Numbered from the stretch's first letter, positions 1-64,000 are shown. The stretch is 64,000 bases of DNA from Acidobacteriota bacterium (GCA_025353165.1 JANXRE010000076.1:1103-65102); one strand, 5' to 3'. Notes: generated from the sequence alone by a model not told the origin. Program-made: numbers and translations.

Positions 1-595
1 GTCGGAGACGGTGAGCCGGATCGCGCTGAATATCGGCGGCATCGCGAATATCACCGTGATTCCGCGCGGCGCGAAGCCGGAGGACGTGATCGCGTTCGAC
101 ACCGGTCCGGGGAACATGGTGATGGACCAGCTTGCGCCTCCCTACGACGCGGATGGGGCGAAAGCGCGGGCGGGCGCGGTGCACCAGGCGTTGCTGGACC
201 AGTTACTGCACGACCCCTACTACGCCGCGCAGCCTCCGAAAACCGCCGGTCGCGAGCAGTACGGTCCGGACTTCGTGGCGCGCACGGGAATCGACATCGC
301 CACCGCCGCCGAGCTGACCGCCCGCACCATTGCGATGGCGATCCGGAATTACGAGGCGGGGGAAGTAATCGTATCCGGAGGCGGCGTTCACAACGGCTAC
401 CTCATGGAGCGGATCCGCGCGCTTCTGCCTGGCGTTCGGGTCGCGACTTCGGCGGAATACGGCATGGATATCGATGCGAAGGAAGCGGTTCTGTTTGCGG
501 TTCTGGCGTACGAGAGCTGGTTCGGCCGGCCCTGCAACGTCCCTTCCGCCACCGGCGCAAGGCTCGCTGTCGTTCTGGGGAAGCTCTCGCGGTAG
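1..595 (+). CDS. anmK: anhydro-N-acetylmuramic acid kinase, C-terminal part (5' end lies outside the window)
   Basis: The reading frame is open to the left window edge. The translation (FDTGPGNMVMDQL..PPKTAGREQYG..VSGGGVHNGYLM..NVPSATGA) matches the C-terminal half of E. coli AnmK as I recall it. Confidence 0.8.
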   Translation, partial: SETVSRIALNIGGIANITVIPRGAKPEDVIAFDTGPGNMVMDQLAPPYDADGAKARAGAVHQALLDQLLHDPYYAAQPPKTAGREQYGPDFVARTGIDIATAAELTARTIAMAIRNYEAGEVIVSGGGVHNGYLMERIRALLPGVRVATSAEYGMDIDAKEAVLFAVLAYESWFGRPCNVPSATGARLAVVLGKLSR

Positions 596-649
596 CGTTT
601 TCGCCGAACCCGGCTCTGCCCGTTTGCGTACTCCTTTTCAGGAACTAAT

Positions 650-988
650 ATGTTTTGCACCAAATGCGGCGTTGAACTGAAAGAGATGGACAGGTTTTGT
701 TGCCAGTGCGGATGCACCACGGGACGCGGCGTTCGCCAGCCATTCGCCGGGAACGGGTCCAACCGCCTGAGCCGCCCGCGCGACGACCGGAAGGTCGCCG
801 GAGTGTGCGCCGGAATCGCTCGTTACATGGGCGTTGACGTCACGCTCATCCGTGTTCTCATGGTTGTGTTGGCGCTCTGGCCGCCAACCGTGGGCCTGAT
901 CGTGTACCTGGTCTGCTGGGTGGTCATGCCCAACGATCCGCTCTACCTGCCGGTGCCCGCGCACGCGGAAACCGGCGGAACGGCGTGA
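650..988 (+). CDS. PspC domain-containing membrane protein with N-terminal zinc-ribbon (CxxC..CxxC)
   Basis: The N-terminus is MFCTKCG..CCQCG. It is followed by RDDRKVAGVCAGIARYMGVDVTLIRVLMVV and a TM helix, the typical PspC-domain signature. Confidence 0.7.
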   Translation: MFCTKCGVELKEMDRFCCQCGCTTGRGVRQPFAGNGSNRLSRPRDDRKVAGVCAGIARYMGVDVTLIRVLMVVLALWPPTVGLIVYLVCWVVMPNDPLYLPVPAHAETGGTA

Positions 989-1152
989 TCCGGATATGAA
1001 GGAAGTACTGACCAAGAGCTTCTGGCAGGGAGTGAGGCGGACCTTCACTGAGGCCCGCCAGGATCCGCCCGTCCAGGACGCCAACTCGCAGCCCGCGGCC
1101 GAAGCGAAGCCGGACGACCCTGCGCCGGCCGACGTCCCGCCGCCGATCGATC

Positions 1153-2691
1153 CTACGCCTTAACGGTGTGGAACTCCCAGCCCTTGCGGAACACCGGCTT
1201 CAATAGCTTATTCGCTTCTGCGTTATTCACGATGCGCATCTTGTCGGAGTCGTACTCCAGCTTGCCTTCGTGGCGGAGCGCTATCACGCCCAGCAGCATC
1301 CATTCCACGAACGGAGCCGCGACGTCGAAGTTTGAGCACGCCGGGTCGCCGCCCTTGCACGCCCGGATAAAGTCGCGCATGTGGCCCGGCGAGCGCGTAA
1401 GCAGCGGCGCGGGCATCTGGTAGTCCTTCATCTTCTCAACCGGGAGCAGCCGGGTGATGTCGCCGTAGGTGCCGGTCGTCATCATGCCCTTGTCGCCGAT
1501 GAACAAGCTTCCATCGGGCTGTGGGAACCGCAACTGCGCGTCCGGCTCCTTCAAAGCCTGGAATGCCTCCCAATTGAACACGCTGCCGGGCGACCGGAAT
1601 TCATTGCCCGATGGACGCCCGCCCGCTCCGGCGGGCCTGTTTGCCGGGGACGGACCCGTTCGGAACGGCGGATCGCCGATCCACTCGCCGTCGGGAACCC
1701 CGGCGATTTTCGGACTCTCCTTGAGGCCGTCGTACCAGAAGATCTTCAGCGCCGGCATATCTCCGAACGGCGCGAAATCAAAACGGATCACCGACGACTT
1801 CGGGAACATGAACGGGCTGACACCATCCTTCTTGATGCACTCCACGCCGACCACCTTGCGCTTGGATAGGTGAAGCGCCATGTTGGGCGCGCCTAGAATG
1901 TGGCAGGCCATGTCGCCCAGAGCGCCGCAGCCGAAATCGTAAAACCCGCGCCAGTTGAATGGCTGATAGAAAAAGCCGCCATTCGGGCCGGGGTCGGTCT
2001 TGCCTTCCGCGGTGAAGGGCCGCTTCTCGGCGATGCCCAGCCAGAGATCCCAGTCGAGCGTGCTGGGAATCGGATCTTCCGCCGGAATCGCGGTGAGGCC
2101 CTGCGGCCACATCGGACGATCGCTCCAGGCGTGAACTTCGGTGACGCTCCCGATCTCGCCGCTCCAGATCATCTCGGCGCACTGCCGCGTGCCTTCGTTC
2201 GAGTAGCCCTGGTTCCCCATCTGCGTCGCCACCTTGTACTTTGCGGCGGCCGCGCGCAATTGGCGGGCTTCCCAAATGGTGCGCACCAGCGGCTTCTGCA
2301 CGTACACGTGTTTGCCGCGCTCCATGCACCACGTCGCCGCCGTGGCATGCATGTGATCCGGCGTGGCGACGATCACCGCGTCGATGTTGTTGCCTTCCTT
2401 GTCGAGCATTTGCCGGAAGTCGCGGTACTTCGGCGCGTTCGGAAAGCGGTTGAACATTCCGGAAGCGCGGCGGTCGTCCACGTCGCACAACGCAACAATG
2501 TTCTCGGTGGGCGCGGCCGCCGAGATATTCGATGCGCCCTGGCCGCCGGAGCCGATCGCCGCGAAATTCAGTTTCTCGTTGGGCGATTTGTATCCCATCG
2601 ACTTCAGGGTAGGGGCGGCGCCGAAGCCCGCTCGCGGAAGCGCGCCGGCCAGCAGGCTGCCGTAAAAAAAGTATCGTCTCGTCACTGCCAT
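1153..2691 (-). CDS. Gfo/Idh/MocA family oxidoreductase with TAT-type signal
   Basis: The 512-aa ORF starts with RRYFFYGSLLAGALP (twin-arginine-like). It has a Rossmann motif AAIGSGGQGASN and DAVIVATPDHMH, typical of the Gfo/Idh/MocA family. Confidence 0.8.
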   Translation of the reverse strand: MAVTRRYFFYGSLLAGALPRAGFGAAPTLKSMGYKSPNEKLNFAAIGSGGQGASNISAAAPTENIVALCDVDDRRASGMFNRFPNAPKYRDFRQMLDKEGNNIDAVIVATPDHMHATAATWCMERGKHVYVQKPLVRTIWEARQLRAAAAKYKVATQMGNQGYSNEGTRQCAEMIWSGEIGSVTEVHAWSDRPMWPQGLTAIPAEDPIPSTLDWDLWLGIAEKRPFTAEGKTDPGPNGGFFYQPFNWRGFYDFGCGALGDMACHILGAPNMALHLSKRKVVGVECIKKDGVSPFMFPKSSVIRFDFAPFGDMPALKIFWYDGLKESPKIAGVPDGEWIGDPPFRTGPSPANRPAGAGGRPSGNEFRSPGSVFNWEAFQALKEPDAQLRFPQPDGSLFIGDKGMMTTGTYGDITRLLPVEKMKDYQMPAPLLTRSPGHMRDFIRACKGGDPACSNFDVAAPFVEWMLLGVIALRHEGKLEYDSDKMRIVNNAEANKLLKPVFRKGWEFHTVKA

Positions 2692-2717
2692 TTTTCAGTT
2701 CTCCAGGAAGTCGTACT

Positions 2718-3608
2718 TCAACCCAGACAGCTCTTCACGTAAGCGAGGCATTTCTTCGCCTCGGCAATGATGTTCGAATCATGTGGAATCGGATACTCCA
2801 ATTCGAGGTTCGCCGGGAACCCGTACTTCTCCTTTTTCAGGAGTTGCATCACTTCCCTGATCGGCGTGTCGCCCGTGCCCCACACCGCGACATTGGGGCC
2901 GTGGTTCTTCTTGCGATCCTTGACGTGCAGGTTGGTGATCTTCGCGTGGTGCTGCTTGATAAACGCGACCGCGTCGTAACCGGCGGCGGTGAAGTGGCCG
3001 ATATCCAGATTGATGCCGTTGTACTTGCCGTATGACATCAGCGTGTCGTAGCTCTCCAGCGTGGCCGTCTGGTTCGGGTCGCCGGTCGCGTCGTGCCCGT
3101 GATAGCCGACCAGCAATTTGTGCCTGTCCGCGACGGGCGCGATGCGCTTGGCCATGGTGAGGGTCGTGCTCGTCGAGATGGCCTTGACTCCCAGCCCCTC
3201 CGCCATCCGGAACCCGTATTCGACGTCCTCGTCCGTCATGCGGTCTTGCATGTTGTAGCACAGCAGGGCGACGTCGACCCCGGCATCGTTGAACTTTTTG
3301 GCGACGGCTTTCCAGGTATTCGCGTCCGTCTTCATCCGCCACTGTTTGATCTGGTTCCGCGCGGCCGGCGCTCCCGCCAACGCCTCGCAGTGATCCGACA
3401 TCAGTTCCGCTTCGCCCAGCCCGATCTCGACATAGGCCCGGACGATGGCTTCCGGGTCGGGCGCGGCGATCCGGTTGAAGCTATACGTAATCGCGCCGAT
3501 CTGCACGCCATTGAACTTCGAATCGATCCTCGCCGCGCCGAACATCCTCGCCAAAGGCAAGGAGGCAAGCGCGATCTTTCCGATGTCCCGCCGGGTTGGT
3601 TGCATCAT
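2718..3608 (-). CDS. sugar phosphate isomerase/epimerase (xylose-isomerase-like TIM barrel), TAT-type signal
   Basis: The start is trimmed to ATGATG at 3608, giving MMQPTRRDIGKIALASLP. The body (ELEYPIP, HVKDRK, NLDIGHF) is typical of AP-endonuclease-2/TIM-barrel proteins. The gene pairs with the adjacent Gfo/Idh/MocA gene. Confidence 0.7.
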   Translation of the reverse strand: MMQPTRRDIGKIALASLPLARMFGAARIDSKFNGVQIGAITYSFNRIAAPDPEAIVRAYVEIGLGEAELMSDHCEALAGAPAARNQIKQWRMKTDANTWKAVAKKFNDAGVDVALLCYNMQDRMTDEDVEYGFRMAEGLGVKAISTSTTLTMAKRIAPVADRHKLLVGYHGHDATGDPNQTATLESYDTLMSYGKYNGINLDIGHFTAAGYDAVAFIKQHHAKITNLHVKDRKKNHGPNVAVWGTGDTPIREVMQLLKKEKYGFPANLELEYPIPHDSNIIAEAKKCLAYVKSCLG

Positions 3609-3671
3609 CACTCTACAAGCGTACTTCAACCGAGGACAGCCTTCTTGAAGATACAATGCCAGGGGTGACGG

Positions 3672-5429
3672 ATGAGAACTAAAGCGGTTCTGATTTGCGG
3701 TTTGTTATTGCCATTCGCTGCGCATGCAGGCGTCAAGGCCGTCTGGGCGGTGAACGACGGCGAGAAGATCGACCGGGACGACCGGCATCACCCCTCGAAA
3801 TCCGCCAACTCAGCGTGGGACGGCAAGAGGATAGCGATCTTCGGCGCGCGCAACGAAATCGTGGCCTTCCAGGTTGTCGTCGAAGCGGACGAGGCTGGAA
3901 TCCGGAGCCTTTCCGCGCGCCTTCCCGAACTGGTTCACAGAACCGACAAGATTGTCTACGCGCCGCCGGAGCGCGATCCCACCCGCTACGCCGGCCGCCC
4001 CATCCAGCTTTTCTCGGTGAACTATATGGACGTGGTGAAGCCCACCGCGGCCTCCTGGATCTACCTGCTTGGGACGCCGTCGGCTCCCCGCCATCCAACC
4101 GGGTGGAAGCCGGTGCAACTGGTTCCTGAAAACGCGCGCAGAGGAAAGGGCGGCTTTCCCGTGACGGTCGCGCCCTCGCGCAACCAGGCGCTATGGATTG
4201 AGGTCTACCTGCGCCGTGATTTGCCCGCGGGGATCTTTCACGGCAACATCGAGCTCGATATAGAGGGACGGAAGCGGACGTTACCGCTGGAGCTCGAGGT
4301 CCTGAATTTCACTCTCCCCGACGAGAACAGCATGAACGCCATGGTTTTCCAGGAGTCCGAGCAGGGAGTACTTTATCAGGGCCGGAACATGGACGAAGAA
4401 TATCACCGCTTCGCGCATCGCCAGCGAATCGAGTTGGTGCAGGCCTACGACGAGGATGTGGTCCAACGATTCATCGGCCGCTTCCGGGGCGGCGACTTCA
4501 CGCGCGACCAGGGTTACGAAGGGCCGGGAGAGGGGCAGGGAAACCGCATCGTCCCGAGGACGTTTTACGGGCCGGGCAAGGCATTCGACGAGCGAGGCAG
4601 CGCCTGGAAGATCTCCGATGCGTGGATGACGTTTCTCGACCACACACTGCCCGGCGCCATCACGTTCGTCTACGCGCCGGACGAGCCGTCTCTTGAAATG
4701 TTTCCGTACATCCACAAGCTTGCGGATAATCTCCATTCCAATCCCGGTCCGGGCCGGAGGCTGCCGCTGTTCGTCACGCATGAATACGTGCAGGACCTGG
4801 ACGGTGCAATCGATATTTGGGACTCGGGTCCGCAGGGTTACGCGATCGGTAAGGCGGAGGAGGAGAGGGCAAAAGGGCGCGACTACTGGGTCTACAACGG
4901 GGGCCGGCCTTGGGGTGGAGCAATCGTCATCGATGCGCCGGCAACGGATGCCAGGGCCACCATCTGGGGTTGTTTCAAGCACGGCATTCCGGTGTATTTC
5001 TACTGGCACGGCGACCACTGGCGCCACAACACGCAGAAGCCCGGGAACCGCATTCAAAACGTATGGGCGAATCCCATCACTTTCGACAACCGGGGCCAGC
5101 CTGACAAACCGGTGGAGGACCAGAACTACGCGAACGGAGACGGCGTGCTGTTCTATCCGGGGGAGGAGAAACTCCACCCCGCGGAAGACCGCGGTATTGC
5201 GGGACCCTGTTCCACCATTCAGCTCGCCAATTTTCGGCGCGGATTGCAGGATCATCAATACCTGACGCTGGCGCGCAAGGCAGGGCTCAACTTGCTGGTT
5301 CGCGAGAGTCTGGAACAGGTGGTGCCAAAGATGTTCTCAGACGCGGGCAAAACCGTCGGTTTCTCCGAGCACGGCGACGACTACGAGCGCGCCCGCTACC
5401 GGCTGGGCAAGGCGCTGGCGCTGAAATGA
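3672..5429 (+). CDS. secreted DUF4091 / GH123-like glycoside-hydrolase-domain protein
   Basis: It has a signal peptide (MRTKAVLICGLLLPFAAHA). Motifs ARNEIVAFQVVV and the C-terminal GDGVLFYPGE..GPCSTIQLANFRRGLQDHQYL resemble the DUF4091 family from memory. Confidence 0.5.
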   Translation: MRTKAVLICGLLLPFAAHAGVKAVWAVNDGEKIDRDDRHHPSKSANSAWDGKRIAIFGARNEIVAFQVVVEADEAGIRSLSARLPELVHRTDKIVYAPPERDPTRYAGRPIQLFSVNYMDVVKPTAASWIYLLGTPSAPRHPTGWKPVQLVPENARRGKGGFPVTVAPSRNQALWIEVYLRRDLPAGIFHGNIELDIEGRKRTLPLELEVLNFTLPDENSMNAMVFQESEQGVLYQGRNMDEEYHRFAHRQRIELVQAYDEDVVQRFIGRFRGGDFTRDQGYEGPGEGQGNRIVPRTFYGPGKAFDERGSAWKISDAWMTFLDHTLPGAITFVYAPDEPSLEMFPYIHKLADNLHSNPGPGRRLPLFVTHEYVQDLDGAIDIWDSGPQGYAIGKAEEERAKGRDYWVYNGGRPWGGAIVIDAPATDARATIWGCFKHGIPVYFYWHGDHWRHNTQKPGNRIQNVWANPITFDNRGQPDKPVEDQNYANGDGVLFYPGEEKLHPAEDRGIAGPCSTIQLANFRRGLQDHQYLTLARKAGLNLLVRESLEQVVPKMFSDAGKTVGFSEHGDDYERARYRLGKALALK

Positions 5430-5475
5430 TTTAGTGGACTTAGGACGCGGCGCACGCACGAGTTCGTGTGCCACG

Positions 5476-6054
5476 TCACTGATATTCACCGAGAGTCGAT
5501 TTCACGGAAAGTGCTTTCGTAATCGCTTCGCGGGCGGGCGCGACCACCTGAACGACCGGACCGTCCGCAAATAGTGCCGGCTTCTGATTCCACGTCGCGC
5601 CGGGCGGGTACACGGCGACGTGGTCCCAGACAACGCTCTTGCGGTCGTGCTCGCCCATGGATTTCGAAACCAGCCGGTCCTTATCCCAATACTGCGCGGC
5701 GCGTCCATCCGAAATGCGTTTGAGCGCCGACGTGGACGGTGCGCTCCAATCGCTAAACAGTACCGGCTCCCACACCACGAAAGCGCGCACCGGCTGGCCG
5801 GGAAACGCCTTCAATATTGCTTCGATTGCAGAGGCCCCCTGCAAACAAACCGTTCAAGTCGGGGACAACAGCACCAGCAACCGCACGTCTCCCTTGGCTG
5901 CGTTGAAAGCGTCCTCGATGGTGGAACGGTTTTCCTGCGTGAGGGCCACCAACACATGCTGACCGGCGGGGGCTGTATGTCCGCCGGAATAATAGAAGAG
6001 CCCCGCGCCCAGTAGCAGCGCGGCGGGGATCGCGAGAAGAGTCTTGCGGGTCAT
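5476..6054 (-). CDS. membrane-anchored thioredoxin-fold protein read through an in-frame TGA (candidate selenocysteine, motif U-T-V-C)
   Basis: ORFs 5854-6054 and 5476-5844 are in the same frame and are separated only by TGA (5854-5856) plus three codons. The joined protein reads ..VRLLVLLSPT-U-TVCLQGASAIEAILK.., which is a beta-strand, redox motif, helix arrangement. The second ORF alone would start at TTG with no signal peptide. Confidence 0.45.
5819..5853 (-). promoter_or_regulatory. candidate bacterial SECIS stem-loop immediately 3' of the in-frame UGA
   Basis: The mRNA reads UGA ACGGUUUGU UUGCAG-GGGGCCU-CUGCAA UCGAAGC. There is a perfect 6-bp stem (5826-5844) starting 10 nt after the UGA, with a G-rich loop and an extendable lower stem. 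The UUGCAGG..CUGCA core resembles the E. coli fdhF SECIS apex as I recall it. Confidence 0.4.
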
Positions 6055-6058
6055 GGGT

Positions 6059-6421
6059 TCACCGGGTCAGGAGATTGGCGGCAGCGTCCGCCACGATCTG
6101 CGGAAACAATATCGACACGAACACGAAGAACGCGGACAGCCACAGCAGCGCGGAACTGAGGAAGATCGGTTTCCGGCTGCACCGCTTGCTCCGCCACGCC
6201 TGATAAAAACCGTAGGCGATAAACAGAACGGACGCGCCCAGAAGATAGGGCCGCAAGGCGGTCAGAACCGTGGAGCTTCCGGCCAGGCTGGCGGCAAAAA
6301 CGAGCGGCAGAACCGGCAGGCAGCAACTGGACGCGGCGATCACGCTGACCATGGCGGCAACCCCGGCAAACGCCGTGCGGCCGCTGCTCGACGACCCGCC
6401 GGAAGTGGCGCCGGCTTTCAT
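6059..6421 (-). CDS. MerT-like membrane protein (CC motif in first TM helix)
   Basis: AASSCCLPVLPLVFAASLAGSSTVLTALRPYLLGASVLFIAYGFYQAWRSKRC parallels MerT (..SVCCLGPLVL..LEPYRP..AWRRIYRP..C) from memory. The ATGA start/stop overlap with the upstream AKR gene is at 6418-6421. Confidence 0.6.
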   Translation of the reverse strand: MKAGATSGGSSSSGRTAFAGVAAMVSVIAASSCCLPVLPLVFAASLAGSSTVLTALRPYLLGASVLFIAYGFYQAWRSKRCSRKPIFLSSALLWLSAFFVFVSILFPQIVADAAANLLTR

Positions 6422-7398
6422 TTCAGAATCGCCTCCATCTTTCCGAGTTCCTCATCCGAAAACCGGAGGTTCGCCGTGGCCGCCACGCATTGCTCCACCT
6501 GTTCCACCCTGCTGGCGCCAATCAGAACGCTCGTCATGCCTTCGTGCCGCAGCACCCACGCCAGCGCCATCTGAGCCAGTGTCTGCCCGCGCTCCCCGGC
6601 GATTTCATTCAACGCGCGAACCTGCCGGAGCTGCTGCTCGCCGATGTCCTCCCGCTTCAGAAACCCGCCGCGAGCCGCGCGCGAATCGGATGGAATCCCG
6701 CCCAGGTAGCGATCGCTCAGCAGTCCCTGCGCCAGTGGAGAAAACGCGATCGCGCCGATCCCCTCAGTCCGGAGAGCATCCAGCAGCCCGTCCTCGGACG
6801 CGCGACGGAACATCGAGTACTTCATCTGGTGGATCAGGCAGGGAACGTTCAGCGCCCCGACTGCCGCGCGCGTCTGCTCCACGTTGTAGTTCGAAATGCC
6901 GGCATACAACGCCTTGCCGGAATGAACTGCCTGCTCCAGGGCCGACATCGTCTCCTCCATCGGAGTGCCGGGGTCCGGACGGTGCGAGTAGAAGATGTCC
7001 ACGTAATCGAGCCCCATCCGCTTCAGACTCTGGTCGAGGCTGGACAGCAAATACTTCCGCGAACCGAAATTCCCGTACGGTCCGGGCCACATGTCGTATC
7101 CGGCCTTGGTCGAAATGACCAGCTCGTCGCGATAGGGCGCGAGGTCCAGTTTCATCACCCGCCCCAGCGTCTCCTCGGCGGAGCCCGGCGGCGGACCGTA
7201 GTTGTTCGCCAGGTCGAAATGCGTCACGCCGAGATCGAATGCCCGGCGTAGCATGGCTCGGCTGTTCTCGAATCGGTCGATCCCTCCGAAATTGTGCCAC
7301 AGCCCGAGCGATACGGCAGGCAGTTGCAATCCGCTGCGGCCGCAGCGGCGATAAGTCATATCCGCATAACGCCCCGGGTTTGCAAGGTATTCGTGCAA
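6418..7398 (-). CDS. gpr: aldo/keto reductase, L-glyceraldehyde 3-phosphate reductase (YghZ/Gpr-like)
   Basis: The match to E. coli YghZ is near-collinear from memory: ANPGRYADMTYRRCGRSGLQLPAVSLGLWHNFG, THFDLANNYGPPPGSAEE, STKAGYDMWPGPYG, YVDIFYSHRPD. Confidence 0.85.
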   Translation of the reverse strand: MHEYLANPGRYADMTYRRCGRSGLQLPAVSLGLWHNFGGIDRFENSRAMLRRAFDLGVTHFDLANNYGPPPGSAEETLGRVMKLDLAPYRDELVISTKAGYDMWPGPYGNFGSRKYLLSSLDQSLKRMGLDYVDIFYSHRPDPGTPMEETMSALEQAVHSGKALYAGISNYNVEQTRAAVGALNVPCLIHQMKYSMFRRASEDGLLDALRTEGIGAIAFSPLAQGLLSDRYLGGIPSDSRAARGGFLKREDIGEQQLRQVRALNEIAGERGQTLAQMALAWVLRHEGMTSVLIGASRVEQVEQCVAATANLRFSDEELGKMEAILK

Positions 7399-7399
7399 T

Positions 7400-8203
7400 C
7401 TAATCTCCTCCTGGCACTTCGTCCGCGATTAACTGGAAGCTTCGGAGCGGCGCAGCCCCGAACGCAGTAGTGATTGCGACATCGGCTGCATCGCGTCCAA
7501 CTGCAATCAAGACCCGTCCGATCCGCGGGACGTGAAACCGCGCGTCGAATGCCCACCACCGGTCGGTGAGATAAGCCTGGAAGAACGCGCTGAAATTCAT
7601 CGCGCCCACGACCGGCACGCCGATGTCTTTCAGGTAGCTGGTCGCGTACCGAGCCGGAATATTCAACGCCCGACAGAACGCGATTGCAAGATGCTGGAAG
7701 TCCCTGCACACGCCGGCGCGCTCCGTATAGACATCGAGAGCGGTCCGGGTCGGCCGGGCGAACTCATACCCGAAGGCGACCTTCTGTTGGACCCAATCGC
7801 AAATCGCCTGAACACGCTCCCAGCCTGGCTGCGTATGGCCGAACCACTCCGCCGCGACAGGGGAGAACAGATCCCCTTCGCAATACCGCGAGGCCAGCAG
7901 GTATTCCAGCACCTCATGCGGGAGCTTCTCTTCCGGAACCTGGATCGCATCGGGAGCGATCTGGTCGGGTACGCCCGAGTCTTCGATCGGGGTCAGGTTA
8001 TGCAGCCGGATTCCGCCGGCGGGCGCGACAAACCGCGAACATACGCTACCGAACGAATCGGTGTAAAGATCGATGGGCACGGGAGGATCAGCGCGCAACA
8101 GATCCGGCTTGCGAAGACTTCCGGCGCGCGACGAATGGACATGCACCATCGCCACCGCCGCCGGATTGTCGAACCCGATGCCGTAGCCCAGTCGTATCCG
8201 CAC
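7400..8203 (-). CDS. transglutaminase-like family protein (start set at GTG 8203, VRIRLGYGI)
   Basis: The core is GVCRDFQHLAIAFCRALNIPARYATSY ... WWAFDAR ... GRDAADVAITTAFG. The stop lies 1 nt before the AKR start. The position expected to hold the catalytic His reads NFSAFF (see findings). Confidence 0.7.
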   Translation of the reverse strand: MRIRLGYGIGFDNPAAVAMVHVHSSRAGSLRKPDLLRADPPVPIDLYTDSFGSVCSRFVAPAGGIRLHNLTPIEDSGVPDQIAPDAIQVPEEKLPHEVLEYLLASRYCEGDLFSPVAAEWFGHTQPGWERVQAICDWVQQKVAFGYEFARPTRTALDVYTERAGVCRDFQHLAIAFCRALNIPARYATSYLKDIGVPVVGAMNFSAFFQAYLTDRWWAFDARFHVPRIGRVLIAVGRDAADVAITTAFGAAPLRSFQLIADEVPGGD

Positions 8204-8247
8204 TCGCCCTATTCTAGGCCGAAAGCTGCGAAAAGGGCCGCAACACA

Positions 8248-8772
8248 ATGACATTCTGTTTGCGAATTACCGTGGACGAAGGCCTTGCCGGCATCGCCGA
8301 TACCCGCGTGGTGTCGGGAGCCGAATCGCTGACCGCCAGCAAGGGGGCCACCTACCCGGGTCCGGGGTTCTCCTTTTTCATCCTCAACTCCGGGTTGCGG
8401 TCGCTCCGCGACAAAGCGCTGCCTTGTTTTGAAGAGGTTTTTGCGTGCGAGACGTCCATGCGGGAACGCCTCTTCAAGGTGGTGAATCTCTACGCTGCGC
8501 AGATCCGGCGCATGGCCGAGGAAGATGGAAAGGCGCTGCGGGACGCCGATCTGAGTTTCAACATCCACGCGCTGATCGGCGGGCAGATGGTCTCCCACTC
8601 GGTGCATCGCCTCTACAGGGTCTACCCCGAAGGAAACTGGGTTGAGATCGGTCCGGACACTTCGTACCAGATCATCGGCAATTCCGGCTTCGGCAAACCG
8701 ATCCTGGAACGCTCCTTGACGCACTCGGAGTTTCGGTTGGGCGCGGCGGAAACAGACGGCGACGGCCCATGA
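8248..8772 (+). CDS. proteasome-type (Ntn-hydrolase) peptidase, C-terminally short (possibly truncated)
   Basis: MTFCLRITVDEGL..ADTR.. and LIGGQMVSHSVHRLYRVYPEGNWVEIGPDTSYQIIGNSGFGKPILERS match the bacterial proteasome-type protease family usually linked to transglutaminase clusters. The ORF is only 174 aa, versus about 240 expected, and it ends just before the polA stop. Confidence 0.55.
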   Translation: MTFCLRITVDEGLAGIADTRVVSGAESLTASKGATYPGPGFSFFILNSGLRSLRDKALPCFEEVFACETSMRERLFKVVNLYAAQIRRMAEEDGKALRDADLSFNIHALIGGQMVSHSVHRLYRVYPEGNWVEIGPDTSYQIIGNSGFGKPILERSLTHSEFRLGAAETDGDGP

Positions 8773-8778
8773 GAGCTT

Positions 8779-11334
8779 CTATTTCGCATCGCGCCAGTTC
8801 GCTCCGATCCCGATGTCCACCAGCAGCGGGACGTCTAGAGAATACACCTGCTCCATCTCGTTTTTCACCAGCTTCCGAAGCTCGGCGGCCTCGTCCGGCG
8901 GCGCTTCAAAAACCAGTTCGTCATGCACCTGCAACAGCATCTTCGATCTCAGCCCGCGCTCGCCGAGCAACGCGCCAATGCGGATCATCGCCATCTTGAT
9001 CAGGTCCGCCGCGGTCCCCTGGAGCGGCGTATTCACGGCCGTTCGCTCGGCAAACCCGCGCGCGCTTGCGTTGCGGCTCTTCATATCGGGGATGGGCCGC
9101 TTTCGACCCAGCAGCGTGATGGCGAACCCCGATTCCCGCACCTCGTCCTTGGTCCTCTCGATGAACTTCTTCACGCCCGAGTAGCGCTCGAAATACGTGC
9201 GAATATACGTCTCGGCTTCCTTGCGGTCGATGCCAAGCGATTGCGCCAGGCCGAAAGGAGTCTGGCCGTACACGATTCCGAAGTTCACGGCCTTGGCGTT
9301 GCGGCGCATTTCCGGCGTCACCAGGATCGGCCCGACTCCGAACACCTCCGCCGCGGTCCGCGTGTGGATGTCCTCGCCGTTGCGGAACGCGTCCAGCAGC
9401 ACGGCATCGCCCGACATGTGAGCGAGCAGGCGCAGCTCGATCTGCGAGTAGTCGGCAACCAGCATCGTCCAGCCCTCGCGTGGAATAAACGAGGCGCGAA
9501 TCTCCCGGCCGAGCTCGGTGCGGATCGGGATATTTTGCAGGTTCGGGTTCGACGAGGACAGCCGTCCGGTGGCCGCGCCGATCTGGTTGAACGTCGTGTG
9601 CAGCCGGCCCGTGTCCGACCCGATCAGCGCGGGCAGGGCATCCACATACGTGCCCTTGAGTTTCGTGAGCTGGCGGTATTCGAGAACCTTCCTCACGATC
9701 TCGTGATCGGGCGCGAGTTCCTCCAGCACATCCGCGGCGGTGGAGATCTGTTTGCCCTTTCCGTACCTCACCGGTGCGGGGAGGCCCAGATCTTCGAACA
9801 GGATCTTGCCCAATTGCTGCGGCGAGTTGATGTTGAACGCCTTCCCGGCAAGCCGGCAAATCTCGAGCGAGAGTTTTTGGATCTCGGCATCCATGCGGCC
9901 CGACAGAGCGTGCAACTGCCCGGTGTCGATGCGAATCCCCTCGCGCTCCATTGCGGCGAGAACCGGTACGAGCGGCAGGTCGATGTTTTCGTATAGTTCC
10001 CGCAGACCCCGCGCGTCGATTTCCGGCGCGAACTTCTCGTAAAGCGCTAAGGCCGCCTCGGCTGCCTGCTCCGCCGCGGGAAGCAGTTGGCGGTCCAGGT
10101 ATTTCTCGGCCAGAGTCTCGGCGCCGCACGCCGAGGGGTCGGCCGAGATGAGGAACGCGTACAGCAGGATGTCGTGCCGCAGGCCGCCCGCCTCGAGCCC
10201 CTCGCTCGACAATCCGGCGACCAGCGATTTGAAATCGTGCGCGATCTTCGGGCGCGCCCCCGACCGCAGTTCGGCCATCGCGCGCGCGCTTGACCGGACT
10301 ATTTCCGCCGTTGCCGCCCGGCCCTCGCCCACACGCGCGGCGAATCCCACGCTGCTGGTGAGCGCGATCGCCAGCGGCGCTTCCGGCGGCAGGCCCGCCA
10401 TCCATTCGTCGAGCGCTGCCGCGGAATCGAACACGGCGTAATCGCGCGTGTGCGAATCCTCGCTCGGCCCGAGCTCCTTCAGCAGGCTGAAGAACTCCAT
10501 CTCGCGATACAGCGATTTCAGCGCCTCCCCGTCGGCCGGTTGCGCCTTCGCGTCTTCCACGGTGAACGGGATCGGGACGGCGCGGTCGATGGTCGCCAGC
10601 TTCTTGCTCAGCTCGATCTGCTCGCGATGGTTTAGCAGGCTTTCGCGGTACGCCTTCCGCTGCACCTCGCCCGCCCGGTCGAGCGCCGCTTCCACCGAGC
10701 CGAACTGGAGTACAAGGTCGCGCGCTCCCTTGTCCCCCACTCCCGGAGCGCCGGGGATGTTGTCCACCGCGTCGCCCTTCAGCGCCAGCAGGTCGGCCAC
10801 CTGCGACGGCTTCACGCCCATGAATTCGAGCACCTTGTCCGGGTGGTACCAGGTGTCGTCCTTCATGGGGTTGTACATCCACACCCGGTCCGTAACGAGC
10901 TGCAGCATGTCCTTGTCGCTGGATACGATGACCACGTCCAACTCACCGCCGACGCACCGGTGCGCGATGGTTCCGATCACGTCGTCCGCCTCGAAGCCCG
11001 GATATTCGAGGACCGGGATCCGCATGGCCTCCAGCGTGCGTCGCACATACGGGATTTGTGGGGTGAGGTCCTCGGGCATCGCGGCGCGGTTCGCTTTGTA
11101 ATCGGCGAACGCGGCGTCGCGAAACGTCGGCCCGGCGCTCTCGAAAACGGCGGCGATATATTCCGGTTTGTACGATTGCAGGAGCTTCCGGATCATGTTG
11201 TGGAAGATGTAGACGGCTTCGGTGGACAACCCCGCCGAGGTCCGCATGGGCGGCGCTCCGCTGCGGGCGCGCGCGTGGTAGGCGCGGAAAATGAAGCCGA
11301 ACGAATCGATCAGGAAGAGGCGGGGCCGGGGCAC
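8779..11334 (-). CDS. polA: DNA polymerase I
   Basis: The 851-aa ORF has a 5' nuclease N-terminus (LIDSFGFIFRAYHA). Polymerase motifs are present: DYSQIELRLLAH, RRNAKAVNFGIVYGQ, LQVHDELVFE. Confidence 0.95.
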   Translation of the reverse strand: MPRPRLFLIDSFGFIFRAYHARARSGAPPMRTSAGLSTEAVYIFHNMIRKLLQSYKPEYIAAVFESAGPTFRDAAFADYKANRAAMPEDLTPQIPYVRRTLEAMRIPVLEYPGFEADDVIGTIAHRCVGGELDVVIVSSDKDMLQLVTDRVWMYNPMKDDTWYHPDKVLEFMGVKPSQVADLLALKGDAVDNIPGAPGVGDKGARDLVLQFGSVEAALDRAGEVQRKAYRESLLNHREQIELSKKLATIDRAVPIPFTVEDAKAQPADGEALKSLYREMEFFSLLKELGPSEDSHTRDYAVFDSAAALDEWMAGLPPEAPLAIALTSSVGFAARVGEGRAATAEIVRSSARAMAELRSGARPKIAHDFKSLVAGLSSEGLEAGGLRHDILLYAFLISADPSACGAETLAEKYLDRQLLPAAEQAAEAALALYEKFAPEIDARGLRELYENIDLPLVPVLAAMEREGIRIDTGQLHALSGRMDAEIQKLSLEICRLAGKAFNINSPQQLGKILFEDLGLPAPVRYGKGKQISTAADVLEELAPDHEIVRKVLEYRQLTKLKGTYVDALPALIGSDTGRLHTTFNQIGAATGRLSSSNPNLQNIPIRTELGREIRASFIPREGWTMLVADYSQIELRLLAHMSGDAVLLDAFRNGEDIHTRTAAEVFGVGPILVTPEMRRNAKAVNFGIVYGQTPFGLAQSLGIDRKEAETYIRTYFERYSGVKKFIERTKDEVRESGFAITLLGRKRPIPDMKSRNASARGFAERTAVNTPLQGTAADLIKMAMIRIGALLGERGLRSKMLLQVHDELVFEAPPDEAAELRKLVKNEMEQVYSLDVPLLVDIGIGANWRDAK

Positions 11335-11466
11335 CCAACCATCTTAGCGCCCGTAGGAGTGTGTCGGCCTTGCCACACACCACCGTTGCAAAGTGTGGCT
11401 ACAGAACCACAGTACAACTCTTACAACCCTTTACGAATCAAACGGATGCGGAGCCCTCGCCCCCGC

Positions 11467-11475
11467 TGGTAAAAT
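11467..11475 (+). promoter_or_regulatory. possible extended -10 element (TGGTAAAAT) upstream of lpxC
   Basis: TGnTAAAAT lies 16 nt upstream of the lpxC ATG in the polA/lpxC divergent intergenic region. I found no convincing -35 element. Confidence 0.2.
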
Positions 11476-11490
11476 AGGGACTCATCCGAA

Positions 11491-12381
11491 ATGCGATTTG
11501 AGACCACGCTAGCCCATCCCGTCGCCGCCACCGGAGTCGGACTGCACAGCGGCGCTCCCGTCAACATTCGCATACTGCCCGCGCCCGCGGCCACCGGGAT
11601 CGTATTCATCCGGACCGACCTCGACTGCTTCCCGATCCCCGCCAGTTGGCGGCATGTCGCCAAGGTCAGCTACGCGACCAGCCTGATGCGGCAAGGCGTT
11701 CTGATCTCCACCACCGAGCACCTGCTGAGTTCGCTCTACAGCATGCGGGTGGACAACGCGTTCATCGAGATCGACAACCTGGAGGTTCCCATCCTCGACG
11801 GCAGCGGGCAGCCGTTCGTCGAACTGATCGGGGAAGCCGGCATTCACACCTATCGCCGCCGGCGGAAGTACCTTTGCATCCGGCGGCCGGTTTCGGTCGA
11901 GGGCAACGGAAAGCGCATCACGATCCTTCCGGCCGATCGCTTCCTCCTCAGTTGCGACGTTTTCTTCGACCATCCGCTGGTCGGACGCCAGACGCTCGAA
12001 ATGGAAGTCTCGCCCGAGCGGTACGCGAAGGAGCTAGCCCCGGCGCGCACCTTCGGTTTCGAGGCCGACTTGAATCAGCTCCGCGACATGGGGCTGATCC
12101 GCGGCGCGTCCCTGGAAAACGCCGTCTGCTTCGAGGCGGACAGAGTATCGAATCCCGGAGGACTGCGGTTCCCCGACGAGTGCTGCCGCCACAAGGCGCT
12201 CGATCTGATCGGCGACCTGGCCCTGATCGGGCGCCCTCTGCTCGGCCATGTGATCGCGGAGCGCGCCGGGCACGCGATGCATGTCGCGCTGGTGGGACGC
12301 ATCATGGCCGACCCCGGTTGTTACGAGATCCTGACCTTGGACCAGATCGCGGCGCGAGTGGCCAGCTCGCTGGTAAGCTAG
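11491..12381 (+). CDS. lpxC: UDP-3-O-acyl-N-acetylglucosamine deacetylase
   Basis: The 296-aa ORF carries GVGLHSG, TTEHLLSSLYSMRVDN, ILDGSG, FRFPDECCRHKALDLIGDL and HAMH, which are canonical LpxC motifs. Confidence 0.95.
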   Translation: MRFETTLAHPVAATGVGLHSGAPVNIRILPAPAATGIVFIRTDLDCFPIPASWRHVAKVSYATSLMRQGVLISTTEHLLSSLYSMRVDNAFIEIDNLEVPILDGSGQPFVELIGEAGIHTYRRRRKYLCIRRPVSVEGNGKRITILPADRFLLSCDVFFDHPLVGRQTLEMEVSPERYAKELAPARTFGFEADLNQLRDMGLIRGASLENAVCFEADRVSNPGGLRFPDECCRHKALDLIGDLALIGRPLLGHVIAERAGHAMHVALVGRIMADPGCYEILTLDQIAARVASSLVS

Positions 12382-12902
12382 TGCTCCGGCAGATTCCTAA
12401 TCTTCTGACGCTCAGCCGGCTGTTGCTCGTGCCCGTGGTGCTACGCGCCATTTGGGTTCACGAATTCGCGTGGGCGTTGCTATGGTGCGCGATCGCGGGG
12501 GCCACTGACGCACTCGACGGATTTCTCGCGCGCCGCCTCCAGGCGCGATCGCGATTCGGCGCGTATCTGGATCCGGTAGCGGATAAACTGTTGCTCAGCG
12601 GCGCGTACCTGGCGCTCGGACTAAAGGGCTTCATCCCACTCTGGATCACTGCGATCGTTTTCGGCCGCGACCTGCTGATCCTAGCCTTCGCCGGCTTCGC
12701 TTTTCTGCTCACTCCTTCGCGCGACTTTCCGCCGTCGATCTGGGGCAAGCTCTCGACCATCGTGCAGGTAGGGGCCGTTCTGGTGGTGCTTCTGAACCTC
12801 GGCGGGCCTTTGGCGCCGTTTGCGCTCGGGTGTGTCGCGCTGGCGACTTCCTGGAGCGCAATTCATTACCTCTTCCTGGGCTTTCGAATGATTCGCCACT
12901 AG
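12381..12902 (+). CDS. CDP-alcohol phosphatidyltransferase family protein (PgsA-like)
   Basis: The GTG start at 12381 overlaps the lpxC stop by 1 nt. The family motif is DALDGFLARRLQARSRFGAYLDPVADKLL (DG..AR..8..G..D..D), with several TM helices. Only the C-terminal part of track ORF 11646-12902 is real. Confidence 0.75.
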   Translation: MLRQIPNLLTLSRLLLVPVVLRAIWVHEFAWALLWCAIAGATDALDGFLARRLQARSRFGAYLDPVADKLLLSGAYLALGLKGFIPLWITAIVFGRDLLILAFAGFAFLLTPSRDFPPSIWGKLSTIVQVGAVLVVLLNLGGPLAPFALGCVALATSWSAIHYLFLGFRMIRH

Positions 12903-13517
12903 CTAGGCAAGCTTACGGTACAACGGCAAGCTCGGCAAACGCCTCCATGGCCGCCGCCTGTCTATGTTACACGAAAGCCGGTGCGCCAGGCCGGCGCGGG
13001 CGGGCCGCTGCGGCGACGGACACGCGCGAAGTAGCCCAAGCTTCTACTGCGGCGCTACACCAAACTAACCGCGCCACCGTGAACGACCCGGGGTGGCGTC
13101 GGAGCAGATTCAGCAACGTCTCCACGGCCCTTGCGGGTATAGGCGGCGCCTGAAGAACGGCGAACAAGCCGGAAATCGCGCGCAACGCGTCTTCCCAAGA
13201 GCGCGGTTTTGGAACTCGCCGCGCCCTGGTCACGGGCGAATACAAAAAGCACTGTGGACCGTTCGCGTCCCGCGTCGAGCAAGGCGCGTCTAGCCGTCAT
13301 AGATGTCCCGGCGGTGGAGAGCGCCGACGTCCGCAAGATGTCACACGGGACATTCGGGGGCCGGGGGGCTACCGGCAAACGCGCTTGCACGACGCTCGGT
13401 CGAGAACCGTTCCAGCAGCGTCTCCACGGAAATCCTTTGCCTCCGGGCTTCTTCGGCGAGCCGCGTTTCGGTTTCAAGTGGAATCCGGATGCCAATCGGG
13501 TAGCTCCGCTCTCCCGG

Positions 13518-14150
13518 ATGAACACGATGCCGCGCTCATTGACGCCGGAAATCACCGGGGGTACCCTTAAGGTTGTGGCTACGCCGGTGACACGCTATTT
13601 GCCCTCTCGCCATTATTTGTCCGCCGGCCTCGTCGCGCTGGGGCTGGCCGTGTTCTCCACTTGGTGCGGATTCCGCTGGTCGCCCGCGTTTATCCCCGCC
13701 GCTTTGTTTCTGGTGAGCGGCGCGCTCATCCTCTTGGTCGCGTTTCAACCGGCCATCGAGATCCACGAAACGCATCTCAAAATCGGCAGTCGCCAGATTC
13801 CCTGGAACCAGGTGCGCCGCCTGGACCGCACCGGCTGGATCTCGCCGCTGGTGCTGCACCTGACCCTGGCGGACGGCCATCGCATCCTGCTGATTTACCC
13901 CGGCGATCTCGACTCCGCCAACGGGCTGCTCCGTCAATTGAGGTGGCACGCCCGGGAAGCGCTCATCGACGGTATCCCGCACCGGCAGTTCTGGGGCGAA
14001 TCGCTGAATTCCGCCTTAGAGCGTTGTCATATGCCGTCGCCCAGGTATCAACTCCTCTGCCCCGAAGATGAAGCAGAGGTGGAGCGGCTCTTCCGGCAAC
14101 TGAAGACGGTCGGCCACTTCGATCCCAAGAAACCCGTGGACGAGAAGTAG
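13518..14150 (+). CDS. hypothetical membrane protein (two TM helices plus a PH-like soluble domain)
   Basis: The start is trimmed to the ATG at 13518 (MNTMPRSL). TM segments are LSAGLVALGLAVFSTW and AALFLVSGALILLVAF. I recognise no family. Confidence 0.4.
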   Translation: MNTMPRSLTPEITGGTLKVVATPVTRYLPSRHYLSAGLVALGLAVFSTWCGFRWSPAFIPAALFLVSGALILLVAFQPAIEIHETHLKIGSRQIPWNQVRRLDRTGWISPLVLHLTLADGHRILLIYPGDLDSANGLLRQLRWHAREALIDGIPHRQFWGESLNSALERCHMPSPRYQLLCPEDEAEVERLFRQLKTVGHFDPKKPVDEK

Positions 14151-14153
14151 TCC

Positions 14154-14759
14154 TTGCCCGGCCGCGTCTTCCGTTTTAGTCTCTTCTGGATTCCTTTCGC
14201 GGCTCTGATCGCGATCTTTCTGACATCGCCGCTCTGGCTGCGCTACGTGGGCGTCGCGCTCCAGGACTCCGAGCCTCCCCGCAAGGCGGACGCGGCGCTG
14301 GTGCTGGCCGGCGACGGCTACGGAGATCGCATGCGCACCGGCGCGGAACTGGCGCGGGGTGGTTTGGTTCCCCGGGTTTACGTCAGCGGTCCCGAAGGAT
14401 TCTACGGCCTTCACGAAGACGACCTTGCCATCCAGTGGGCCGTCAAGGCGGGTTATCGTACGTCTTACTTCGTGCCGCTTCCCCTTCCGCACAACGTGAC
14501 ATCCACCAGGGCAGAAGCCGAATTCATCGTTCCACGCTTCCGCAAGGACGGAATCCGGAGCCTCATCCTCGTGACCAGCGATTATCACACCAGGCGCGCC
14601 GGGCATATTTTCCGGCAAATCGCTCCGGATATAAAGATCACCGTGGTAGCCGCGCCCGACGCCCTGTTCGAATTGCGGCAATGGTGGCGTTCGCGCGAAG
14701 GCCGCAAGGCCGTGTTTTTCGAATGGGCCAAGACCTGTTCCGAACTGGTGGGACTATGA
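14154..14759 (+). CDS. YdcF/ElyC (DUF218) family protein
   Basis: ADAALVLAGDGYGDR ... TSTRAEAEF ... LILVTSDYHTRRA is the typical DUF218 signature. The start is TTG. The stop overlaps the ABC transporter start (ATGA at 14756-14759). Confidence 0.7.
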   Translation: MPGRVFRFSLFWIPFAALIAIFLTSPLWLRYVGVALQDSEPPRKADAALVLAGDGYGDRMRTGAELARGGLVPRVYVSGPEGFYGLHEDDLAIQWAVKAGYRTSYFVPLPLPHNVTSTRAEAEFIVPRFRKDGIRSLILVTSDYHTRRAGHIFRQIAPDIKITVVAAPDALFELRQWWRSREGRKAVFFEWAKTCSELVGL

Positions 14760-16498
14760 CGGGCCGGGTCGCGACGCTCTGGCCCTACATCCGGAAGTAC
14801 CGGCGCGGGCTGGCCCTCGGGCTGGGCGCGCTGATCCTGAAGGATATCTTCGGCGCGGCGATGCCCCTGGTGATTCGCGGCGGCGTCGATTCGTTCACGG
14901 CCGGCCTCCAACTGGCGAGCGTTCTCAAATTCGCGGCGTTTCTGGCGCTGCTCTCCGCCCTCAAGGGGATCTTCATGTACTGGATGCGCGTCGTGCTGAT
15001 CGGCATCTCGCGCGACATCGAGTACGACCTCCGCAACGACCTGTTCGGCAACCTGGTAGGCCTCTCCTCGGATTTTTATTCGAAATACCAGACGGGCGAC
15101 ATCATGGCCCGCGCCACCAACGATCTGAACGCGGTGCGTATGATGCTCGGTCCGGGGATCATGTACTGGTGCGAGACGATGTTCACGCTGGTGCTCGCGA
15201 TCGGCGTGATGCTCACGGTGGATTGGAGGCTGACGCTGATGGCGCTGGCGCCGGCGCCGCTGATTAGTCTGGTGGTGGTCCTCTTCGGCCGGCGGATTCA
15301 CGAACGGTTCGAGGCCATCCAGAAAATGTTCTCCGACATCAGCAGCAGGGTGCAGGAGAACCTCGCCGGAGTGCGTGTCATCCGTGCGTTCGTGCAGGAA
15401 GAAGCGGAACTCCGCCGCTTCGAGGAATTGAACCAGGCCTACATCGGTCAGAACATCCGACTGGCTCGCCTCTCCGGCACGTTTATGCCGCTGCTGCAAA
15501 CTCTGATCGGGGTCACGTTCCTCATCGTCCTCTGGATGGGCGGCTACCGGATGCTGTCGGGCCGCATCACGCTCGGCAGCTTCGTGATGTTCAACACTTA
15601 CATGGGCATGTTGATCTGGCCCATGATCGCGATGGGCTGGGTGGTGAACCTGATGCAGCGGGGGACGGCGTCGCTGAAGCGGGTGAACGAATTGCTGGCC
15701 GCCAAGTCCGGCATCGCCGCGCCGCCGCGCCCCGCCGCAATCCCGCATCCATTGCGGGGAGAGATTGAGTTCCGCGATGTCGAACTGCGATACCCGGCGG
15801 TGCTGGCGCTGGACACCCTGAACCTCACCATCTTCGCCGGGAGCACGGTGGCCATCGTCGGTCACACCGGAAGCGGAAAAAGTACGCTGGTCAACCTGAT
15901 CCCGCGCGTCATGGACCCCACCGCCGGCGCGGTGCTGGTCGACGGGATCGACATTCGCGAATTCGACCCCGAGGATTTGCGCAGGCTAATTGGCTTCGTT
16001 CCGCAGGAAACGTTCCTGTTCAGCGCGACCATCGGCGAAAACATAGCGTTCGGCGTTCCGCGCGCCAGCCGCCAGGAAATCCGCCGCGCCGCCGAAATCG
16101 CCGGGCTGGCGCCGGACATCGATTCGTTCCCGAAAGGATTTGATACGGTCGTGGGAGAGCGCGGCCTGACGCTCTCCGGCGGACAGAAACAGCGCACCGC
16201 GATTGCGCGCGCCGTGCTTCGCAATCCGCGGATTCTCATCCTCGACGACGCCCTGTCCAGCGTCGACACCATCACCGAGGAAAGTATTCTGAACGAGCTA
16301 TCGGCCGTGATGCGCGGCCGCACTACGATCCTGATTTCCCATCGCGTCTCCACGGTGAAAAACGCGGACTGCATCTTTGTCATCGAGCACGGCACGGTGG
16401 CCGAGCAGGGCTCGCACGCCGAGTTGCTGGAGGCGGGCGGCTATTACGCGGATCTGTATCGGAAGCAGTTGCTGGAGGAAGAGTTGGAGGTTATCTGA
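14756..16498 (+). CDS. ABC transporter ATP-binding/permease fusion (MsbA/MdlB-type exporter)
   Basis: The start is trimmed to ATG 14756 (MTGRVATLWPYIRKYRR). A six-TM domain precedes Walker A GHTGSGKST, signature LSGGQKQR and Walker B ILILDDALS. Confidence 0.9.
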   Translation: MTGRVATLWPYIRKYRRGLALGLGALILKDIFGAAMPLVIRGGVDSFTAGLQLASVLKFAAFLALLSALKGIFMYWMRVVLIGISRDIEYDLRNDLFGNLVGLSSDFYSKYQTGDIMARATNDLNAVRMMLGPGIMYWCETMFTLVLAIGVMLTVDWRLTLMALAPAPLISLVVVLFGRRIHERFEAIQKMFSDISSRVQENLAGVRVIRAFVQEEAELRRFEELNQAYIGQNIRLARLSGTFMPLLQTLIGVTFLIVLWMGGYRMLSGRITLGSFVMFNTYMGMLIWPMIAMGWVVNLMQRGTASLKRVNELLAAKSGIAAPPRPAAIPHPLRGEIEFRDVELRYPAVLALDTLNLTIFAGSTVAIVGHTGSGKSTLVNLIPRVMDPTAGAVLVDGIDIREFDPEDLRRLIGFVPQETFLFSATIGENIAFGVPRASRQEIRRAAEIAGLAPDIDSFPKGFDTVVGERGLTLSGGQKQRTAIARAVLRNPRILILDDALSSVDTITEESILNELSAVMRGRTTILISHRVSTVKNADCIFVIEHGTVAEQGSHAELLEAGGYYADLYRKQLLEEELEVI

Positions 16499-16499
16499 G

Positions 16500-17422
16500 T
16501 TACTTCGCCAGGGGAAGCTCGACGATGGTCTGCGATCCTTCGGCCACCGCAACATCCCGTCCCTTCGACCGGCAAGACGGCATCTCGTCCGAATCGTAGA
16601 ACTCGCACGGCGGATCGTCGTAGAACGCGAACGCGGTGTATCGCCCGGGCGCCAGTCCGCGAATCTGGAACACGCCGTATTCATCCGCAACGCCGAAACG
16701 GTACCACTGCGGCCAGGACGGCCCGGCGTCCGGGATGAGCGCGATCGTCGCGCCGCTCACGGGCCGGCCGTCGCCGGCGTAAGCGCGCCGCTCACGGCCC
16801 GGCCTCCGTTGGCGGCGAGCGTCAATTGGAGCGGAGTGTGCTCGGCAGCCGCCGATCCGCTGACCGCCGATCCCAGCAACTCTTCATTCCCAACTTTGAT
16901 CGACTTCAGATAATAATCGGCCGGGATGTTGGTCACCGCGACGTCGTAGTTCTCATCCGGCGCGACAAAGGCGCGAGGCTTTCCGTCGTGGCCGGGTTCC
17001 GCCGCCGCGGTGGGATTCAACTCGCTGCGCGGCTCCAGCGTGACCCGGGCCGCCTCCGGATGAAACTCCGCCTTGTCGCCGCTCAGGCCCACTTGCACCG
17101 GCCACGCCCGCGATGCCCGGAGCACCACCTCAATGTTGTCGAGCGGAGCGCCGCCGACTTCAACCAGGACGGTATCGGTCAGCAGACCGGACGGAGTTTC
17201 AGCCACCAGGGTAAAAATTGTAGTTCGCTGTGGGCTGACCCGGATCGAGCCGGTAGCGTCCGCCGGTCCAATGCCGATCAGAACCGCACTCGAGGCTGAT
17301 GGAACGCGCCATTCGAGAGTCGTCGATTCTCCGGCGGCGATGCTTCGCGGCCGGGCCGAAAGACGCGGCTCGGCACACCAGCCAATGCAAGTGCACAGGA
17401 GAAACGCACGGATCGTCAGCAT
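16500..17422 (-). pseudogene. secreted carboxypeptidase-regulatory-like/Ig-like repeat protein split by a 1-nt frameshift
   Basis: ORF 16757-17422 ends ..NGGRAVSGALTPATAGP*. The next frame reads ..AYAGDGRPVSGATIALIPDAGPS.. through to 16500. Together they rebuild a canonical CarboxypepD_reg motif (G.VSG.V.d.dG.PvsGAtiaL.p). Confidence 0.5.
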
Positions 17423-17434
17423 CCCACCTCCAGG

Positions 17435-17854
17435 CTACTCGCCGATGATCTTCACCAGCACGCGCTTCCGCCGCTTCCCGTCGAACTCTCCATAGAAGAT
17501 CTGCTCCCACGGTCCGAAATCGAGCTTGCCCGCGGTGATCGCCACCACCACCTCGCGCCCCATCACGCTGCGCTTGAGATGCGCGTCCGCGTTGTCCTCG
17601 CCCGTGCGGTTGTGCATGTATTTCGACACTGGCTCGTGCGGCGCCAGCCCCTCCAGCCATTTTTCGAAATCCTGATGCAGCCCCGATTCGTCGTCGTTGA
17701 TAAAGACGGACGCGGTGATGTGCATGGCGTTCACCAGCGCGAGGCCCTCCCGCACTCCGCTCTCCCGCAGGCATCCTTCCACCTGCGAAGTAATGTTCAG
17801 GTAGCCCCGGCGGCTGGGGACCTCGAACCACAATTCCTTGCGGTAGCTCTTCAT
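17435..17854 (-). CDS. yjbQ: secondary thiamine-phosphate synthase enzyme YjbQ (UPF0047)
   Basis: [65 protein letters not shown] is a strong YjbQ signature. The ATG at 17854 is preferred over the upstream TTG. Confidence 0.85.
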
Positions 17855-17922
17855 GTCCTTTCCAATGGTAGTCAAGGTGGCCGGGATCTTCTTATGATGG
17901 CGATAAGTGGATATATTCTTAT

Positions 17923-18153
17923 ATGACGAAGAACACTATGTCCGAGCCAGAGGAAACCACTCGCCTGAAGGGCGATATCTCCAAATTCGTTGAAGAACCC
18001 GTCCGCTGGCGCATCTTTCACCAGACCGTCCTTGCGGCGCGGGAAGCATTCGCCGACGTTTCGCCGGACAAGCTCCAGAACATGATTGACGAGGCTGCCG
18101 ACGAAGCTTCTCGACGCCTGGGAGCGGAAGCTCTTCACGCTGGTCGCATGTGA
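17923..18153 (+). CDS. small hypothetical protein, possible antitoxin partner of the adjacent PIN remnant
   Basis: The 76-aa ORF's 3' end overlaps the start of the PIN-like reading frame, as in type II TA modules. I recognise no family. Confidence 0.25.
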
Positions 18154-18392
18154 CGAGCTTATTGCGGAACTCCGCGACGCTACCAGCCGGCCGTTCTTCC
18201 GTGCGAGACTCCGCGCCAGCGCAGTCGAACGTCTCGGCGCGGACCTTCCTGCTAGCACCCGCGGAAGCCAGCTCGGCAGAGTATCTGGTGACCGGCGACA
18301 AAGCGCTCCTGTCCGTGAAGAGTTACAAATCGACCCGGATTATCAAACCCGCCGCAATGATCGAACTCCTGGCGTTCCCCCCTTGGCTATAA
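18086..18392 (+). pseudogene. PIN_3-family (TIGR00305-like) toxin remnant, N-terminally truncated and frameshifted
   Basis: One frame gives [36 protein letters not shown]. The next frame gives AEYLVTGDKALLSVKSYKSTRIIKPAAMIELL, the YLVTGD.DLL signature. The N-terminal DTNV strand is absent. Confidence 0.45.
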
Positions 18393-18411
18393 TTCACGCA
18401 GGAGTAATTTT

Positions 18412-18981
18412 TTGAGGTACCTTTCGACTATGATCCTCGCCACGGCGACGCTGGCCGCCCAGAAGCCGCTGGTGGAAGGCAACCCCGGCAGCACGGTCCG
18501 GGTGGTCGTCTATGAGGACCTGCAATGTTCGGATTGCGCGAACTTCCGGGTGATGCTCGACCAGCGGCTGCTGCCGCGCTTCGGCTCCAAAGTCGCCTTC
18601 GAACATCGCGACTTTCCGCTTCCGAAACACAAGTGGGCGCGTGACGCGTCGATCGCCGCGCGCTATTTCGCCGACATGAGTCCCGCGCTGGCCGTAAAGT
18701 GGCGTCAGTACGCCATGGCGAACCAGCCGGACATCCAACCGGAAAACTTTCGCGACAAGCTCGCCGCGTGGGCGAAACAGAACGGGGCCGATGCGGAGAA
18801 AGCGCTGGCCGCGCTCGCAAACACGGAGCTCGGCGCCGCAGTCGACCGCGATTATCGCGACGGCGTGGCGCGGGGCATCGCCCACACCCCCACCGCGCTC
18901 GTGAATGGCGAGCCCTTCGTCGAGACGTTTACGTACGAGGAAATTTCGGCCGCCATCGAGAAAGCCCTTGACGGGAAATAG
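18412..18981 (+). CDS. DsbA-like thioredoxin-domain protein (CSDC active site), secreted
   Basis: A signal-like N-terminus is followed by VVVYEDLQCSDCANF and HRDFPL..H.WA, as in the DsbA/thioredoxin_4 family. Confidence 0.75.
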   Translation: MRYLSTMILATATLAAQKPLVEGNPGSTVRVVVYEDLQCSDCANFRVMLDQRLLPRFGSKVAFEHRDFPLPKHKWARDASIAARYFADMSPALAVKWRQYAMANQPDIQPENFRDKLAAWAKQNGADAEKALAALANTELGAAVDRDYRDGVARGIAHTPTALVNGEPFVETFTYEEISAAIEKALDGK

Positions 18982-19000
18982 CTCTGCCGCCCCACGGCCC

Positions 19001-19729
19001 GTGGCCGTCGTCACCGGCGCAAGCCGCGGCATCGGCCGCGCCATCGCCACCGAGCTCTCCTCCACTCATCAGGTAATCGGAACCTATTGCGGCCGCCGCG
19101 ACATGGCGGAGTCGCTGGCCGCCGAAACGGGCGCGTTCATTCACGCCTGCGATATCAGCCGCCGGGAAGATCGCGCAGCCCTGGCCCAATTCGTCTCCGC
19201 GAAATTCGGACGCGTCGACCTCCTGGTGAATAACGCGGGCGTGGCTCCGCGCGAGCGCCGCGACATCCTTGAGGCCACCGAGGAAAGCTTCGACGACGTC
19301 CTGGCGACCAACCTCAAAGGGCCGTATTTCCTGACGCAAATGATGGCCCGCGACATGATCGCCGAGGGCGTGCAAGGCCGCATCGTCTTCATCACCTCTA
19401 TCTCGTCCTACACGGCGTCGGTGAATCGCGGCGAATACTGCATTTCGAAAGCCGGCCTCAGCATGGCGGTCGCGCTCTGGGCGGCAAGGCTCGCCGAAAC
19501 AGGCATCAAGGTGTTCGAAATCCGGCCGGGAATCGTTCGCACCGACATGATCGCGGGCGTGGAGAACGCGTACGAGCGACGGATCGCCGACGGACTCCTT
19601 CCCCAGCGGCGCATGGGCGAGGGCTCGGACGTGGCCCGTGCCGTTCGCGCCATCGCCGCCGGCCTGCTCGATTATTCCACCGGGCAGGTGATCAACGTGG
19701 ACGGCGGATTCCACCTGCGCACCTTGTAG
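19001..19729 (+). CDS. SDR family oxidoreductase (FabG-like)
   Basis: Motifs are VAVVTGASRGIGRAIA, NNAG and YCISKAG (YxxxK). The start is uncertain: GTG 19001, TTG 18968 or ATG 18905, the last of which would overlap the upstream gene. Confidence 0.8.
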   Translation: MAVVTGASRGIGRAIATELSSTHQVIGTYCGRRDMAESLAAETGAFIHACDISRREDRAALAQFVSAKFGRVDLLVNNAGVAPRERRDILEATEESFDDVLATNLKGPYFLTQMMARDMIAEGVQGRIVFITSISSYTASVNRGEYCISKAGLSMAVALWAARLAETGIKVFEIRPGIVRTDMIAGVENAYERRIADGLLPQRRMGEGSDVARAVRAIAAGLLDYSTGQVINVDGGFHLRTL

Positions 19730-19734
19730 GCGCA

Positions 19735-19740
19735 TATAAT
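19735..19740 (+). promoter_or_regulatory. possible -10 hexamer (perfect TATAAT) upstream of the monooxygenase-like gene
   Basis: A perfect TATAAT lies 20 nt upstream of ATG 19761 in a GC-rich context. There is no clear -35 element and no SD. Confidence 0.25.
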
Positions 19741-19760
19741 AATCGCATCTGGTTTCCACC

Positions 19761-20972
<1,212 letters not shown>

Positions 20973-20980
20973 GTAAATCT

Positions 20981-21010
20981 CCAATAATTCAGTACGATTA
21001 TTGGTTTTCT
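20981..21010 (+). terminator. weak A/T-rich hairpin plus T-run after the monooxygenase-like gene
   Basis: The sequence is ccaataat-tcagtacg-attattgg followed by ttttct, an 8-bp perfect inverted repeat with a low-GC stem. Confidence 0.3.
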
Positions 21011-21012
21011 AC

Positions 21013-21040
21013 TTGTAATTAAGTTAAATATCCGTATCAT
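21013..21040 (+). promoter_or_regulatory. candidate sigma70-type promoter TTGTAA-16 nt-TATCAT upstream of the DUF1800 gene
   Basis: It lies in a conspicuously AT-rich ~90-bp island (20973-21064) within a GC-rich genome. The hexamers were read directly from the sequence. Confidence 0.35.
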
Positions 21041-21064
21041 CGTGGAAGTGCCCACGAATCACGC

Positions 21065-23830
21065 ATGCCGGGCCGGAGGTTCCGCATGACTTTCCCGCCG
21101 ATCGCGATACTGCTCTGCGCCGCCGCAGGCGCCTGGGCCCAGTCGGTCACCATCAGCCCGGGCTACACCAACCTCGGCGTCAACCAGACGCTGCAATACG
21201 CCGCGACGGTCACCGGACTCACGAATAAAGCCGTCACCTGGAAGATCTCCGGCGTCACCGGCGGCAATTCCACGCTGGGGAAGATCACTAAAGCGGGGTT
21301 ATACAAGGCCCCGGCGGCCGTGCCCGCCGCCAGCACTTTGGTGGAGGCGCTGGCCTCCGACGGCAAGACGATGGGTTCCGTCTATGTGAATATTGAGGCG
21401 GCCGGCCCATCCATCGCCTCCGTCTCGCCGAATCCGATCCCCACCGGCAATTTCACGGTCACGCTGACGGGAACGGCCTTCCAGAGCGGCGCCATCGTCT
21501 CGTTCAACGGCGCCAACCTGCCGACGACGTTCTTGACCGCGACCACTCTGAAAACCGGCGCCTACCAGGGCGCAGCAACCCCCGGCGTATTCCGGGTCGA
21601 GAACCCCGGCACGCTGTGGGGTGCGCCGTTCAGTGTGCAGTTTGTGCAAAGCGGGCCGCAAACGATTTCGCCCACGCAGGCGACGGTCACGCTCGGAGCC
21701 AACCAGCAATTCACCTCCTCCGGTGCAACCAGTTGGACGGCCACGGCCGGCGCGATCAGTTCCACCGGCCTTTACACGGCCCCCGCGGCGATGCCTTCGC
21801 CGAATACCGTCACGGTCACCGCGACCGGTGCGGGCGGCTCGGCCTCCGCCACGGTCACCCTGCAAAGCGCCACCCCGCAGACCATCTCGCCGGCCAGCGT
21901 CTCGCTGAACCTCGGCGCGACGCAGCAGTTCGCCTCCGCCGGCGCGACGGCGTGGAGCGCGGCGTACGGCACAATCACAACGGCCGGGCTCTACACCGCC
22001 CCCGCAACATTGCCGTCTTCCGGCGCCGACAGCGTGACCGTTACGGGCGCGAACGGCACGGCCACCGCGGCGGTCACTCTGATTGCTCCCACGCCGGTCA
22101 TCACCGGGGTGGGAGCGAACGGGCAATTGCCGCTGGGCATCTTCTCCACCACCGTCACCGGGACGGGTTTTCAGCCCGGTTCCGTCGGGCAGTTGAATGG
22201 CGCGCCGCTCGCGACCACGTATTCGGCGGGCTCGCTGAACGTCACCGGGTTCTGCGGCCAATCCGGCCCGGCGAACCTCACCGTGAGCACCGGGTCGGTC
22301 GCCTCCCAACCGTTTGCCGTGCAAATCGGAGTTCCAAACGCACAGGTTTCGGCGGCCGCGGCGCGACGTTTTCTGGAACAGGCGGCCTTCGGCCCCGCGC
22401 CGGTCGGCGCGACGCACGTGCAGACCATCGGCTTCCAACCCTGGCTGACCGAGCAGTTCAACATGGCGCAGGTTTCCAACTACAACATCATTACCTCGGG
22501 CCAGGGCGGGATGCCGGCGCACTTCCTGACCAACGCCGTGTCGAATTCCGACCAGTTGCGGCAGCGCGTGGCCTTCGCTCTCAGCCAGATCTTCGTCACT
22601 TCGATTCAAAAGCTGATCTGGAACGGCAACATGGTTCTGTTTCAGAACATGCTACTGGCCGACGCATTCACCAATTACCGGCAGATCATGGCGGATGTGA
22701 CGTTAAGTCCCGCCATGGGCCAATACCTCGACGTGGCCAACAACGCTATGGCCAATACTTCCGCCGGCACCCTGGCCAACGAGAACTACGCGCGCGAGAT
22801 GATGCAGCTATTTACCATCGGAACCCAAATGCTGAATCAGGACGCCTCGGTCCAGCTTGACGGCAACAATCTGCCGGTCCCGACTTATTCCCAATTCACG
22901 ATTACCGAATTTGCGCGAGTGTACACTGGTTGGACCTACGCGCCGACGCCGGGAGGCCAGGTCAACTGGGGCGCTTACATCAGCGGTTACGGGCCCATGG
23001 TTCCGTACCCGCCGCAGCACGACTCGGGATCCAAGCAGTTACTGAACGGATCCGTTTCGCCCGCCGGCCTCGCTCCGCTGCAGGATCTGAATAACGCCCT
23101 CGACAACATCTTCAATCATTCGAACGTCGGACCGTTCGTGGCGACGCAGTTGATCCGGCACCTGGTGAAAAGCAATCCCAGTCCGGGGTACGTGTTCCGC
23201 GTCGCCGCCGCCTTCAACAGCAACAGTCAGGGCGTGCGTGGCGATATGCAAGCGACCATCGCGGCCGTGCTGCTGGATGCCGAAGCCCGAGCCAACGATA
23301 ACGGTGGCGGCGATCTGACCGTCGACGGCCATTTGCAGGAGCCGGCGCTGTTCATCTCGGGCATGGTGCGAGCCTTCGGCGGCCAGATGAACGACCAGAA
23401 CTACTATCCGTCGGACCTGGCTGTCATGGGACAGGACCTCTTCAATTCGCCGAGCGTCTTCAACTACTATTCGCCGAATTATCAGGTTCCCGGCACGCCG
23501 CTCACAGGCGGCGAGTTCGAGATTCACACCCCGAACAATGCGATCTGGCGCGCCAACGTAGTGCAGAATCTGTTCAGCCAGTATTCGAACCCGGTCCAGA
23601 GTTACGGCCCAGGCACTTCACTGGACCTGACGCCCTTCCTCGCGCTGGCATCCACTCCCGCGACGCTGGTCGCCGCTCTCGATCTGACCTTGACTCACGG
23701 CGTGATGCCCGCGGGCATGAAATCCGCCATCGTGAGCGCGGTCGCGGCCGACACTCTGGGCCCCTTGCACCAGGTGCAAACCGCCTGTTACCTGATCCTG
23801 ACTTCGAGTTACTACAATGTCTGGCACTAG
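21065..23830 (+). CDS. DUF1800 domain protein with ~430-aa N-terminal array of Ig-like (BIG2/IPT) repeats
   Basis: It has a signal peptide and tandem repeats (QTISPTQATVTLGANQQFTSSGATSW.. / QTISPASVSLNLGATQQFASAGATAW..). The C-terminal part (FLEQAAFGP.., ENYAREMMQLFTIG, HDSGSK) is typical of DUF1800. Confidence 0.75.
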   Translation: MPGRRFRMTFPPIAILLCAAAGAWAQSVTISPGYTNLGVNQTLQYAATVTGLTNKAVTWKISGVTGGNSTLGKITKAGLYKAPAAVPAASTLVEALASDGKTMGSVYVNIEAAGPSIASVSPNPIPTGNFTVTLTGTAFQSGAIVSFNGANLPTTFLTATTLKTGAYQGAATPGVFRVENPGTLWGAPFSVQFVQSGPQTISPTQATVTLGANQQFTSSGATSWTATAGAISSTGLYTAPAAMPSPNTVTVTATGAGGSASATVTLQSATPQTISPASVSLNLGATQQFASAGATAWSAAYGTITTAGLYTAPATLPSSGADSVTVTGANGTATAAVTLIAPTPVITGVGANGQLPLGIFSTTVTGTGFQPGSVGQLNGAPLATTYSAGSLNVTGFCGQSGPANLTVSTGSVASQPFAVQIGVPNAQVSAAAARRFLEQAAFGPAPVGATHVQTIGFQPWLTEQFNMAQVSNYNIITSGQGGMPAHFLTNAVSNSDQLRQRVAFALSQIFVTSIQKLIWNGNMVLFQNMLLADAFTNYRQIMADVTLSPAMGQYLDVANNAMANTSAGTLANENYAREMMQLFTIGTQMLNQDASVQLDGNNLPVPTYSQFTITEFARVYTGWTYAPTPGGQVNWGAYISGYGPMVPYPPQHDSGSKQLLNGSVSPAGLAPLQDLNNALDNIFNHSNVGPFVATQLIRHLVKSNPSPGYVFRVAAAFNSNSQGVRGDMQATIAAVLLDAEARANDNGGGDLTVDGHLQEPALFISGMVRAFGGQMNDQNYYPSDLAVMGQDLFNSPSVFNYYSPNYQVPGTPLTGGEFEIHTPNNAIWRANVVQNLFSQYSNPVQSYGPGTSLDLTPFLALASTPATLVAALDLTLTHGVMPAGMKSAIVSAVAADTLGPLHQVQTACYLILTSSYYNVWH

Positions 23831-23902
23831 TAAGGAGAAAAATGGGGGACAGACACCGGCGGAAAAGGCTGTCTGTCCCCCATTTTTAAAAAAGGAGAGG
23901 AC

Positions 23903-25279
23903 ATGCTGATTCGTTCCCGGCGTGAGTTCTTGAAAGACACGGTTCGGTCGGTCACCGCCTTGGGCGCGGCGGGTGCAATGGCGAGGTTCATAGAGATGAA
24001 CGCTCTCGCCGCCACCGGCTCCGGCTATCAGGCGCTGGTATGTGTGTTCCTGCTGGGTGGCAACGACGGCCACAACACCGTGATCCCGATCGCCACCGCG
24101 CAACAGAACTACAGCCAGTACCAGCAGTATCGCGGCGGGCTCGCGCTTCCCCAAGCCTCTCTGCTTCCCATCGCCAACGGCGGCGAAACCTATGGCCTGC
24201 ACCCCAGCCTCGTCGAACTCCAGGCCCTTTACAACCAGGGCAAGGCGGCGGTGCTGGCCAACGTGGGCATGCTGGTGCAACCCATCACCCGCGCTCAATA
24301 CCTGGGCAACAACAGCGCCATTGTCCCTGCGTCGTTGTTCTCGCACTCCGATCAAAGCAACCAGTGGCAAACCGCGATCCCCAATGGAATCGCCGGCAGC
24401 GGCTGGGGCGGCCGCATCACCGACCTGCTGCAGGGACAGAACGCCGGCGCGATCTTCCCTCCCATTACCACGACGGGTTCCTGCGGTCTGTTCTGCACTG
24501 GCGTGCAGACTTTTCCCGCCACGGTGCCTCCGCCGTATTCCGGCTCGACGGCCGTCACCGGAATCGCCACCCTGAACGGCCTTTCGAACTCGCCCGCGCG
24601 GGCCGGAGGCATGCAGCAGTTGCTCACCTTCGACAACGGGCTCCAGTTAGTGCAAGCCGCCAACGGCGTCATGACGCGCGGCAACAGTTACGCCAACACA
24701 CTGACTAGCCTGCTGACGTCGTCCACCTTGAAGACGGTGTTTCCGGCCAACAATCCGCTCGCCGGCCAGTTGCAGACCGTGGCGAATGTCATGTCGGTAC
24801 GCAACCAACTCGGACTCACCCGGCAGATCTTCTTCTGCCTGCTGGACGGCTTCGATACGCACGGGCAGCAACTCGAAACTCAGCAGCCGCTCCTGCAGCA
24901 GTTGAGCCAGGCCCTGCTCGCGTTCTACCAGGCCACCCAGGAACTCGGCGTCGACCAGAACGTGACCACCTTCACCGCCTCCGAGTTCGGGCGCACGCTG
25001 ACGCCCAGCGGAACCGACGGCAGCGATCACGCCTGGGGCAACCACCACTTCATCCTGGGCGGCGGCGTGAAGGGCGGCCAGTTCTACGGCAGCTTCCCGC
25101 TGCTCGCTCCCGGCGCGAGCGACGACGCCAACACCCGCGGCGTATTGATCCCCACGACGGCGGTGGACCAATACGGCGCAACGCTGGCGCAATGGTTCGG
25201 CGTCGCGCCGGCCAGCCTGCCCGCCATTTTCCCGAACATCGGAAACTTCAGCGCAACTAATCTGGGGTTCCTGGGCTAA
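23903..25279 (+). CDS. DUF1501 domain protein (sulfatase-like), TAT signal
   Basis: MLIRSRREFLKDTV..GAAGAMA is a TAT signal. FLLGGNDGHNTVIP, GFDTH and SEFGRT..GTDHAWG are the typical DUF1501 signature. Confidence 0.85.
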   Translation: MLIRSRREFLKDTVRSVTALGAAGAMARFIEMNALAATGSGYQALVCVFLLGGNDGHNTVIPIATAQQNYSQYQQYRGGLALPQASLLPIANGGETYGLHPSLVELQALYNQGKAAVLANVGMLVQPITRAQYLGNNSAIVPASLFSHSDQSNQWQTAIPNGIAGSGWGGRITDLLQGQNAGAIFPPITTTGSCGLFCTGVQTFPATVPPPYSGSTAVTGIATLNGLSNSPARAGGMQQLLTFDNGLQLVQAANGVMTRGNSYANTLTSLLTSSTLKTVFPANNPLAGQLQTVANVMSVRNQLGLTRQIFFCLLDGFDTHGQQLETQQPLLQQLSQALLAFYQATQELGVDQNVTTFTASEFGRTLTPSGTDGSDHAWGNHHFILGGGVKGGQFYGSFPLLAPGASDDANTRGVLIPTTAVDQYGATLAQWFGVAPASLPAIFPNIGNFSATNLGFLG

Positions 25280-25289
25280 CACCCAGGTG

Positions 25290-25330
25290 GCGCACGCAAT
25301 CGTGCGTGCCGCGTCGGCACTCCTGCCGAC
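25290..25330 (+). terminator. two tandem GC-rich hairpins after the DUF1501 gene (no U-tract)
   Basis: The first is gcgcacg-caat-cgtgcgt at 25290-25307. The second is a perfect gtcggca-ctcc-tgccgac at 25313-25330, 11-50 nt after the stop codon. Confidence 0.3.
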
Positions 25331-25509
25331 GCTTAGCGAGCCGCGCGGAAACTGGTGTCGCGATGGGTCGCCGACACGCACCAGTGCATGAGCCTCGTCG
25401 GCTTGGCAGGGCTGTTTCGTTGGCCTCGGATTGATTGAAACGCTCCGGCCCCGGTTTTCACCTACTAACCGGCGGGGGCAGCCCGCCGGAAACCTGGAGG
25501 AAACCCATC

Positions 25510-27621
25510 ATGCCCGTTGAAATCAGGCCGGTGCTGGTGAATGTCGACGTCCGCAAGGAAAGACTCGATTTTCATAAGCTCATCGCCGGCAACCCCAATT
25601 ACTTCGGTAATCTCAAGCAGAGCCCCTTTAAGCCGATCGTCGCGATCGCGTCCGATACAGCCTACGAAGAAGTGACCTGCATCGGCTTCAACCCCGCCTC
25701 GAACGTCCTGGAAGCGGTGATTCAAATCACGCAGCCGGCCGGGTACGGAGGAAATCCCTGCGGAACCGGATCGTTCGAATACGTGCGATTCTTCCTCGAC
25801 TACGGAACGGGTTGGGAAGATGCGGGTTTCGCCGCCGTACACGTGAACGACGTCGCCACCGCCAACGACTGCGCCGGCGTGGCGGGCAAACCGCTCAGCT
25901 ATGCGGCTTCCGTTCAGATCCAACCGAAATCCAACTGGTGCTTCTTCCCGGTTCTGCCGAAGGTCCGCGCCATCCTCTCGTGGCAGCAGATCCCGACCGC
26001 CGGGGACGCGGCTTTCACGCCGATCTGGGGCAACGTGCTGGAGCGCCACATCCAGATCCAGCCCCGCCTGCTCCTGTTCGAAGAGGTCGCCCTGCAGATC
26101 AGCAAAGAAGTCCAGCAGGTCATCCCTCCCGCGCAGTTGAGCGCCATCGCGAAGATGCCCATCCCTTTGCCGGACCCTGGCCCCATCGACCTGGCGCAGC
26201 TAACCAAGCTGTACAGCGCGAAGAAGACTGCCACGGCCGCTATCCCCTCGCATCGTTTTGGATTCCCCGAACTCCACGCCGTGCTGAAAGGACCGGACGC
26301 GAACGCGAAGTCCGTCACCGCCGGCATCTCCAAGTGGGCCAGCCTCGGCCTGAACTGGCAGTCGGCCCTGGCCGCGTTGAGTGAACTCGACGCCGATGTC
26401 GCGTACGAACAACTCGAGTGCCTCGGCATGGAAGGCGACTCCGGCCTGGAGCGCCTGGTCGCCACCTTCCGCATCAAACAGCCGGGCGGCTACGGCGGAG
26501 GACTGTGCACCGCCGGAAGCGCCGAATACGTCGCCTTCTGGGCGGACTGGGACAACACCTGCCAGTACACGTACCTCGGCACCGTGCCCGTGCAGGTGCA
26601 CGATATCGCCGGTATCCCGGCCGACGGACTGGTTTACACCGCCGTGCTGCCCGTGGATGTCGGCGCTCATCGCGAGTCGTGCGACAAGTCGAAAATCGCC
26701 CGCGTGCGGGCCGTGCTTTCCTGGGCGGTCCCGCCATCGACGGTAGATCCGAATGCGCTCGATTTCTGGGGCAACCGGATCGACACCCACGTGCAGATCC
26801 GGCCCGGCGATGTACCGAACGTGCTGAGCCCGAGGATCGCTATCCTCGGAGGAATCGCGACCTCGCTCATCGACGGCGCGGGCCTGACCACGCCGGCGGC
26901 AATTTTCGCGGGAACCAACTTCCCTGCGGACGACCAGAATCTGGGCCGGCAGTGCCCGTTCGGCGGGCGCGTCGAAGTTCAGGGTTATTCCTTCCCCGGT
27001 TTGAAGTACCGCATTCAGGTGAAGCCGACGGCGGGCGGATTGTGGCAGAACGTGGTCACCCCGCTTTGGCTTGTCCGCTGGGACGGCACCACCTACCAGG
27101 TGTTGCCGGACGCGCAGGGCTTCTTCGATTACCAGCAGCACGACCAGAACATCGAGAACCTGCTCGGGCTGTGGGACACCGGTGGCGACGACCAGTGGTT
27201 CGTCAAGCTGGAGATCGCCGACATGGCCGACAATCCCATTCTCGGCGCGGTTCCGGATATCGATGTCCTGCAGTTGGATAACACCGCTCCGCAAGCAGTG
27301 TTGCACATCGACAGCGGCGGCGATTGCGGGAAGTTCGCAGTCGGCGCGGTGCTGAACGGCCACTTCGTCGGCCGCGACCTCAACTTCGGCGGCTACAGCC
27401 TGTACACGCTGCCGTTCAACGGGCCCATCAGTCCGTCCGGCGGCACCGTGCAAACGGCTGTCGCTCCGGGCGACGTTTGGACGCTGAACACCGCCGGCAT
27501 GACCCCGTGCGGCTACGTGATCGAGTTGGATGTCTCCGATCGGAGTATCGTCAACAGCGGGTACGCATCTCACAATCGTGCGTCCTCTTCGGCCGGCTTC
27601 TGTCTCCTCGCGACCCTGTAA
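25510..27621 (+). CDS. hypothetical 703-aa protein with tandemly duplicated ~135-aa Cys-containing domain; no recognisable family
   Basis: The start is set at ATG 25510, 8 nt after GGAGGA. Repeat 1 (aa ~50-185) and repeat 2 (aa ~297-432) share YE..C.G, QP.GYGG..C..GS.EYV.F, VRA.LSW, .WGN and H.QI.P. No signal peptide is visible. Confidence 0.6.
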   Translation: MPVEIRPVLVNVDVRKERLDFHKLIAGNPNYFGNLKQSPFKPIVAIASDTAYEEVTCIGFNPASNVLEAVIQITQPAGYGGNPCGTGSFEYVRFFLDYGTGWEDAGFAAVHVNDVATANDCAGVAGKPLSYAASVQIQPKSNWCFFPVLPKVRAILSWQQIPTAGDAAFTPIWGNVLERHIQIQPRLLLFEEVALQISKEVQQVIPPAQLSAIAKMPIPLPDPGPIDLAQLTKLYSAKKTATAAIPSHRFGFPELHAVLKGPDANAKSVTAGISKWASLGLNWQSALAALSELDADVAYEQLECLGMEGDSGLERLVATFRIKQPGGYGGGLCTAGSAEYVAFWADWDNTCQYTYLGTVPVQVHDIAGIPADGLVYTAVLPVDVGAHRESCDKSKIARVRAVLSWAVPPSTVDPNALDFWGNRIDTHVQIRPGDVPNVLSPRIAILGGIATSLIDGAGLTTPAAIFAGTNFPADDQNLGRQCPFGGRVEVQGYSFPGLKYRIQVKPTAGGLWQNVVTPLWLVRWDGTTYQVLPDAQGFFDYQQHDQNIENLLGLWDTGGDDQWFVKLEIADMADNPILGAVPDIDVLQLDNTAPQAVLHIDSGGDCGKFAVGAVLNGHFVGRDLNFGGYSLYTLPFNGPISPSGGTVQTAVAPGDVWTLNTAGMTPCGYVIELDVSDRSIVNSGYASHNRASSSAGFCLLATL

Positions 27622-27626
27622 GGAAC

Positions 27627-28007
27627 ATGAGCTGGATTTTCTTCATTGCCGTCCTGGCGGTGTGGCGCGTTACCCACGCGCTCGCCGCCGAGGACGGCCC
27701 TTTCCGCATCGTCGCCCGGCTGCGATACAAAGCCGGGACTGGATTCTGGGGCGAACTGATGGATTGTTTCTACTGCCTCAGCCTCTGGATCGCGATGCCC
27801 TTCGCGCTCCTGCTGGGAAACTCCTGGCGGGAGCGCGTCACCTTGTGGCTGGCCCTGTCGGCCGCCGCGATTCTGTTAAACCGGCTTTGGGACAGGGTGG
27901 CCCCCGACCGGCCGGAACATTTGGAGGAACGTCATGAGCTGTTGTGGACAAGCGAGAGCGCAGGCCAGCGCGGAGATGGAAGCGCGCGCCCGCCCGACGC
28001 CCGTTAA
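27627..28007 (+). CDS. DUF1360-like small membrane protein
   Basis: ATG 27627 follows AAGGAA. IAVLAVWRVTHALAAEDGPFRIVARLR...MDCFYCLSLWIAMPF resembles the DUF1360 signature (RlT.li..D.i...R ... C.wC.svW). Confidence 0.6.
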   Translation: MSWIFFIAVLAVWRVTHALAAEDGPFRIVARLRYKAGTGFWGELMDCFYCLSLWIAMPFALLLGNSWRERVTLWLALSAAAILLNRLWDRVAPDRPEHLEERHELLWTSESAGQRGDGSARPPDAR

Positions 28008-28179
28008 CACGCCGCGGTATGGATCGGTGGTATTGGAATACACCGGACGGGGCGATTTGGCGGTGGTCGGCCCGGCCACGCGCACCACCTATCGTTTCAG
28101 CCAACCCGGCGCGCGCGTGAGCGTGGACGGCCGGGATAGCGGCCCGCTCGGCACGAGGCGGGATCTCCGGCGGCTGTAA
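27934..28179 (+). CDS. small hypothetical protein (81 aa, N-terminal MSCCGQ)
   Basis: The ATG lies 5 nt after a strong GGAGGA. The ORF overlaps the 3' 74 nt of the DUF1360 ORF in another frame. I recognise no family. Confidence 0.4.
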   Translation: MSCCGQARAQASAEMEARARPTPVNTPRYGSVVLEYTGRGDLAVVGPATRTTYRFSQPGARVSVDGRDSGPLGTRRDLRRL

Positions 28180-28620
28180 TCAGTCCCGGAACGAATGAAT
28201 CGCCTTCGCCCGCTTTTCCAGATTCCTGGCCAGCCGCTGGTCTGGAATCGATCGCGCGAACGGTGGATGATGACGTAGTCGCCGGCCGCGAAGCTGCGAT
28301 GGTTTCCGCGACGCGGGTGGCAGTGCCGGTGCTGCCGCTCTCATGCGCGATGTGAAGCCAAATGTCGTCGAGTTCAGCCTCGGAAATCTGCTCACGTGCG
28401 TGGATTCTGCCGGGCGGCCAAATGCGCCAAGTCACGCCGCTGGACGTCGTCGCCAAGCTGCCGCAGCTCCTCGGGTATCGTCACGTCGCGGCCTTCGCCG
28501 CGCGCCAGGGATGCTTCCGCTTCATCGACCGCGAGCAGGATTTCCAGTCTCCGCCGCTCACGCTCCTCCCACAACGAACGCTTGCGGATCCAGGGTGAGC
28601 TGCACTTCCAATAGGTCAAG
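28180..28620 (-). pseudogene. decayed ParD/ParE-like toxin-antitoxin locus
   Basis: The antitoxin-like frame reads ..RKRSLWEERERRRLEILLAVDEAEASLARGEG... The toxin pieces are spread over three frames: ISEAELDDIWLHIAHESGSTGTATRVAETI, then GDYVIIHRS, then ..AKAIHSFRD*. Confidence 0.35.
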
Positions 28621-28642
28621 GTAGGAGGCGCCGGGGCGGGTG

Positions 28643-29857
28643 TCAAGAAGGGTAACGCAGGGTGTCGAGCAGCCATTCACGGTTACTTCGGACATCGTCG
28701 GTTAGCCGGGCGCATAGTTGCTCTCGCTGTTCGAACAGGCGGTAACCCGCGCGGTCCCTCAGGTAGCCTTGCGCTTGCGGGTGTTCGGCGCGCTCCTCCG
28801 GGCTCATCGACTCGTAGCGCCGGCGGTTGTCGAGCAGCGCGCGTACCAGGAACGGCATCAGCATCGAGTAGTCCGCTTGCATGCTCTCGGTCGCGACCGT
28901 GTATGTCTCTTTGTCGACTTTGCCCCAGGTGACGGCCTCGGCGGGCGGACAGGACGATAGCGAGCCATCGGTGATGGGCGCCGTCACGATTTGCACGTCG
29001 AAGTTGTAGCCTCGCACGTTCGGAATGCCAAGCACTTGGCCCAGGGCGGGCTCCGGCTGGAGGTTGTAGTTCTTCGGTACGCCCCCGCCGAGGATCAGGG
29101 TACCGAGCGTGTGCACCGGGTTGTCGAACAATCCCCAGCGGTGATAAGCGCAGGCCTCGAAGACTTCCGCGTGGAGGTCGAGGTCGAAGGCATAGTCCGG
29201 GATCAGCCCGGCCTGGCGCATGGCCCACAGCTTCATCGAATTCAGGAACACGCTGCCGTCGCCCGGCGCTCCGACGAACACCGGGATCTGCATTTCGTGG
29301 CACGTGGAGAGCAGCCCCGCGGGGACGCCGTTCTTGCGCTCCTGCGCGCGGTAGACCTCGCCCAACCGGTAGCGCAGTTCGGTGCCCGTCATCTTCTTCT
29401 GAAACTCCGGGCGCGAGAGTACCGCGGTCAGGAACCGATCCTGATCCAGGAGCACGTCCTCATCGAACGCCATGTCGGTCACCCGGATGGTGCGCTGGTC
29501 GCGGAGCGCGGCGTCGTCGCCGAAGATCGGGACTTCGTGGATGCACTCCCGCCGGTTATCGAGCGAACGGTGGCCATCGTGGTAGCAGACCGCGTCGGTG
29601 GTGGAGAGATAGGCCACCCAGCCGGTTTCGAGCAGCGGGATCAGCCACGTCTGGTGCTGGCCTGAGACCGTGACCGGACCCGCGATGGCCAGAGTGAGCG
29701 GGCAGCCCATGCCGATGGCCCGATCAAGAATGGTGTAGATACGCCGTAGATACGCGCCGCCGAATGCCGGAAGGCAATAGCGAAAAATCTCGTCCAGCGT
29801 CCCGCACTCATCGATACGGCGGACGCGCACCGTGGCTCTCGGTTGATCTTCGGACAT
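28643..29857 (-). CDS. deoxyhypusine synthase-like family protein
   Basis: LILGGGVPKNYN and ITDGSLSSCPPAEAVTWGKV parallel eukaryotic/archaeal DHS GGGVVKHHI and DGSDSGARPDEAVSWGKI, from memory. Confidence 0.8.
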   Translation of the reverse strand: MSEDQPRATVRVRRIDECGTLDEIFRYCLPAFGGAYLRRIYTILDRAIGMGCPLTLAIAGPVTVSGQHQTWLIPLLETGWVAYLSTTDAVCYHDGHRSLDNRRECIHEVPIFGDDAALRDQRTIRVTDMAFDEDVLLDQDRFLTAVLSRPEFQKKMTGTELRYRLGEVYRAQERKNGVPAGLLSTCHEMQIPVFVGAPGDGSVFLNSMKLWAMRQAGLIPDYAFDLDLHAEVFEACAYHRWGLFDNPVHTLGTLILGGGVPKNYNLQPEPALGQVLGIPNVRGYNFDVQIVTAPITDGSLSSCPPAEAVTWGKVDKETYTVATESMQADYSMLMPFLVRALLDNRRRYESMSPEERAEHPQAQGYLRDRAGYRLFEQREQLCARLTDDVRSNREWLLDTLRYPS

Positions 29858-29861
29858 TCTC

Positions 29862-30479
29862 TTATTCGAACTGCTTGCGGAACCGCGCGAATTCTTCCTT
29901 CAATTGATCCACTTCTTCACGCAGCGCGCGAACCTCGGCGTCGACAGACGGAGCGGCCACCGCGGGAACCTCGGCCGGCGGCTCGCCCGAAAGCAGGTGC
30001 GCGAAACGGACCTCGCGCGAGCCGGGCTGCCGCGGCAACTGCGCAACCAGCGCGCCGGGCTCGCGTTCCATCAATCCGCGCAGCACGATCTCGACCTCTT
30101 CGAGGTCCTCAAATTCGTACAGGCGGGCCGCGCGCGACCGCAACTCGCCCGGCGTCTGCGGTCCCCGGAGCATCAACTCGCAGAGGATCGCCACCTCGCG
30201 GCGGCCGAGATTGAGGCGCTCGCCGATGCGGTGCCCAAACTTGGAAACCCGGTTGGATCCGCCCGTGATCGCGGTGACGAAGCCCTTTTGTTTGGCCTCA
30301 TCCAGCGCGAGCGAAACCTCGGTCTCGCCGTACGCGACCACGGGATCGCGGTTCGACTTCTGATTACAGGCGTTGACGAGCGCGTTCAGCGTAAGCGGAT
30401 AGTACTCGGGCGTGGTGATGTCCTTTTCGAGGAGCGCACCGAGTATCCGCGCCTCCACCGGGCCAAGGCGAAGGTCCAC
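29862..30479 (-). CDS. yceH: YceH family protein (DUF480/UPF0502)
   Basis: LGPVEARILGALLEKDITTPEYYPLTLNALVNACNQKSNRDPVV is the diagnostic YceH N-terminus. The start is GTG. Confidence 0.85.
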   Translation of the reverse strand: MDLRLGPVEARILGALLEKDITTPEYYPLTLNALVNACNQKSNRDPVVAYGETEVSLALDEAKQKGFVTAITGGSNRVSKFGHRIGERLNLGRREVAILCELMLRGPQTPGELRSRAARLYEFEDLEEVEIVLRGLMEREPGALVAQLPRQPGSREVRFAHLLSGEPPAEVPAVAAPSVDAEVRALREEVDQLKEEFARFRKQFE

Positions 30480-30484
30480 GCCGT

Positions 30485-31159
30485 TTACTTCCGGCTGGAG
30501 TACTTATTCAGCGCGGCGAGGAGTTTCTCCGCGCTGGCCGGCGGCGCTATGTCGCCAAGCACGATGGCCTTGTTGTGCATTTCCGAACCGTACATGGCCT
30601 TGTTCCAATCGTCGTCTTCGCGCATGGTGGCGCCCTGGAGGGACACGCCGGCGAAAACTCCGCGCTGGCGAGAATAGGTGAGGATCTGCGCCGTCAGGCG
30701 CGCGTCGGTTTGCGCGGAGGCGTCGCGCCCCACCGGGCCGGCCGCGACGGACATGTCGCCGCCGAGCGTGAAGCGGCTGCCGAGTAACCGGTCGACGCCA
30801 CCTTTGTTGATCACCAGCATGACGACATCGGTTTCGGCTCCGCCGATCTGGAAGCCGAAGCTGCCGCCTTCCATTCTTACCGCGCCGGGAGCGGACCAGC
30901 CAACGCCGTTTTCCTTGCGGCAACTGATGAAGCCTTTGCCGTATTTCCCGCCGAAGATGAACGCGCCTTTTTTGAGTCCCGGCACGATCACGACGCAGGC
31001 CGCCTTCTCGAGCAGCTCTTGTGGGATCGCTTTATCGGCGGTGCCCATGATCTCCGTGAAGACATCCGCCGCCGCGTTCAGCCGCGGGGCGGGGCCCTGA
31101 TCGGCCGCATAGGCGGCCGTAAGACAAACAGCAGCAATAACAACAATTTGTTTTTTCAT
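30485..31159 (-). CDS. SYLF (Ysc84/DUF500) lipid-binding domain protein, secreted
   Basis: The start is trimmed to ATG 31159 (MKKQIVVIAAVCLTAAYA). GGSFGFQIGGAETDVVMLV and GGDMSVAAGPVGRDA match the SYLF family. Confidence 0.8.
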   Translation of the reverse strand: MKKQIVVIAAVCLTAAYAADQGPAPRLNAAADVFTEIMGTADKAIPQELLEKAACVVIVPGLKKGAFIFGGKYGKGFISCRKENGVGWSAPGAVRMEGGSFGFQIGGAETDVVMLVINKGGVDRLLGSRFTLGGDMSVAAGPVGRDASAQTDARLTAQILTYSRQRGVFAGVSLQGATMREDDDWNKAMYGSEMHNKAIVLGDIAPPASAEKLLAALNKYSSRK

Positions 31160-32133
31160 TTGATCACCAAGATAGACTTGCCTGTGGCCCGCCGCTCGGC
31201 GACGTCCCGCATGGCGCGGGGCGCATCCTCGAGCGGATATTCGTGCGAGACCACGGGGTTGATTTTGCCCTCGGAATAGAGGGCGTTTAGCGCGCGCTGA
31301 ACTTCGCCGGGGTACCACGGCCGGGCGTTCGCATAATCGCCCCAGAGCACGCCGACAATGGAAATGTTCCTCAATAACAAACGGTTCACCTGCACGGTCG
31401 GGATACGGCCGCTGGTGAAACCGATGACGAGGATTCGGCCCTCCTGGGCCACGCACTTAGTTGAGAGATCGAATACATCGCCGCCGACCGGATCGAAGAT
31501 GACGTCCGCGCCGCGGCGTTCGGTAAGTTCTTTTACCTGTTCTACCCAGTCGTCCTGGCGGTAGTTGATGGCGCGCTCCGCGCCTTGGCGGATGGCGAAG
31601 TCGAGTTTCGCGGGCTCGCCGGCGGTGGCGAGGACGCGCGCGCCGAGCGCTTTGCCGATCTGGATGGCGGCCATACCGACACCGCTTGCGCCCGCGTGCA
31701 CCAGCAGCGTTTCGCCTGCGCGCAATTGCGCGCGCTGCTTCAACGCGAACCAGGCCGTGTGATACACGATCGGCATGGCGGCGGCCTTTTCGACGCTCAT
31801 CCCTTCGGGAACCGGAAACGTGCGAAAGCTGTCCGCCAGGCTGTATTCCGCGTAGCCGCCGCCGTTCGCGAACGCCATCACCTCATCGCCGGCGGCAATG
31901 CCGATGACGCCCGCGCCGACCGCATCTACGACGCCGGCGACTTCCGCGCCCGGGGTGAACGGGAAACTCGCCCGCGACTGGTACTTGCCCTGAATCTGGA
32001 GCAGATCGAAAAAGTTCAAGGCCGCCGCGCGATTGCGGATGCGAACCTGAGACGGTCCGGGCTCCGGCAGGGGCGCGGCCACCAAGTGCATCTGCTCGGG
32101 TTCGCACCAATCGGTAATTTGCCAGGTTCTCAT
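31156..32133 (-). CDS. qor: NADPH:quinone oxidoreductase (zinc-type alcohol dehydrogenase superfamily)
   Basis: The start is trimmed to ATG 32133. NFFDLLQIQGKYQ, PFTPGAEVAGVV and LVHAGASGVGMAAIQI are typical of quinone oxidoreductases. Confidence 0.85.
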   Translation of the reverse strand: MRTWQITDWCEPEQMHLVAAPLPEPGPSQVRIRNRAAALNFFDLLQIQGKYQSRASFPFTPGAEVAGVVDAVGAGVIGIAAGDEVMAFANGGGYAEYSLADSFRTFPVPEGMSVEKAAAMPIVYHTAWFALKQRAQLRAGETLLVHAGASGVGMAAIQIGKALGARVLATAGEPAKLDFAIRQGAERAINYRQDDWVEQVKELTERRGADVIFDPVGGDVFDLSTKCVAQEGRILVIGFTSGRIPTVQVNRLLLRNISIVGVLWGDYANARPWYPGEVQRALNALYSEGKINPVVSHEYPLEDAPRAMRDVAERRATGKSILVIK

Positions 32134-33833
32134 GGCGACCTCTCCATTGTCGCTCGGAAATAGGGATCGGGTTCGGGGATGGCGGCTCCGTCCTTGCGCG
32201 GAGAGGACGCGCCGTAGTTCACTTTGTTCTTTACGTCGCGCATAACGGCCTGCCCTCCGCCCATCCAGCCCGAGTAGTCGCCTACCACTGTAAGGACGTG
32301 CCCCATCCTGGCGAGGGTCTCGCGCGCTTCGACCGGGACCCGGGATTCGATCTTCACGTCGCATCCGCCGACGGTCGTTTTTGTGAAGCGGGGCGCTTCC
32401 AGCGCGGCCTGGATGTTCATGTTGTGGTCGGCGACAGAGGACACGAACTGGGCCTGGGCCTGCGCCTGGTTGAGACCGCGCATGATGCCGAAGCCGATGC
32501 GCATGTCGCCGCGCTCCATGAAGCCGGGGATGATGGTGTGAAAGGGCCGCTTGCCGGGGGCGAGCGCGTTCGGGTGGGTTTCGTCGAACGCAAACGCGGA
32601 GGCGCGGTCGTGCAGGTGAAAGCCCATGCCGTCCACCACGACGCCGGAGCCGAAGGCGTCCGACAGGCTCTCGATCCACGAGGCGATGTTGCCGTTGGCG
32701 TCCACCACCGACAGGTAGACTGTGTTGCCGTGACCCTGGCCGGGATCTCCCGGTTTCGTTTCGCAATTCGCTTTCTCGCGGCTGATCGTTGCGGCGCGCG
32801 TGGCCGCGTACTCCTTCGACAGCATTCGATTGGTGGGGACCTGAACGAAACGCGGATCGCCGACCCAGCGGCGGAGGTCCTGGAACGACAGCTTCTGCGC
32901 TTCGATTTTCAGATGAAATGCTTCGGCGCTCAGCGGCCCGAATTCGGGGACGTTGAACTCGCGCAGGATGGCGAGCATCTCCAGCGTTCCGATGCCCTGG
33001 CCGTTGGGCGGAAGCTCGTAGACCTTCCAGCCGCGGTAATCGATGGAGACTGGCTCGACCCATTCGGGCTGGAAGGAGGCGAGATCAGCGGCAGTCATCG
33101 TGCCGTCGAGCCGCTTCGAAGTGGTGAGGATCGCCTGTGCGATCGGCCCGCGGTAGAACGCATCCGGTCCCTGGGCGGCGAGCAGTTGGAAGGCGTGGGC
33201 CAGCTCGGGATTGCGGAAGATCTCGCCGATGCGCGGGGCGCGGCCGTTCGGAAGAAAGATACGCCGCGCATTGTGGTCGTCTCGCAGTTTGGTCTCCAGA
33301 CGTTCCCAATCCCACTGGATCAGTTCGGTGACGGGGAAGCCGTTGCGCGCGTAGTAAATGGCGGGTTGAAACAGGTCGCGCCAAGGCAGGCGGCCATAGC
33401 GCTGGTGCATTCGATGCCAACCGGCGACGGCTCCGGGGACGCTTACGGTGTGAATGCCGGTGGACGGTATGGCCGTGTGGCCGTGAGATTTCAGCCAGGC
33501 GATGCTCAGGCCCTGGGGAGCGGGTCCGCTGGAATTGATGCCGGTCAGTTTGCCGGAGCGGGCGTCCCAATAGAGCGCGAACAGATCGCCGCCCATGCCG
33601 CACATCATCGGCTCGACGACGGCGAGCACGGCGTTCGCCACGATGGCGGCATCGACGGCCGAGCCGCCGCGCGCCAGGGCTTGCGCGGCCGCTTGCGAGG
33701 CGAGGGTCTGGCTGGTGGCAGCGATTCCGCGAGTGGTGATGACGGGCGAGCGGCCGTAGGAACGATCCTGCGCGTTGAGGTTCGCGGACAGGGCCAGCGC
33801 GACGATCAGGGTGGCGGTGTTTCGCAGGGTCAC
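32130..33833 (-). CDS. ggt: gamma-glutamyltransferase
   Basis: A GTG start at 33833 gives a signal peptide. GGSAVDAAIVANAVLAVVEPMMCGMGGD and GNTVYLSVVD (the autoprocessing Thr region) are GGT signatures. Confidence 0.9.
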   Translation of the reverse strand: MTLRNTATLIVALALSANLNAQDRSYGRSPVITTRGIAATSQTLASQAAAQALARGGSAVDAAIVANAVLAVVEPMMCGMGGDLFALYWDARSGKLTGINSSGPAPQGLSIAWLKSHGHTAIPSTGIHTVSVPGAVAGWHRMHQRYGRLPWRDLFQPAIYYARNGFPVTELIQWDWERLETKLRDDHNARRIFLPNGRAPRIGEIFRNPELAHAFQLLAAQGPDAFYRGPIAQAILTTSKRLDGTMTAADLASFQPEWVEPVSIDYRGWKVYELPPNGQGIGTLEMLAILREFNVPEFGPLSAEAFHLKIEAQKLSFQDLRRWVGDPRFVQVPTNRMLSKEYAATRAATISREKANCETKPGDPGQGHGNTVYLSVVDANGNIASWIESLSDAFGSGVVVDGMGFHLHDRASAFAFDETHPNALAPGKRPFHTIIPGFMERGDMRIGFGIMRGLNQAQAQAQFVSSVADHNMNIQAALEAPRFTKTTVGGCDVKIESRVPVEARETLARMGHVLTVVGDYSGWMGGGQAVMRDVKNKVNYGASSPRKDGAAIPEPDPYFRATMERSP

Positions 33834-34657
33834 AGGCCCGCCAGCCGCGCGCTCTCGTCCCAAAGGCGGCGGGCCGATTCGCCGTCTTGCGCTTCTTTGG
33901 TGGGATCCATCTGGCGGCACTTGTAGAAGTACGCGCCGCTGACTTGGGCGACTTGGTCCGAAGACGCGAGATAGACGATGGTTTCGGCACCCTTTTCCGG
34001 CGATATGGCGAACAGCTTGGCGGCGCCCACCAGCTTGGCGAGCACTCCGCCGCTCTGGTCGCCGAAGCGGGTGGAGACAAATCCCGGATGCAGGCAGTTG
34101 GCCGTGACGCCGGTGTCGCGCCACCGCCTGGCGAGCTCGCGGGTGAACAGGATGTTGCACAGCTTGGATCGACCGTAGGCCGAGAAGCCGCGGTAGCGCC
34201 TGGCGGCTTGCAGATCGCTGAAGTCGAGCCGGTTCCCTTTATGGGCGTCCGACGATGTGCTGACGACCCTGGCTCCCGGGGTGGCGCGCAGGCGTTCCGC
34301 CAGACCGAGGGTCACCACGAAGTACGCCATGTGGTTCACCGCGAAGGTCATTTCGAGACCGTCGGCGGTTTCGCGGCGGCTGTTGAACAGAGCGCCGGCG
34401 TTGTTGACGAGGACGTCAATGCGCGGCTCGGCGGCGGAGATTTCGGCGGCCACCCGCTTCATCTGCGCGATGCTCGACAGATCCGCGTAGTGAATGGCGG
34501 CGGTCGGCAGGCGCCGGAGCGCAGCCTCGCCACGCTGGGGGTCGCGGGCAATCAAGACCAGCCGCGCGCCCATGGCGGCCAGTTGCCCGGCAGCCACCTG
34601 CCCGATGCCGGAGGTGCCTCCGGTAATCACGACGACCTTTCCGGTCATGCCGCTCAT
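33830..34657 (-). CDS. SDR family oxidoreductase (retinol-dehydrogenase-like)
   Basis: The start is trimmed to ATG 34657. Motifs are VVVITGGTSGIG, NNAG and YGRSKLCN. Confidence 0.85.
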   Translation of the reverse strand: MSGMTGKVVVITGGTSGIGQVAAGQLAAMGARLVLIARDPQRGEAALRRLPTAAIHYADLSSIAQMKRVAAEISAAEPRIDVLVNNAGALFNSRRETADGLEMTFAVNHMAYFVVTLGLAERLRATPGARVVSTSSDAHKGNRLDFSDLQAARRYRGFSAYGRSKLCNILFTRELARRWRDTGVTANCLHPGFVSTRFGDQSGGVLAKLVGAAKLFAISPEKGAETIVYLASSDQVAQVSGAYFYKCRQMDPTKEAQDGESARRLWDESARLAGL

Positions 34658-35406
34658 TGCATCCGTGCCAGGGACTCGGCGTAGGTGGGTTCGGATCCGG
34701 CCGCTACGTCTTGCTTTCGAAGCTGGTGGAAGATAGAGAGGACTTTGTTGGCCTGGGCCAGGGCCGTAAGACGCCCTACATACTGAGCTAATTGCGGGCC
34801 AGGCAACGCCCAGAGGGCGATATCGTCGGTCATCGTATCGAGGTAGGCGCGGGCCCCGCAACAGCCCAGGCTGAGGGCGGCGCGGGAGCTGTTCACCACC
34901 TGCGGGATCACGGCGCAAGCGGGGCGGCCCATGGCGGGCGCCACCCCGGCTTCCACCTGCTGAACCGCTTCGCTCATCACCAGCGACTGGCTGGCATTGC
35001 AAAATACGAGAACGGCGTCGGGTGGAACCGGCATTTCGGCCAGCGGGGCGTAGATGACATACCTGGCGGACCTTCTCAAAACGGGGATTTGCGCGATGTC
35101 CTCGCTCCGAACATATTCCAAGCCGTTGAGCACCTGGAGGACAGCTTCCAGCTCCGGGCCGTGTTTCGGCGGCGCGCCGGCGAGATTGTGCGTGTAGACG
35201 CCGATGGAGCACATGTCGTGGTCGCGGGCGGAGGTGACAATGGGGCCCTGGGCGGCGCGCTCCCAGAAGACACAGCCGGCCGCGACACGGTGTTCGAAAT
35301 GGGGCACGCCGTCCGGGGCCGTGTCGGCGAACGCTACGCCAATCGGGGGTTGCGGCAGGTCGAGCGCGCGCTGGAGAGCTCTCGCGGATTCGGTGTATGC
35401 GGTCAT
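34654..35406 (-). CDS. DUF169 domain protein
   Basis: The 250-aa ORF carries PPIGVAF, CSIGVYTH, PACAVIP and LSLGCCGARAY, a pattern typical of DUF169 (COG2043) as I recall it. Confidence 0.7.
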   Translation of the reverse strand: MTAYTESARALQRALDLPQPPIGVAFADTAPDGVPHFEHRVAAGCVFWERAAQGPIVTSARDHDMCSIGVYTHNLAGAPPKHGPELEAVLQVLNGLEYVRSEDIAQIPVLRRSARYVIYAPLAEMPVPPDAVLVFCNASQSLVMSEAVQQVEAGVAPAMGRPACAVIPQVVNSSRAALSLGCCGARAYLDTMTDDIALWALPGPQLAQYVGRLTALAQANKVLSIFHQLRKQDVAAGSEPTYAESLARMQ

Positions 35407-35415
35407 CGTAGGCCG

Positions 35416-35424
35416 ATCTTAGCA
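35416..35424 (-). promoter_or_regulatory. possible extended -10 element (TGCTAAGAT) 9 nt upstream of the DUF169 start codon
   Basis: It was read on the minus strand in the intergenic region heading the seven-gene operon. It would imply a leaderless or near-leaderless mRNA. Confidence 0.2.
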
Positions 35425-35633
35425 CCCTCTTACCGGAGGGGCCGGAATAGTCCTTCTAAACTACTGTATGTATTGGGGTTAAGTGCTCCGTGGGTTCGTT
35501 TCGCAAAAATGCGAGCCGGCTGGCGCGCATCTCCCGGCCGAGCTATTTGAAAGCGATCCTTCCCCCCCACCACAAAGTTATCACGGGGAAGGGCTAAAAC
35601 GAACCGAGGATCTTCCCAGGTCGATTGGTTAAG

Positions 35634-36062
35634 TTACAGAATGGGAACGGTTTGAGTACGATTTTGGCTCTTCGGATTTTCGGGAACCAAAGCGCCATGC
35701 TGACGGAGGAACCGATGGAAATTAAGGCGCTGGGCTTTGTTCGGGAAAATGAACTGGATGCCGAAACCTTCGGACGTCGTTCGTGTGACGCTGGCCTGAA
35801 CGGCTATGGTAACCACGGGGGCTCCGTCCTCGGGTGGATCAGCCTGGAACACGATCGTCATGAGCGTTCCCAGGCCCCATTGCGCCGGGCTTTCAATAAA
35901 GGCTCCACTCAAGCTCACATCGCTGACCCGATAGGCCCGCTCGCCGCCTCCAGCGAAGTAATTGGCGTCCAGGCCGTTGACCGGTTTCCTGGGGGCTCTG
36001 CGCCGCTCGGAAGGGCGGTTTTCCTTGAGAGCTTCCAGCACGCGGGCGAACCACCGTTTCAT
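35634..36062 (-). CDS. PilZ domain protein
   Basis: RRRAPRKPV...YRVSDVSLSGAFIES matches the RxxxR ... D/NxSxxG PilZ signature. Confidence 0.7.
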   Translation of the reverse strand: MKRWFARVLEALKENRPSERRRAPRKPVNGLDANYFAGGGERAYRVSDVSLSGAFIESPAQWGLGTLMTIVFQADPPEDGAPVVTIAVQASVTRTTSEGFGIQFIFPNKAQRLNFHRFLRQHGALVPENPKSQNRTQTVPIL

Positions 36063-36093
36063 GCGTCTTGTCCTTCTTTCATCGCGTGCAGTC

Positions 36094-37239
36094 CTACTGC
36101 ACTTTATCGGCCGTAGCGGCCACGTTCATTAGGGCGACTCGCAAAACCAGGCAGGTGATGTCGTCATATTGGGGTGTAGCTCCGGCGAACTTGTCGACGG
36201 ATTCGAAGATGCGGCTCAGGCTGGCTGCCGCGCCGATGGTCCCGAGCGCCGCAATCTCAATTTCGAGGCGATCCTCGCCGTACTCAGCGCCGGACTCGTT
36301 CAGCGCTTCGACGACACCGTCGGTATAGATATAGAGGGTATCGCCGGGATGGAGTTCCGCGCGCCCACACTCGTAACGTGACACGGCGAAGGCTCCCAGC
36401 GGAAGTCCACCTTCCTCCAGGTGTTCGACCGCGCCGCCGCTGCGGACCAGAATGGGCGGGTTGTGGCCGGCGTTCACCCAAGAGAGAGAGAGCGCCGAGG
36501 GGTCCAATTCGGCGATGAATGCAGTGATCAGGTGCCGGCCGCCGCCGCTGCGTTCGCACATGGAACGGTTGAGCCTGGCGGCCAGCTCGGTGAGCGGAAC
36601 GGGGTCGGCGGCGAGGGTATGGAAACCGGTCTGAACGGCGGCCATCAGGAGTCCGGCGGGGATGCCTTTGCCGGCGACATCGGCGACGATCAGCAGGAGT
36701 CGGGAACCGGTGATGTTCGGGCGGAGGAACGCGTCGTAGTAGTCGCCGGCGACGGTGTTGGCCGCTTTCGTGGCGAAAGCGATGTCGAGGCCGGGGAGCG
36801 TGGGAGGCTTCTCGGGGAGGAGCATCCGCTGGATGTCGCGGGCGATCTCCAAGTCGCGCTTGAGGCCCACCCGATCGGCGAGTTCGAGCACCAGGAGGAC
36901 GAGGAGGATCAGGGCGGCGGGCGTCGAGTTGATTGAAACGCGGACGGTATCGGTCGAGAATTCCCAAGCGGGCATCACCAAGATGAAGACCGCGATCAGG
37001 AGCAGCAGGCGCCGCACGGGGGTGAGCCGGTTGTACATCGCGCCCGCGACCGCGGCGAAGACGCGGCGGCGGCCTCTTCGAGCGGACCATTCCTCGCGCA
37101 GGTTGCGCCCGGTCTCGGCGGAGTAGAGGTTGAGACCGCTGCGAGTCTCGCGGCGGAATTGCTCCCAGAGCTGGGCGGCATTGAGCCCGTCGCTGGTTCG
37201 TTGCCAGAAAGCTCGCAGCTTGGCTGCGTTCAGGGGCAT
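36094..37239 (-). CDS. PP2C-family (SpoIIE/RsbU-like) serine phosphatase with N-terminal membrane segment
   Basis: ARDIQRMLLP, VAGDYYD, IADVAGKGIPAGLLMA, NAGHNPP, LYIYTDGV and DDITCLVL are canonical SpoIIE-domain motifs. Confidence 0.85.
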   Translation of the reverse strand: MPLNAAKLRAFWQRTSDGLNAAQLWEQFRRETRSGLNLYSAETGRNLREEWSARRGRRRVFAAVAGAMYNRLTPVRRLLLLIAVFILVMPAWEFSTDTVRVSINSTPAALILLVLLVLELADRVGLKRDLEIARDIQRMLLPEKPPTLPGLDIAFATKAANTVAGDYYDAFLRPNITGSRLLLIVADVAGKGIPAGLLMAAVQTGFHTLAADPVPLTELAARLNRSMCERSGGGRHLITAFIAELDPSALSLSWVNAGHNPPILVRSGGAVEHLEEGGLPLGAFAVSRYECGRAELHPGDTLYIYTDGVVEALNESGAEYGEDRLEIEIAALGTIGAAASLSRIFESVDKFAGATPQYDDITCLVLRVALMNVAATADKVQ

Positions 37240-37270
37240 GGGGTGCTGGGTTCACTTTGATTGTACAGCT
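36670..37270. repeat. copy A of a ~600-bp diverged direct repeat (5' third of the PP2C gene plus its start region)
   Basis: By eye it aligns with 38615-39208 at roughly 85 percent identity with small indels (not computed). An example shared run is gtcgtagta.tcgccggc.acggtgttggccgctttcgtggcgaa. Confidence 0.8.
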
Positions 37271-37310
37271 CGGCGGGAGTGAGGAGGAGCAGCCAAATCA
37301 TGGGCGCTAA

Positions 37311-38243
37311 TCAGCTTTCGTGCAGCAGGGTCTCAATCTCCTTGGATAGCTCCCGCTGAAGCGGCTCTGAGCGATCGTATCCCTCGTGGACCAGACGTAT
37401 GCGTCCCGATTTATCCAGGATGATGAGCGACGGCAGTCCTCCTCCACCGAGATCCGCGGAAGATCTCTCGCCGACGAACGCGACCGGCAACACGTAACCG
37501 GCTTTCCACATGAAGTCTTTTGCATTCTCGGCGGTTTCGCCGTTGCCCAACACGTCGACCGCCCAGAAACTGACGCTGGAATTATTCTGATAGCGCCGAT
37601 GGAGTTGATCCAACTCCGGCAGTTCGCGGCGGCAAGCAGGGCACCAGGTTGCCCAGAAGTCGAGGACCACTACGCGCCCGCGAAGCCCGGCGGAGTCGAT
37701 CCTCCTACCGTCGCTTGCGGTCATGACAAACACGGGCGCCGGGGCGGGTACGGTTTTGTGGTGAGTCGCCACTCGAGTGGCGACCGTCGGGATCGTCGTA
37801 AAAGCGAAAAGGACGAGCGTGGCCACTGCACCGAGCAGCAGCATCCCACCTTTCGCTGCGGACTGGCGTGACCAGATGTGGCGTGCTCGCACACCACATA
37901 TAGCGAACAGATTCGCTACAAGCAGGAGAATCGCCAAAATAACAGGACTGATCGAGTTCCATCCGAGTACGAGCAGCGCAAGAGTGCCCCCGGAAGCTAC
38001 CAGCAACCCTCTCAACCAAGCGTTCTCCGGTCGATCGGTTCCGGCGCGGAGAAGTCCCGCGGCGAGACACAGCAATGCAAGGACAACCACACCTTCCCGG
38101 AGGTCCGCGCCTACGTGAAAAAAGCTATCGGCGATGACGAACAGAACGAGAACTGCCAGACCGGCCAGGACATCCACCCCGCCGGAAATGAGTTTGCTTC
38201 TCATGCGCGGAGCCTCCTTGTTATCCCACTGGTATACGCGCAA
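37311..38243 (-). CDS. TlpA-like thiol:disulfide oxidoreductase with multi-TM N-terminal domain
   Basis: VVLDFWATWCPACRRELPEL is the thioredoxin CxxC motif. It is preceded by about four TM helices. Confidence 0.75.
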   Translation of the reverse strand: MRVYQWDNKEAPRMRSKLISGGVDVLAGLAVLVLFVIADSFFHVGADLREGVVVLALLCLAAGLLRAGTDRPENAWLRGLLVASGGTLALLVLGWNSISPVILAILLLVANLFAICGVRARHIWSRQSAAKGGMLLLGAVATLVLFAFTTIPTVATRVATHHKTVPAPAPVFVMTASDGRRIDSAGLRGRVVVLDFWATWCPACRRELPELDQLHRRYQNNSSVSFWAVDVLGNGETAENAKDFMWKAGYVLPVAFVGERSSADLGGGGLPSLIILDKSGRIRLVHEGYDRSEPLQRELSKEIETLLHES

Positions 38244-38281
38244 AATGGCTTCGGAGTTCCACTGCCGTATATCTGTGCTGT

Positions 38282-38570
38282 AAAGCCCAGGCAGTCGGCC
38301 GCATTTTCCCGTAAGAGATTTCCGTCCCGGATGTGACGTCGTACCGTGGTTACACCCGGTGCCCGGTTTGGTTCATGGCGCTCGGATTCACCGGCCGCCG
38401 CGGCCGAAGTGGCGATACCGGCGCGGACGCTGTGGCCGCCAAACTGGACTGGGTCGGAGCCGAGCTTTTCGACGTACCTTTTGACCATAATCGCGCCGGA
38501 CGTAGTTCGCGCCGCAGTGCACCATTTCTGAAGAAGCGCGATCCATGATCCCGGAGCTTCAACAGGCTGC
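38282..38570 (-). pseudogene. tyrosine recombinase/integrase C-terminal remnant (frameshifted, catalytic Tyr position reads His)
   Basis: ..MVKRYVEKLGSDPVQFGGHSVRAGIATSAAAAG...TTVRRHIRDGNLLRENAADCLGF matches box II of phage-type integrases (GHSxR ... YIR). The N-terminal ~250 aa are absent. Confidence 0.5.
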
Positions 38571-38614
38571 CGCTAAAGTCGTTCGCCGCCACTGGGAGGG
38601 AAATGGACGGTTAC

Positions 38615-39170
38615 GTAACCGGCAAGCGGTCAGCAGGAGCCGGGAATCGTTCGTGTTACTCCGCAGGAAAGCGTCGTAGTAATCGCCGGCAACGGTGTTG
38701 GCCGCTTTCGTGGCGAACACGATGTCAAGGCCCGGGAGCGTGGGAGGCTTCTCGGGGAGGAGCATCCGCTGGATGTCGCGCGCGATCTCCACGTCGCGCT
38801 TGAGGCCTACCCGATCGGCCAGCTCGAGCACCAGAAGGGCCAGGAGGATCAGGGCGGCAGGCGTCGAATTGATTGAAAGGCGGAGGCCGGCGTCGTTCGA
38901 GAAGTCCAAAGCGGGCATCACCAGGATGAAGACCGCGAGCAGAAGCAACAATCGCCGCACGGGCGTGAGCCGGTTGGACATCGCGCCCGCCACCGCGGCC
39001 AGAACCCGGCGGCGGCCTCTTCGAGCGGACCATTGCTCGCGCAGGTCGCGTCCGGTCTGGGCGGAGTTGAGGTTGAGACCGCTGCAGAGTTACTCCCGGA
39101 GCTGGGCGGCATTGAGCCCGTCGCTGGTTCGTTGCCAGAAAGCACGCAGTTTAGCCGCGCTGAGGAGCAT
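38615..39170 (-). pseudogene. 5' fragment of a PP2C phosphatase gene (paralogous copy of 36094-37239), truncated and disrupted
   Basis: The translation ..NRLTPVRRLLLLLAVFILVMPALDFS..ARDIQRMLLPEKPPTLPGLDIVFATKAANTVAGDYYDAFLR parallels the intact gene. It stops at the integrase remnant. The N-terminal part contains an in-frame stop and an indel. Confidence 0.6.
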
Positions 39171-39208
39171 GGGGTGCTGGGTGCACTCCGAGTGTATAAT
39201 TTGCAGCC
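38615..39208. repeat. copy B of the ~600-bp diverged direct repeat
   Basis: See copy A. Similarity starts near cagcaggag (38631 / 36691) and fades after gggtgctgggt.cact (39185 / 37254). Confidence 0.8.
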
Positions 39209-39239
39209 TGGTCCGCTGGCGACCCTGCGGTCAGCCCCG

Positions 39240-40145
39240 TCAGGCGAATTCGACGCCGGCCTCGCGGCCCGTGCGGAGGATGTACTGCTTGCCCTCCTCG
39301 TATTCCTCCGCGGTCTGCAGGTGCTCCAACATGAGCGGCGCTTCCACCGGGCATTCCGCCAGCTGCGCGAGATACGTTTTGTAATCCATCTGGCCGCGGC
39401 CGGGGATCACCTCCAGGAAGTGCACATTTAACTCGACCACCCACTGCAAGTCTTTCGCGTGACAGGAAACGATCCAGGGCCCCAGTTTTGAGAAACAGTC
39501 CCGTATGACCTCGGCGTTCCCATAGAAGCGCGCCGGGCTGTTGATCGCGTTGCACACGTCCAGGTGCACGGCGAAGGCCTTGCGATCCACGGCATGAATG
39601 AGCTTGAGGTACGCATCCGGCCCGTCCGGCAGGCTCCAGCCCATCATCTCGATGGTGAACCTGGAGCGAGCGGGCTTCACCGAGTCGATCACCTTGCGGC
39701 AGTTCTCGACTGTCGCGTCGAAGAACTCCGAGGACAGGTTCTTCGGATGCGGGCCGTACCAGACCGTGGGGTGATAGGAGCCGGCGATATCGACGCAGCA
39801 ACGCGCGCCGACCGCCTCCGCGAGCGCCATCCGCTCGGTCACGTACTGCAAGTTCGCGGCGCGCTCCGCCCGGTCCGGCGCGAGCATGTTCTTCCATGCG
39901 CCGACCTCGGAGATCACGACCTTCTCCGCCGCGAACGCGTCTCGGATGGCGCGGATGCGCTGCGAATCCCGCAACTCCGCGGCGGGGCAATAGGCCGCGC
40001 TGTAGCCGAGGCGGCGGTGCTCCTTCGCCAGCGCGGAAGGGTCGTCGGATTTCAGGAAGATGGGTCCGCCCAGGCGGATGGGCCGGCGAGCGGCGGGGAC
40101 CAGCCCGGCGGCGGAGGCGGCCAGCAGGGATCGGCGGGATAACAT
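39240..40145 (-). CDS. sugar phosphate isomerase/epimerase (TIM barrel), TAT signal
   Basis: MLSRRSLLAASAAGLVPAA is a TAT-type signal. HLDVCN, SCHAKD and MLEHL are typical of the xylose-isomerase-like TIM-barrel family. Confidence 0.75.
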   Translation of the reverse strand: MLSRRSLLAASAAGLVPAARRPIRLGGPIFLKSDDPSALAKEHRRLGYSAAYCPAAELRDSQRIRAIRDAFAAEKVVISEVGAWKNMLAPDRAERAANLQYVTERMALAEAVGARCCVDIAGSYHPTVWYGPHPKNLSSEFFDATVENCRKVIDSVKPARSRFTIEMMGWSLPDGPDAYLKLIHAVDRKAFAVHLDVCNAINSPARFYGNAEVIRDCFSKLGPWIVSCHAKDLQWVVELNVHFLEVIPGRGQMDYKTYLAQLAECPVEAPLMLEHLQTAEEYEEGKQYILRTGREAGVEFA

Positions 40146-40288
40146 GGCGATCCGATTCTATCCGCCGGACACAGTTTTTTCAATCCGCGTCATACAAAAC
40201 ATCTATAAGCGGAAACGCCAATTGGGACGCTGGGGTGTGATATCCTGCGGCTTATCCAGCTCTACGTGTAACCCTTCCACGGAGGTTT

Positions 40289-41698
<1,410 letters not shown>

Positions 41699-41717
41699 GC
41701 CGGCAATCGCATAGGTG

Positions 41718-41750
41718 GAAAAGGCGGGTCCGTAAGGGCTCGCCTTTTTT
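41718..41750. terminator. bidirectional rho-independent terminator between convergent glnA and the M20 peptidase gene
   Basis: The sequence is gaaaaggcgggtcc-gtaa-gggctcgcctttttt. It forms a long GC-rich stem with a GNRA-type loop. There is an A-run on the 5' side and a T-run on the 3' side. Confidence 0.6.
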
Positions 41751-41753
41751 GCG

Positions 41754-42884
41754 TTAGACGCAGAACTTACGCGCGACCGTCGAGAGGATCTCGGCGCACG
41801 TGGCGACCTCGTCGAGATTCGACCACTCCACCGCGGCGTGCGCGCCTCCGCCGCCCGGTCCGAAGATTACGGTGGAAATGCCGGCCGCCGCAATCAGGGC
41901 CGCATCGAACCACGGGGTATCGCCGTAGATGCGCGGCGCGGCGCCGGTGGCGCGGGTCGCCTCGTCCATCAGCACGCGAACGATCTCTTCCCCGGCGCCG
42001 ACCTCGAAGGGATCGCGCACCAGCGTCGTCGCGATGGTGAAGGCGGCATGGGGATCGCCGGCGGACGCGCGTTCGATCAGCTCGCGCAACTGCATCTCCG
42101 CCTCGGCCGGATTCTCGCCCGGCACCGTCCGGCGCTCCACCGATACGCGGCACCTCGCGGGGTACGTCGAGAGCTCCTGGCCCCCCGATATGAGGGACGC
42201 GTGGATGGACCCGCTACCGAGAAGGGGATGCCTCGCATGAGACCGCAGCGACGCGTCCAGGCCCTCGATGCCGGTGAGCACACGTCCCATTTTAGCGATG
42301 GCGTCCACGCCGAGCTCCGGCTTGGAGCCGTGCGCCGCGACTCCGGCGCTTTCGATTTCGAACCAGATGAAGCCCTTGTGGGCGACGCAGACGTCAAGGC
42401 CGGTGGGTTCGGTGACGATGGCGGCATCGGCGCGCCAGCTCCGCAGAACCGACGACGTCCCGATGCTGGCGTACTCCTCGTCGCATACCGCGGTCAATAT
42501 CAGATCTCCGGCGGGCGGATCCGCGGCGATGGCGGCAGCGGCAAGCATCGCCGCCGCAAGACTGCCCTTCATGTCATACGCTCCGCGGCCGTAGAGCCGG
42601 CCGCCTTGGACGCGCGGCGTGAAGGGATCGGACATCGCCCCGATGCCCACGGTGTCCATATGGGCGTTGATCATGAGGGAGCGCCCGCCGCCCCGGCCGC
42701 GAACGACGCCGATGACGTTCGGACGGCCGGGCGCGGCCTGCTCGACTTCGACGCGCAGGCCGGCGTCGCGCAGCCAGGTTGCCACATAGCGGGCCAGATT
42801 TGTTTCACCCGCCGCGCCCGGTACCAGATCCGGATTCACGGAGTCGATCAGGACCAGCCGCTTCAACAGTTCGACATGATCCAT
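41754..42884 (-). CDS. M20 family metallopeptidase (ArgE/DapE/acetylornithine deacetylase-like)
   Basis: LMINAHMDTV, CDEEYAS and GDTPWFDAA fit the M20 family, as do the size and overall pattern. Confidence 0.85.
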   Translation of the reverse strand: MDHVELLKRLVLIDSVNPDLVPGAAGETNLARYVATWLRDAGLRVEVEQAAPGRPNVIGVVRGRGGGRSLMINAHMDTVGIGAMSDPFTPRVQGGRLYGRGAYDMKGSLAAAMLAAAAIAADPPAGDLILTAVCDEEYASIGTSSVLRSWRADAAIVTEPTGLDVCVAHKGFIWFEIESAGVAAHGSKPELGVDAIAKMGRVLTGIEGLDASLRSHARHPLLGSGSIHASLISGGQELSTYPARCRVSVERRTVPGENPAEAEMQLRELIERASAGDPHAAFTIATTLVRDPFEVGAGEEIVRVLMDEATRATGAAPRIYGDTPWFDAALIAAAGISTVIFGPGGGGAHAAVEWSNLDEVATCAEILSTVARKFCV

Positions 42885-42961
42885 GGGGCGATACCTCTAG
42901 GTTATACTGGCGTGGTGCGACCCCAACGAAGGGTGCCAGCTTTTTAAGGAGACCGTTGTAA

Positions 42962-43453
42962 ATGAAGCGAAGAATTCTCATCCTGGCCGCCGTCGTGGCC
43001 GCCGCCGCATTCGCCTCTCCGGCAGATAAGCCGGACCTGTCGGGCGAGTGGAAACTCAACGTTGAAAAAAGCAACTTCGGTCCGATGCCCGGTCCCGACT
43101 CGCAGGTCCGCACCATTGACCACAAAGACCCTTCGCTAAGCGTCAAGGACGTGCGCGTGGGTGGCGCTCAGGGCGACGCGACCACGGAGATGAAATTCAC
43201 GACGGACGGCAAGGAAACCGCGAACACAGTCAAGACTCCGAACGGCGACCTGGAGCTGAAGACGACCATCACGTGGGAAGAGAAAACGCTGGTCGCGAAT
43301 ACCAAGCTGGACATACAGGGCATGGATATTTCGGTGGTCGAAAAATGGGAGCTGTCCGAAGACGGCAAGGTGCTTACCCTCAACGGGAAGATCAGCACGC
43401 CGCAGGGCGATTTCGAAACCAGCCAGGTTTTCGATAAGGTAGCCGCCAAGTAG
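42962..43453 (+). CDS. hypothetical secreted protein (beta-rich, lipocalin-like pattern)
   Basis: The signal peptide is MKRRILILAAVVAAAAFA. An alternating beta-strand pattern follows (SGEWKLNVEKSNFG...). I recognise no family. Confidence 0.5.
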   Translation: MKRRILILAAVVAAAAFASPADKPDLSGEWKLNVEKSNFGPMPGPDSQVRTIDHKDPSLSVKDVRVGGAQGDATTEMKFTTDGKETANTVKTPNGDLELKTTITWEEKTLVANTKLDIQGMDISVVEKWELSEDGKVLTLNGKISTPQGDFETSQVFDKVAAK

Positions 43454-43529
43454 CTTTCCAGCGGGACAGCGGGAGCCGTCCGCCGTGCCGCTCTGTCCCA
43501 GGGCGGTCCTCCGGTTCACACCGTCCGGC

Positions 43530-43554
43530 GATCCGCGTCCGGCGCGGATCTTTT
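43530..43554 (+). terminator. rho-independent terminator candidate
   Basis: gatccgcg-tccgg-cgcggatc is a perfect 8-bp stem followed by tttt. It lies 77 nt after the stop of the preceding gene. Confidence 0.5.
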
Positions 43555-43697
43555 CACCCCCTTGTCCAAAACCCGCAAGTCATTCGCTAGAATGGAATAT
43601 TCAAGGACTGCGCCGCTAATCCCGCTTCCTGAAACTAGACTTCCAGAGCGGACGTCTGGATGCAGTACGCGCAGAGTGGAAAGGAACCAGCTTTAGA

Positions 43698-46670
43698 ATG
43701 ATGTTTCACAGGCTTCAACGCCTGCACGCCCTCCGGATTTGTTTGCTTTGTTATTCCGTCGCGCTTCCGACCGCCGTGGTGCGGGCTCAGCAGCCGCCGG
43801 CGCCACAGCAGTCCAAGCCGCAGGAACCGAAGCCGCCCAATCCCTTTGAGGCCGTGCCAGAAGCGGCGGAGCCTCCGAAGGCGGAACAGCCAAAGCCACA
43901 AGTAGCCCCGGCCGTGAAACCCGAGGCGCCGAAAGTCGAAGCGGCAAAACCGGCTGTGCCGGGCGCTCCTCCCGACGACGTCATCGAAGCGATCGAGTTT
44001 CGCGGCTCGCGCCGCGTGCCGCAAGACACCCTGAAGGCTCTCATTTATACCAAGCGCGGCGACAAATTCGACGAGGAAACCCTCCGGCGCGACTTCATGG
44101 CGCTGTGGAACACCGGCCGGTTTGACGACATCAAGCTGGAGCGGGAAGCCGGCAAATCCGGCTGGATCGTCCGCTTCGTCCTCACCGAGCGCCGCGTGAT
44201 CCGTTCCATCAACTATGTAGGCAACAAGTCCATCACGATGTCGGAGATCCTGGACCGCTACAAGGAACGCAAGGTCGGGCTGACCACCGAGTCGCAGTAC
44301 GATCCCAACAGGATTCAACGGGCGCGGAACGTGCTCATGGAGTATCTCGCCGAACGCGGGCGCCAGTTCGCGACGGTAACGCCGGAGGTCAAGCAACTCC
44401 CGCCATCGTCCCTGGAGGTCACTTTCCGGATCGACGAAGGCCCGAAAGTGAAGGTGGGGGCGATCAATTTCGACGGCAACAATGCGTTCAGCGACCGCAT
44501 CGTGCAGCGCGCCATGAAGAACCTGCGCCCGCTGGGAATCCCCTATTCGATTTTCTTCGAGGGGCTGTTTCCCAAGAGCTACGATTCCAGCAAGCTCGAG
44601 GAGGACATGGAGCGCGTCCGCCAGTTCTACATGGACCACGGATACTTCATGGCCAAAGTAACGGATCACGACGTGAAGATCCACGACGTGGGAACCAACG
44701 GATTCAAGCTGCCGCTCATCTATCCGAACAAGCCCGGCAAGCGCGCCGATCTCAACGTGGCCATCGACGAAGGCCGGCTGTATCATCTCCGCAACATCGG
44801 CTTCGGCGGCGTGAAGCTCTTCAAGACGCCGGAAACATTGATGCGCCCGTTGTTCCAGATGCAGTCCGGCGACGTGTTCTCGACGGCCAAGCTAAAAAAA
44901 GGCCTGGAGAACATGCGCAAGCTGTACGGCGAATTCGGCTACATCGACATGGTGGCCGAACCGAACTTCGACACCATTCCGAACACCGACAAGATCGACA
45001 TGACGCTGAGCGTCGACGAAGGCAAGCAGTTCTTCGTCCGGCGTATCGACTTCGCCGGGAACACGACCACGCGCGACAAGGTGATCCGCCGCGAAATGCT
45101 TATTGACGAAGGCGACATGTTTAACAACCGCCTCTGGGAGTTGAGCGTTCTGCGGCTGAACCAGCTCGGGTATTTCGAAGTGCTAAAGGAGAACGAAGCG
45201 GCCGACATCAAGCGCGACACCAAGACGAACACCGTGGACATCACCGTGAAGGTGAAAGAGCGCGGCAAGAACTCCATTCAGTTGAATGGCGGCGTGTCGG
45301 GCATCGCGGGCAGCTTCATCGGGTTCTCGTACGCCACCAACAATTTTCTCGGCCTGGGCGAGACGCTGTCGCTAAGCTCGCAGTTGGGCGATCGCATCCG
45401 CCAGGTGGAGCTCGGCTTCACCGAGCCGTATTTCCTCGACCGTCCGCTCCAGCTCGGTTTTACCGTGAATTACACGCGCTTCGACTATAATCAGGGGCGC
45501 GAAGTGTCGCTCCTTTCCGGGCGCAACCTCATTCCACTGTTCAATTCTCTCGGCAGTAATAACCTTTTGAATTACGTTTCCAACGGCTATGGCTTCACCT
45601 CGTTCCTGAGCTATCCGCTGAAGCGGTCCTTTGCCAGGCTCGGGCTGACCTACGGCTACAATATTCAAAACATCAAGACGCTTACCGATGCCGCGACGCA
45701 ATACTTCCAGTACCTCAACTTCCAGAGCGTGGGTGGACCGAACTCGCTGAGCGGCATTAAAACCAGCCAGATTACGCCGTCGTACACCTACAACACGGTT
45801 AACCACCCGATCACGCCGACCGCCGGTAAGAGCATCTTCATCACCTTGCCGTTTGCGGGCAGCATCCTGGGCGGAAACGTGAACACGTTGAACCCGACCA
45901 TCGACATGAAGTACTTCCACAGGGCGCCACACTTCAAGAATCATGTCATCGGCGCCCATGTCCTGGGCCGGTTCCTGACCGGCTATGGCGGCAAGGTCGC
46001 CCCGCCGTTCTCGCGCTTCTACATGGGCGGCGAGAACGATATTCGGGGATTCGACATTTGGGGGATCAGCCCGATTGCCTACGTTCCAAGCTCGGCGAAT
46101 GTGACGGTGTATAACAACGACGGCAACCCGAGACAGCAGCGCGTGGTGAACTCAGACGGCTCGACATCGTTGGTGAACGTGACCCAGCAGATCCCGATTT
46201 ACCAGATGGTGTTCCCGGGCGGCGACACACAGGTGGTTACGAATTTCGAATACCGCATCCCGATCTTTGGGCCGGTTGTGCTGGCGGTATTCGGAGACGC
46301 CGGCATCGACAAGCTCTCGCTGACCAACCAGTTGCGTTTGAACCCGGACCGCATCAATCAATTGAACTCGCTGTTCCCGGAGGCGAGTTTCCAGGCCAAG
46401 GCCGTCATTGCGCCGGGCACGCAGAAGATGCGGGCCTCGACGGGACTCGAGCTGCAGGTGATGATGCCGGTGGTGAACGCCCCATTCCGCGTTTATTGGG
46501 CGTACAACCCACTGCGCGTGCACGAGATTTTGCAGCCGCCGGTGGTGGCGGACCGTTCCTATTTTCCGAATGAGGCGACGTTCGTGAACTCGATTGTCCA
46601 GTTTGGGCGGCCGATACCGTTCTACGAGCGCCATTCCACTTTCCGTTTTTCGATTGGCCGCACGTTCTAG
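43698..46670 (+). CDS. bamA: outer membrane protein assembly factor BamA
   Basis: The 990-aa ORF has repeated POTRA-like modules (IEFRGSRRVPQDTL, INFDGNNAFSD, IGFGGVKLF, IDFAGNTTTRD). It ends in a C-terminal beta-barrel (..RFSIGRTF). Confidence 0.9.
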   Translation: MMFHRLQRLHALRICLLCYSVALPTAVVRAQQPPAPQQSKPQEPKPPNPFEAVPEAAEPPKAEQPKPQVAPAVKPEAPKVEAAKPAVPGAPPDDVIEAIEFRGSRRVPQDTLKALIYTKRGDKFDEETLRRDFMALWNTGRFDDIKLEREAGKSGWIVRFVLTERRVIRSINYVGNKSITMSEILDRYKERKVGLTTESQYDPNRIQRARNVLMEYLAERGRQFATVTPEVKQLPPSSLEVTFRIDEGPKVKVGAINFDGNNAFSDRIVQRAMKNLRPLGIPYSIFFEGLFPKSYDSSKLEEDMERVRQFYMDHGYFMAKVTDHDVKIHDVGTNGFKLPLIYPNKPGKRADLNVAIDEGRLYHLRNIGFGGVKLFKTPETLMRPLFQMQSGDVFSTAKLKKGLENMRKLYGEFGYIDMVAEPNFDTIPNTDKIDMTLSVDEGKQFFVRRIDFAGNTTTRDKVIRREMLIDEGDMFNNRLWELSVLRLNQLGYFEVLKENEAADIKRDTKTNTVDITVKVKERGKNSIQLNGGVSGIAGSFIGFSYATNNFLGLGETLSLSSQLGDRIRQVELGFTEPYFLDRPLQLGFTVNYTRFDYNQGREVSLLSGRNLIPLFNSLGSNNLLNYVSNGYGFTSFLSYPLKRSFARLGLTYGYNIQNIKTLTDAATQYFQYLNFQSVGGPNSLSGIKTSQITPSYTYNTVNHPITPTAGKSIFITLPFAGSILGGNVNTLNPTIDMKYFHRAPHFKNHVIGAHVLGRFLTGYGGKVAPPFSRFYMGGENDIRGFDIWGISPIAYVPSSANVTVYNNDGNPRQQRVVNSDGSTSLVNVTQQIPIYQMVFPGGDTQVVTNFEYRIPIFGPVVLAVFGDAGIDKLSLTNQLRLNPDRINQLNSLFPEASFQAKAVIAPGTQKMRASTGLELQVMMPVVNAPFRVYWAYNPLRVHEILQPPVVADRSYFPNEATFVNSIVQFGRPIPFYERHSTFRFSIGRTF

Positions 46671-46713
46671 CGACGTGACGCTAAACTAGAAGATTAATTA
46701 GGAGTGTAGAAGA

Positions 46714-47325
46714 GTGAAGAGACAGTTGTTTATGTGGCCCGTGGCCGTGGCGCTGAGCGCAATGGCCGTATTCGCGCAAGGCACCAAGGTCGGCGTGGTC
46801 AACATCCAGGCCGCGCTCGTCGCCACCAAGGATGGGCAGAAGGCGGCGTCCGAACTGGAAGGCCGGCGAGCCCCGAAACAGAAGGATCTCGAGCGGAAGC
46901 AGGCGGAAATCCGCAGCCTCCAGGAATCCTTGAACCGCGGCGGAAACGCCATGTCGGAGCAGGCCAAAGCCGAGCTTGTGCGAAACATCGACGTGAAGAC
47001 GAAGTCGTTCAACCGGGAACTGGAAGACAACCAGGCCGAGTGGGACGGCGAGCAGCAGAAGGTATTGCAGGAGCTCGGCCAGAAGATGATGGCGGTCATC
47101 GACAAGTATTCGAAGGACAACGGCTACTCGGTGATATTGGACGTGAGCAACCCGCAGACGCCGGTGCTGTACGCGTCCAGCGCGATTGACATCACCAAGG
47201 ACATCGTGGATCTGTACGATAAGAACGCGGCGACGGCACCTGCGGTTCCCGCGGCTTCGGGCTCGGCTGCTCCGGCCATGCGTCCGGCCGCCAAGCCCCC
47301 GGTTCCGGCTCCCGTCAAGAAGTAA
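46714..47325 (+). CDS. OmpH/Skp family periplasmic chaperone
   Basis: It has a signal peptide and a coiled-coil K/E/Q-rich core, and it sits immediately downstream of bamA. Confidence 0.85.
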   Translation: MKRQLFMWPVAVALSAMAVFAQGTKVGVVNIQAALVATKDGQKAASELEGRRAPKQKDLERKQAEIRSLQESLNRGGNAMSEQAKAELVRNIDVKTKSFNRELEDNQAEWDGEQQKVLQELGQKMMAVIDKYSKDNGYSVILDVSNPQTPVLYASSAIDITKDIVDLYDKNAATAPAVPAASGSAAPAMRPAAKPPVPAPVKK

Positions 47326-47409
47326 AGTCCCGTTCGGCTGTCAACCGCAAGCCGTTGGGACCCACGGGGACTGTTCGCTAGGAATTTCCCATGGCGCTCG
47401 TCCCCAACC

Positions 47410-47826
47410 CTCGGCAACTTGCCCGGGCCGCAACGCGCCCTTTGGTCGGACCTCGCCGGCACGCCGGACAGCTTCCCGCTCTACGGCGGCACGGCGCTGG
47501 CTCTGCTTCTCGGGCACCGGGCCTCGGTCGATTTCAGTTTGTTCTGAACCGCCTCTTTCGGCCCTGAAGCGGCTCGCGGAACAAATCCCTTACCTGACTT
47601 GCCGCGTCCGTCGCGGCGGGCCGGTTCTGATTTCCTCGCCCACGTCATGACCTACGGAACCGTCGAGGACTTACGCGCCCTCGCCGGAATCGTCGGGCCG
47701 GATGAATTCCGGGAGGCTCTGGAGAACGCGCCGGCTGGCGTGTTGGACGCGCGGTCGTGGGCCTGCTGGAACCTCAAATTCGGGTGCTTTCCGGCCCCTC
47801 CGCTGCCCGTGCGACGCGGTTTGTAA
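47410..47826 (+). pseudogene. remnants of an AbiEii/AbiGii-type nucleotidyltransferase toxin-like gene
   Basis: The frame at 47410-47544 reads LW.DLAGTPDSFPLYGGTALALLLGHRASVDFSLF*. This resembles the N-terminal signature of the family (f.L.GGTALaL..gHR.S.DlDfF) and stops after 45 aa. A separate 75-aa ORF follows in another frame. Confidence 0.3.
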
Positions 47827-47855
47827 GGACCCGTCCTGCTAAACTGAACAAAGTA

Positions 47856-49250
47856 ATGATATACGATCTGATCATTGTCGGGAGCGGCCCCGGCGGGTAC
47901 TCCGCTGCCTGCCGCGCGGGACAGTTTGGGCTGAAAACGGCGATCGTCGAGAAGGACCCGAAACTCGGCGGCACCTGCCTGCACGTCGGCTGCATTCCCA
48001 CCAAGGCGCTGCTGCACACGGCGGACGTCTGGGACCGGTTCACCCACGCCGAAGCCGAAGGCATTCACGTCGAGAACCCGCAGCTCGACATGCCCCTCGT
48101 AAACGACCGGAAGAACGGGATCGTCAGCAAACACGCCAAGGGCATCGAAGGGCTGATGAAGAAGAACAAAGTGGAGTGGGTGAAAGGCTACGCCAAGCTC
48201 CAGGGCCGCGGGGAGGTCGAGGTGACGGGGGCCGACGGCAAGACCAGAACGCTGGAAGCGAAGAACATCATCGTGGCCACGGGGTCGGAGGCGCGGATGC
48301 TTCCCGGCCTCCAGCCGGACGACACGATCCTGACCAACATCGAAATCCTCAACCTGGCCGCCGTGCCGAAGTCGCTGATCGTGATCGGCGCAGGCGCGGT
48401 CGGCGTCGAGTTTGCGTCCATCTTCAGCCGCTTCGGGTCCCAAGTCACCATCCTCGAAATGCTGCCACGCGTAGTGCCGATGGAAGACGAGGACGTCTCG
48501 AAGGAACTGGAGAGGTACTTCAAGAAACACGGCATCCGGATCGAGACCGGCGCGCGCGCCGAGAACATCCGCAAGGGTGGCGCGGGCGTTCAGTTGACTG
48601 TCACGCTGGCCAACGGCAAGACCGAAGAGATGGAGGCCGAGAAGCTGCTGGTCGCCGTCGGGCGCAAGCCGAACACGGAGAACATCGGCCTGGAGAACAC
48701 CAAAGTTGAAACGGACCGCGGATTCGTGCGCGTGAACGAATATCAGCAGACCGGCGAGCCGGGCGTGTACGCGATCGGCGATATCGTCGCCGGCACGCCG
48801 CAACTGGCGCACGTCGCGACGGCGGAAGGCATGGTCGCCGTCGCCCACATGGCCGGAAAGCCGGTTAAGCCGATCAACCGGAACCGCATTCCCGGCGCAA
48901 CCTACACCGAGCCCGGGATCGGCAGCGTCGGCCTGACGGAGGCGCAGGCGAAGGCCCAGGGATTCGCCGTGAAGGTCGGGAAGTTCCCGTTCCTGGCGAA
49001 CAGCAAAGCCACCATCCTCGGCATGCACGACGGATTCGTGAAGGTGGTAATCGACGAAAAGTGGGGCGAGATCCTCGGCGTCCACATCATCGGCCCGCAG
49101 GCCTTCGAACTAATCTCGGAAGCGGTGACGGCGATGGAAGCCGAGGCCACGGTCGAAACCATGATGTCCACCATCCACGCGCATCCCACGTTGTATGAAG
49201 CGATGGGCGAGGCATTCAACTCGGTGTACGGCCTGGCCATCAATTTCTGA
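47856..49250 (+). CDS. lpdA: dihydrolipoyl dehydrogenase (E3)
   Basis: The start is trimmed to ATG 47856. YDLIIVGSGPGGY, GGTCLHVGCIPTKALL and the C-terminal HAHPT are canonical E3 motifs. Confidence 0.95.
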   Translation: MIYDLIIVGSGPGGYSAACRAGQFGLKTAIVEKDPKLGGTCLHVGCIPTKALLHTADVWDRFTHAEAEGIHVENPQLDMPLVNDRKNGIVSKHAKGIEGLMKKNKVEWVKGYAKLQGRGEVEVTGADGKTRTLEAKNIIVATGSEARMLPGLQPDDTILTNIEILNLAAVPKSLIVIGAGAVGVEFASIFSRFGSQVTILEMLPRVVPMEDEDVSKELERYFKKHGIRIETGARAENIRKGGAGVQLTVTLANGKTEEMEAEKLLVAVGRKPNTENIGLENTKVETDRGFVRVNEYQQTGEPGVYAIGDIVAGTPQLAHVATAEGMVAVAHMAGKPVKPINRNRIPGATYTEPGIGSVGLTEAQAKAQGFAVKVGKFPFLANSKATILGMHDGFVKVVIDEKWGEILGVHIIGPQAFELISEAVTAMEAEATVETMMSTIHAHPTLYEAMGEAFNSVYGLAINF

Positions 49251-49904
49251 ATGCGCATCTGCGAAGTCACCGATCTCGGAATGATGGGGTACGCCGCCGC
49301 GCTCGGCGTGCAGCGCGAGCTGGTGGAGCGCCGCAAGCGCGGCGAGGTGGCGGATCAACTGCTCTTCGTCGAGCATCCGCACGTGATCACCATGGGGCGC
49401 AACGGGCGCAGCGAGAACATGCTCGCGCCGCCGGAATTGCTGGAGCGGGCGGGCGTCGAGTTTCACGAAACCGACCGCGGCGGAGACGTTACCTACCACG
49501 GTCCCGGGCAGATCGTCGGCTATCCCATCCTGGATCTGAGAGAATGGAAGCGCGACGTCGTTTCGTTCGTCCGCGGCATCGAGCAGGCGATTATCGATGC
49601 CCTGGGAGAGTTCGGCATCCAGGCGGGACGGCTGGCGGGAGCAACCGGCGTCTGGGTGGCGGGGGCCAAGGTCGCGGCGATCGGAGTGCACATCAGCCAC
49701 TGGATCACGTCGCACGGATTCGCGCTGAATGTCGATACGGATTTGAGTTACTTTCAGTACATCGTGCCGTGCGGTCTGACGAAACCGGTGACGTCGATGC
49801 GAAAGCTGGGCTCGCCGGCAGCCCGCCCGGAGGTCATGCGCGCGATCACCCGCGCTTTCAGCCAGGTGTTCGGTTTGGATCCGCAATGGAGAAGAAATGA
49901 CTGA
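49251..49904 (+). CDS. lipB: lipoyl(octanoyl) transferase
   Basis: FVEHPHVITMGR, RGGDVTYHGPGQ, GVWV..KVAAIGV and PCG are LipB motifs. The ATG directly abuts the lpdA TGA. Confidence 0.9.
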   Translation: MRICEVTDLGMMGYAAALGVQRELVERRKRGEVADQLLFVEHPHVITMGRNGRSENMLAPPELLERAGVEFHETDRGGDVTYHGPGQIVGYPILDLREWKRDVVSFVRGIEQAIIDALGEFGIQAGRLAGATGVWVAGAKVAAIGVHISHWITSHGFALNVDTDLSYFQYIVPCGLTKPVTSMRKLGSPAARPEVMRAITRAFSQVFGLDPQWRRND

Positions 49905-51186
49905 CGTCGTGATGCCCCAAATGGGCGAGAGCATAGTGGAAGGTACGCTGACGAAGTGGTTGAAGAAGGCCGGCGATCGCGTCGAGCGCGACGAGCCTCT
50001 ATTCGAGATTTCGACCGACAAGGTGGACACGGAGATCCCCTCGCCGGTGGCCGGTGTGTTGAGGGACGTCCTGGTGCAGGAAGGCGCGACGGTCGGCATT
50101 AACACCGTGGTGGGCCGGGTCGAAGAGGCGGGAGGCTCGGCCGCGCCGGCGCCGCCTGCGGTTGCGGAACAAGCGCCCGCAGTTGAGGAACAAGCGCCCG
50201 CGGAAGTTCGGCCGGCGCCACAACCTCCGGCCCCCGCGGCGGCCGAGGAATCCGCCGGGCCGCTGTCGCCGCTGGTGCGCAAGATGTCGCGCGAATACAA
50301 CATCGATTTGAAGCAGGTGAAGGGAACCGGCGCGGGCGGACGGATCACGAAGCAGGATCTGGAAAACTACATGGCGCAGCAGGGCGCGCGCACGATGGCG
50401 GCCAGCGTGCAAGCCGCCCCCAGGCCGGCGCCGTCGCTGCCCGCCGCTCCGCCTCCGCCTCTCGAGGTGCCGCCGGTGCCACGCGCCGAAGGCCCCCGAA
50501 CGCGCGTGGAACCGATGAGCGCCATGCGGCAGAAAATCGCCGAGCACATGGTGTTTTCCCAGCGGACTTCCGCCCACGTCACCACCGTGCACAAGGTGGA
50601 CATGACGCGGGTGGCGAAGATGCGCGGCCAGCACAAGGAAGCTTTCCGCCAGCGCTACGGATTCTCGCTGACGTTCCTGCCGTTCGTCACGCGGGCCGCC
50701 GCGGCCGCCCTGCGCCAGTTCCCGATCGTCAACGCGTCCATCGAAGGGACCAATATCCTGTACCACAACGAGATAAACATCGGCATCGCGGTGGCGCTGG
50801 AGAACGGGCTGATCGTTCCGGTGATCCGGGACGCCGACGAGAAGAACATCGTTGGCCTGCAGCGATCCATCGTGGACCTGTCCACGCGCGCGCGATCGCG
50901 GCAACTCAAGCCCGATGAAATCCAGGGCGGGACGTTCTCGATCACCAATTTCGGCAGCTTCGGTTCGGTCTTCGCGACGCCCGTGATCAACCAACCGCAG
51001 GTGGCGATCCTCGGCGTGGGATCGGTGGAGAAGGAGCCGGTGGTGATCGACGACGCGATCGCGATCCGGTCGATGTGCTACCTGGCGCTGACCTTCGATC
51101 ACCGGCTGATCGACGGCGCGCTAGGCGATCAATTCACCGGTCACGTGAAACACATTCTCGAGACCTGGGCCGAAGAAATCCTATAG
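49897..51186 (+). CDS. 2-oxo acid dehydrogenase E2 component (dihydrolipoyllysine-residue acyltransferase)
   Basis: The lipoyl domain reads MPQMGESIVEGT..EISTDKV. An Ala/Pro linker and a peripheral-subunit-binding domain follow. The catalytic motif is DHRLIDG. The specific complex (PDH, OGDH or BCKDH) is not assignable. Confidence 0.9.
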   Translation: MTDVVMPQMGESIVEGTLTKWLKKAGDRVERDEPLFEISTDKVDTEIPSPVAGVLRDVLVQEGATVGINTVVGRVEEAGGSAAPAPPAVAEQAPAVEEQAPAEVRPAPQPPAPAAAEESAGPLSPLVRKMSREYNIDLKQVKGTGAGGRITKQDLENYMAQQGARTMAASVQAAPRPAPSLPAAPPPPLEVPPVPRAEGPRTRVEPMSAMRQKIAEHMVFSQRTSAHVTTVHKVDMTRVAKMRGQHKEAFRQRYGFSLTFLPFVTRAAAAALRQFPIVNASIEGTNILYHNEINIGIAVALENGLIVPVIRDADEKNIVGLQRSIVDLSTRARSRQLKPDEIQGGTFSITNFGSFGSVFATPVINQPQVAILGVGSVEKEPVVIDDAIAIRSMCYLALTFDHRLIDGALGDQFTGHVKHILETWAEEIL

Positions 51187-51203
51187 AGGTCCAACGTAAA
51201 CTA

Positions 51204-51232
51204 TTGAAAATGTGCGTAGACTGTGCTACAAA
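51204..51232 (+). promoter_or_regulatory. candidate sigma70-type promoter TTGAAA-17 nt-TACAAA upstream of ku
   Basis: The hexamers and spacing were read directly from the sequence. The -10 element ends 37 nt before the ku ATG. Confidence 0.3.
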
Positions 51233-51268
51233 CGAAGGACTTGCCCTACTGGGCGTCCGAGGCAATCG

Positions 51269-52096
51269 ATGGCTAGCACCGTTTGGAAAGGCCACTTAAC
51301 GTTCGGACTCGTATCGCTGCCGATCCGGCTATTCTCAGCGGCGCGTTCCGAGTCGATCAGTTTCAATCAGCTCCACAAAGACGACAATTCGCGCGTACGC
51401 CAGGTCCTCTACTGCCAGCTTGAGGACAAGCCCATCCAGCGCAGCGAAATCGTGAAGGGCTACGAGTACGAGAAGGATCGCTACATCGTCATTGACGACG
51501 AGGACATCCGCAAGGCGGCGCCCAAGACCGCGAAGGTCATGGAGATCCAGGAGTTTGTGAAGGCGTCGGAAGTCGACGCGGTGTATTTCGAAAGCTCCTA
51601 CTACGTGTCGCCGGACGAAGCGGGCGAGAAGCCGTACGCGCTGCTGTTCGACGCGCTGCGCCGGACGGGTTACGTGGGCATCGCAAAAGTCGCGATGCAC
51701 AACCGCGAGCACATCGTCATCCTGCGGCCCGGGCCGCGCGGCATTCTATTGCACACGATGTACTACGCGCACGAGATCCGCGCGGTGGAAGAGTTCCGCA
51801 CGGACCTGAGCCTGGTGAAGGACAAGGAAATCGCGCTGGCGACCGGGCTGATCGAAGCGCTGGCCGCCGAATTTGAGCCCGAGAAGTATCGGGATGCGTA
51901 TCGCGACAACCTGCTGGCGATGGTCGAAGCGAAGAGGGCCGGCCAGGAAATCGTGGAACCGCCGGTGCCGCAGCCGGCGAAGGTGATCGACATTCTGGAG
52001 GCCTTAAAGGCCAGCCTCGAAATGGCGCGGAAGCCGGCCGCCGTCGAAGCCGAAACCAAAGCCCCCAAGCGCACAAGGAAAGCCGCCAACGGATAA
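51269..52096 (+). CDS. ku: Ku protein (non-homologous end joining)
   Basis: The start is trimmed to ATG 51269. MASTVWKGHLTFGLVSLPIRLFSA is the diagnostic bacterial Ku N-terminus. The C-terminal tail is basic. Confidence 0.9.
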   Translation: MASTVWKGHLTFGLVSLPIRLFSAARSESISFNQLHKDDNSRVRQVLYCQLEDKPIQRSEIVKGYEYEKDRYIVIDDEDIRKAAPKTAKVMEIQEFVKASEVDAVYFESSYYVSPDEAGEKPYALLFDALRRTGYVGIAKVAMHNREHIVILRPGPRGILLHTMYYAHEIRAVEEFRTDLSLVKDKEIALATGLIEALAAEFEPEKYRDAYRDNLLAMVEAKRAGQEIVEPPVPQPAKVIDILEALKASLEMARKPAAVEAETKAPKRTRKAANG

Positions 52097-52175
52097 GGGA
52101 GAGACCCAAGGTCCCCCCCTTCGCTTTTACTCCCCGTTCATTTCGCGCGCAGTTTGCGGGCCCGCCGCCTGCACT

Positions 52176-52538
52176 TCAATTCATCGGGTCGCGCCAGAGC
52201 CACAGATTTACCGCCTTTGGATATGGATCGGTCCCAGGGGTTATCGGGTTCCAGCCAAATGGATCGATTGGAATTAACGGTCCGTTAAGTGGCTTCTGGT
52301 CGATTTCGAAGTGCAGATGAGGTCCGACCCCGCCCCATTGTCCGTGAGAGAAGTTGCCAACGTAGGCAATAGGCTGGTTCGGCTGGTAGCCCGCGAGGCG
52401 ATGTCGTGGCGGCCGCGCCGGTCTGATGCGGCGTCTGATCCAGCTTCGACGCAATCCCGAGAAAATCGCTGGCTGCCGGGCCGCGAACGTCTTCACTTCC
52501 ACCTGTCCCGCCAACACGGCGGTCTCGTCATCGTCCAA
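52176..52538 (-). pseudogene. M23-peptidase-like C-terminal fragment
   Basis: Only the last ~70 aa look M23-like (..PIAYVGNFSHGQWGGVGPHLHFEI..). The upstream HxxxD region is not visible in any frame I read. Confidence 0.35.
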
Positions 52539-52700
52539 AAGCGCACATAGAGAAACACGCTTCAGGACTCCGGGGTTACCCAGGATTTCACATCGCCCGC
52601 CGTTGCGACCTTGCGGACTCTCTTGTCCTTTTCCCCCGCCCCGACTTGCTCCGAAGCGCCCCGGGGGCTATCATCCAGAAAGCCTCGAGGTGACCGCCGT

Positions 52701-54206
52701 ATGTGGATCCCAAAATTCGTGCGTGACCGCAGGAAGGGCGTCGACTCGCCCGTCCCTACCCAACTCGTATCCAACGAGGAGCTGATCCCGCGCCGGCAAA
52801 CCAACGATCAGAAGAAGGTCGAGAGCCTGATTGCCGACCTTTCGGCGGATAGAGCGAAGCGGCTCGGCATGGAGCGGCGCCGCTTCATGGCCAGCAGCAT
52901 GGGCCTGGCGACCTGCTTCCTGGCCTCCAACCAGGTCTACGGAAAAGTCTGGGACGTGGACGAAGCGGAAACCTTCGAACCCGAAGCCACCGCGGAAAAA
53001 TTCCCGAAAGGCGAATACTTCATCCTCGACGTGCAGTCGCACTTCACAAACGGCTTCGCCATCGGTTTCCGCAACCTCGAGTTTGTGAAAAACATGGGCT
53101 TCAGCCTCAAGGAAGATGTCGAGTCCTACGGCTACCGGAACTTCGTCAAGGAGATGTTCTTCGACAGCGAGACCGAGATGATCGTGATCTCGGGCGTCCC
53201 CGGCAAGGAGAAGAACAAAGACGATAAGGGCAACGTTCTGGAAGGGCGCGCGCGACAGGGCGGAATCCTGCCAAGCTGGCTGATGTCGCAGGCCGGCCGC
53301 GAGATCAACAGCGTCGCCGGATGCACCCGCACCGTCTGGCAGGGCAACCTCGCGCCGAACCACTACTGGGACCGCAAGAATAACGCGCCCGACAAGGCGG
53401 CCATCCTGGAACAGATGGAGCGCGAGATGCACCAGTACGGGATCAGTTCGTGGAAGTGGTATTGCCACACCGATCCGGGCGGGTCCGGAGGCGGGTTCCA
53501 ACTGGACGACGACAACGCGCAGTGGTTCTACGACGAATCGAGGAAGCGCGGCCTCAAGACTTTCAGCGTGCACAAGGGCTTCTCGTATCAATCGCGCACG
53601 TTGGGACACCTGGCGAATCCCAAGGACGTCGAAAAGGCGGCTCTCCGGAACCCCGATCTGAATTTCATCATCTATCATTCGGCGCTGCAGCACGGGCCGA
53701 ATGAGCCCGATTGGAAGAACGCAAACAACTACGATCCGAACACCGGCGACTTCGCGTGGCACGCCGTCCTGATGGATATCAAGAAGCGCAATCCGGGGAT
53801 GAAAAACGTGTACCCGGAGATCGGCAGCTTCTTCAACGTCCTGGCGATCGCCGATCCGGTGATGTGCATGCACGGCATCGGCAAGAACGTCAAGCACTAT
53901 GGCTCCGACCACGTCATCTGGGGAACGGATTGCCTCTGGTGGGGATCGCCGCAGTGGTGCATCGACGCGTTCAAGCGCTTCCAGATCAGCGACGACCTGT
54001 GCGAGAAATTCGGCTACACGAAGCTGACCAAGGAAGATAAGGCCAGGATTTTCGGCTTGAACGCGGCCAAGATTTACGGCATCGACGTGAAGGCGCAACG
54101 GAAAGCGCTGCCCGCCGACACGCTGTCCCGGCTTAAGACCGCGTATCTGGACGGCGGCGGGATGCGCGACAACGCGGCGTACGGCTGGGTGCGCGCCGAC
54201 GACTGA
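52701..54206 (+). CDS. amidohydrolase family (Amidohydro_2-like) metal-dependent hydrolase with TAT-like N-terminus
   Basis: The start is trimmed to ATG 52701. [32 protein letters not shown] and the C-terminal [13 protein letters not shown] are typical of the family. Confidence 0.65.
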
Positions 54207-54616
54207 TGAAAACGTTAGCGCTTCTCTTCTCAGCCGCGGTTCTGGCTTTCGGCTCGCAGGAAGATGATATTCGCCGCGTGCTGGAGGCTCAATCCGCGGC
54301 GTGGAACCGCGGCGATATTCCCGGGTTCATGGAAACCTACGCTCCCGACACGGTCTTTTTGGGGAGCGAAGTGTCGCGCGGGTCGGCGCAGGTCAAGGAG
54401 CGTTATCTGCGCAAGTATCCGACACGGGCGCACATGGGGGCGTTGACGTTCTCGGAACTCGAGATCCACGTTGTTGCTCCCGAAGCAGCCTACGCCATCG
54501 GCCACTGGCAGCTCGATCGAGGGGCCGATGCGGGAGGCCCGGCCGGAGGCTGGTTCTCGCTGGTGTTACAGAAACGGCAGGGGCGCTGGCTGATCGTGTT
54601 GGATCACACGCATTAA
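54206..54616 (+). CDS. DUF4440 / SnoaL-like (NTF2-fold) protein, secreted
   Basis: IRRVLEAQSAAWNRGDIPGFMETYAPD ... GRWLIVLDHT is a typical DUF4440 pattern. The ATG overlaps the upstream TGA by 1 nt. Confidence 0.65.
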   Translation: MKTLALLFSAAVLAFGSQEDDIRRVLEAQSAAWNRGDIPGFMETYAPDTVFLGSEVSRGSAQVKERYLRKYPTRAHMGALTFSELEIHVVAPEAAYAIGHWQLDRGADAGGPAGGWFSLVLQKRQGRWLIVLDHTH

Positions 54617-54669
54617 CACCCGACTTTCCTGTGCTAAGGTATGGAACAATTGATTGAAAGGATGGCGTC

Positions 54670-55299
54670 ATGAAAGATCCTGATAAGCCTCGGAAAGGAT
54701 TCTCCCGCCGCGGGTTTCTGCGCGGGGTAAGCATTACCGGCGGCGCAATGGGGACGGGGCTGCTCGAGTCCGCCGCGTCAGCCGAAACCGGAGGCGCGGT
54801 TGTAGGGCCGGCCGCAGTCTCCATCACGCTGAACATCAACGGTAAGTTGCGCAAAGTGGGGGTCGAGCCGCGCGAAACGTTGCTCGATACGCTGCGCGAT
54901 AAACTCGACCTCACCGCGGCCAAACGCGTCTGCGATCGTGGCACCTGCGGAGCCTGCACGGTAATCGTGAACGGCAAGGCCGTTTACGGCTGCACCGTGC
55001 TCGCCATCGACGCGCAGGGCAAACAGATCCAGACGCTGGAAGGAATTTCGCCGGCCGGCAACCCGCACCCGTTGTCGAAGGCCTTCGTGAACAACGACGC
55101 CCAGCAGTGCGGCTATTGCACTCCGGGTTTCGTCGTCGCGGCGAAAGCGTTTCTCGATCACAACCCCAAGCCCACCGAAGAACAGGTCAATCACGGCCTG
55201 GGCGGCAACATCTGCCGTTGCGGAACCTACATCGGCGTGCGCAAGGCCGTTCTCGAAGCGGCCGGAATGACTGCGGCGGGAGGAACCAAGAATGCCTGA
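54670..55299 (+). CDS. (2Fe-2S)-binding small subunit of a molybdenum hydroxylase (PaoA/CoxS-like), TAT signal
   Basis: RRGFLRG is a TAT motif. CDRGTCGACTV and QCGYCTPGF..CRCGTY are the two [2Fe-2S] cysteine clusters. Confidence 0.9.
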   Translation: MKDPDKPRKGFSRRGFLRGVSITGGAMGTGLLESAASAETGGAVVGPAAVSITLNINGKLRKVGVEPRETLLDTLRDKLDLTAAKRVCDRGTCGACTVIVNGKAVYGCTVLAIDAQGKQIQTLEGISPAGNPHPLSKAFVNNDAQQCGYCTPGFVVAAKAFLDHNPKPTEEQVNHGLGGNICRCGTYIGVRKAVLEAAGMTAAGGTKNA

Positions 55300-57436
55300 T
55301 TATCATTGGCCGCCAATGGACCAGCGCCGGGCGATCGGCAAGCGTGTCGCCCGTCTGGACGGACTTCAGAAATCGACGGGGCAAGCCAAATACAACTCGG
55401 ACCTGAACCTCCCCGGCCTGCTGTTCGGCGTGCTGCTCACTTCGCCCCACGCTCACGCGCGCATCAAGAGCATCGATACCAGCCAGGCGGAGAAACTGCC
55501 CGGCGTCACCAGCCTGCGCGTAATCCAGGGAGCGGGCAAGGAACTCAACTGGCAGGGACAGGAGATCGCGTCGGTGGCGGCTACAACCGAGAACATCGCG
55601 CGCGACGCTGTCCGCAAGATCAAGGTCGAGTACGAAGTCTTGCCGCACCTGGTTAAGGAAAGCGACCTCGGCAAGGCGGGCACGCGCGCCAAAGCGGCCG
55701 GCGAAGTCACCACCGGCGATCCGGAGAAAGCGTTTCAGGAAGCAGACGCCGTATCCGAAGGACTGTACGCGATTCCAGTGATCACCCACTGCTGCCTGGA
55801 ATCGCACGGGCAGGCGGTAGAGTGGAAACCGGATGGCGTGAATTACTATCCTTCCACGCAAAACCTGTCGGCCATCGGCGCGGAACTGGGCCGCTCCATC
55901 GGAGTCCCCGCGGCGCAGATCCACTCGCACATGGATCATGTCGGCGGCGGATTCGGCTCGAAGTTCCCCCCGGATCTATGGGGCGCGGAATGCGCGCAAT
56001 TATCCAAGGCGAGCGGCGGCAGGCCGGTAAGGCTGTTTCTGGATCGCAAGCAGGAACTGCTCATTGCCGGCAATCGTCCGTCCCTGTTCGCAAAGATCAA
56101 AGCCGGAGCGAAGAAGGACGGCACGCTGACGGTCTGGCAATCGGAATCCTGGGCCTCGGGCGGCATAGGCGGCGGCGGTCTCAACGCGGACGCGCTGCCG
56201 TACGTATTCCGCAACGTAGAAAACCGCAAGATCAATCACACGTCGGTGTCGCTGAATACCGGAAGTGCACGGGCGTGGCGCGCTCCCAGCAACCAGCAGC
56301 TTTCGTTCGTCACCTGCTCGGCGCTGGACGATCTGGCGGCCAAGCTGGGCATGGATCCGCTCGCGTTCTTTCTCAAGAACGTCAACCTGTCCAACCGCCC
56401 CGACGTTTACAAGTACCAGCTCGAGAAGGCGGCTGATCTCGCCAACTGGAGCAAGCTCTGGCAGGGCCGGGGCGCTTCCAAGGGGCCCATCAAGCGCGGC
56501 CTCGGCATCGGCGTAAGCATGTGGGGCGGCCTCGGGCACGACTCCAAATGTAAGACGACGATCAACCCCGACGGCAGCGTGGCGGTGGAACTGGGGTCGC
56601 AGGATCTCGGCACCGGTACACGCACCTGCATCGCGCAAGTAGCGGCGGAGACGCTCGGCCTGCCGATCGCGGCGATTAAGGTCACGATCGGCGACAGCAG
56701 CCTTCCCGCATCGGGCGCGTCGGGTGGATCGACGACCATCGGCGGCGTCAGTGCTTCCACGCGAAAGTCCAGCGTGAATGCGCTGCAAAAACTGTTCGAG
56801 GCAGTCGCTCCCCAGCTCGGCGGGAACGCAGACCAACTCGAAGCGGTCGACGGCCGTATTCAAGTGAAGGGCACGCCTTCCAAGGGTCTTTCGTGGCGGG
56901 AGGCCTGCCGGAAACTCGGCGTGAGCAAGATCGAGGAAATGGGCGAGAACGTCTCGCGCACGGCGATTCGCGACGGCCTGATCAACCAGGGCACGGCGGG
57001 CGTGCAGATTGCCGATGTTTCCGTGGACGTGGAAACCGGCAAGGTGAAGGTAAATAAGCTGGTCGCGGTGCAGGACTGCGGCCTGGTCATAAACCCGAAG
57101 CTCGCCGAAAGCCAGGTGTACGGCGCCTGCATCATGAGCATTTGCGCCGCGCTGCTGGAGGAACGCATTACCGACCAGCAGACCGGGCGCGTGCTCAACC
57201 CCGACATGGAGTTCTACAAGCTGGCCGGGCTCGCCGACATCGGCGACATCGTAGTCCACATGGACATCCGGCCCGACATGGATAAGCGCGGGGTCATCGG
57301 ACTGGGCGAGCCTCCGGCCATCGCCGGCATCGCGGCCATCGCCAATGCGGTGGCGAATGCCTCGGGCGTTCGAGTCGCGGGCGTGCCGTTGACGCCGTAC
57401 CGGGTGCTGGATGCGCTTGGCAGGAGGACCGCGTAA
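55292..57436 (+). CDS. molybdopterin-binding large subunit of xanthine dehydrogenase-family oxidoreductase
   Basis: The 714-aa ORF carries GQAKYNSD, GGGFGSK and the C-terminal GLGEPP.. motif. It overlaps the small-subunit stop. Confidence 0.9.
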   Translation: MPDYHWPPMDQRRAIGKRVARLDGLQKSTGQAKYNSDLNLPGLLFGVLLTSPHAHARIKSIDTSQAEKLPGVTSLRVIQGAGKELNWQGQEIASVAATTENIARDAVRKIKVEYEVLPHLVKESDLGKAGTRAKAAGEVTTGDPEKAFQEADAVSEGLYAIPVITHCCLESHGQAVEWKPDGVNYYPSTQNLSAIGAELGRSIGVPAAQIHSHMDHVGGGFGSKFPPDLWGAECAQLSKASGGRPVRLFLDRKQELLIAGNRPSLFAKIKAGAKKDGTLTVWQSESWASGGIGGGGLNADALPYVFRNVENRKINHTSVSLNTGSARAWRAPSNQQLSFVTCSALDDLAAKLGMDPLAFFLKNVNLSNRPDVYKYQLEKAADLANWSKLWQGRGASKGPIKRGLGIGVSMWGGLGHDSKCKTTINPDGSVAVELGSQDLGTGTRTCIAQVAAETLGLPIAAIKVTIGDSSLPASGASGGSTTIGGVSASTRKSSVNALQKLFEAVAPQLGGNADQLEAVDGRIQVKGTPSKGLSWREACRKLGVSKIEEMGENVSRTAIRDGLINQGTAGVQIADVSVDVETGKVKVNKLVAVQDCGLVINPKLAESQVYGACIMSICAALLEERITDQQTGRVLNPDMEFYKLAGLADIGDIVVHMDIRPDMDKRGVIGLGEPPAIAGIAAIANAVANASGVRVAGVPLTPYRVLDALGRRTA

Positions 57437-58410
57437 TGCAAGCCTTTGAATACGCAAATCCGGCAACGCTCGCGGAAGCGTTGAAATCGCTCGGCTCGTC
57501 GTGGGACGAGGCGCAGGTATTGGCCGGCGGCACCGACATCATCAGCCTGATGAAGGACGATGTGGCCGCGCCGAAGCGCCTGGTGAACATCAAGAACGTG
57601 AAGGAACTGGGCGGAATCGCGCCGCATGCGGGCGGTCTTCGCATCGGCGCGACAGCGACGTTCGACGAACTCGCAACCAACGCCGCGGTGCGGACGTATC
57701 CGGCTATCCGGACCGCCGTGCTCGGCGTGGCGAGCCCGCAGATCCGCAACATGGGAACCGCCGGCGGCGACCTCTGCCAGCGCCCGCGCTGCTGGTATTA
57801 CCGTGCGGGATTCGGCCTTCTGGCTACGAAGGACGGGCAGCCGCTGGTCCCGAACGGAGAGAACCGGTATCACGCGATCTTCGGCGGAGGCCCGGCGTAC
57901 TTCGTCAGCCCGTCCAGTCTCGGACCGGCGCTGATCGCGCTCGGCGCGAAGCTGACGCTGGAGTCGGCGTCTGACAAACGGACTGTGGACGCCGCGAAGT
58001 TTTTCCTCGCCCCCGGAAGCGAAACCGAGCGCGAAATCGACCTGAAGCCGAATGAGATCGTGACCGGGATTCTGTTGCCTGCCGCTGCCGGCGAAAAGAG
58101 CGCCACGTACGAAATTCGCGAGCGCGAAATGCTCGACTGGCCGCTCGTGACAGCATCCGTCGCTTTGAAGATCAGCGGCGGTAAGGTATCGAGCGCGAGG
58201 GTCGTGCTCGGGCACGTTGCACCCATGCCGTGGGTGGCCGTAGCAGCCGAGCAATATCTGTTGGGCAAGGCCATCTCCGAAGCGACCGCGGAGGAAGCGG
58301 GTGCCGAAGCCGTCAAAGGCGCGCAACCGCTCAGCCAGAATGCCTACAAAGTTCAACTGGCGAAGGTGGCGGTAAAGCGTGCGTTGCTGGCGGCCGCCGG
58401 AAAGGCTTAA
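57436..58410 (+). CDS. FAD-binding subunit of xanthine dehydrogenase-family oxidoreductase (CoxM/PaoB-like)
   Basis: MQAFEYANPATLAEAL, LAGGTDI and NMGTAGGDLCQRPRCWYYR match an FAD_binding_5 domain with the Cys cluster seen in PaoB-like proteins. Confidence 0.85.
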   Translation: MQAFEYANPATLAEALKSLGSSWDEAQVLAGGTDIISLMKDDVAAPKRLVNIKNVKELGGIAPHAGGLRIGATATFDELATNAAVRTYPAIRTAVLGVASPQIRNMGTAGGDLCQRPRCWYYRAGFGLLATKDGQPLVPNGENRYHAIFGGGPAYFVSPSSLGPALIALGAKLTLESASDKRTVDAAKFFLAPGSETEREIDLKPNEIVTGILLPAAAGEKSATYEIREREMLDWPLVTASVALKISGGKVSSARVVLGHVAPMPWVAVAAEQYLLGKAISEATAEEAGAEAVKGAQPLSQNAYKVQLAKVAVKRALLAAAGKA

Positions 58411-58416
58411 ACCGCC

Positions 58417-58632
58417 ATGGAGTACTCCGGCCTGACCCGGATCGGCACCGACCGGTGCGGCGATCTGCGATGGAAGGGAATGTACATCACCGCCGAGGCG
58501 GACCCGACGCAATCCAAAAGCGGCGACCGCCTCTTCTGGTGCCATCGCACGCATAACTGCCTGGGACCGGATGGCAAACTCGTGGACGATTACGAGTGCA
58601 ACGAGACCCGGCAGTGTTACGCGGAACTGTAG
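58417..58632 (+). CDS. small Cys/His-rich hypothetical protein (71 aa)
   Basis: The ORF starts 6 nt after the FAD subunit stop. It has five Cys and two His (..DRCGDLRWKGMY..LFWCHRTHNCLGPDG..YECNETRQCY). Confidence 0.4.
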   Translation: MEYSGLTRIGTDRCGDLRWKGMYITAEADPTQSKSGDRLFWCHRTHNCLGPDGKLVDDYECNETRQCYAEL

Positions 58633-58673
58633 CGCAGTAACTAGGCCCATAAGCACGGCGTCATCAAAGAGTA

Positions 58674-59900
58674 ATGGCGAACCCCGCGCACACTGGCGAT
58701 GAAATAACCCCCATGGAAACAGCTCCGCCGAAGAAACGGCGCAGCCTGGCATGGCTTTGGCTGCTCGTGCTGGCCGGCGCCGGGTACGGCGGCTACCGTA
58801 TTTACCAAAATTTACAGCAGACCAAGCAAAAGGCGGCAGCCACCCAGGCGCGCGCGATGGCGCCGCGAGCCGTGCCGGCCGCCGCTGTGCCATCCCGCTC
58901 GGGCGACATGCCTGTCTATCTGCGCGGACTCGGAACGGTGACGGCCTTCAACACCGTCGTCGTGAAAAGCCGCGTGGACGGGCAATTGATGGCCGTTCAC
59001 TACACCGAGGGCCAGTTTGTCAAAGCCGGAGACCTGCTAGCCGAAATCGATCCGAGGCCCTACCAAGTGCAACTGGAACAGGCCAAGGGCCAGCTCGCGC
59101 GGGACCAGGCTCAGTTGAACGATGCAAAGGTGAACCTCTCCAGGTACCAGGCATTGTGGGACGAGAAGGTCATCGCTAAACAACAACTGGATACTCAGAC
59201 CGCGATGGTAGGGCAGTTTGACGGCGCGATTGAGTCCGACAAGGCCACCATCGGCAACGCGCAGCTTCAGTTGACCTACGCAAAGATAACCGCGCCGATC
59301 ACGGGCCGTATCGGCCTGCGCCAGGTGGACGTCGGGAACATCGTCCACGCCAGCGATCAGAACGGACTCGCGACCATCGCCCAGATGCAGCCCATCACCG
59401 TTTTGTTCACCATCCCGGCCGATAATCTCCAGCCGGTTCTCAAAAAACTCCGCGCCGGCGTGAAGCTGCCGGTTTACGCCTACGACCGCGACGACGTGAA
59501 CAAGATCGCGACCGGCACTCTGCTCACCGTGGACAACACGATCGATCCGACCACCGGCACATCGCGATTGAAAGTGGAATTCGCCAATTCCGATTTTTCT
59601 CTCTTCCCAAACCAATTCGTGAACTGCCGCCTGCTTCTCGATGTGAAGCGCGGACTGACGCTCATCCCGTCCTCCGCGATCCAACGCGGCCCGCAGGGCA
59701 CCTTCGTCTTCGTCGCGGACAACGGCGTGGCACATATGCGTCCCGTCAATGCCTCGATCACCGAAGGCGGCGAAGCAGCCGTCGACAGCGTGAAGCCGGG
59801 CGAACTGGTCATCACCGACGGACAGGACAAGCTGCAGGAAAACGCCAAGGTGGACGTTCGCGCTCCGTCGGGGCGCGGCGGACCGAGGCGCCCGAAATGA
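58674..59900 (+). CDS. mdtA: RND efflux periplasmic adaptor subunit (MdtA/MuxA family)
   Basis: It has a membrane anchor, a lipoyl/hairpin pattern ([31 protein letters not shown]) and a beta-barrel domain. It heads two tandem RND pump genes. Confidence 0.85.
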
Positions 59901-62900
59901 GCCCGTCGCGACCGTTTATCCTTCGCCCGGTCGCGACGTCGCTCCTGATGGCAGCCATCCTCCTCGCGGGCTTCGTCGCATACAAGCAGTTACCGGTGTC
60001 GGCGCTGCCGCAGGTCGATTACCCGACCATCCAGGTCCTCACGTTCTATCCGGGAGCGAGCCCCACGGTGATGGCTTCCTCGGTCACCGCGCCGCTCGAA
60101 CGCCAGTTCGGACAAGTTCCCGGGCTGAAGCAGATGACCTCGACCAGTTCCTTCGGGGCCTCCATCGTCATTCTGCAATTCTCGCTGGACCTGAACATCG
60201 ACGTTGCCGAGCAGCAGGTGCAACAGGCGATCAACGCGGCGGGCACGTTCCTTCCACGAGATTTACCGAACCCGCCGGTGTATAGCAAGAGCAACCCGGC
60301 GGACGCTCCCATCCTGACGCTGGCACTCACGTCCGACAGCATCGCGCTGACCAAGGTGGAAGACTTCGCGGACACAACGCTGGCGCAGAAGATCTCGCAA
60401 CTGCCCGGCGTCGGGCTGGTGAGCATCAGCGGCGGACAGCGTCCCGCGGTGCGAATCCAGGCGAACCCGGCCGCGCTGGCGTCCTACGGGCTGAGCCTGG
60501 AAGACCTCCGCGTGGCCATGAGCACGGCCAATGTGAACCAGGCCAAGGGCAACATCGAAAGCAGCCGGCAAGCCTTCACCATTGGCACGAACGATCAGTT
60601 GATGTCCAGCGCCGACTACGCGCCCATCATCGTGGCCTATCGCAACGGCGCGCCGATCCGCGTGTCGGACGTCGCCACCGTGATCGATGGCGCCGAAAAC
60701 ACCCGGCTAGCCGCGTGGATGAACACGACCCCGGCCGTGATTCTGAACATACAGCGTCAACCCGGAGCCAACATCATCTCCGTCGTGGACCGCATCACGA
60801 CGCTTCTGCCGCAATTGCGCGCTTCCATGCCGGCGGCGGTGAAGGTGCAAGTACTGACGGATCGGACGACCACCATCCGGGCATCGGTGAAGGACGTACA
60901 GTTCACGCTGGTGCTGACCGTCGGGCTGGTCGTGATGGTGATGTTCCTGTTCCTGCGAAACCTCGCGGCGACCATCATTCCCAGCGTGGCGGTGCCGCTC
61001 TCGATTATCGGGACGTTCGGAATCATGTACCTGCTGGGGTACAGCCTGAACAACCTCTCGCTGATGGCGCTGACAATTTCCACCGGATTTGTCGTGGACG
61101 ACGCCATCGTGATGATCGAGAACATCGCGCGGTATATCGAGCAGGGAGAGACTCCGCTGCGCGCCGCGCTGATTGGGTCTGAGCAGATCGGGTTCACCAT
61201 CGTCTCGCTGACCGTGTCGCTCATCGCCGTGCTGATCCCGCTGCTGTTCATGGGCGACATCGTAGGGCGGCTGTTCCGCGAGTTCGCCGTCACCCTGGCG
61301 GTGACGATTCTCGTTTCGGCGGTCGTTTCGCTGACCCTCACGCCGATGATGTGCGCGCTGCTTCTGAAGCACCGCCCGGCATCGCAGCACGGCTGGTTTT
61401 ACCGGGCTTCCGAGCGCTTCTTCGAGGCCACCATCGCGCGCTACGGCAACTCGGTCCAGTGGGTATTGAAACACCAGACCATGACGCTGCTGGTGACCGT
61501 CGCCACGCTGGCGGGCACTCTGTACCTATACATCGTGGCTCCCAAGGGCTTCTTTCCCGTGCAGGACACGGGCCTCATTCTGGGAATCACGGAGTCCCAG
61601 CAGACAACCTCGTTTAGCGCGATGGCGCAGAGGCAGGAAGCCCTGGCGAAAGTGCTGCTCCAAGATCCCGATGTCGAGAGCCTGTCGTCCTTCATCGGGG
61701 TGGACGGGACCAACACCACGGTGAACACGGGCCGCATCCAGATCAATCTGAAGCCGCTGGATGAGCGCGGCGAAAGTTCCAGCGATATCATCCGCCGGCT
61801 GCAGCCGAAGACCGCGAACGTCGAAGGAATCACGCTGTACATGCAGCCGGTGCAGGATCTGACGGTGGAGGATCGCGTCGCGCGCACGCAATATCAGTAC
61901 AGCCTGGAGTGCGCCGACCCGAACGAACTGAATCTGTGGGCGCCCCGGCTGGTGCAAAAGCTGCAGGTCATTCCGGAGCTTCGGGACGTTGCCACCGATC
62001 AGCAGACCGGCGGATTGCAGGCCCTGCTGACGATCGATCGCGACACCGCCTCGCGCCTTGGCATCACTCCGCAAAACATCGACGATACGCTGTACGACGC
62101 CTTTGGCCAGCGGCAAGTCTCCACCATCTTCACGCAACTGAATCAGTATCACGTCGTGCTCGAAGTGGAACCGAAGTTCCAACGTAATCCGGACGCGCTG
62201 AAGGACATCTACGTCCGCTCGCTGAACGGAACTCAGGTGCCCCTGAGCACCTTTACTCACTTCGAGCCGCTCAGCACGCCCCTGGCGGTGAACCACCAGG
62301 GACAATTTCCGGTAATTACCATCTCGTTCAACCTGGCACCCGGCGCGGCATTGGGACATGCGGTCACCGCGATACGCCAGGCGGAGAGCGAAATCGGATT
62401 CCCCATCAGCATTCAGGCCAGCTTCCAAGGAACCGCGCAAGCCTTCCAGGCATCGCTTGCGAACGAGCCGCTGCTGATTCTGGCCGCCCTCATTACGGTG
62501 TACATCGTGCTCGGCGTTCTGTATGAGAGTTACATCCACCCGATTACGATCCTGTCGACGCTGCCCTCGGCCGGCGTCGGCGCAATCCTGGCCCTGGAGT
62601 TCACGCACACCGACCTCGGGGTCATCGCGCTGATCGGAATCATCCTGCTGATCGGCATCGTGAAGAAGAACGCAATCATGATGATCGACTTCGCTCTCGA
62701 CGCCGAGCGCAACCATGGCATGCCGGCCGTGGAGGCCATCTACCAGGCGTGCCTGCTGCGTTTCCGCCCCATCATGATGACGACCATGGCCGCCTTCTTC
62801 GGCGCGGTCCCGCTCGCGCTGGGAACGGGATCGGGATCGGAGCTGCGCCGCCCGCTGGGCATCACGATCATCGGCGGCCTGATCTTCAGCCAGGTACTGA

Positions 62901-62971
62901 CGCTGTACACCACGCCGGTGGTCTACCTGTTCTTCGACCGTCTGGGCCGGCGTTTCCGCGAGGGGTCATGA
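59897..62971 (+). CDS. mdtB: RND multidrug efflux permease (MdtB/MuxB family)
   Basis: The 1024-aa ORF starts [34 protein letters not shown]. It has 12-TM AcrB-type architecture. Confidence 0.9.
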
Positions 62972-64000
62972 GTCTCTCGTCGCCGTTCATCCAACGGCCG
63001 GTGGCGACGTCGCTGCTGACCGCGGGCCTCGCGCTCGCGGGAGGGCTCGCCTATACGATGCTCCCGGTGTCGCCGCTGCCGCAGGTGGAATTCCCCACCA
63101 TCCAGGTGTCTGCCGGACTTCCCGGCGCGAGCCCGGAGACGATGGCCTCGACGGTGGCGACTCCGCTGGAGCGGCAGTTCGGCCGCATCGCCGGGATCAC
63201 CGAGATGACCTCGTCGAGCAGCTACGGCGGGACCAGCATCACGCTGCAATTCGATCTCAGCCGCAACATCGACGCCGCGGCGCGCGATGTGCAAGCGGCC
63301 ATCAATGCCGCGCGCGGCCAGTTGCCGGCCAACCTGCCCAGCAATCCGGGATACCGCAAAGTGAATCCCGCCGACGCGCCCATCATGATTCTGGCGCTCA
63401 CCTCGGACCGCTACGACGTGAGCCAGATGTACGATGCGGCGGACTCGATCCTCGCGCAGAAACTGGCGCAGGTGGAGGGCGTCGGTCAGGTGACGGTCGG
63501 CGGCGGCGCAAAGCCGGCGGTTCGCGTGCAACTGAATCCCAACCAGTTGAACAGCTACGGCATCGGCAGCGCGCAAGTACGGGGCGTGCTCGCCGCCGCC
63601 AACGCCAACCGGCCCAAGGGCGCCCTGGCCGGCAGCGAAGTGCTGTGGGAGATCGATACCACCGACCAGTTGCACAAAGCGTCGGAATACCGAAAGCTCA
63701 TCGTCGCCTACCGCAACGGCGCGGGAGTGCGCCTCGGCGATATCGCCACCGTCACGGACTCTGTCGAGGACCGGCGGAATGCCGGCTTGTCAAACGGGAA
63801 GGCCGCTGTCGCGGTAATTCTCTTCCGGCAGCCGGCCGCGAACATGATCCAGACGGTGGACCGCGTCATCGCCCTGCTGCCCGTTCTGAAGGCGTCGATC
63901 CCGGCGGCTATCGACATCGAGGTCGCCATGGACCGGACCACGACCATTCGCGCCTCGATACACGACGTGCAATTCACTCTGCTGATCTCCATCGCGCTGG
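62968..64000 (+). CDS. mdtC: RND multidrug efflux permease (MdtC/MuxC family), 3' end outside the window
   Basis: The ATGA overlap with mdtB is at 62968-62971. The translation starts [36 protein letters not shown], and the frame is open to the window end. Confidence 0.9.

Follow-up and report, generated by a model that had tools for sequence, protein, structure and literature searches.

A conserved acidobacterial three-gene operon with a predicted ECF-type promoter, encoding a leaderless multi-domain protein of a large undescribed family

DUF1360 (PF07098) is a family of small membrane proteins with phage members for which no function is given in the literature on the family, and its linkage to a protein of the kind considered below has no description in the searchable literature. 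Class I holins have three transmembrane segments and a charged C-terminal tail that is usually basic, with a lysin gene adjoining. The GEVED domain (PF20009) of CshA is an Ig-like stalk domain of bacterial adhesins (PMC10952558). In Myxococcus xanthus, the DdvS/DdvA pair consists of an ECF sigma factor and a zinc-binding transmembrane anti-sigma factor with a TPR-CHAT domain, and controls a CBASS/CRISPR island (PMC11506125). This article describes a three-gene cluster in a 64-kb window (the whole stretch of acidobacterial DNA that was analysed), the family to which its largest product belongs, its likely regulation, and its relation to these systems.

The cluster occupies positions 25510-28179 of the window, with all three genes on one strand. 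The first gene, g1 (25510..27621, +), runs from an ATG at 25510 to a stop codon at 27619-27621 and encodes 703 aa; g2 (27627..28007, +; ATG 27627) encodes a DUF1360-type membrane protein of 126 aa, and g3 (27934..28179, +; ATG 27934) a soluble protein of 81 aa. Each gene is preceded by a Shine-Dalgarno (SD) sequence, namely GGAGGA at 25496-25501 for g1, AAGGAA for g2, whose ATG follows the g1 stop after a gap of 5 nt, and GGAGGA at 27923-27928 for g3, which overlaps g2 by 74 nt; the initial annotation had reported these signals and spacings, and they were reproduced from the sequence. A perfect 8-bp hairpin (CCGGCGGG / CCCGCCGG; 25469..25489, +), read from the sequence, lies in the predicted 5' leader directly before the first SD and is a portion of a longer imperfect inverted repeat, I1. 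At the other end, an inverted repeat with 14-nt arms that are 86% complementary (28221..28249, +), 42 nt past the g3 stop, is a possible end point of the transcription unit; no T-run accompanies it, and the terminator scan did not call it. The scan of the region for sigma-70 promoters and terminators produced nothing informative, and an Rfam search of the same region found no RNA family. The hairpins previously noted upstream of the cluster are present 3' of the upstream gene, one found at 25311-25332 by inverted-repeat search and the other recognised by eye in the sequence at ~25290-25309. The decayed ParDE locus proposed to lie downstream (28180-28676) found no confirmation: Pfam searches at E<=1 were empty in both reading frames, tblastn against 72,556 plasmids gave no match, and what remains is a resemblance by eye.

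Among 83 related loci, g2 adjoins g1 in 27 and g3 does so in 26, and the trio with its overlap is conserved in at least 24. The closest relative (locus L084, 85% identity) carries the trio, with the overlap again at 74 nt, amid wholly different flanking genes. Judged from these sequence comparisons, g1, g2 and g3 make up a single conserved operon, and it has been relocated between genomic sites. Two proposals of the initial annotation are thereby strengthened: the trio behaves as a single unit, being kept together with its overlapping stop and start in relatives, and its setting is accessory, the closest relative having it in another neighbourhood. Some 27 related loci contain the trio, and across the 83 loci the company of g2 and g3 is nearly confined to Acidobacteria, so that within this phylum the grouping stands, but it is not the general unit of the g1 family elsewhere. 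Beyond it, g2 adjoins g1 on the upstream side in three Actinomycetota loci and g3 adjoins g1 in one Ignavibacteriales locus, and in other phyla g1 is usually solitary amid unrelated neighbours. No recurring partner of g1 outside Acidobacteria emerged from all-against-all BLAST clustering or from inspecting short neighbouring ORFs for membrane proteins. Comparison of 141 neighbour proteins with Pfam revealed no family common to more than four and no enrichment of defence genes; an association with proteases, suggested by CHAT, astacin and papain neighbours, was rejected as a general rule on the same survey.

A putative ECF-type promoter, TGAAACG-N15-TCACCT (25436..25463, +), precedes the g1 ATG by 47 nt; the pattern TGAAAC-N16-TCAC matches nowhere else in the window. 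Its -35 element, TGAAACG, resembles the Bacillus SigW-type TGAAAC, and is followed after a 15-nt spacer by a -10-like TCACCT that mismatches the consensus TCACTA at the last two bases, only the final base being beyond the observed range [TG]CAC[TC]A. The same motif precedes g1 in five related loci (L004, L005, L020, L023 and L084), and exact copies are found in relatives before g1 and before sigma or anti-sigma genes. At least 11 of the 13 positions were matched in 19 of 81 upstream regions, compared with 14 of 1660 random windows. Degenerate versions of the motif lay ahead of g1 in 24 trio loci, and also within the sigma/anti-sigma block, and 56 other loci had none; over 1.9 Mb of related loci, 50 such matches were counted, every one of them in a trio-bearing Acidobacteria locus. 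A second promoter-like match, at 27816 inside g2, was discarded as weak and at chance level for a loose pattern. The window operon is thus predicted from motif matches to have a promoter of the ECF-regulon type, with an AAC-containing -35 and a -10 in common with the sigma factor's own operon.

The block concerned adjoins the trio in 20 related loci, in three different arrangements, and encodes an ECF sigma factor, a transmembrane zf-HC2 anti-sigma factor of ~230 aa, a DUF8256 protein, a caspase-like TPR-CHAT protein of ~800-900 aa and a small paralogue of g3. Four orthologues of the neighbouring sigma factor scored 44.0-52.0 bits against TIGR02937 (cut-off 42.9), and the zf-HC2 match of the anti-sigma factor was over its cut-off. 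Local HMMs of the sigma factor, the anti-sigma factor and CHAT found nothing in the 64-kb window.

As the initial annotation had it, the g1 product lies outside known families: Pfam, NCBIfam and PADLOC gave no family match, phmmer and profile searches of PDB sequences reached at best E >= 0.08, and 28 aligned members of its family have no Pfam family in common at E<=5. Homologues number more than 1154, every one labelled hypothetical and without Pfam domains, and a profile search recovered, from many phyla, no fewer than 1000 clusters (50% identity level). The 209 genomic loci of g1 type, with 42-68% identity, are similarly dispersed, and the family is represented in Acidobacteriota, Cyanobacteriota, Actinomycetota, Methylomirabilota, Chloroflexota, Pseudomonadota and others. 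One homologue is carried on the megaplasmid of Ralstonia solanacearum PSI07, a cultivable and genetically tractable strain, and a phage collection searched with g1 contained no homologue. The g1 family is therefore very large, cross-phylum and undescribed, and the lack of any Pfam, NCBIfam or literature description for it amounts to a sizeable annotation blind spot. The N-terminus of g1 is not hydrophobic, which bears out the earlier remark that the protein has no signal peptide, and none of 120 close homologues has one. Among 150 distant representatives, 16 have Sec, lipoprotein or Tat-like N-termini immediately ahead of the NPNYFG motif described below; other distant relatives are fused to PG_binding_1, LTD (lamin-tail) or CarboxypepD_reg domains, and in some a PG-binding or TTR-like domain is N-terminal. 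GEVED (PF20009) was matched only by the divergent relatives P0240, P0248 and P0223, over profile positions 1-27 of 78, and not by g1 and 27 close relatives; on this sequence comparison, the resemblance is read as local and not as membership.

In its AF2 model (pLDDT 85.5), g1 is predicted to be a leaderless protein built nearly wholly of beta-sandwich domains. Near its start is a helical motif, ER..F..L.A.NPNYFGN (aa 14-35; 25549..25614, +), identified by conservation in the alignment of homologues, in which R18, N28, P29, N30, F32 and G33 are invariant; 238 of 270 homologues contain an NPNYFG-like motif. Ig-like module 1 (aa 50-185; 25657..26064, +), delimited by the internal repeat and a domain model, contains Cys57, Cys84, Cys121 and Cys144 and is modelled as a seven-strand beta-sandwich (pLDDT 85, pTM 0.83). 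Module 2 (aa 297-432; 26398..26805, +), placed by the internal repeat, the alignment and the model, contains Cys304, Cys333, Cys351 and Cys391. The two related modules were recognised initially, and the repeat between them is real and far past chance (residues 37-185 against 284-432, 33% identity, E = 2e-22); as modelled, it represents a new Ig-like module. The intervening segment (aa 186-296; 26065..26397, +), defined by alignment and model and marked by PIPLPDP and HRFGF motifs, had been described as a Pro/Ala-rich spacer, but is no loose linker; it is conserved, with P217, P221, Y235 and R249 invariant, and is predicted to be a largely helical connector (helices H190-292 in the AF2 model, pLDDT 62-88). 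The C-terminal beta-rich region (aa 433-703; 26806..27618, +), delimited from model secondary structure, carries Cys482, Cys606, Cys667, Cys698 and a QLDNTAP motif and, from its strand pattern, probably comprises two beta-sandwich domains.

Twelve Cys are present in all. The repeat alignment places C57/C304, C84/C333 and C144/C391 at equivalent positions, whereas C121 and C351 are mutually unaligned and are each found in about one third of distant relatives, so that three of the four equivalences originally proposed stand and the fourth falls. In 126 distant representatives, Cys84/144, Cys333/391 and Cys606/667 are 90-100% conserved, and these pairs, one per domain in three domains, have spacings of 60, 58 and 61 residues. 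Cys57, Cys304 and Cys698 are retained in 80-90% of representatives with no evident partner, and Cys333 is kept in 12 representatives that are without Cys391.

Foldseek searches with the whole of g1 (PDB, BFVD) yielded generic multi-Ig matches at TM 0.1-0.2, the best being PrgB Ig-like domains, SiiE and MG-domain proteins, and were set aside as a functional lead. The module alone gave generic Ig/FN3-type matches (best E = 1.7e-3, TM <= 0.48), superoxide reductase, an Ig-like iron protein, being among the weak ones (TM <= 0.48); no specific structural relative of the module was found with its model and Foldseek. An identity with alpha-2-macroglobulin-type thioester proteins was rejected (CGEQ motif absent, TM 0.11-0.13, rmsd near 30 Å). 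An intramolecular thioester or ester cross-link of Cys57 or Thr56 with Gln182 was considered, the residues in question being conserved on the first and the last strand, and was kept as no more than an idea, since conservation of Thr56 does not extend to distant relatives.

The g2 product passes the DUF1360 gathering cut-off narrowly (22.5 bits against 21, E = 1.1e-4), with residues 38-83 covering profile positions 50-97 of 102, the C-terminal half, and its hydropathy profile has three hydrophobic segments (~aa 3-21, 44-66 and 71-88), which together sustain its naming as a DUF1360 membrane protein. It also matches PHROG 781 (1.7e-7). A C47xxC50 motif is situated within a hydrophobic segment, and AVWR.THLL.AEDGP and DCFYCLSLW are conserved, the latter in 27 orthologues. 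The tail is hydrophilic and acidic (15 of 38 residues charged, net -3), and no lysin is adjacent. In g3, the N-terminus M-[SP]-C-C-G is near-invariant among 25 orthologues and precedes a core of the form F.YTG...L.V.G..T...Y.F...G....VDGRD. Identity between loci is 34-58%, and the 76 relatives, of 66-90 aa, are without annotation. A 67-aa form is called by another gene caller (P0121), but the near-invariance of the start motif favours the 81-aa form. Searches of g1 and g3 against PHROGs and PADLOC (PADLOC at E<=1) gave nothing useful.

The initial annotation held that function could not be inferred from sequence, which now appears too pessimistic, since regulation and probable location are inferable from the ECF-type promoter, the linked sigma/anti-sigma/TPR-CHAT block and the envelope-type features of the family. 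The explanation considered best, to which a probability of roughly 0.4 is attached, is that g1-g3 form an ECF-switched operon in which g1 is an extracytoplasmic, disulfide-stabilised envelope protein helped by g2 and g3. A signal of undefined, probably envelope-related kind would inactivate the anti-sigma factor, a step in which the TPR-CHAT protein may take part, as proposed for DdvA of Myxococcus, and the freed sigma factor would transcribe its own block together with g1-g3. Outside the cytoplasm, g1 would serve the cell envelope as an Ig-like protein with a binding or structural part to play, stabilised by disulfides, while the co-transcribed g2 (a small membrane protein) and g3 (the CCG protein) might aid its crossing of, or maturation at, the membrane. 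The helper role is proposed because g1 here is without a signal peptide, and the envelope role is indicated by the secretion signals and the peptidoglycan-binding and lamin-tail domains of distant relatives. In other phyla, leaderless homologues mostly occur without g2, g3 or any other recurring small membrane partner, so that g2 and g3 cannot be a general export route. Also counting against this explanation are the acidic tail of g2, the persistence of Cys333 in representatives without Cys391, the out-of-range final base of the window's -10 element, and the failure to find genes of the sigma block in the 64 kb. A broader version, in which the leaderless g1 family reaches the envelope by an unrecognised route that in Acidobacteria employs DUF1360 and the CCG mini-protein under an ECF/TPR-CHAT cascade, is rather unlikely; if true, it would bring to light a new export or maturation pathway and a new envelope-response regulon.

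The absence of signal peptides from g1 and all 120 close homologues makes a cytoplasmic role the simplest reading for the close subfamily, and it is possible, if on the whole doubtful, that the leaderless g1 serves there as a scaffold, a sensor or a metal/redox protein, its Cys binding a metal or cluster instead of pairing as disulfides, with g2 and g3 as thiol- or metal-handling membrane partners. Invariant Cys motifs in all three proteins (the 12 Cys of g1, C47xxC50 of g2 and C3-C4 of g3), the conserved but apparently unpaired Cys57, Cys304 and Cys698, and the appearance of superoxide reductase among module matches are in its favour; yet those matches are weak, and His113 is not invariant, which leaves no conserved His/Cys ligand set. 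Secretion signals in ~10% of distant relatives, the envelope-type fusions of others, and a Cys spacing of ~60 residues in the three best pairs that is typical of Ig disulfides point instead to the envelope reading. The presence of a sigma factor, an anti-sigma factor and TPR-CHAT beside the trio also recalls DdvS/DdvA logic (PMC11506125), and an anti-phage or conflict module under ECF/TPR-CHAT control, parallel to the CBASS/CRISPR island, would suit the accessory, relocated context and the toxin-antitoxin, transposase and ABC-3C genes near some g1 homologues. Such a module is nevertheless improbable. As first stated, no known system corresponds to the trio, PADLOC-DB 2.0 (E<=1) being empty for g1, g2 and g3; Pfam, NCBIfam and PADLOC disclosed no nuclease, NTPase, protease or other effector-type domain; and neither the neighbour survey nor the phage collection lends support. 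The cross-phylum identity of g1 is, moreover, above that usual for immune sensors.

The order of a large leaderless gene, a small one with three hydrophobic segments and a small overlapping one invites comparison with colicin-type operons and class I holin cassettes, in which case g1 would be a secreted toxin or adhesin-like protein, g2 a holin-like releaser or membrane immunity protein and g3 an immunity or release factor. The PHROG 781 match of g2, and the N-terminal PG-binding or TTR-like domains of some relatives as potential targeting modules, can be read in this way. Against it, g1 shows no recognisable toxic domain, neither a lysin nor a lipoprotein signal is present, the tail of g2 is acidic, g1 is mostly solitary without a candidate immunity gene, its partners being absent in most lineages, and its full-length conservation across phyla is unlike that of fast-evolving bacteriocins. 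This makes bacteriocin-like release very improbable. That the genes are functionally unrelated, or g3 a spurious overlapping ORF, could be argued from the absence of g2 and g3 beside g1 in most phyla and from the shorter call of g3, but is largely refuted and scarcely tenable given the retention of trio and overlap in at least 24 loci, their movement as a block, the Actinomycetota and Ignavibacteriales pairings, and the sequence identity and invariant N-terminal motif of g3.

Three hypothetical genes can now be regarded as a testable unit with a defined promoter, a candidate ECF sigma/anti-sigma/TPR-CHAT switch, two candidate accessory proteins and a homologue in a tractable host. Set against described systems, g1 resembles alpha-2-macroglobulin and complement C3/C5 (MG-domain proteins) as a multi-domain beta-sandwich protein (Foldseek E 1e-9 to 1e-10) but differs from them in size and in the CGEQ thioester motif, and the likeness is generic to Ig-like arrays. 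A beta-sandwich array is likewise shared with adhesin stalks (GEVED/CshA, PrgB, SiiE), and the divergent subfamily matches the first 27 positions of GEVED on a GY/FGG..C..EYV.FW.DW segment; unlike these stalks, g1 has no signal peptide, anchor or long repeat stalk, and instead displays a fixed four-domain layout with a helical connector. With DUF1360, including its phage members (PHROG 781), g2 shares a C..C-containing hydrophobic segment, the match being marginal and confined to half of the profile, and the export hypothesis, if true, would supply a first function for this family. The resemblance to DdvS/DdvA lies in an ECF sigma factor, a single-pass anti-sigma factor of zf-HC2 type and TPR-CHAT being encoded together, and in an adjoining target operon with a sigma-specific promoter. 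It differs in that the anti-sigma factor and TPR-CHAT are here separate proteins, that the block, which is not within this window, also contains a DUF8256 protein and a small g3 paralogue, and that the target is g1-g3 and not CBASS/CRISPR; if the proposed control is correct, TPR-CHAT-linked ECF signalling would gain a second example in this locus, one whose components are split.

The cluster at 25510-28179 comprises three co-oriented genes on the forward strand, termed g1, g2, and g3, whose positions in the initial annotation were reproduced exactly when the sequence was read again. The first, g1, extends from an ATG at 25510 to a TAA stop at 27619-27621 and encodes 703 aa behind the Shine-Dalgarno (SD) sequence GGAGGA; g2 follows after a gap of 5 nt (ATG 27627 to 28007; 126 aa; SD AAGGAA) and overlaps g3 by 74 nt (ATG 27934 to 28179; 81 aa; SD GGAGGA). 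In local tblastn and HMM searches of 83 loci from relatives, g2 adjoins g1 in 27, lying directly downstream in 24 Acidobacteria and upstream in three Actinomycetota, and g3 is present in 26, one of them from Ignavibacteriales. The 81-aa form of g3 is favored over a 67-aa gene call because the N-terminus of the longer form, M-[SP]-C-C-G, is near-invariant. The closest relative (L084, 85% identity) has the same gene order and the same 74-nt overlap within wholly different flanks; the three genes therefore move together as a single block. As judged by sequence comparison, g1-g2-g3 is a conserved operon that has been relocated between genomes. The product of g2 is a marginal member of DUF1360, itself a family of unknown function, narrowly passing the cut-off (22.5 bits against 21), and also matches PHROG 781, a phage family of unknown function; g3 is outside every described family.

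Directly upstream of the trio, at 21065-25279 (+), is a gene pair: one gene encodes a 921-aa DUF1800 protein whose N-terminal region is long and Ig-like/Thr-Ala-rich, the other a DUF1501 protein of 458 aa. The pair is unlinked to the trio in relatives, since the L084 flanks differ. Two tandem GC-rich hairpins, neither with a T-run, occupy 25290-25332 right past the DUF1501 stop, one with arms GCGTCGGCA/TGCCGACGC at 25311-25332 and the other placed by eye at about 25290-25309; they probably set the g1 promoter apart from the gene before it. On the other side, a decayed ParDE locus had been proposed at 28180-28676 (-) from ParD-like and frameshifted ParE-like frames recognized by eye, an assignment that found no support in Pfam or in plasmid tblastn searches. 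Convergent with the trio, at 28643-30479 (-), a deoxyhypusine synthase-like gene (PF01916, E = 1.8e-34) adjoins a DUF480 gene (E = 5e-60); bacterial homologues of deoxyhypusine synthase are mildly unusual.

The g1 protein is outside every described family, with no matches in Pfam, NCBIfam, PADLOC, or PDB sequences. The internal duplication reported earlier is firmly upheld, with residues 37-185 and 284-432 sharing 33% identity (E = 2e-22). More than 1154 homologues were found in a 90%-clustered protein collection, all of about 700 aa, all annotated as "hypothetical," and none with a Pfam domain. A one-genome-per-species scan returned 209 g1 loci, and the 80 of these that were fetched, at 42-68% identity, derive from Acidobacteriota, Pseudomonadota, Methylomirabilota, Cyanobacteriota, Planctomycetota (Brocadia), Actinomycetota, Gemmatimonadota, Verrucomicrobiota, Chloroflexota, and Ignavibacteriales. 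Searched against 1.84 billion representatives, a profile of the module matched at least 1000 clusters at E<=1e-3 and 382 at E<=1e-30, and nearly all of the best 150 matches have the two-module, ~700-aa architecture. Among members of 800-900 aa, including the Oscillatoria protein P0108 (L002 8001-10433), some are extended at the N-terminus by about 100 aa of transthyretin/CarboxypepD_reg type, and in some the module is matched three times rather than twice.

In lineages other than Acidobacteria, g1 usually occurs on its own. BLAST clustering of its neighbors there revealed no recurrent partner, a Pfam scan of 141 flanking proteins found no family common to more than four, and no small membrane protein recurs beside it. 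Astacin, a papain-like protease, ABC-3C CTD7, and DUF6895 are among its occasional rather than general neighbors. No phage homologue of g1 was found. A 39.7%-identical copy resides on the megaplasmid of Ralstonia solanacearum PSI07 (NC_014310.1, 1592859-1594892; L086 8001-10034), where it is missing from the PLSDB gene tables, and two further R. solanacearum strains or plasmid records also bear a homologue. R. solanacearum is a cultivable plant pathogen and offers a tractable host.

An AlphaFold2 model of g1 built from 28 homologues is confident (pLDDT 85.5). It comprises a short N-terminal helical segment bearing an invariant NPNYFG motif, a seven-strand beta-sandwich corresponding to module 1 (aa 50-185), a helical connector (aa 190-292), a second copy of the sandwich (module 2, aa 300-432), and a C-terminal beta-rich region (aa 440-703) that, from the model, probably forms two further sandwiches. 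The stretch between the modules, described initially as a spacer, is not a loose linker, being conserved in the alignment and largely helical in the model. Foldseek searches with the whole protein returned solely generic multi-Ig proteins at TM-scores of 0.1-0.2, including PrgB Ig-like domains, complement C5/C3, alpha-2-macroglobulins, SiiE, and phage tail or FN3 proteins. Modeled alone, module 1 (pLDDT 85, pTM 0.83) has no specific relative in the PDB (best E 1.7e-3, TM <=0.48), its weak matches being to FN3, CTLA-4, NPC2, superoxide reductase, and PapD-type chaperones, and it is therefore new as a sequence family and Ig-like in fold. The family to which g1 belongs is large, undescribed, and characterized by this new module; the interest of this family is that it is very large, strongly conserved, undescribed, and now approachable by experiment.

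Several features bear on where such a protein acts. Four cysteines had been placed at equivalent positions in each module; three per module do match, and the fourth does not. Among 126 two-module representatives (28-49% identical to g1), Cys84, Cys144, Cys333, Cys391, Cys606, and Cys667 are 90-100% conserved, Cys57, Cys304, and Cys698 are 80-90% conserved, and Cys121, Cys351, and Cys482 are restricted to about a third. The six most conserved residues form three pairs with spacings of 60, 58, and 61 residues, and a spacing of about 60 residues is that of classical intradomain Ig disulfides. In 16 of the 150 best representatives, the ER..F..L...NPNYFG motif directly follows a clear N-terminal signal of Sec, lipoprotein, or Tat-like type. 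Longer variants of the family combine an N-terminal PG_binding_1 domain with a C-terminal lamin-tail domain, or carry either an N-terminal CarboxypepD_reg/transthyretin-like domain or an HHH_3 domain. In a divergent subfamily, the conserved GY/FGG..C..EYV.FW.DW segment matches the GEVED adhesin-stalk domain over its first third (PMC10952558). Together, the cysteine pairs, signals, fusions, and GEVED likeness argue for an envelope or extracellular site of action of the family, and with moderate confidence we infer that g1 is an envelope-located Ig-like protein stabilized by disulfides.

The main rival explanation is that g1 has a thiol- or metal-based function in the cytoplasm. Most family members, g1 included, do not carry a classical export signal; none of 120 close g1 homologues has an N-terminal secretion signal, and the absence of signal peptides from the whole close subfamily speaks for this rival, as do the invariant cysteine motifs found in g1, g2, and g3 alike. 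Under the envelope reading, g2 and g3 might help the leaderless product to cross, or mature at, the membrane, a suggestion made with low confidence. It seems unlikely that the whole system conceals a categorically new feature, which would be a novel route by which leaderless envelope proteins are exported or matured. Defense-system and bacteriocin-like readings of the trio are possible, with little direct support for either.

In 20 Acidobacteria loci the trio adjoins a block of genes encoding a 71-aa paralogue of g3, an ECF sigma factor that passes the TIGR02937 cut-off, a zf-HC2 single-pass anti-sigma factor, a DUF8256 protein, and a TPR-CHAT protein of 800-900 aa. Depending on the locus, the block lies upstream of the trio, downstream, convergent, or divergent, and the persistence of linkage through these changes of arrangement argues that the two are functionally connected. 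Within the 64-kb window there are no sigma, anti-sigma, or CHAT genes of this type. The 71-aa paralogue, which heads the block (L001 11020-11235; L006 8838-9053; L018 8726-9052; L023 5039-5254), is without the CCG start and retains the core Y.G...V.G..TG..Y.F....VD..DA..LL; in the protein database, such 71-aa forms are commoner than the 81-aa g3 type.

Alignment of g1-upstream regions revealed a common motif, TGAAACG-N15-[TG]CAC[TC]A, and an AAC-containing -35 element is a hallmark of ECF promoters. In the window the motif occupies 25436-25463, 47 nt before the g1 ATG, as the sole such site in 64 kb and with one -10 base outside the range observed in relatives; its position rules out an alternative g1 start at TTG 25435. 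Exact copies precede g1 in L004, L005, L020, L023, and L084, and sigma or anti-sigma genes in L008, L009, L018, and L020. At least 11 of 13 positions are matched in 19 of 81 g1-upstream regions, all from Acidobacteria, compared with 14 of 1660 random windows. A degenerate pattern gave 50 matches in 1.9 Mb (both strands), all confined to loci that bear the trio; they precede g1 (24 loci), the sigma operon or anti-sigma gene, or a divergent gene. At the level of DNA motifs, g1-g3 and the linked sigma/anti-sigma/TPR-CHAT block have this ECF-type promoter in common, and because of this evidence the g1-g3 operon is very probably a target of the linked sigma factor. With moderate confidence, g1 expression would answer an envelope-type signal via the ECF switch.

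A looser match within g2 (GGAAAC-N16-TCACCT, 27816-27843 (+), 118 nt before the g3 start) has a -10-like hexamer identical to that of the g1 promoter; it is probably noise, since about three chance matches of the loose pattern are expected in the window. Further motif copies in the first 400 nt of L007-L019 (minus strand) face away from the sigma block toward genes past the fetched flank, and one in L023 (5788, minus strand) faces a 174-aa gene heading a divergent operon; the regulon therefore exceeds g1-g3 and the sigma block. In Acidobacteriaceae-type clusters, a leader or uncalled ORF of about 600 nt separates the promoter motif from the sigma gene (L088 4448-5060), and ORF calling placed a 125-aa ORF 51 nt past the motif in L013, L015, L016, and L019.

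The nearest described parallel to the sigma block is DdvS/DdvA of Myxococcus xanthus, in which a zinc-binding transmembrane anti-sigma factor restrains the ECF sigma factor and has a TPR-CHAT domain as its periplasmic part, the proposed trigger being CHAT-dependent self-cleavage (PMC11506125). The regulatory logic, in which a CHAT-type component accompanies an ECF sigma/anti-sigma pair, is already known in kind and is encountered here as a variant, in which, unlike in DdvS/DdvA, the components are split over separate proteins.
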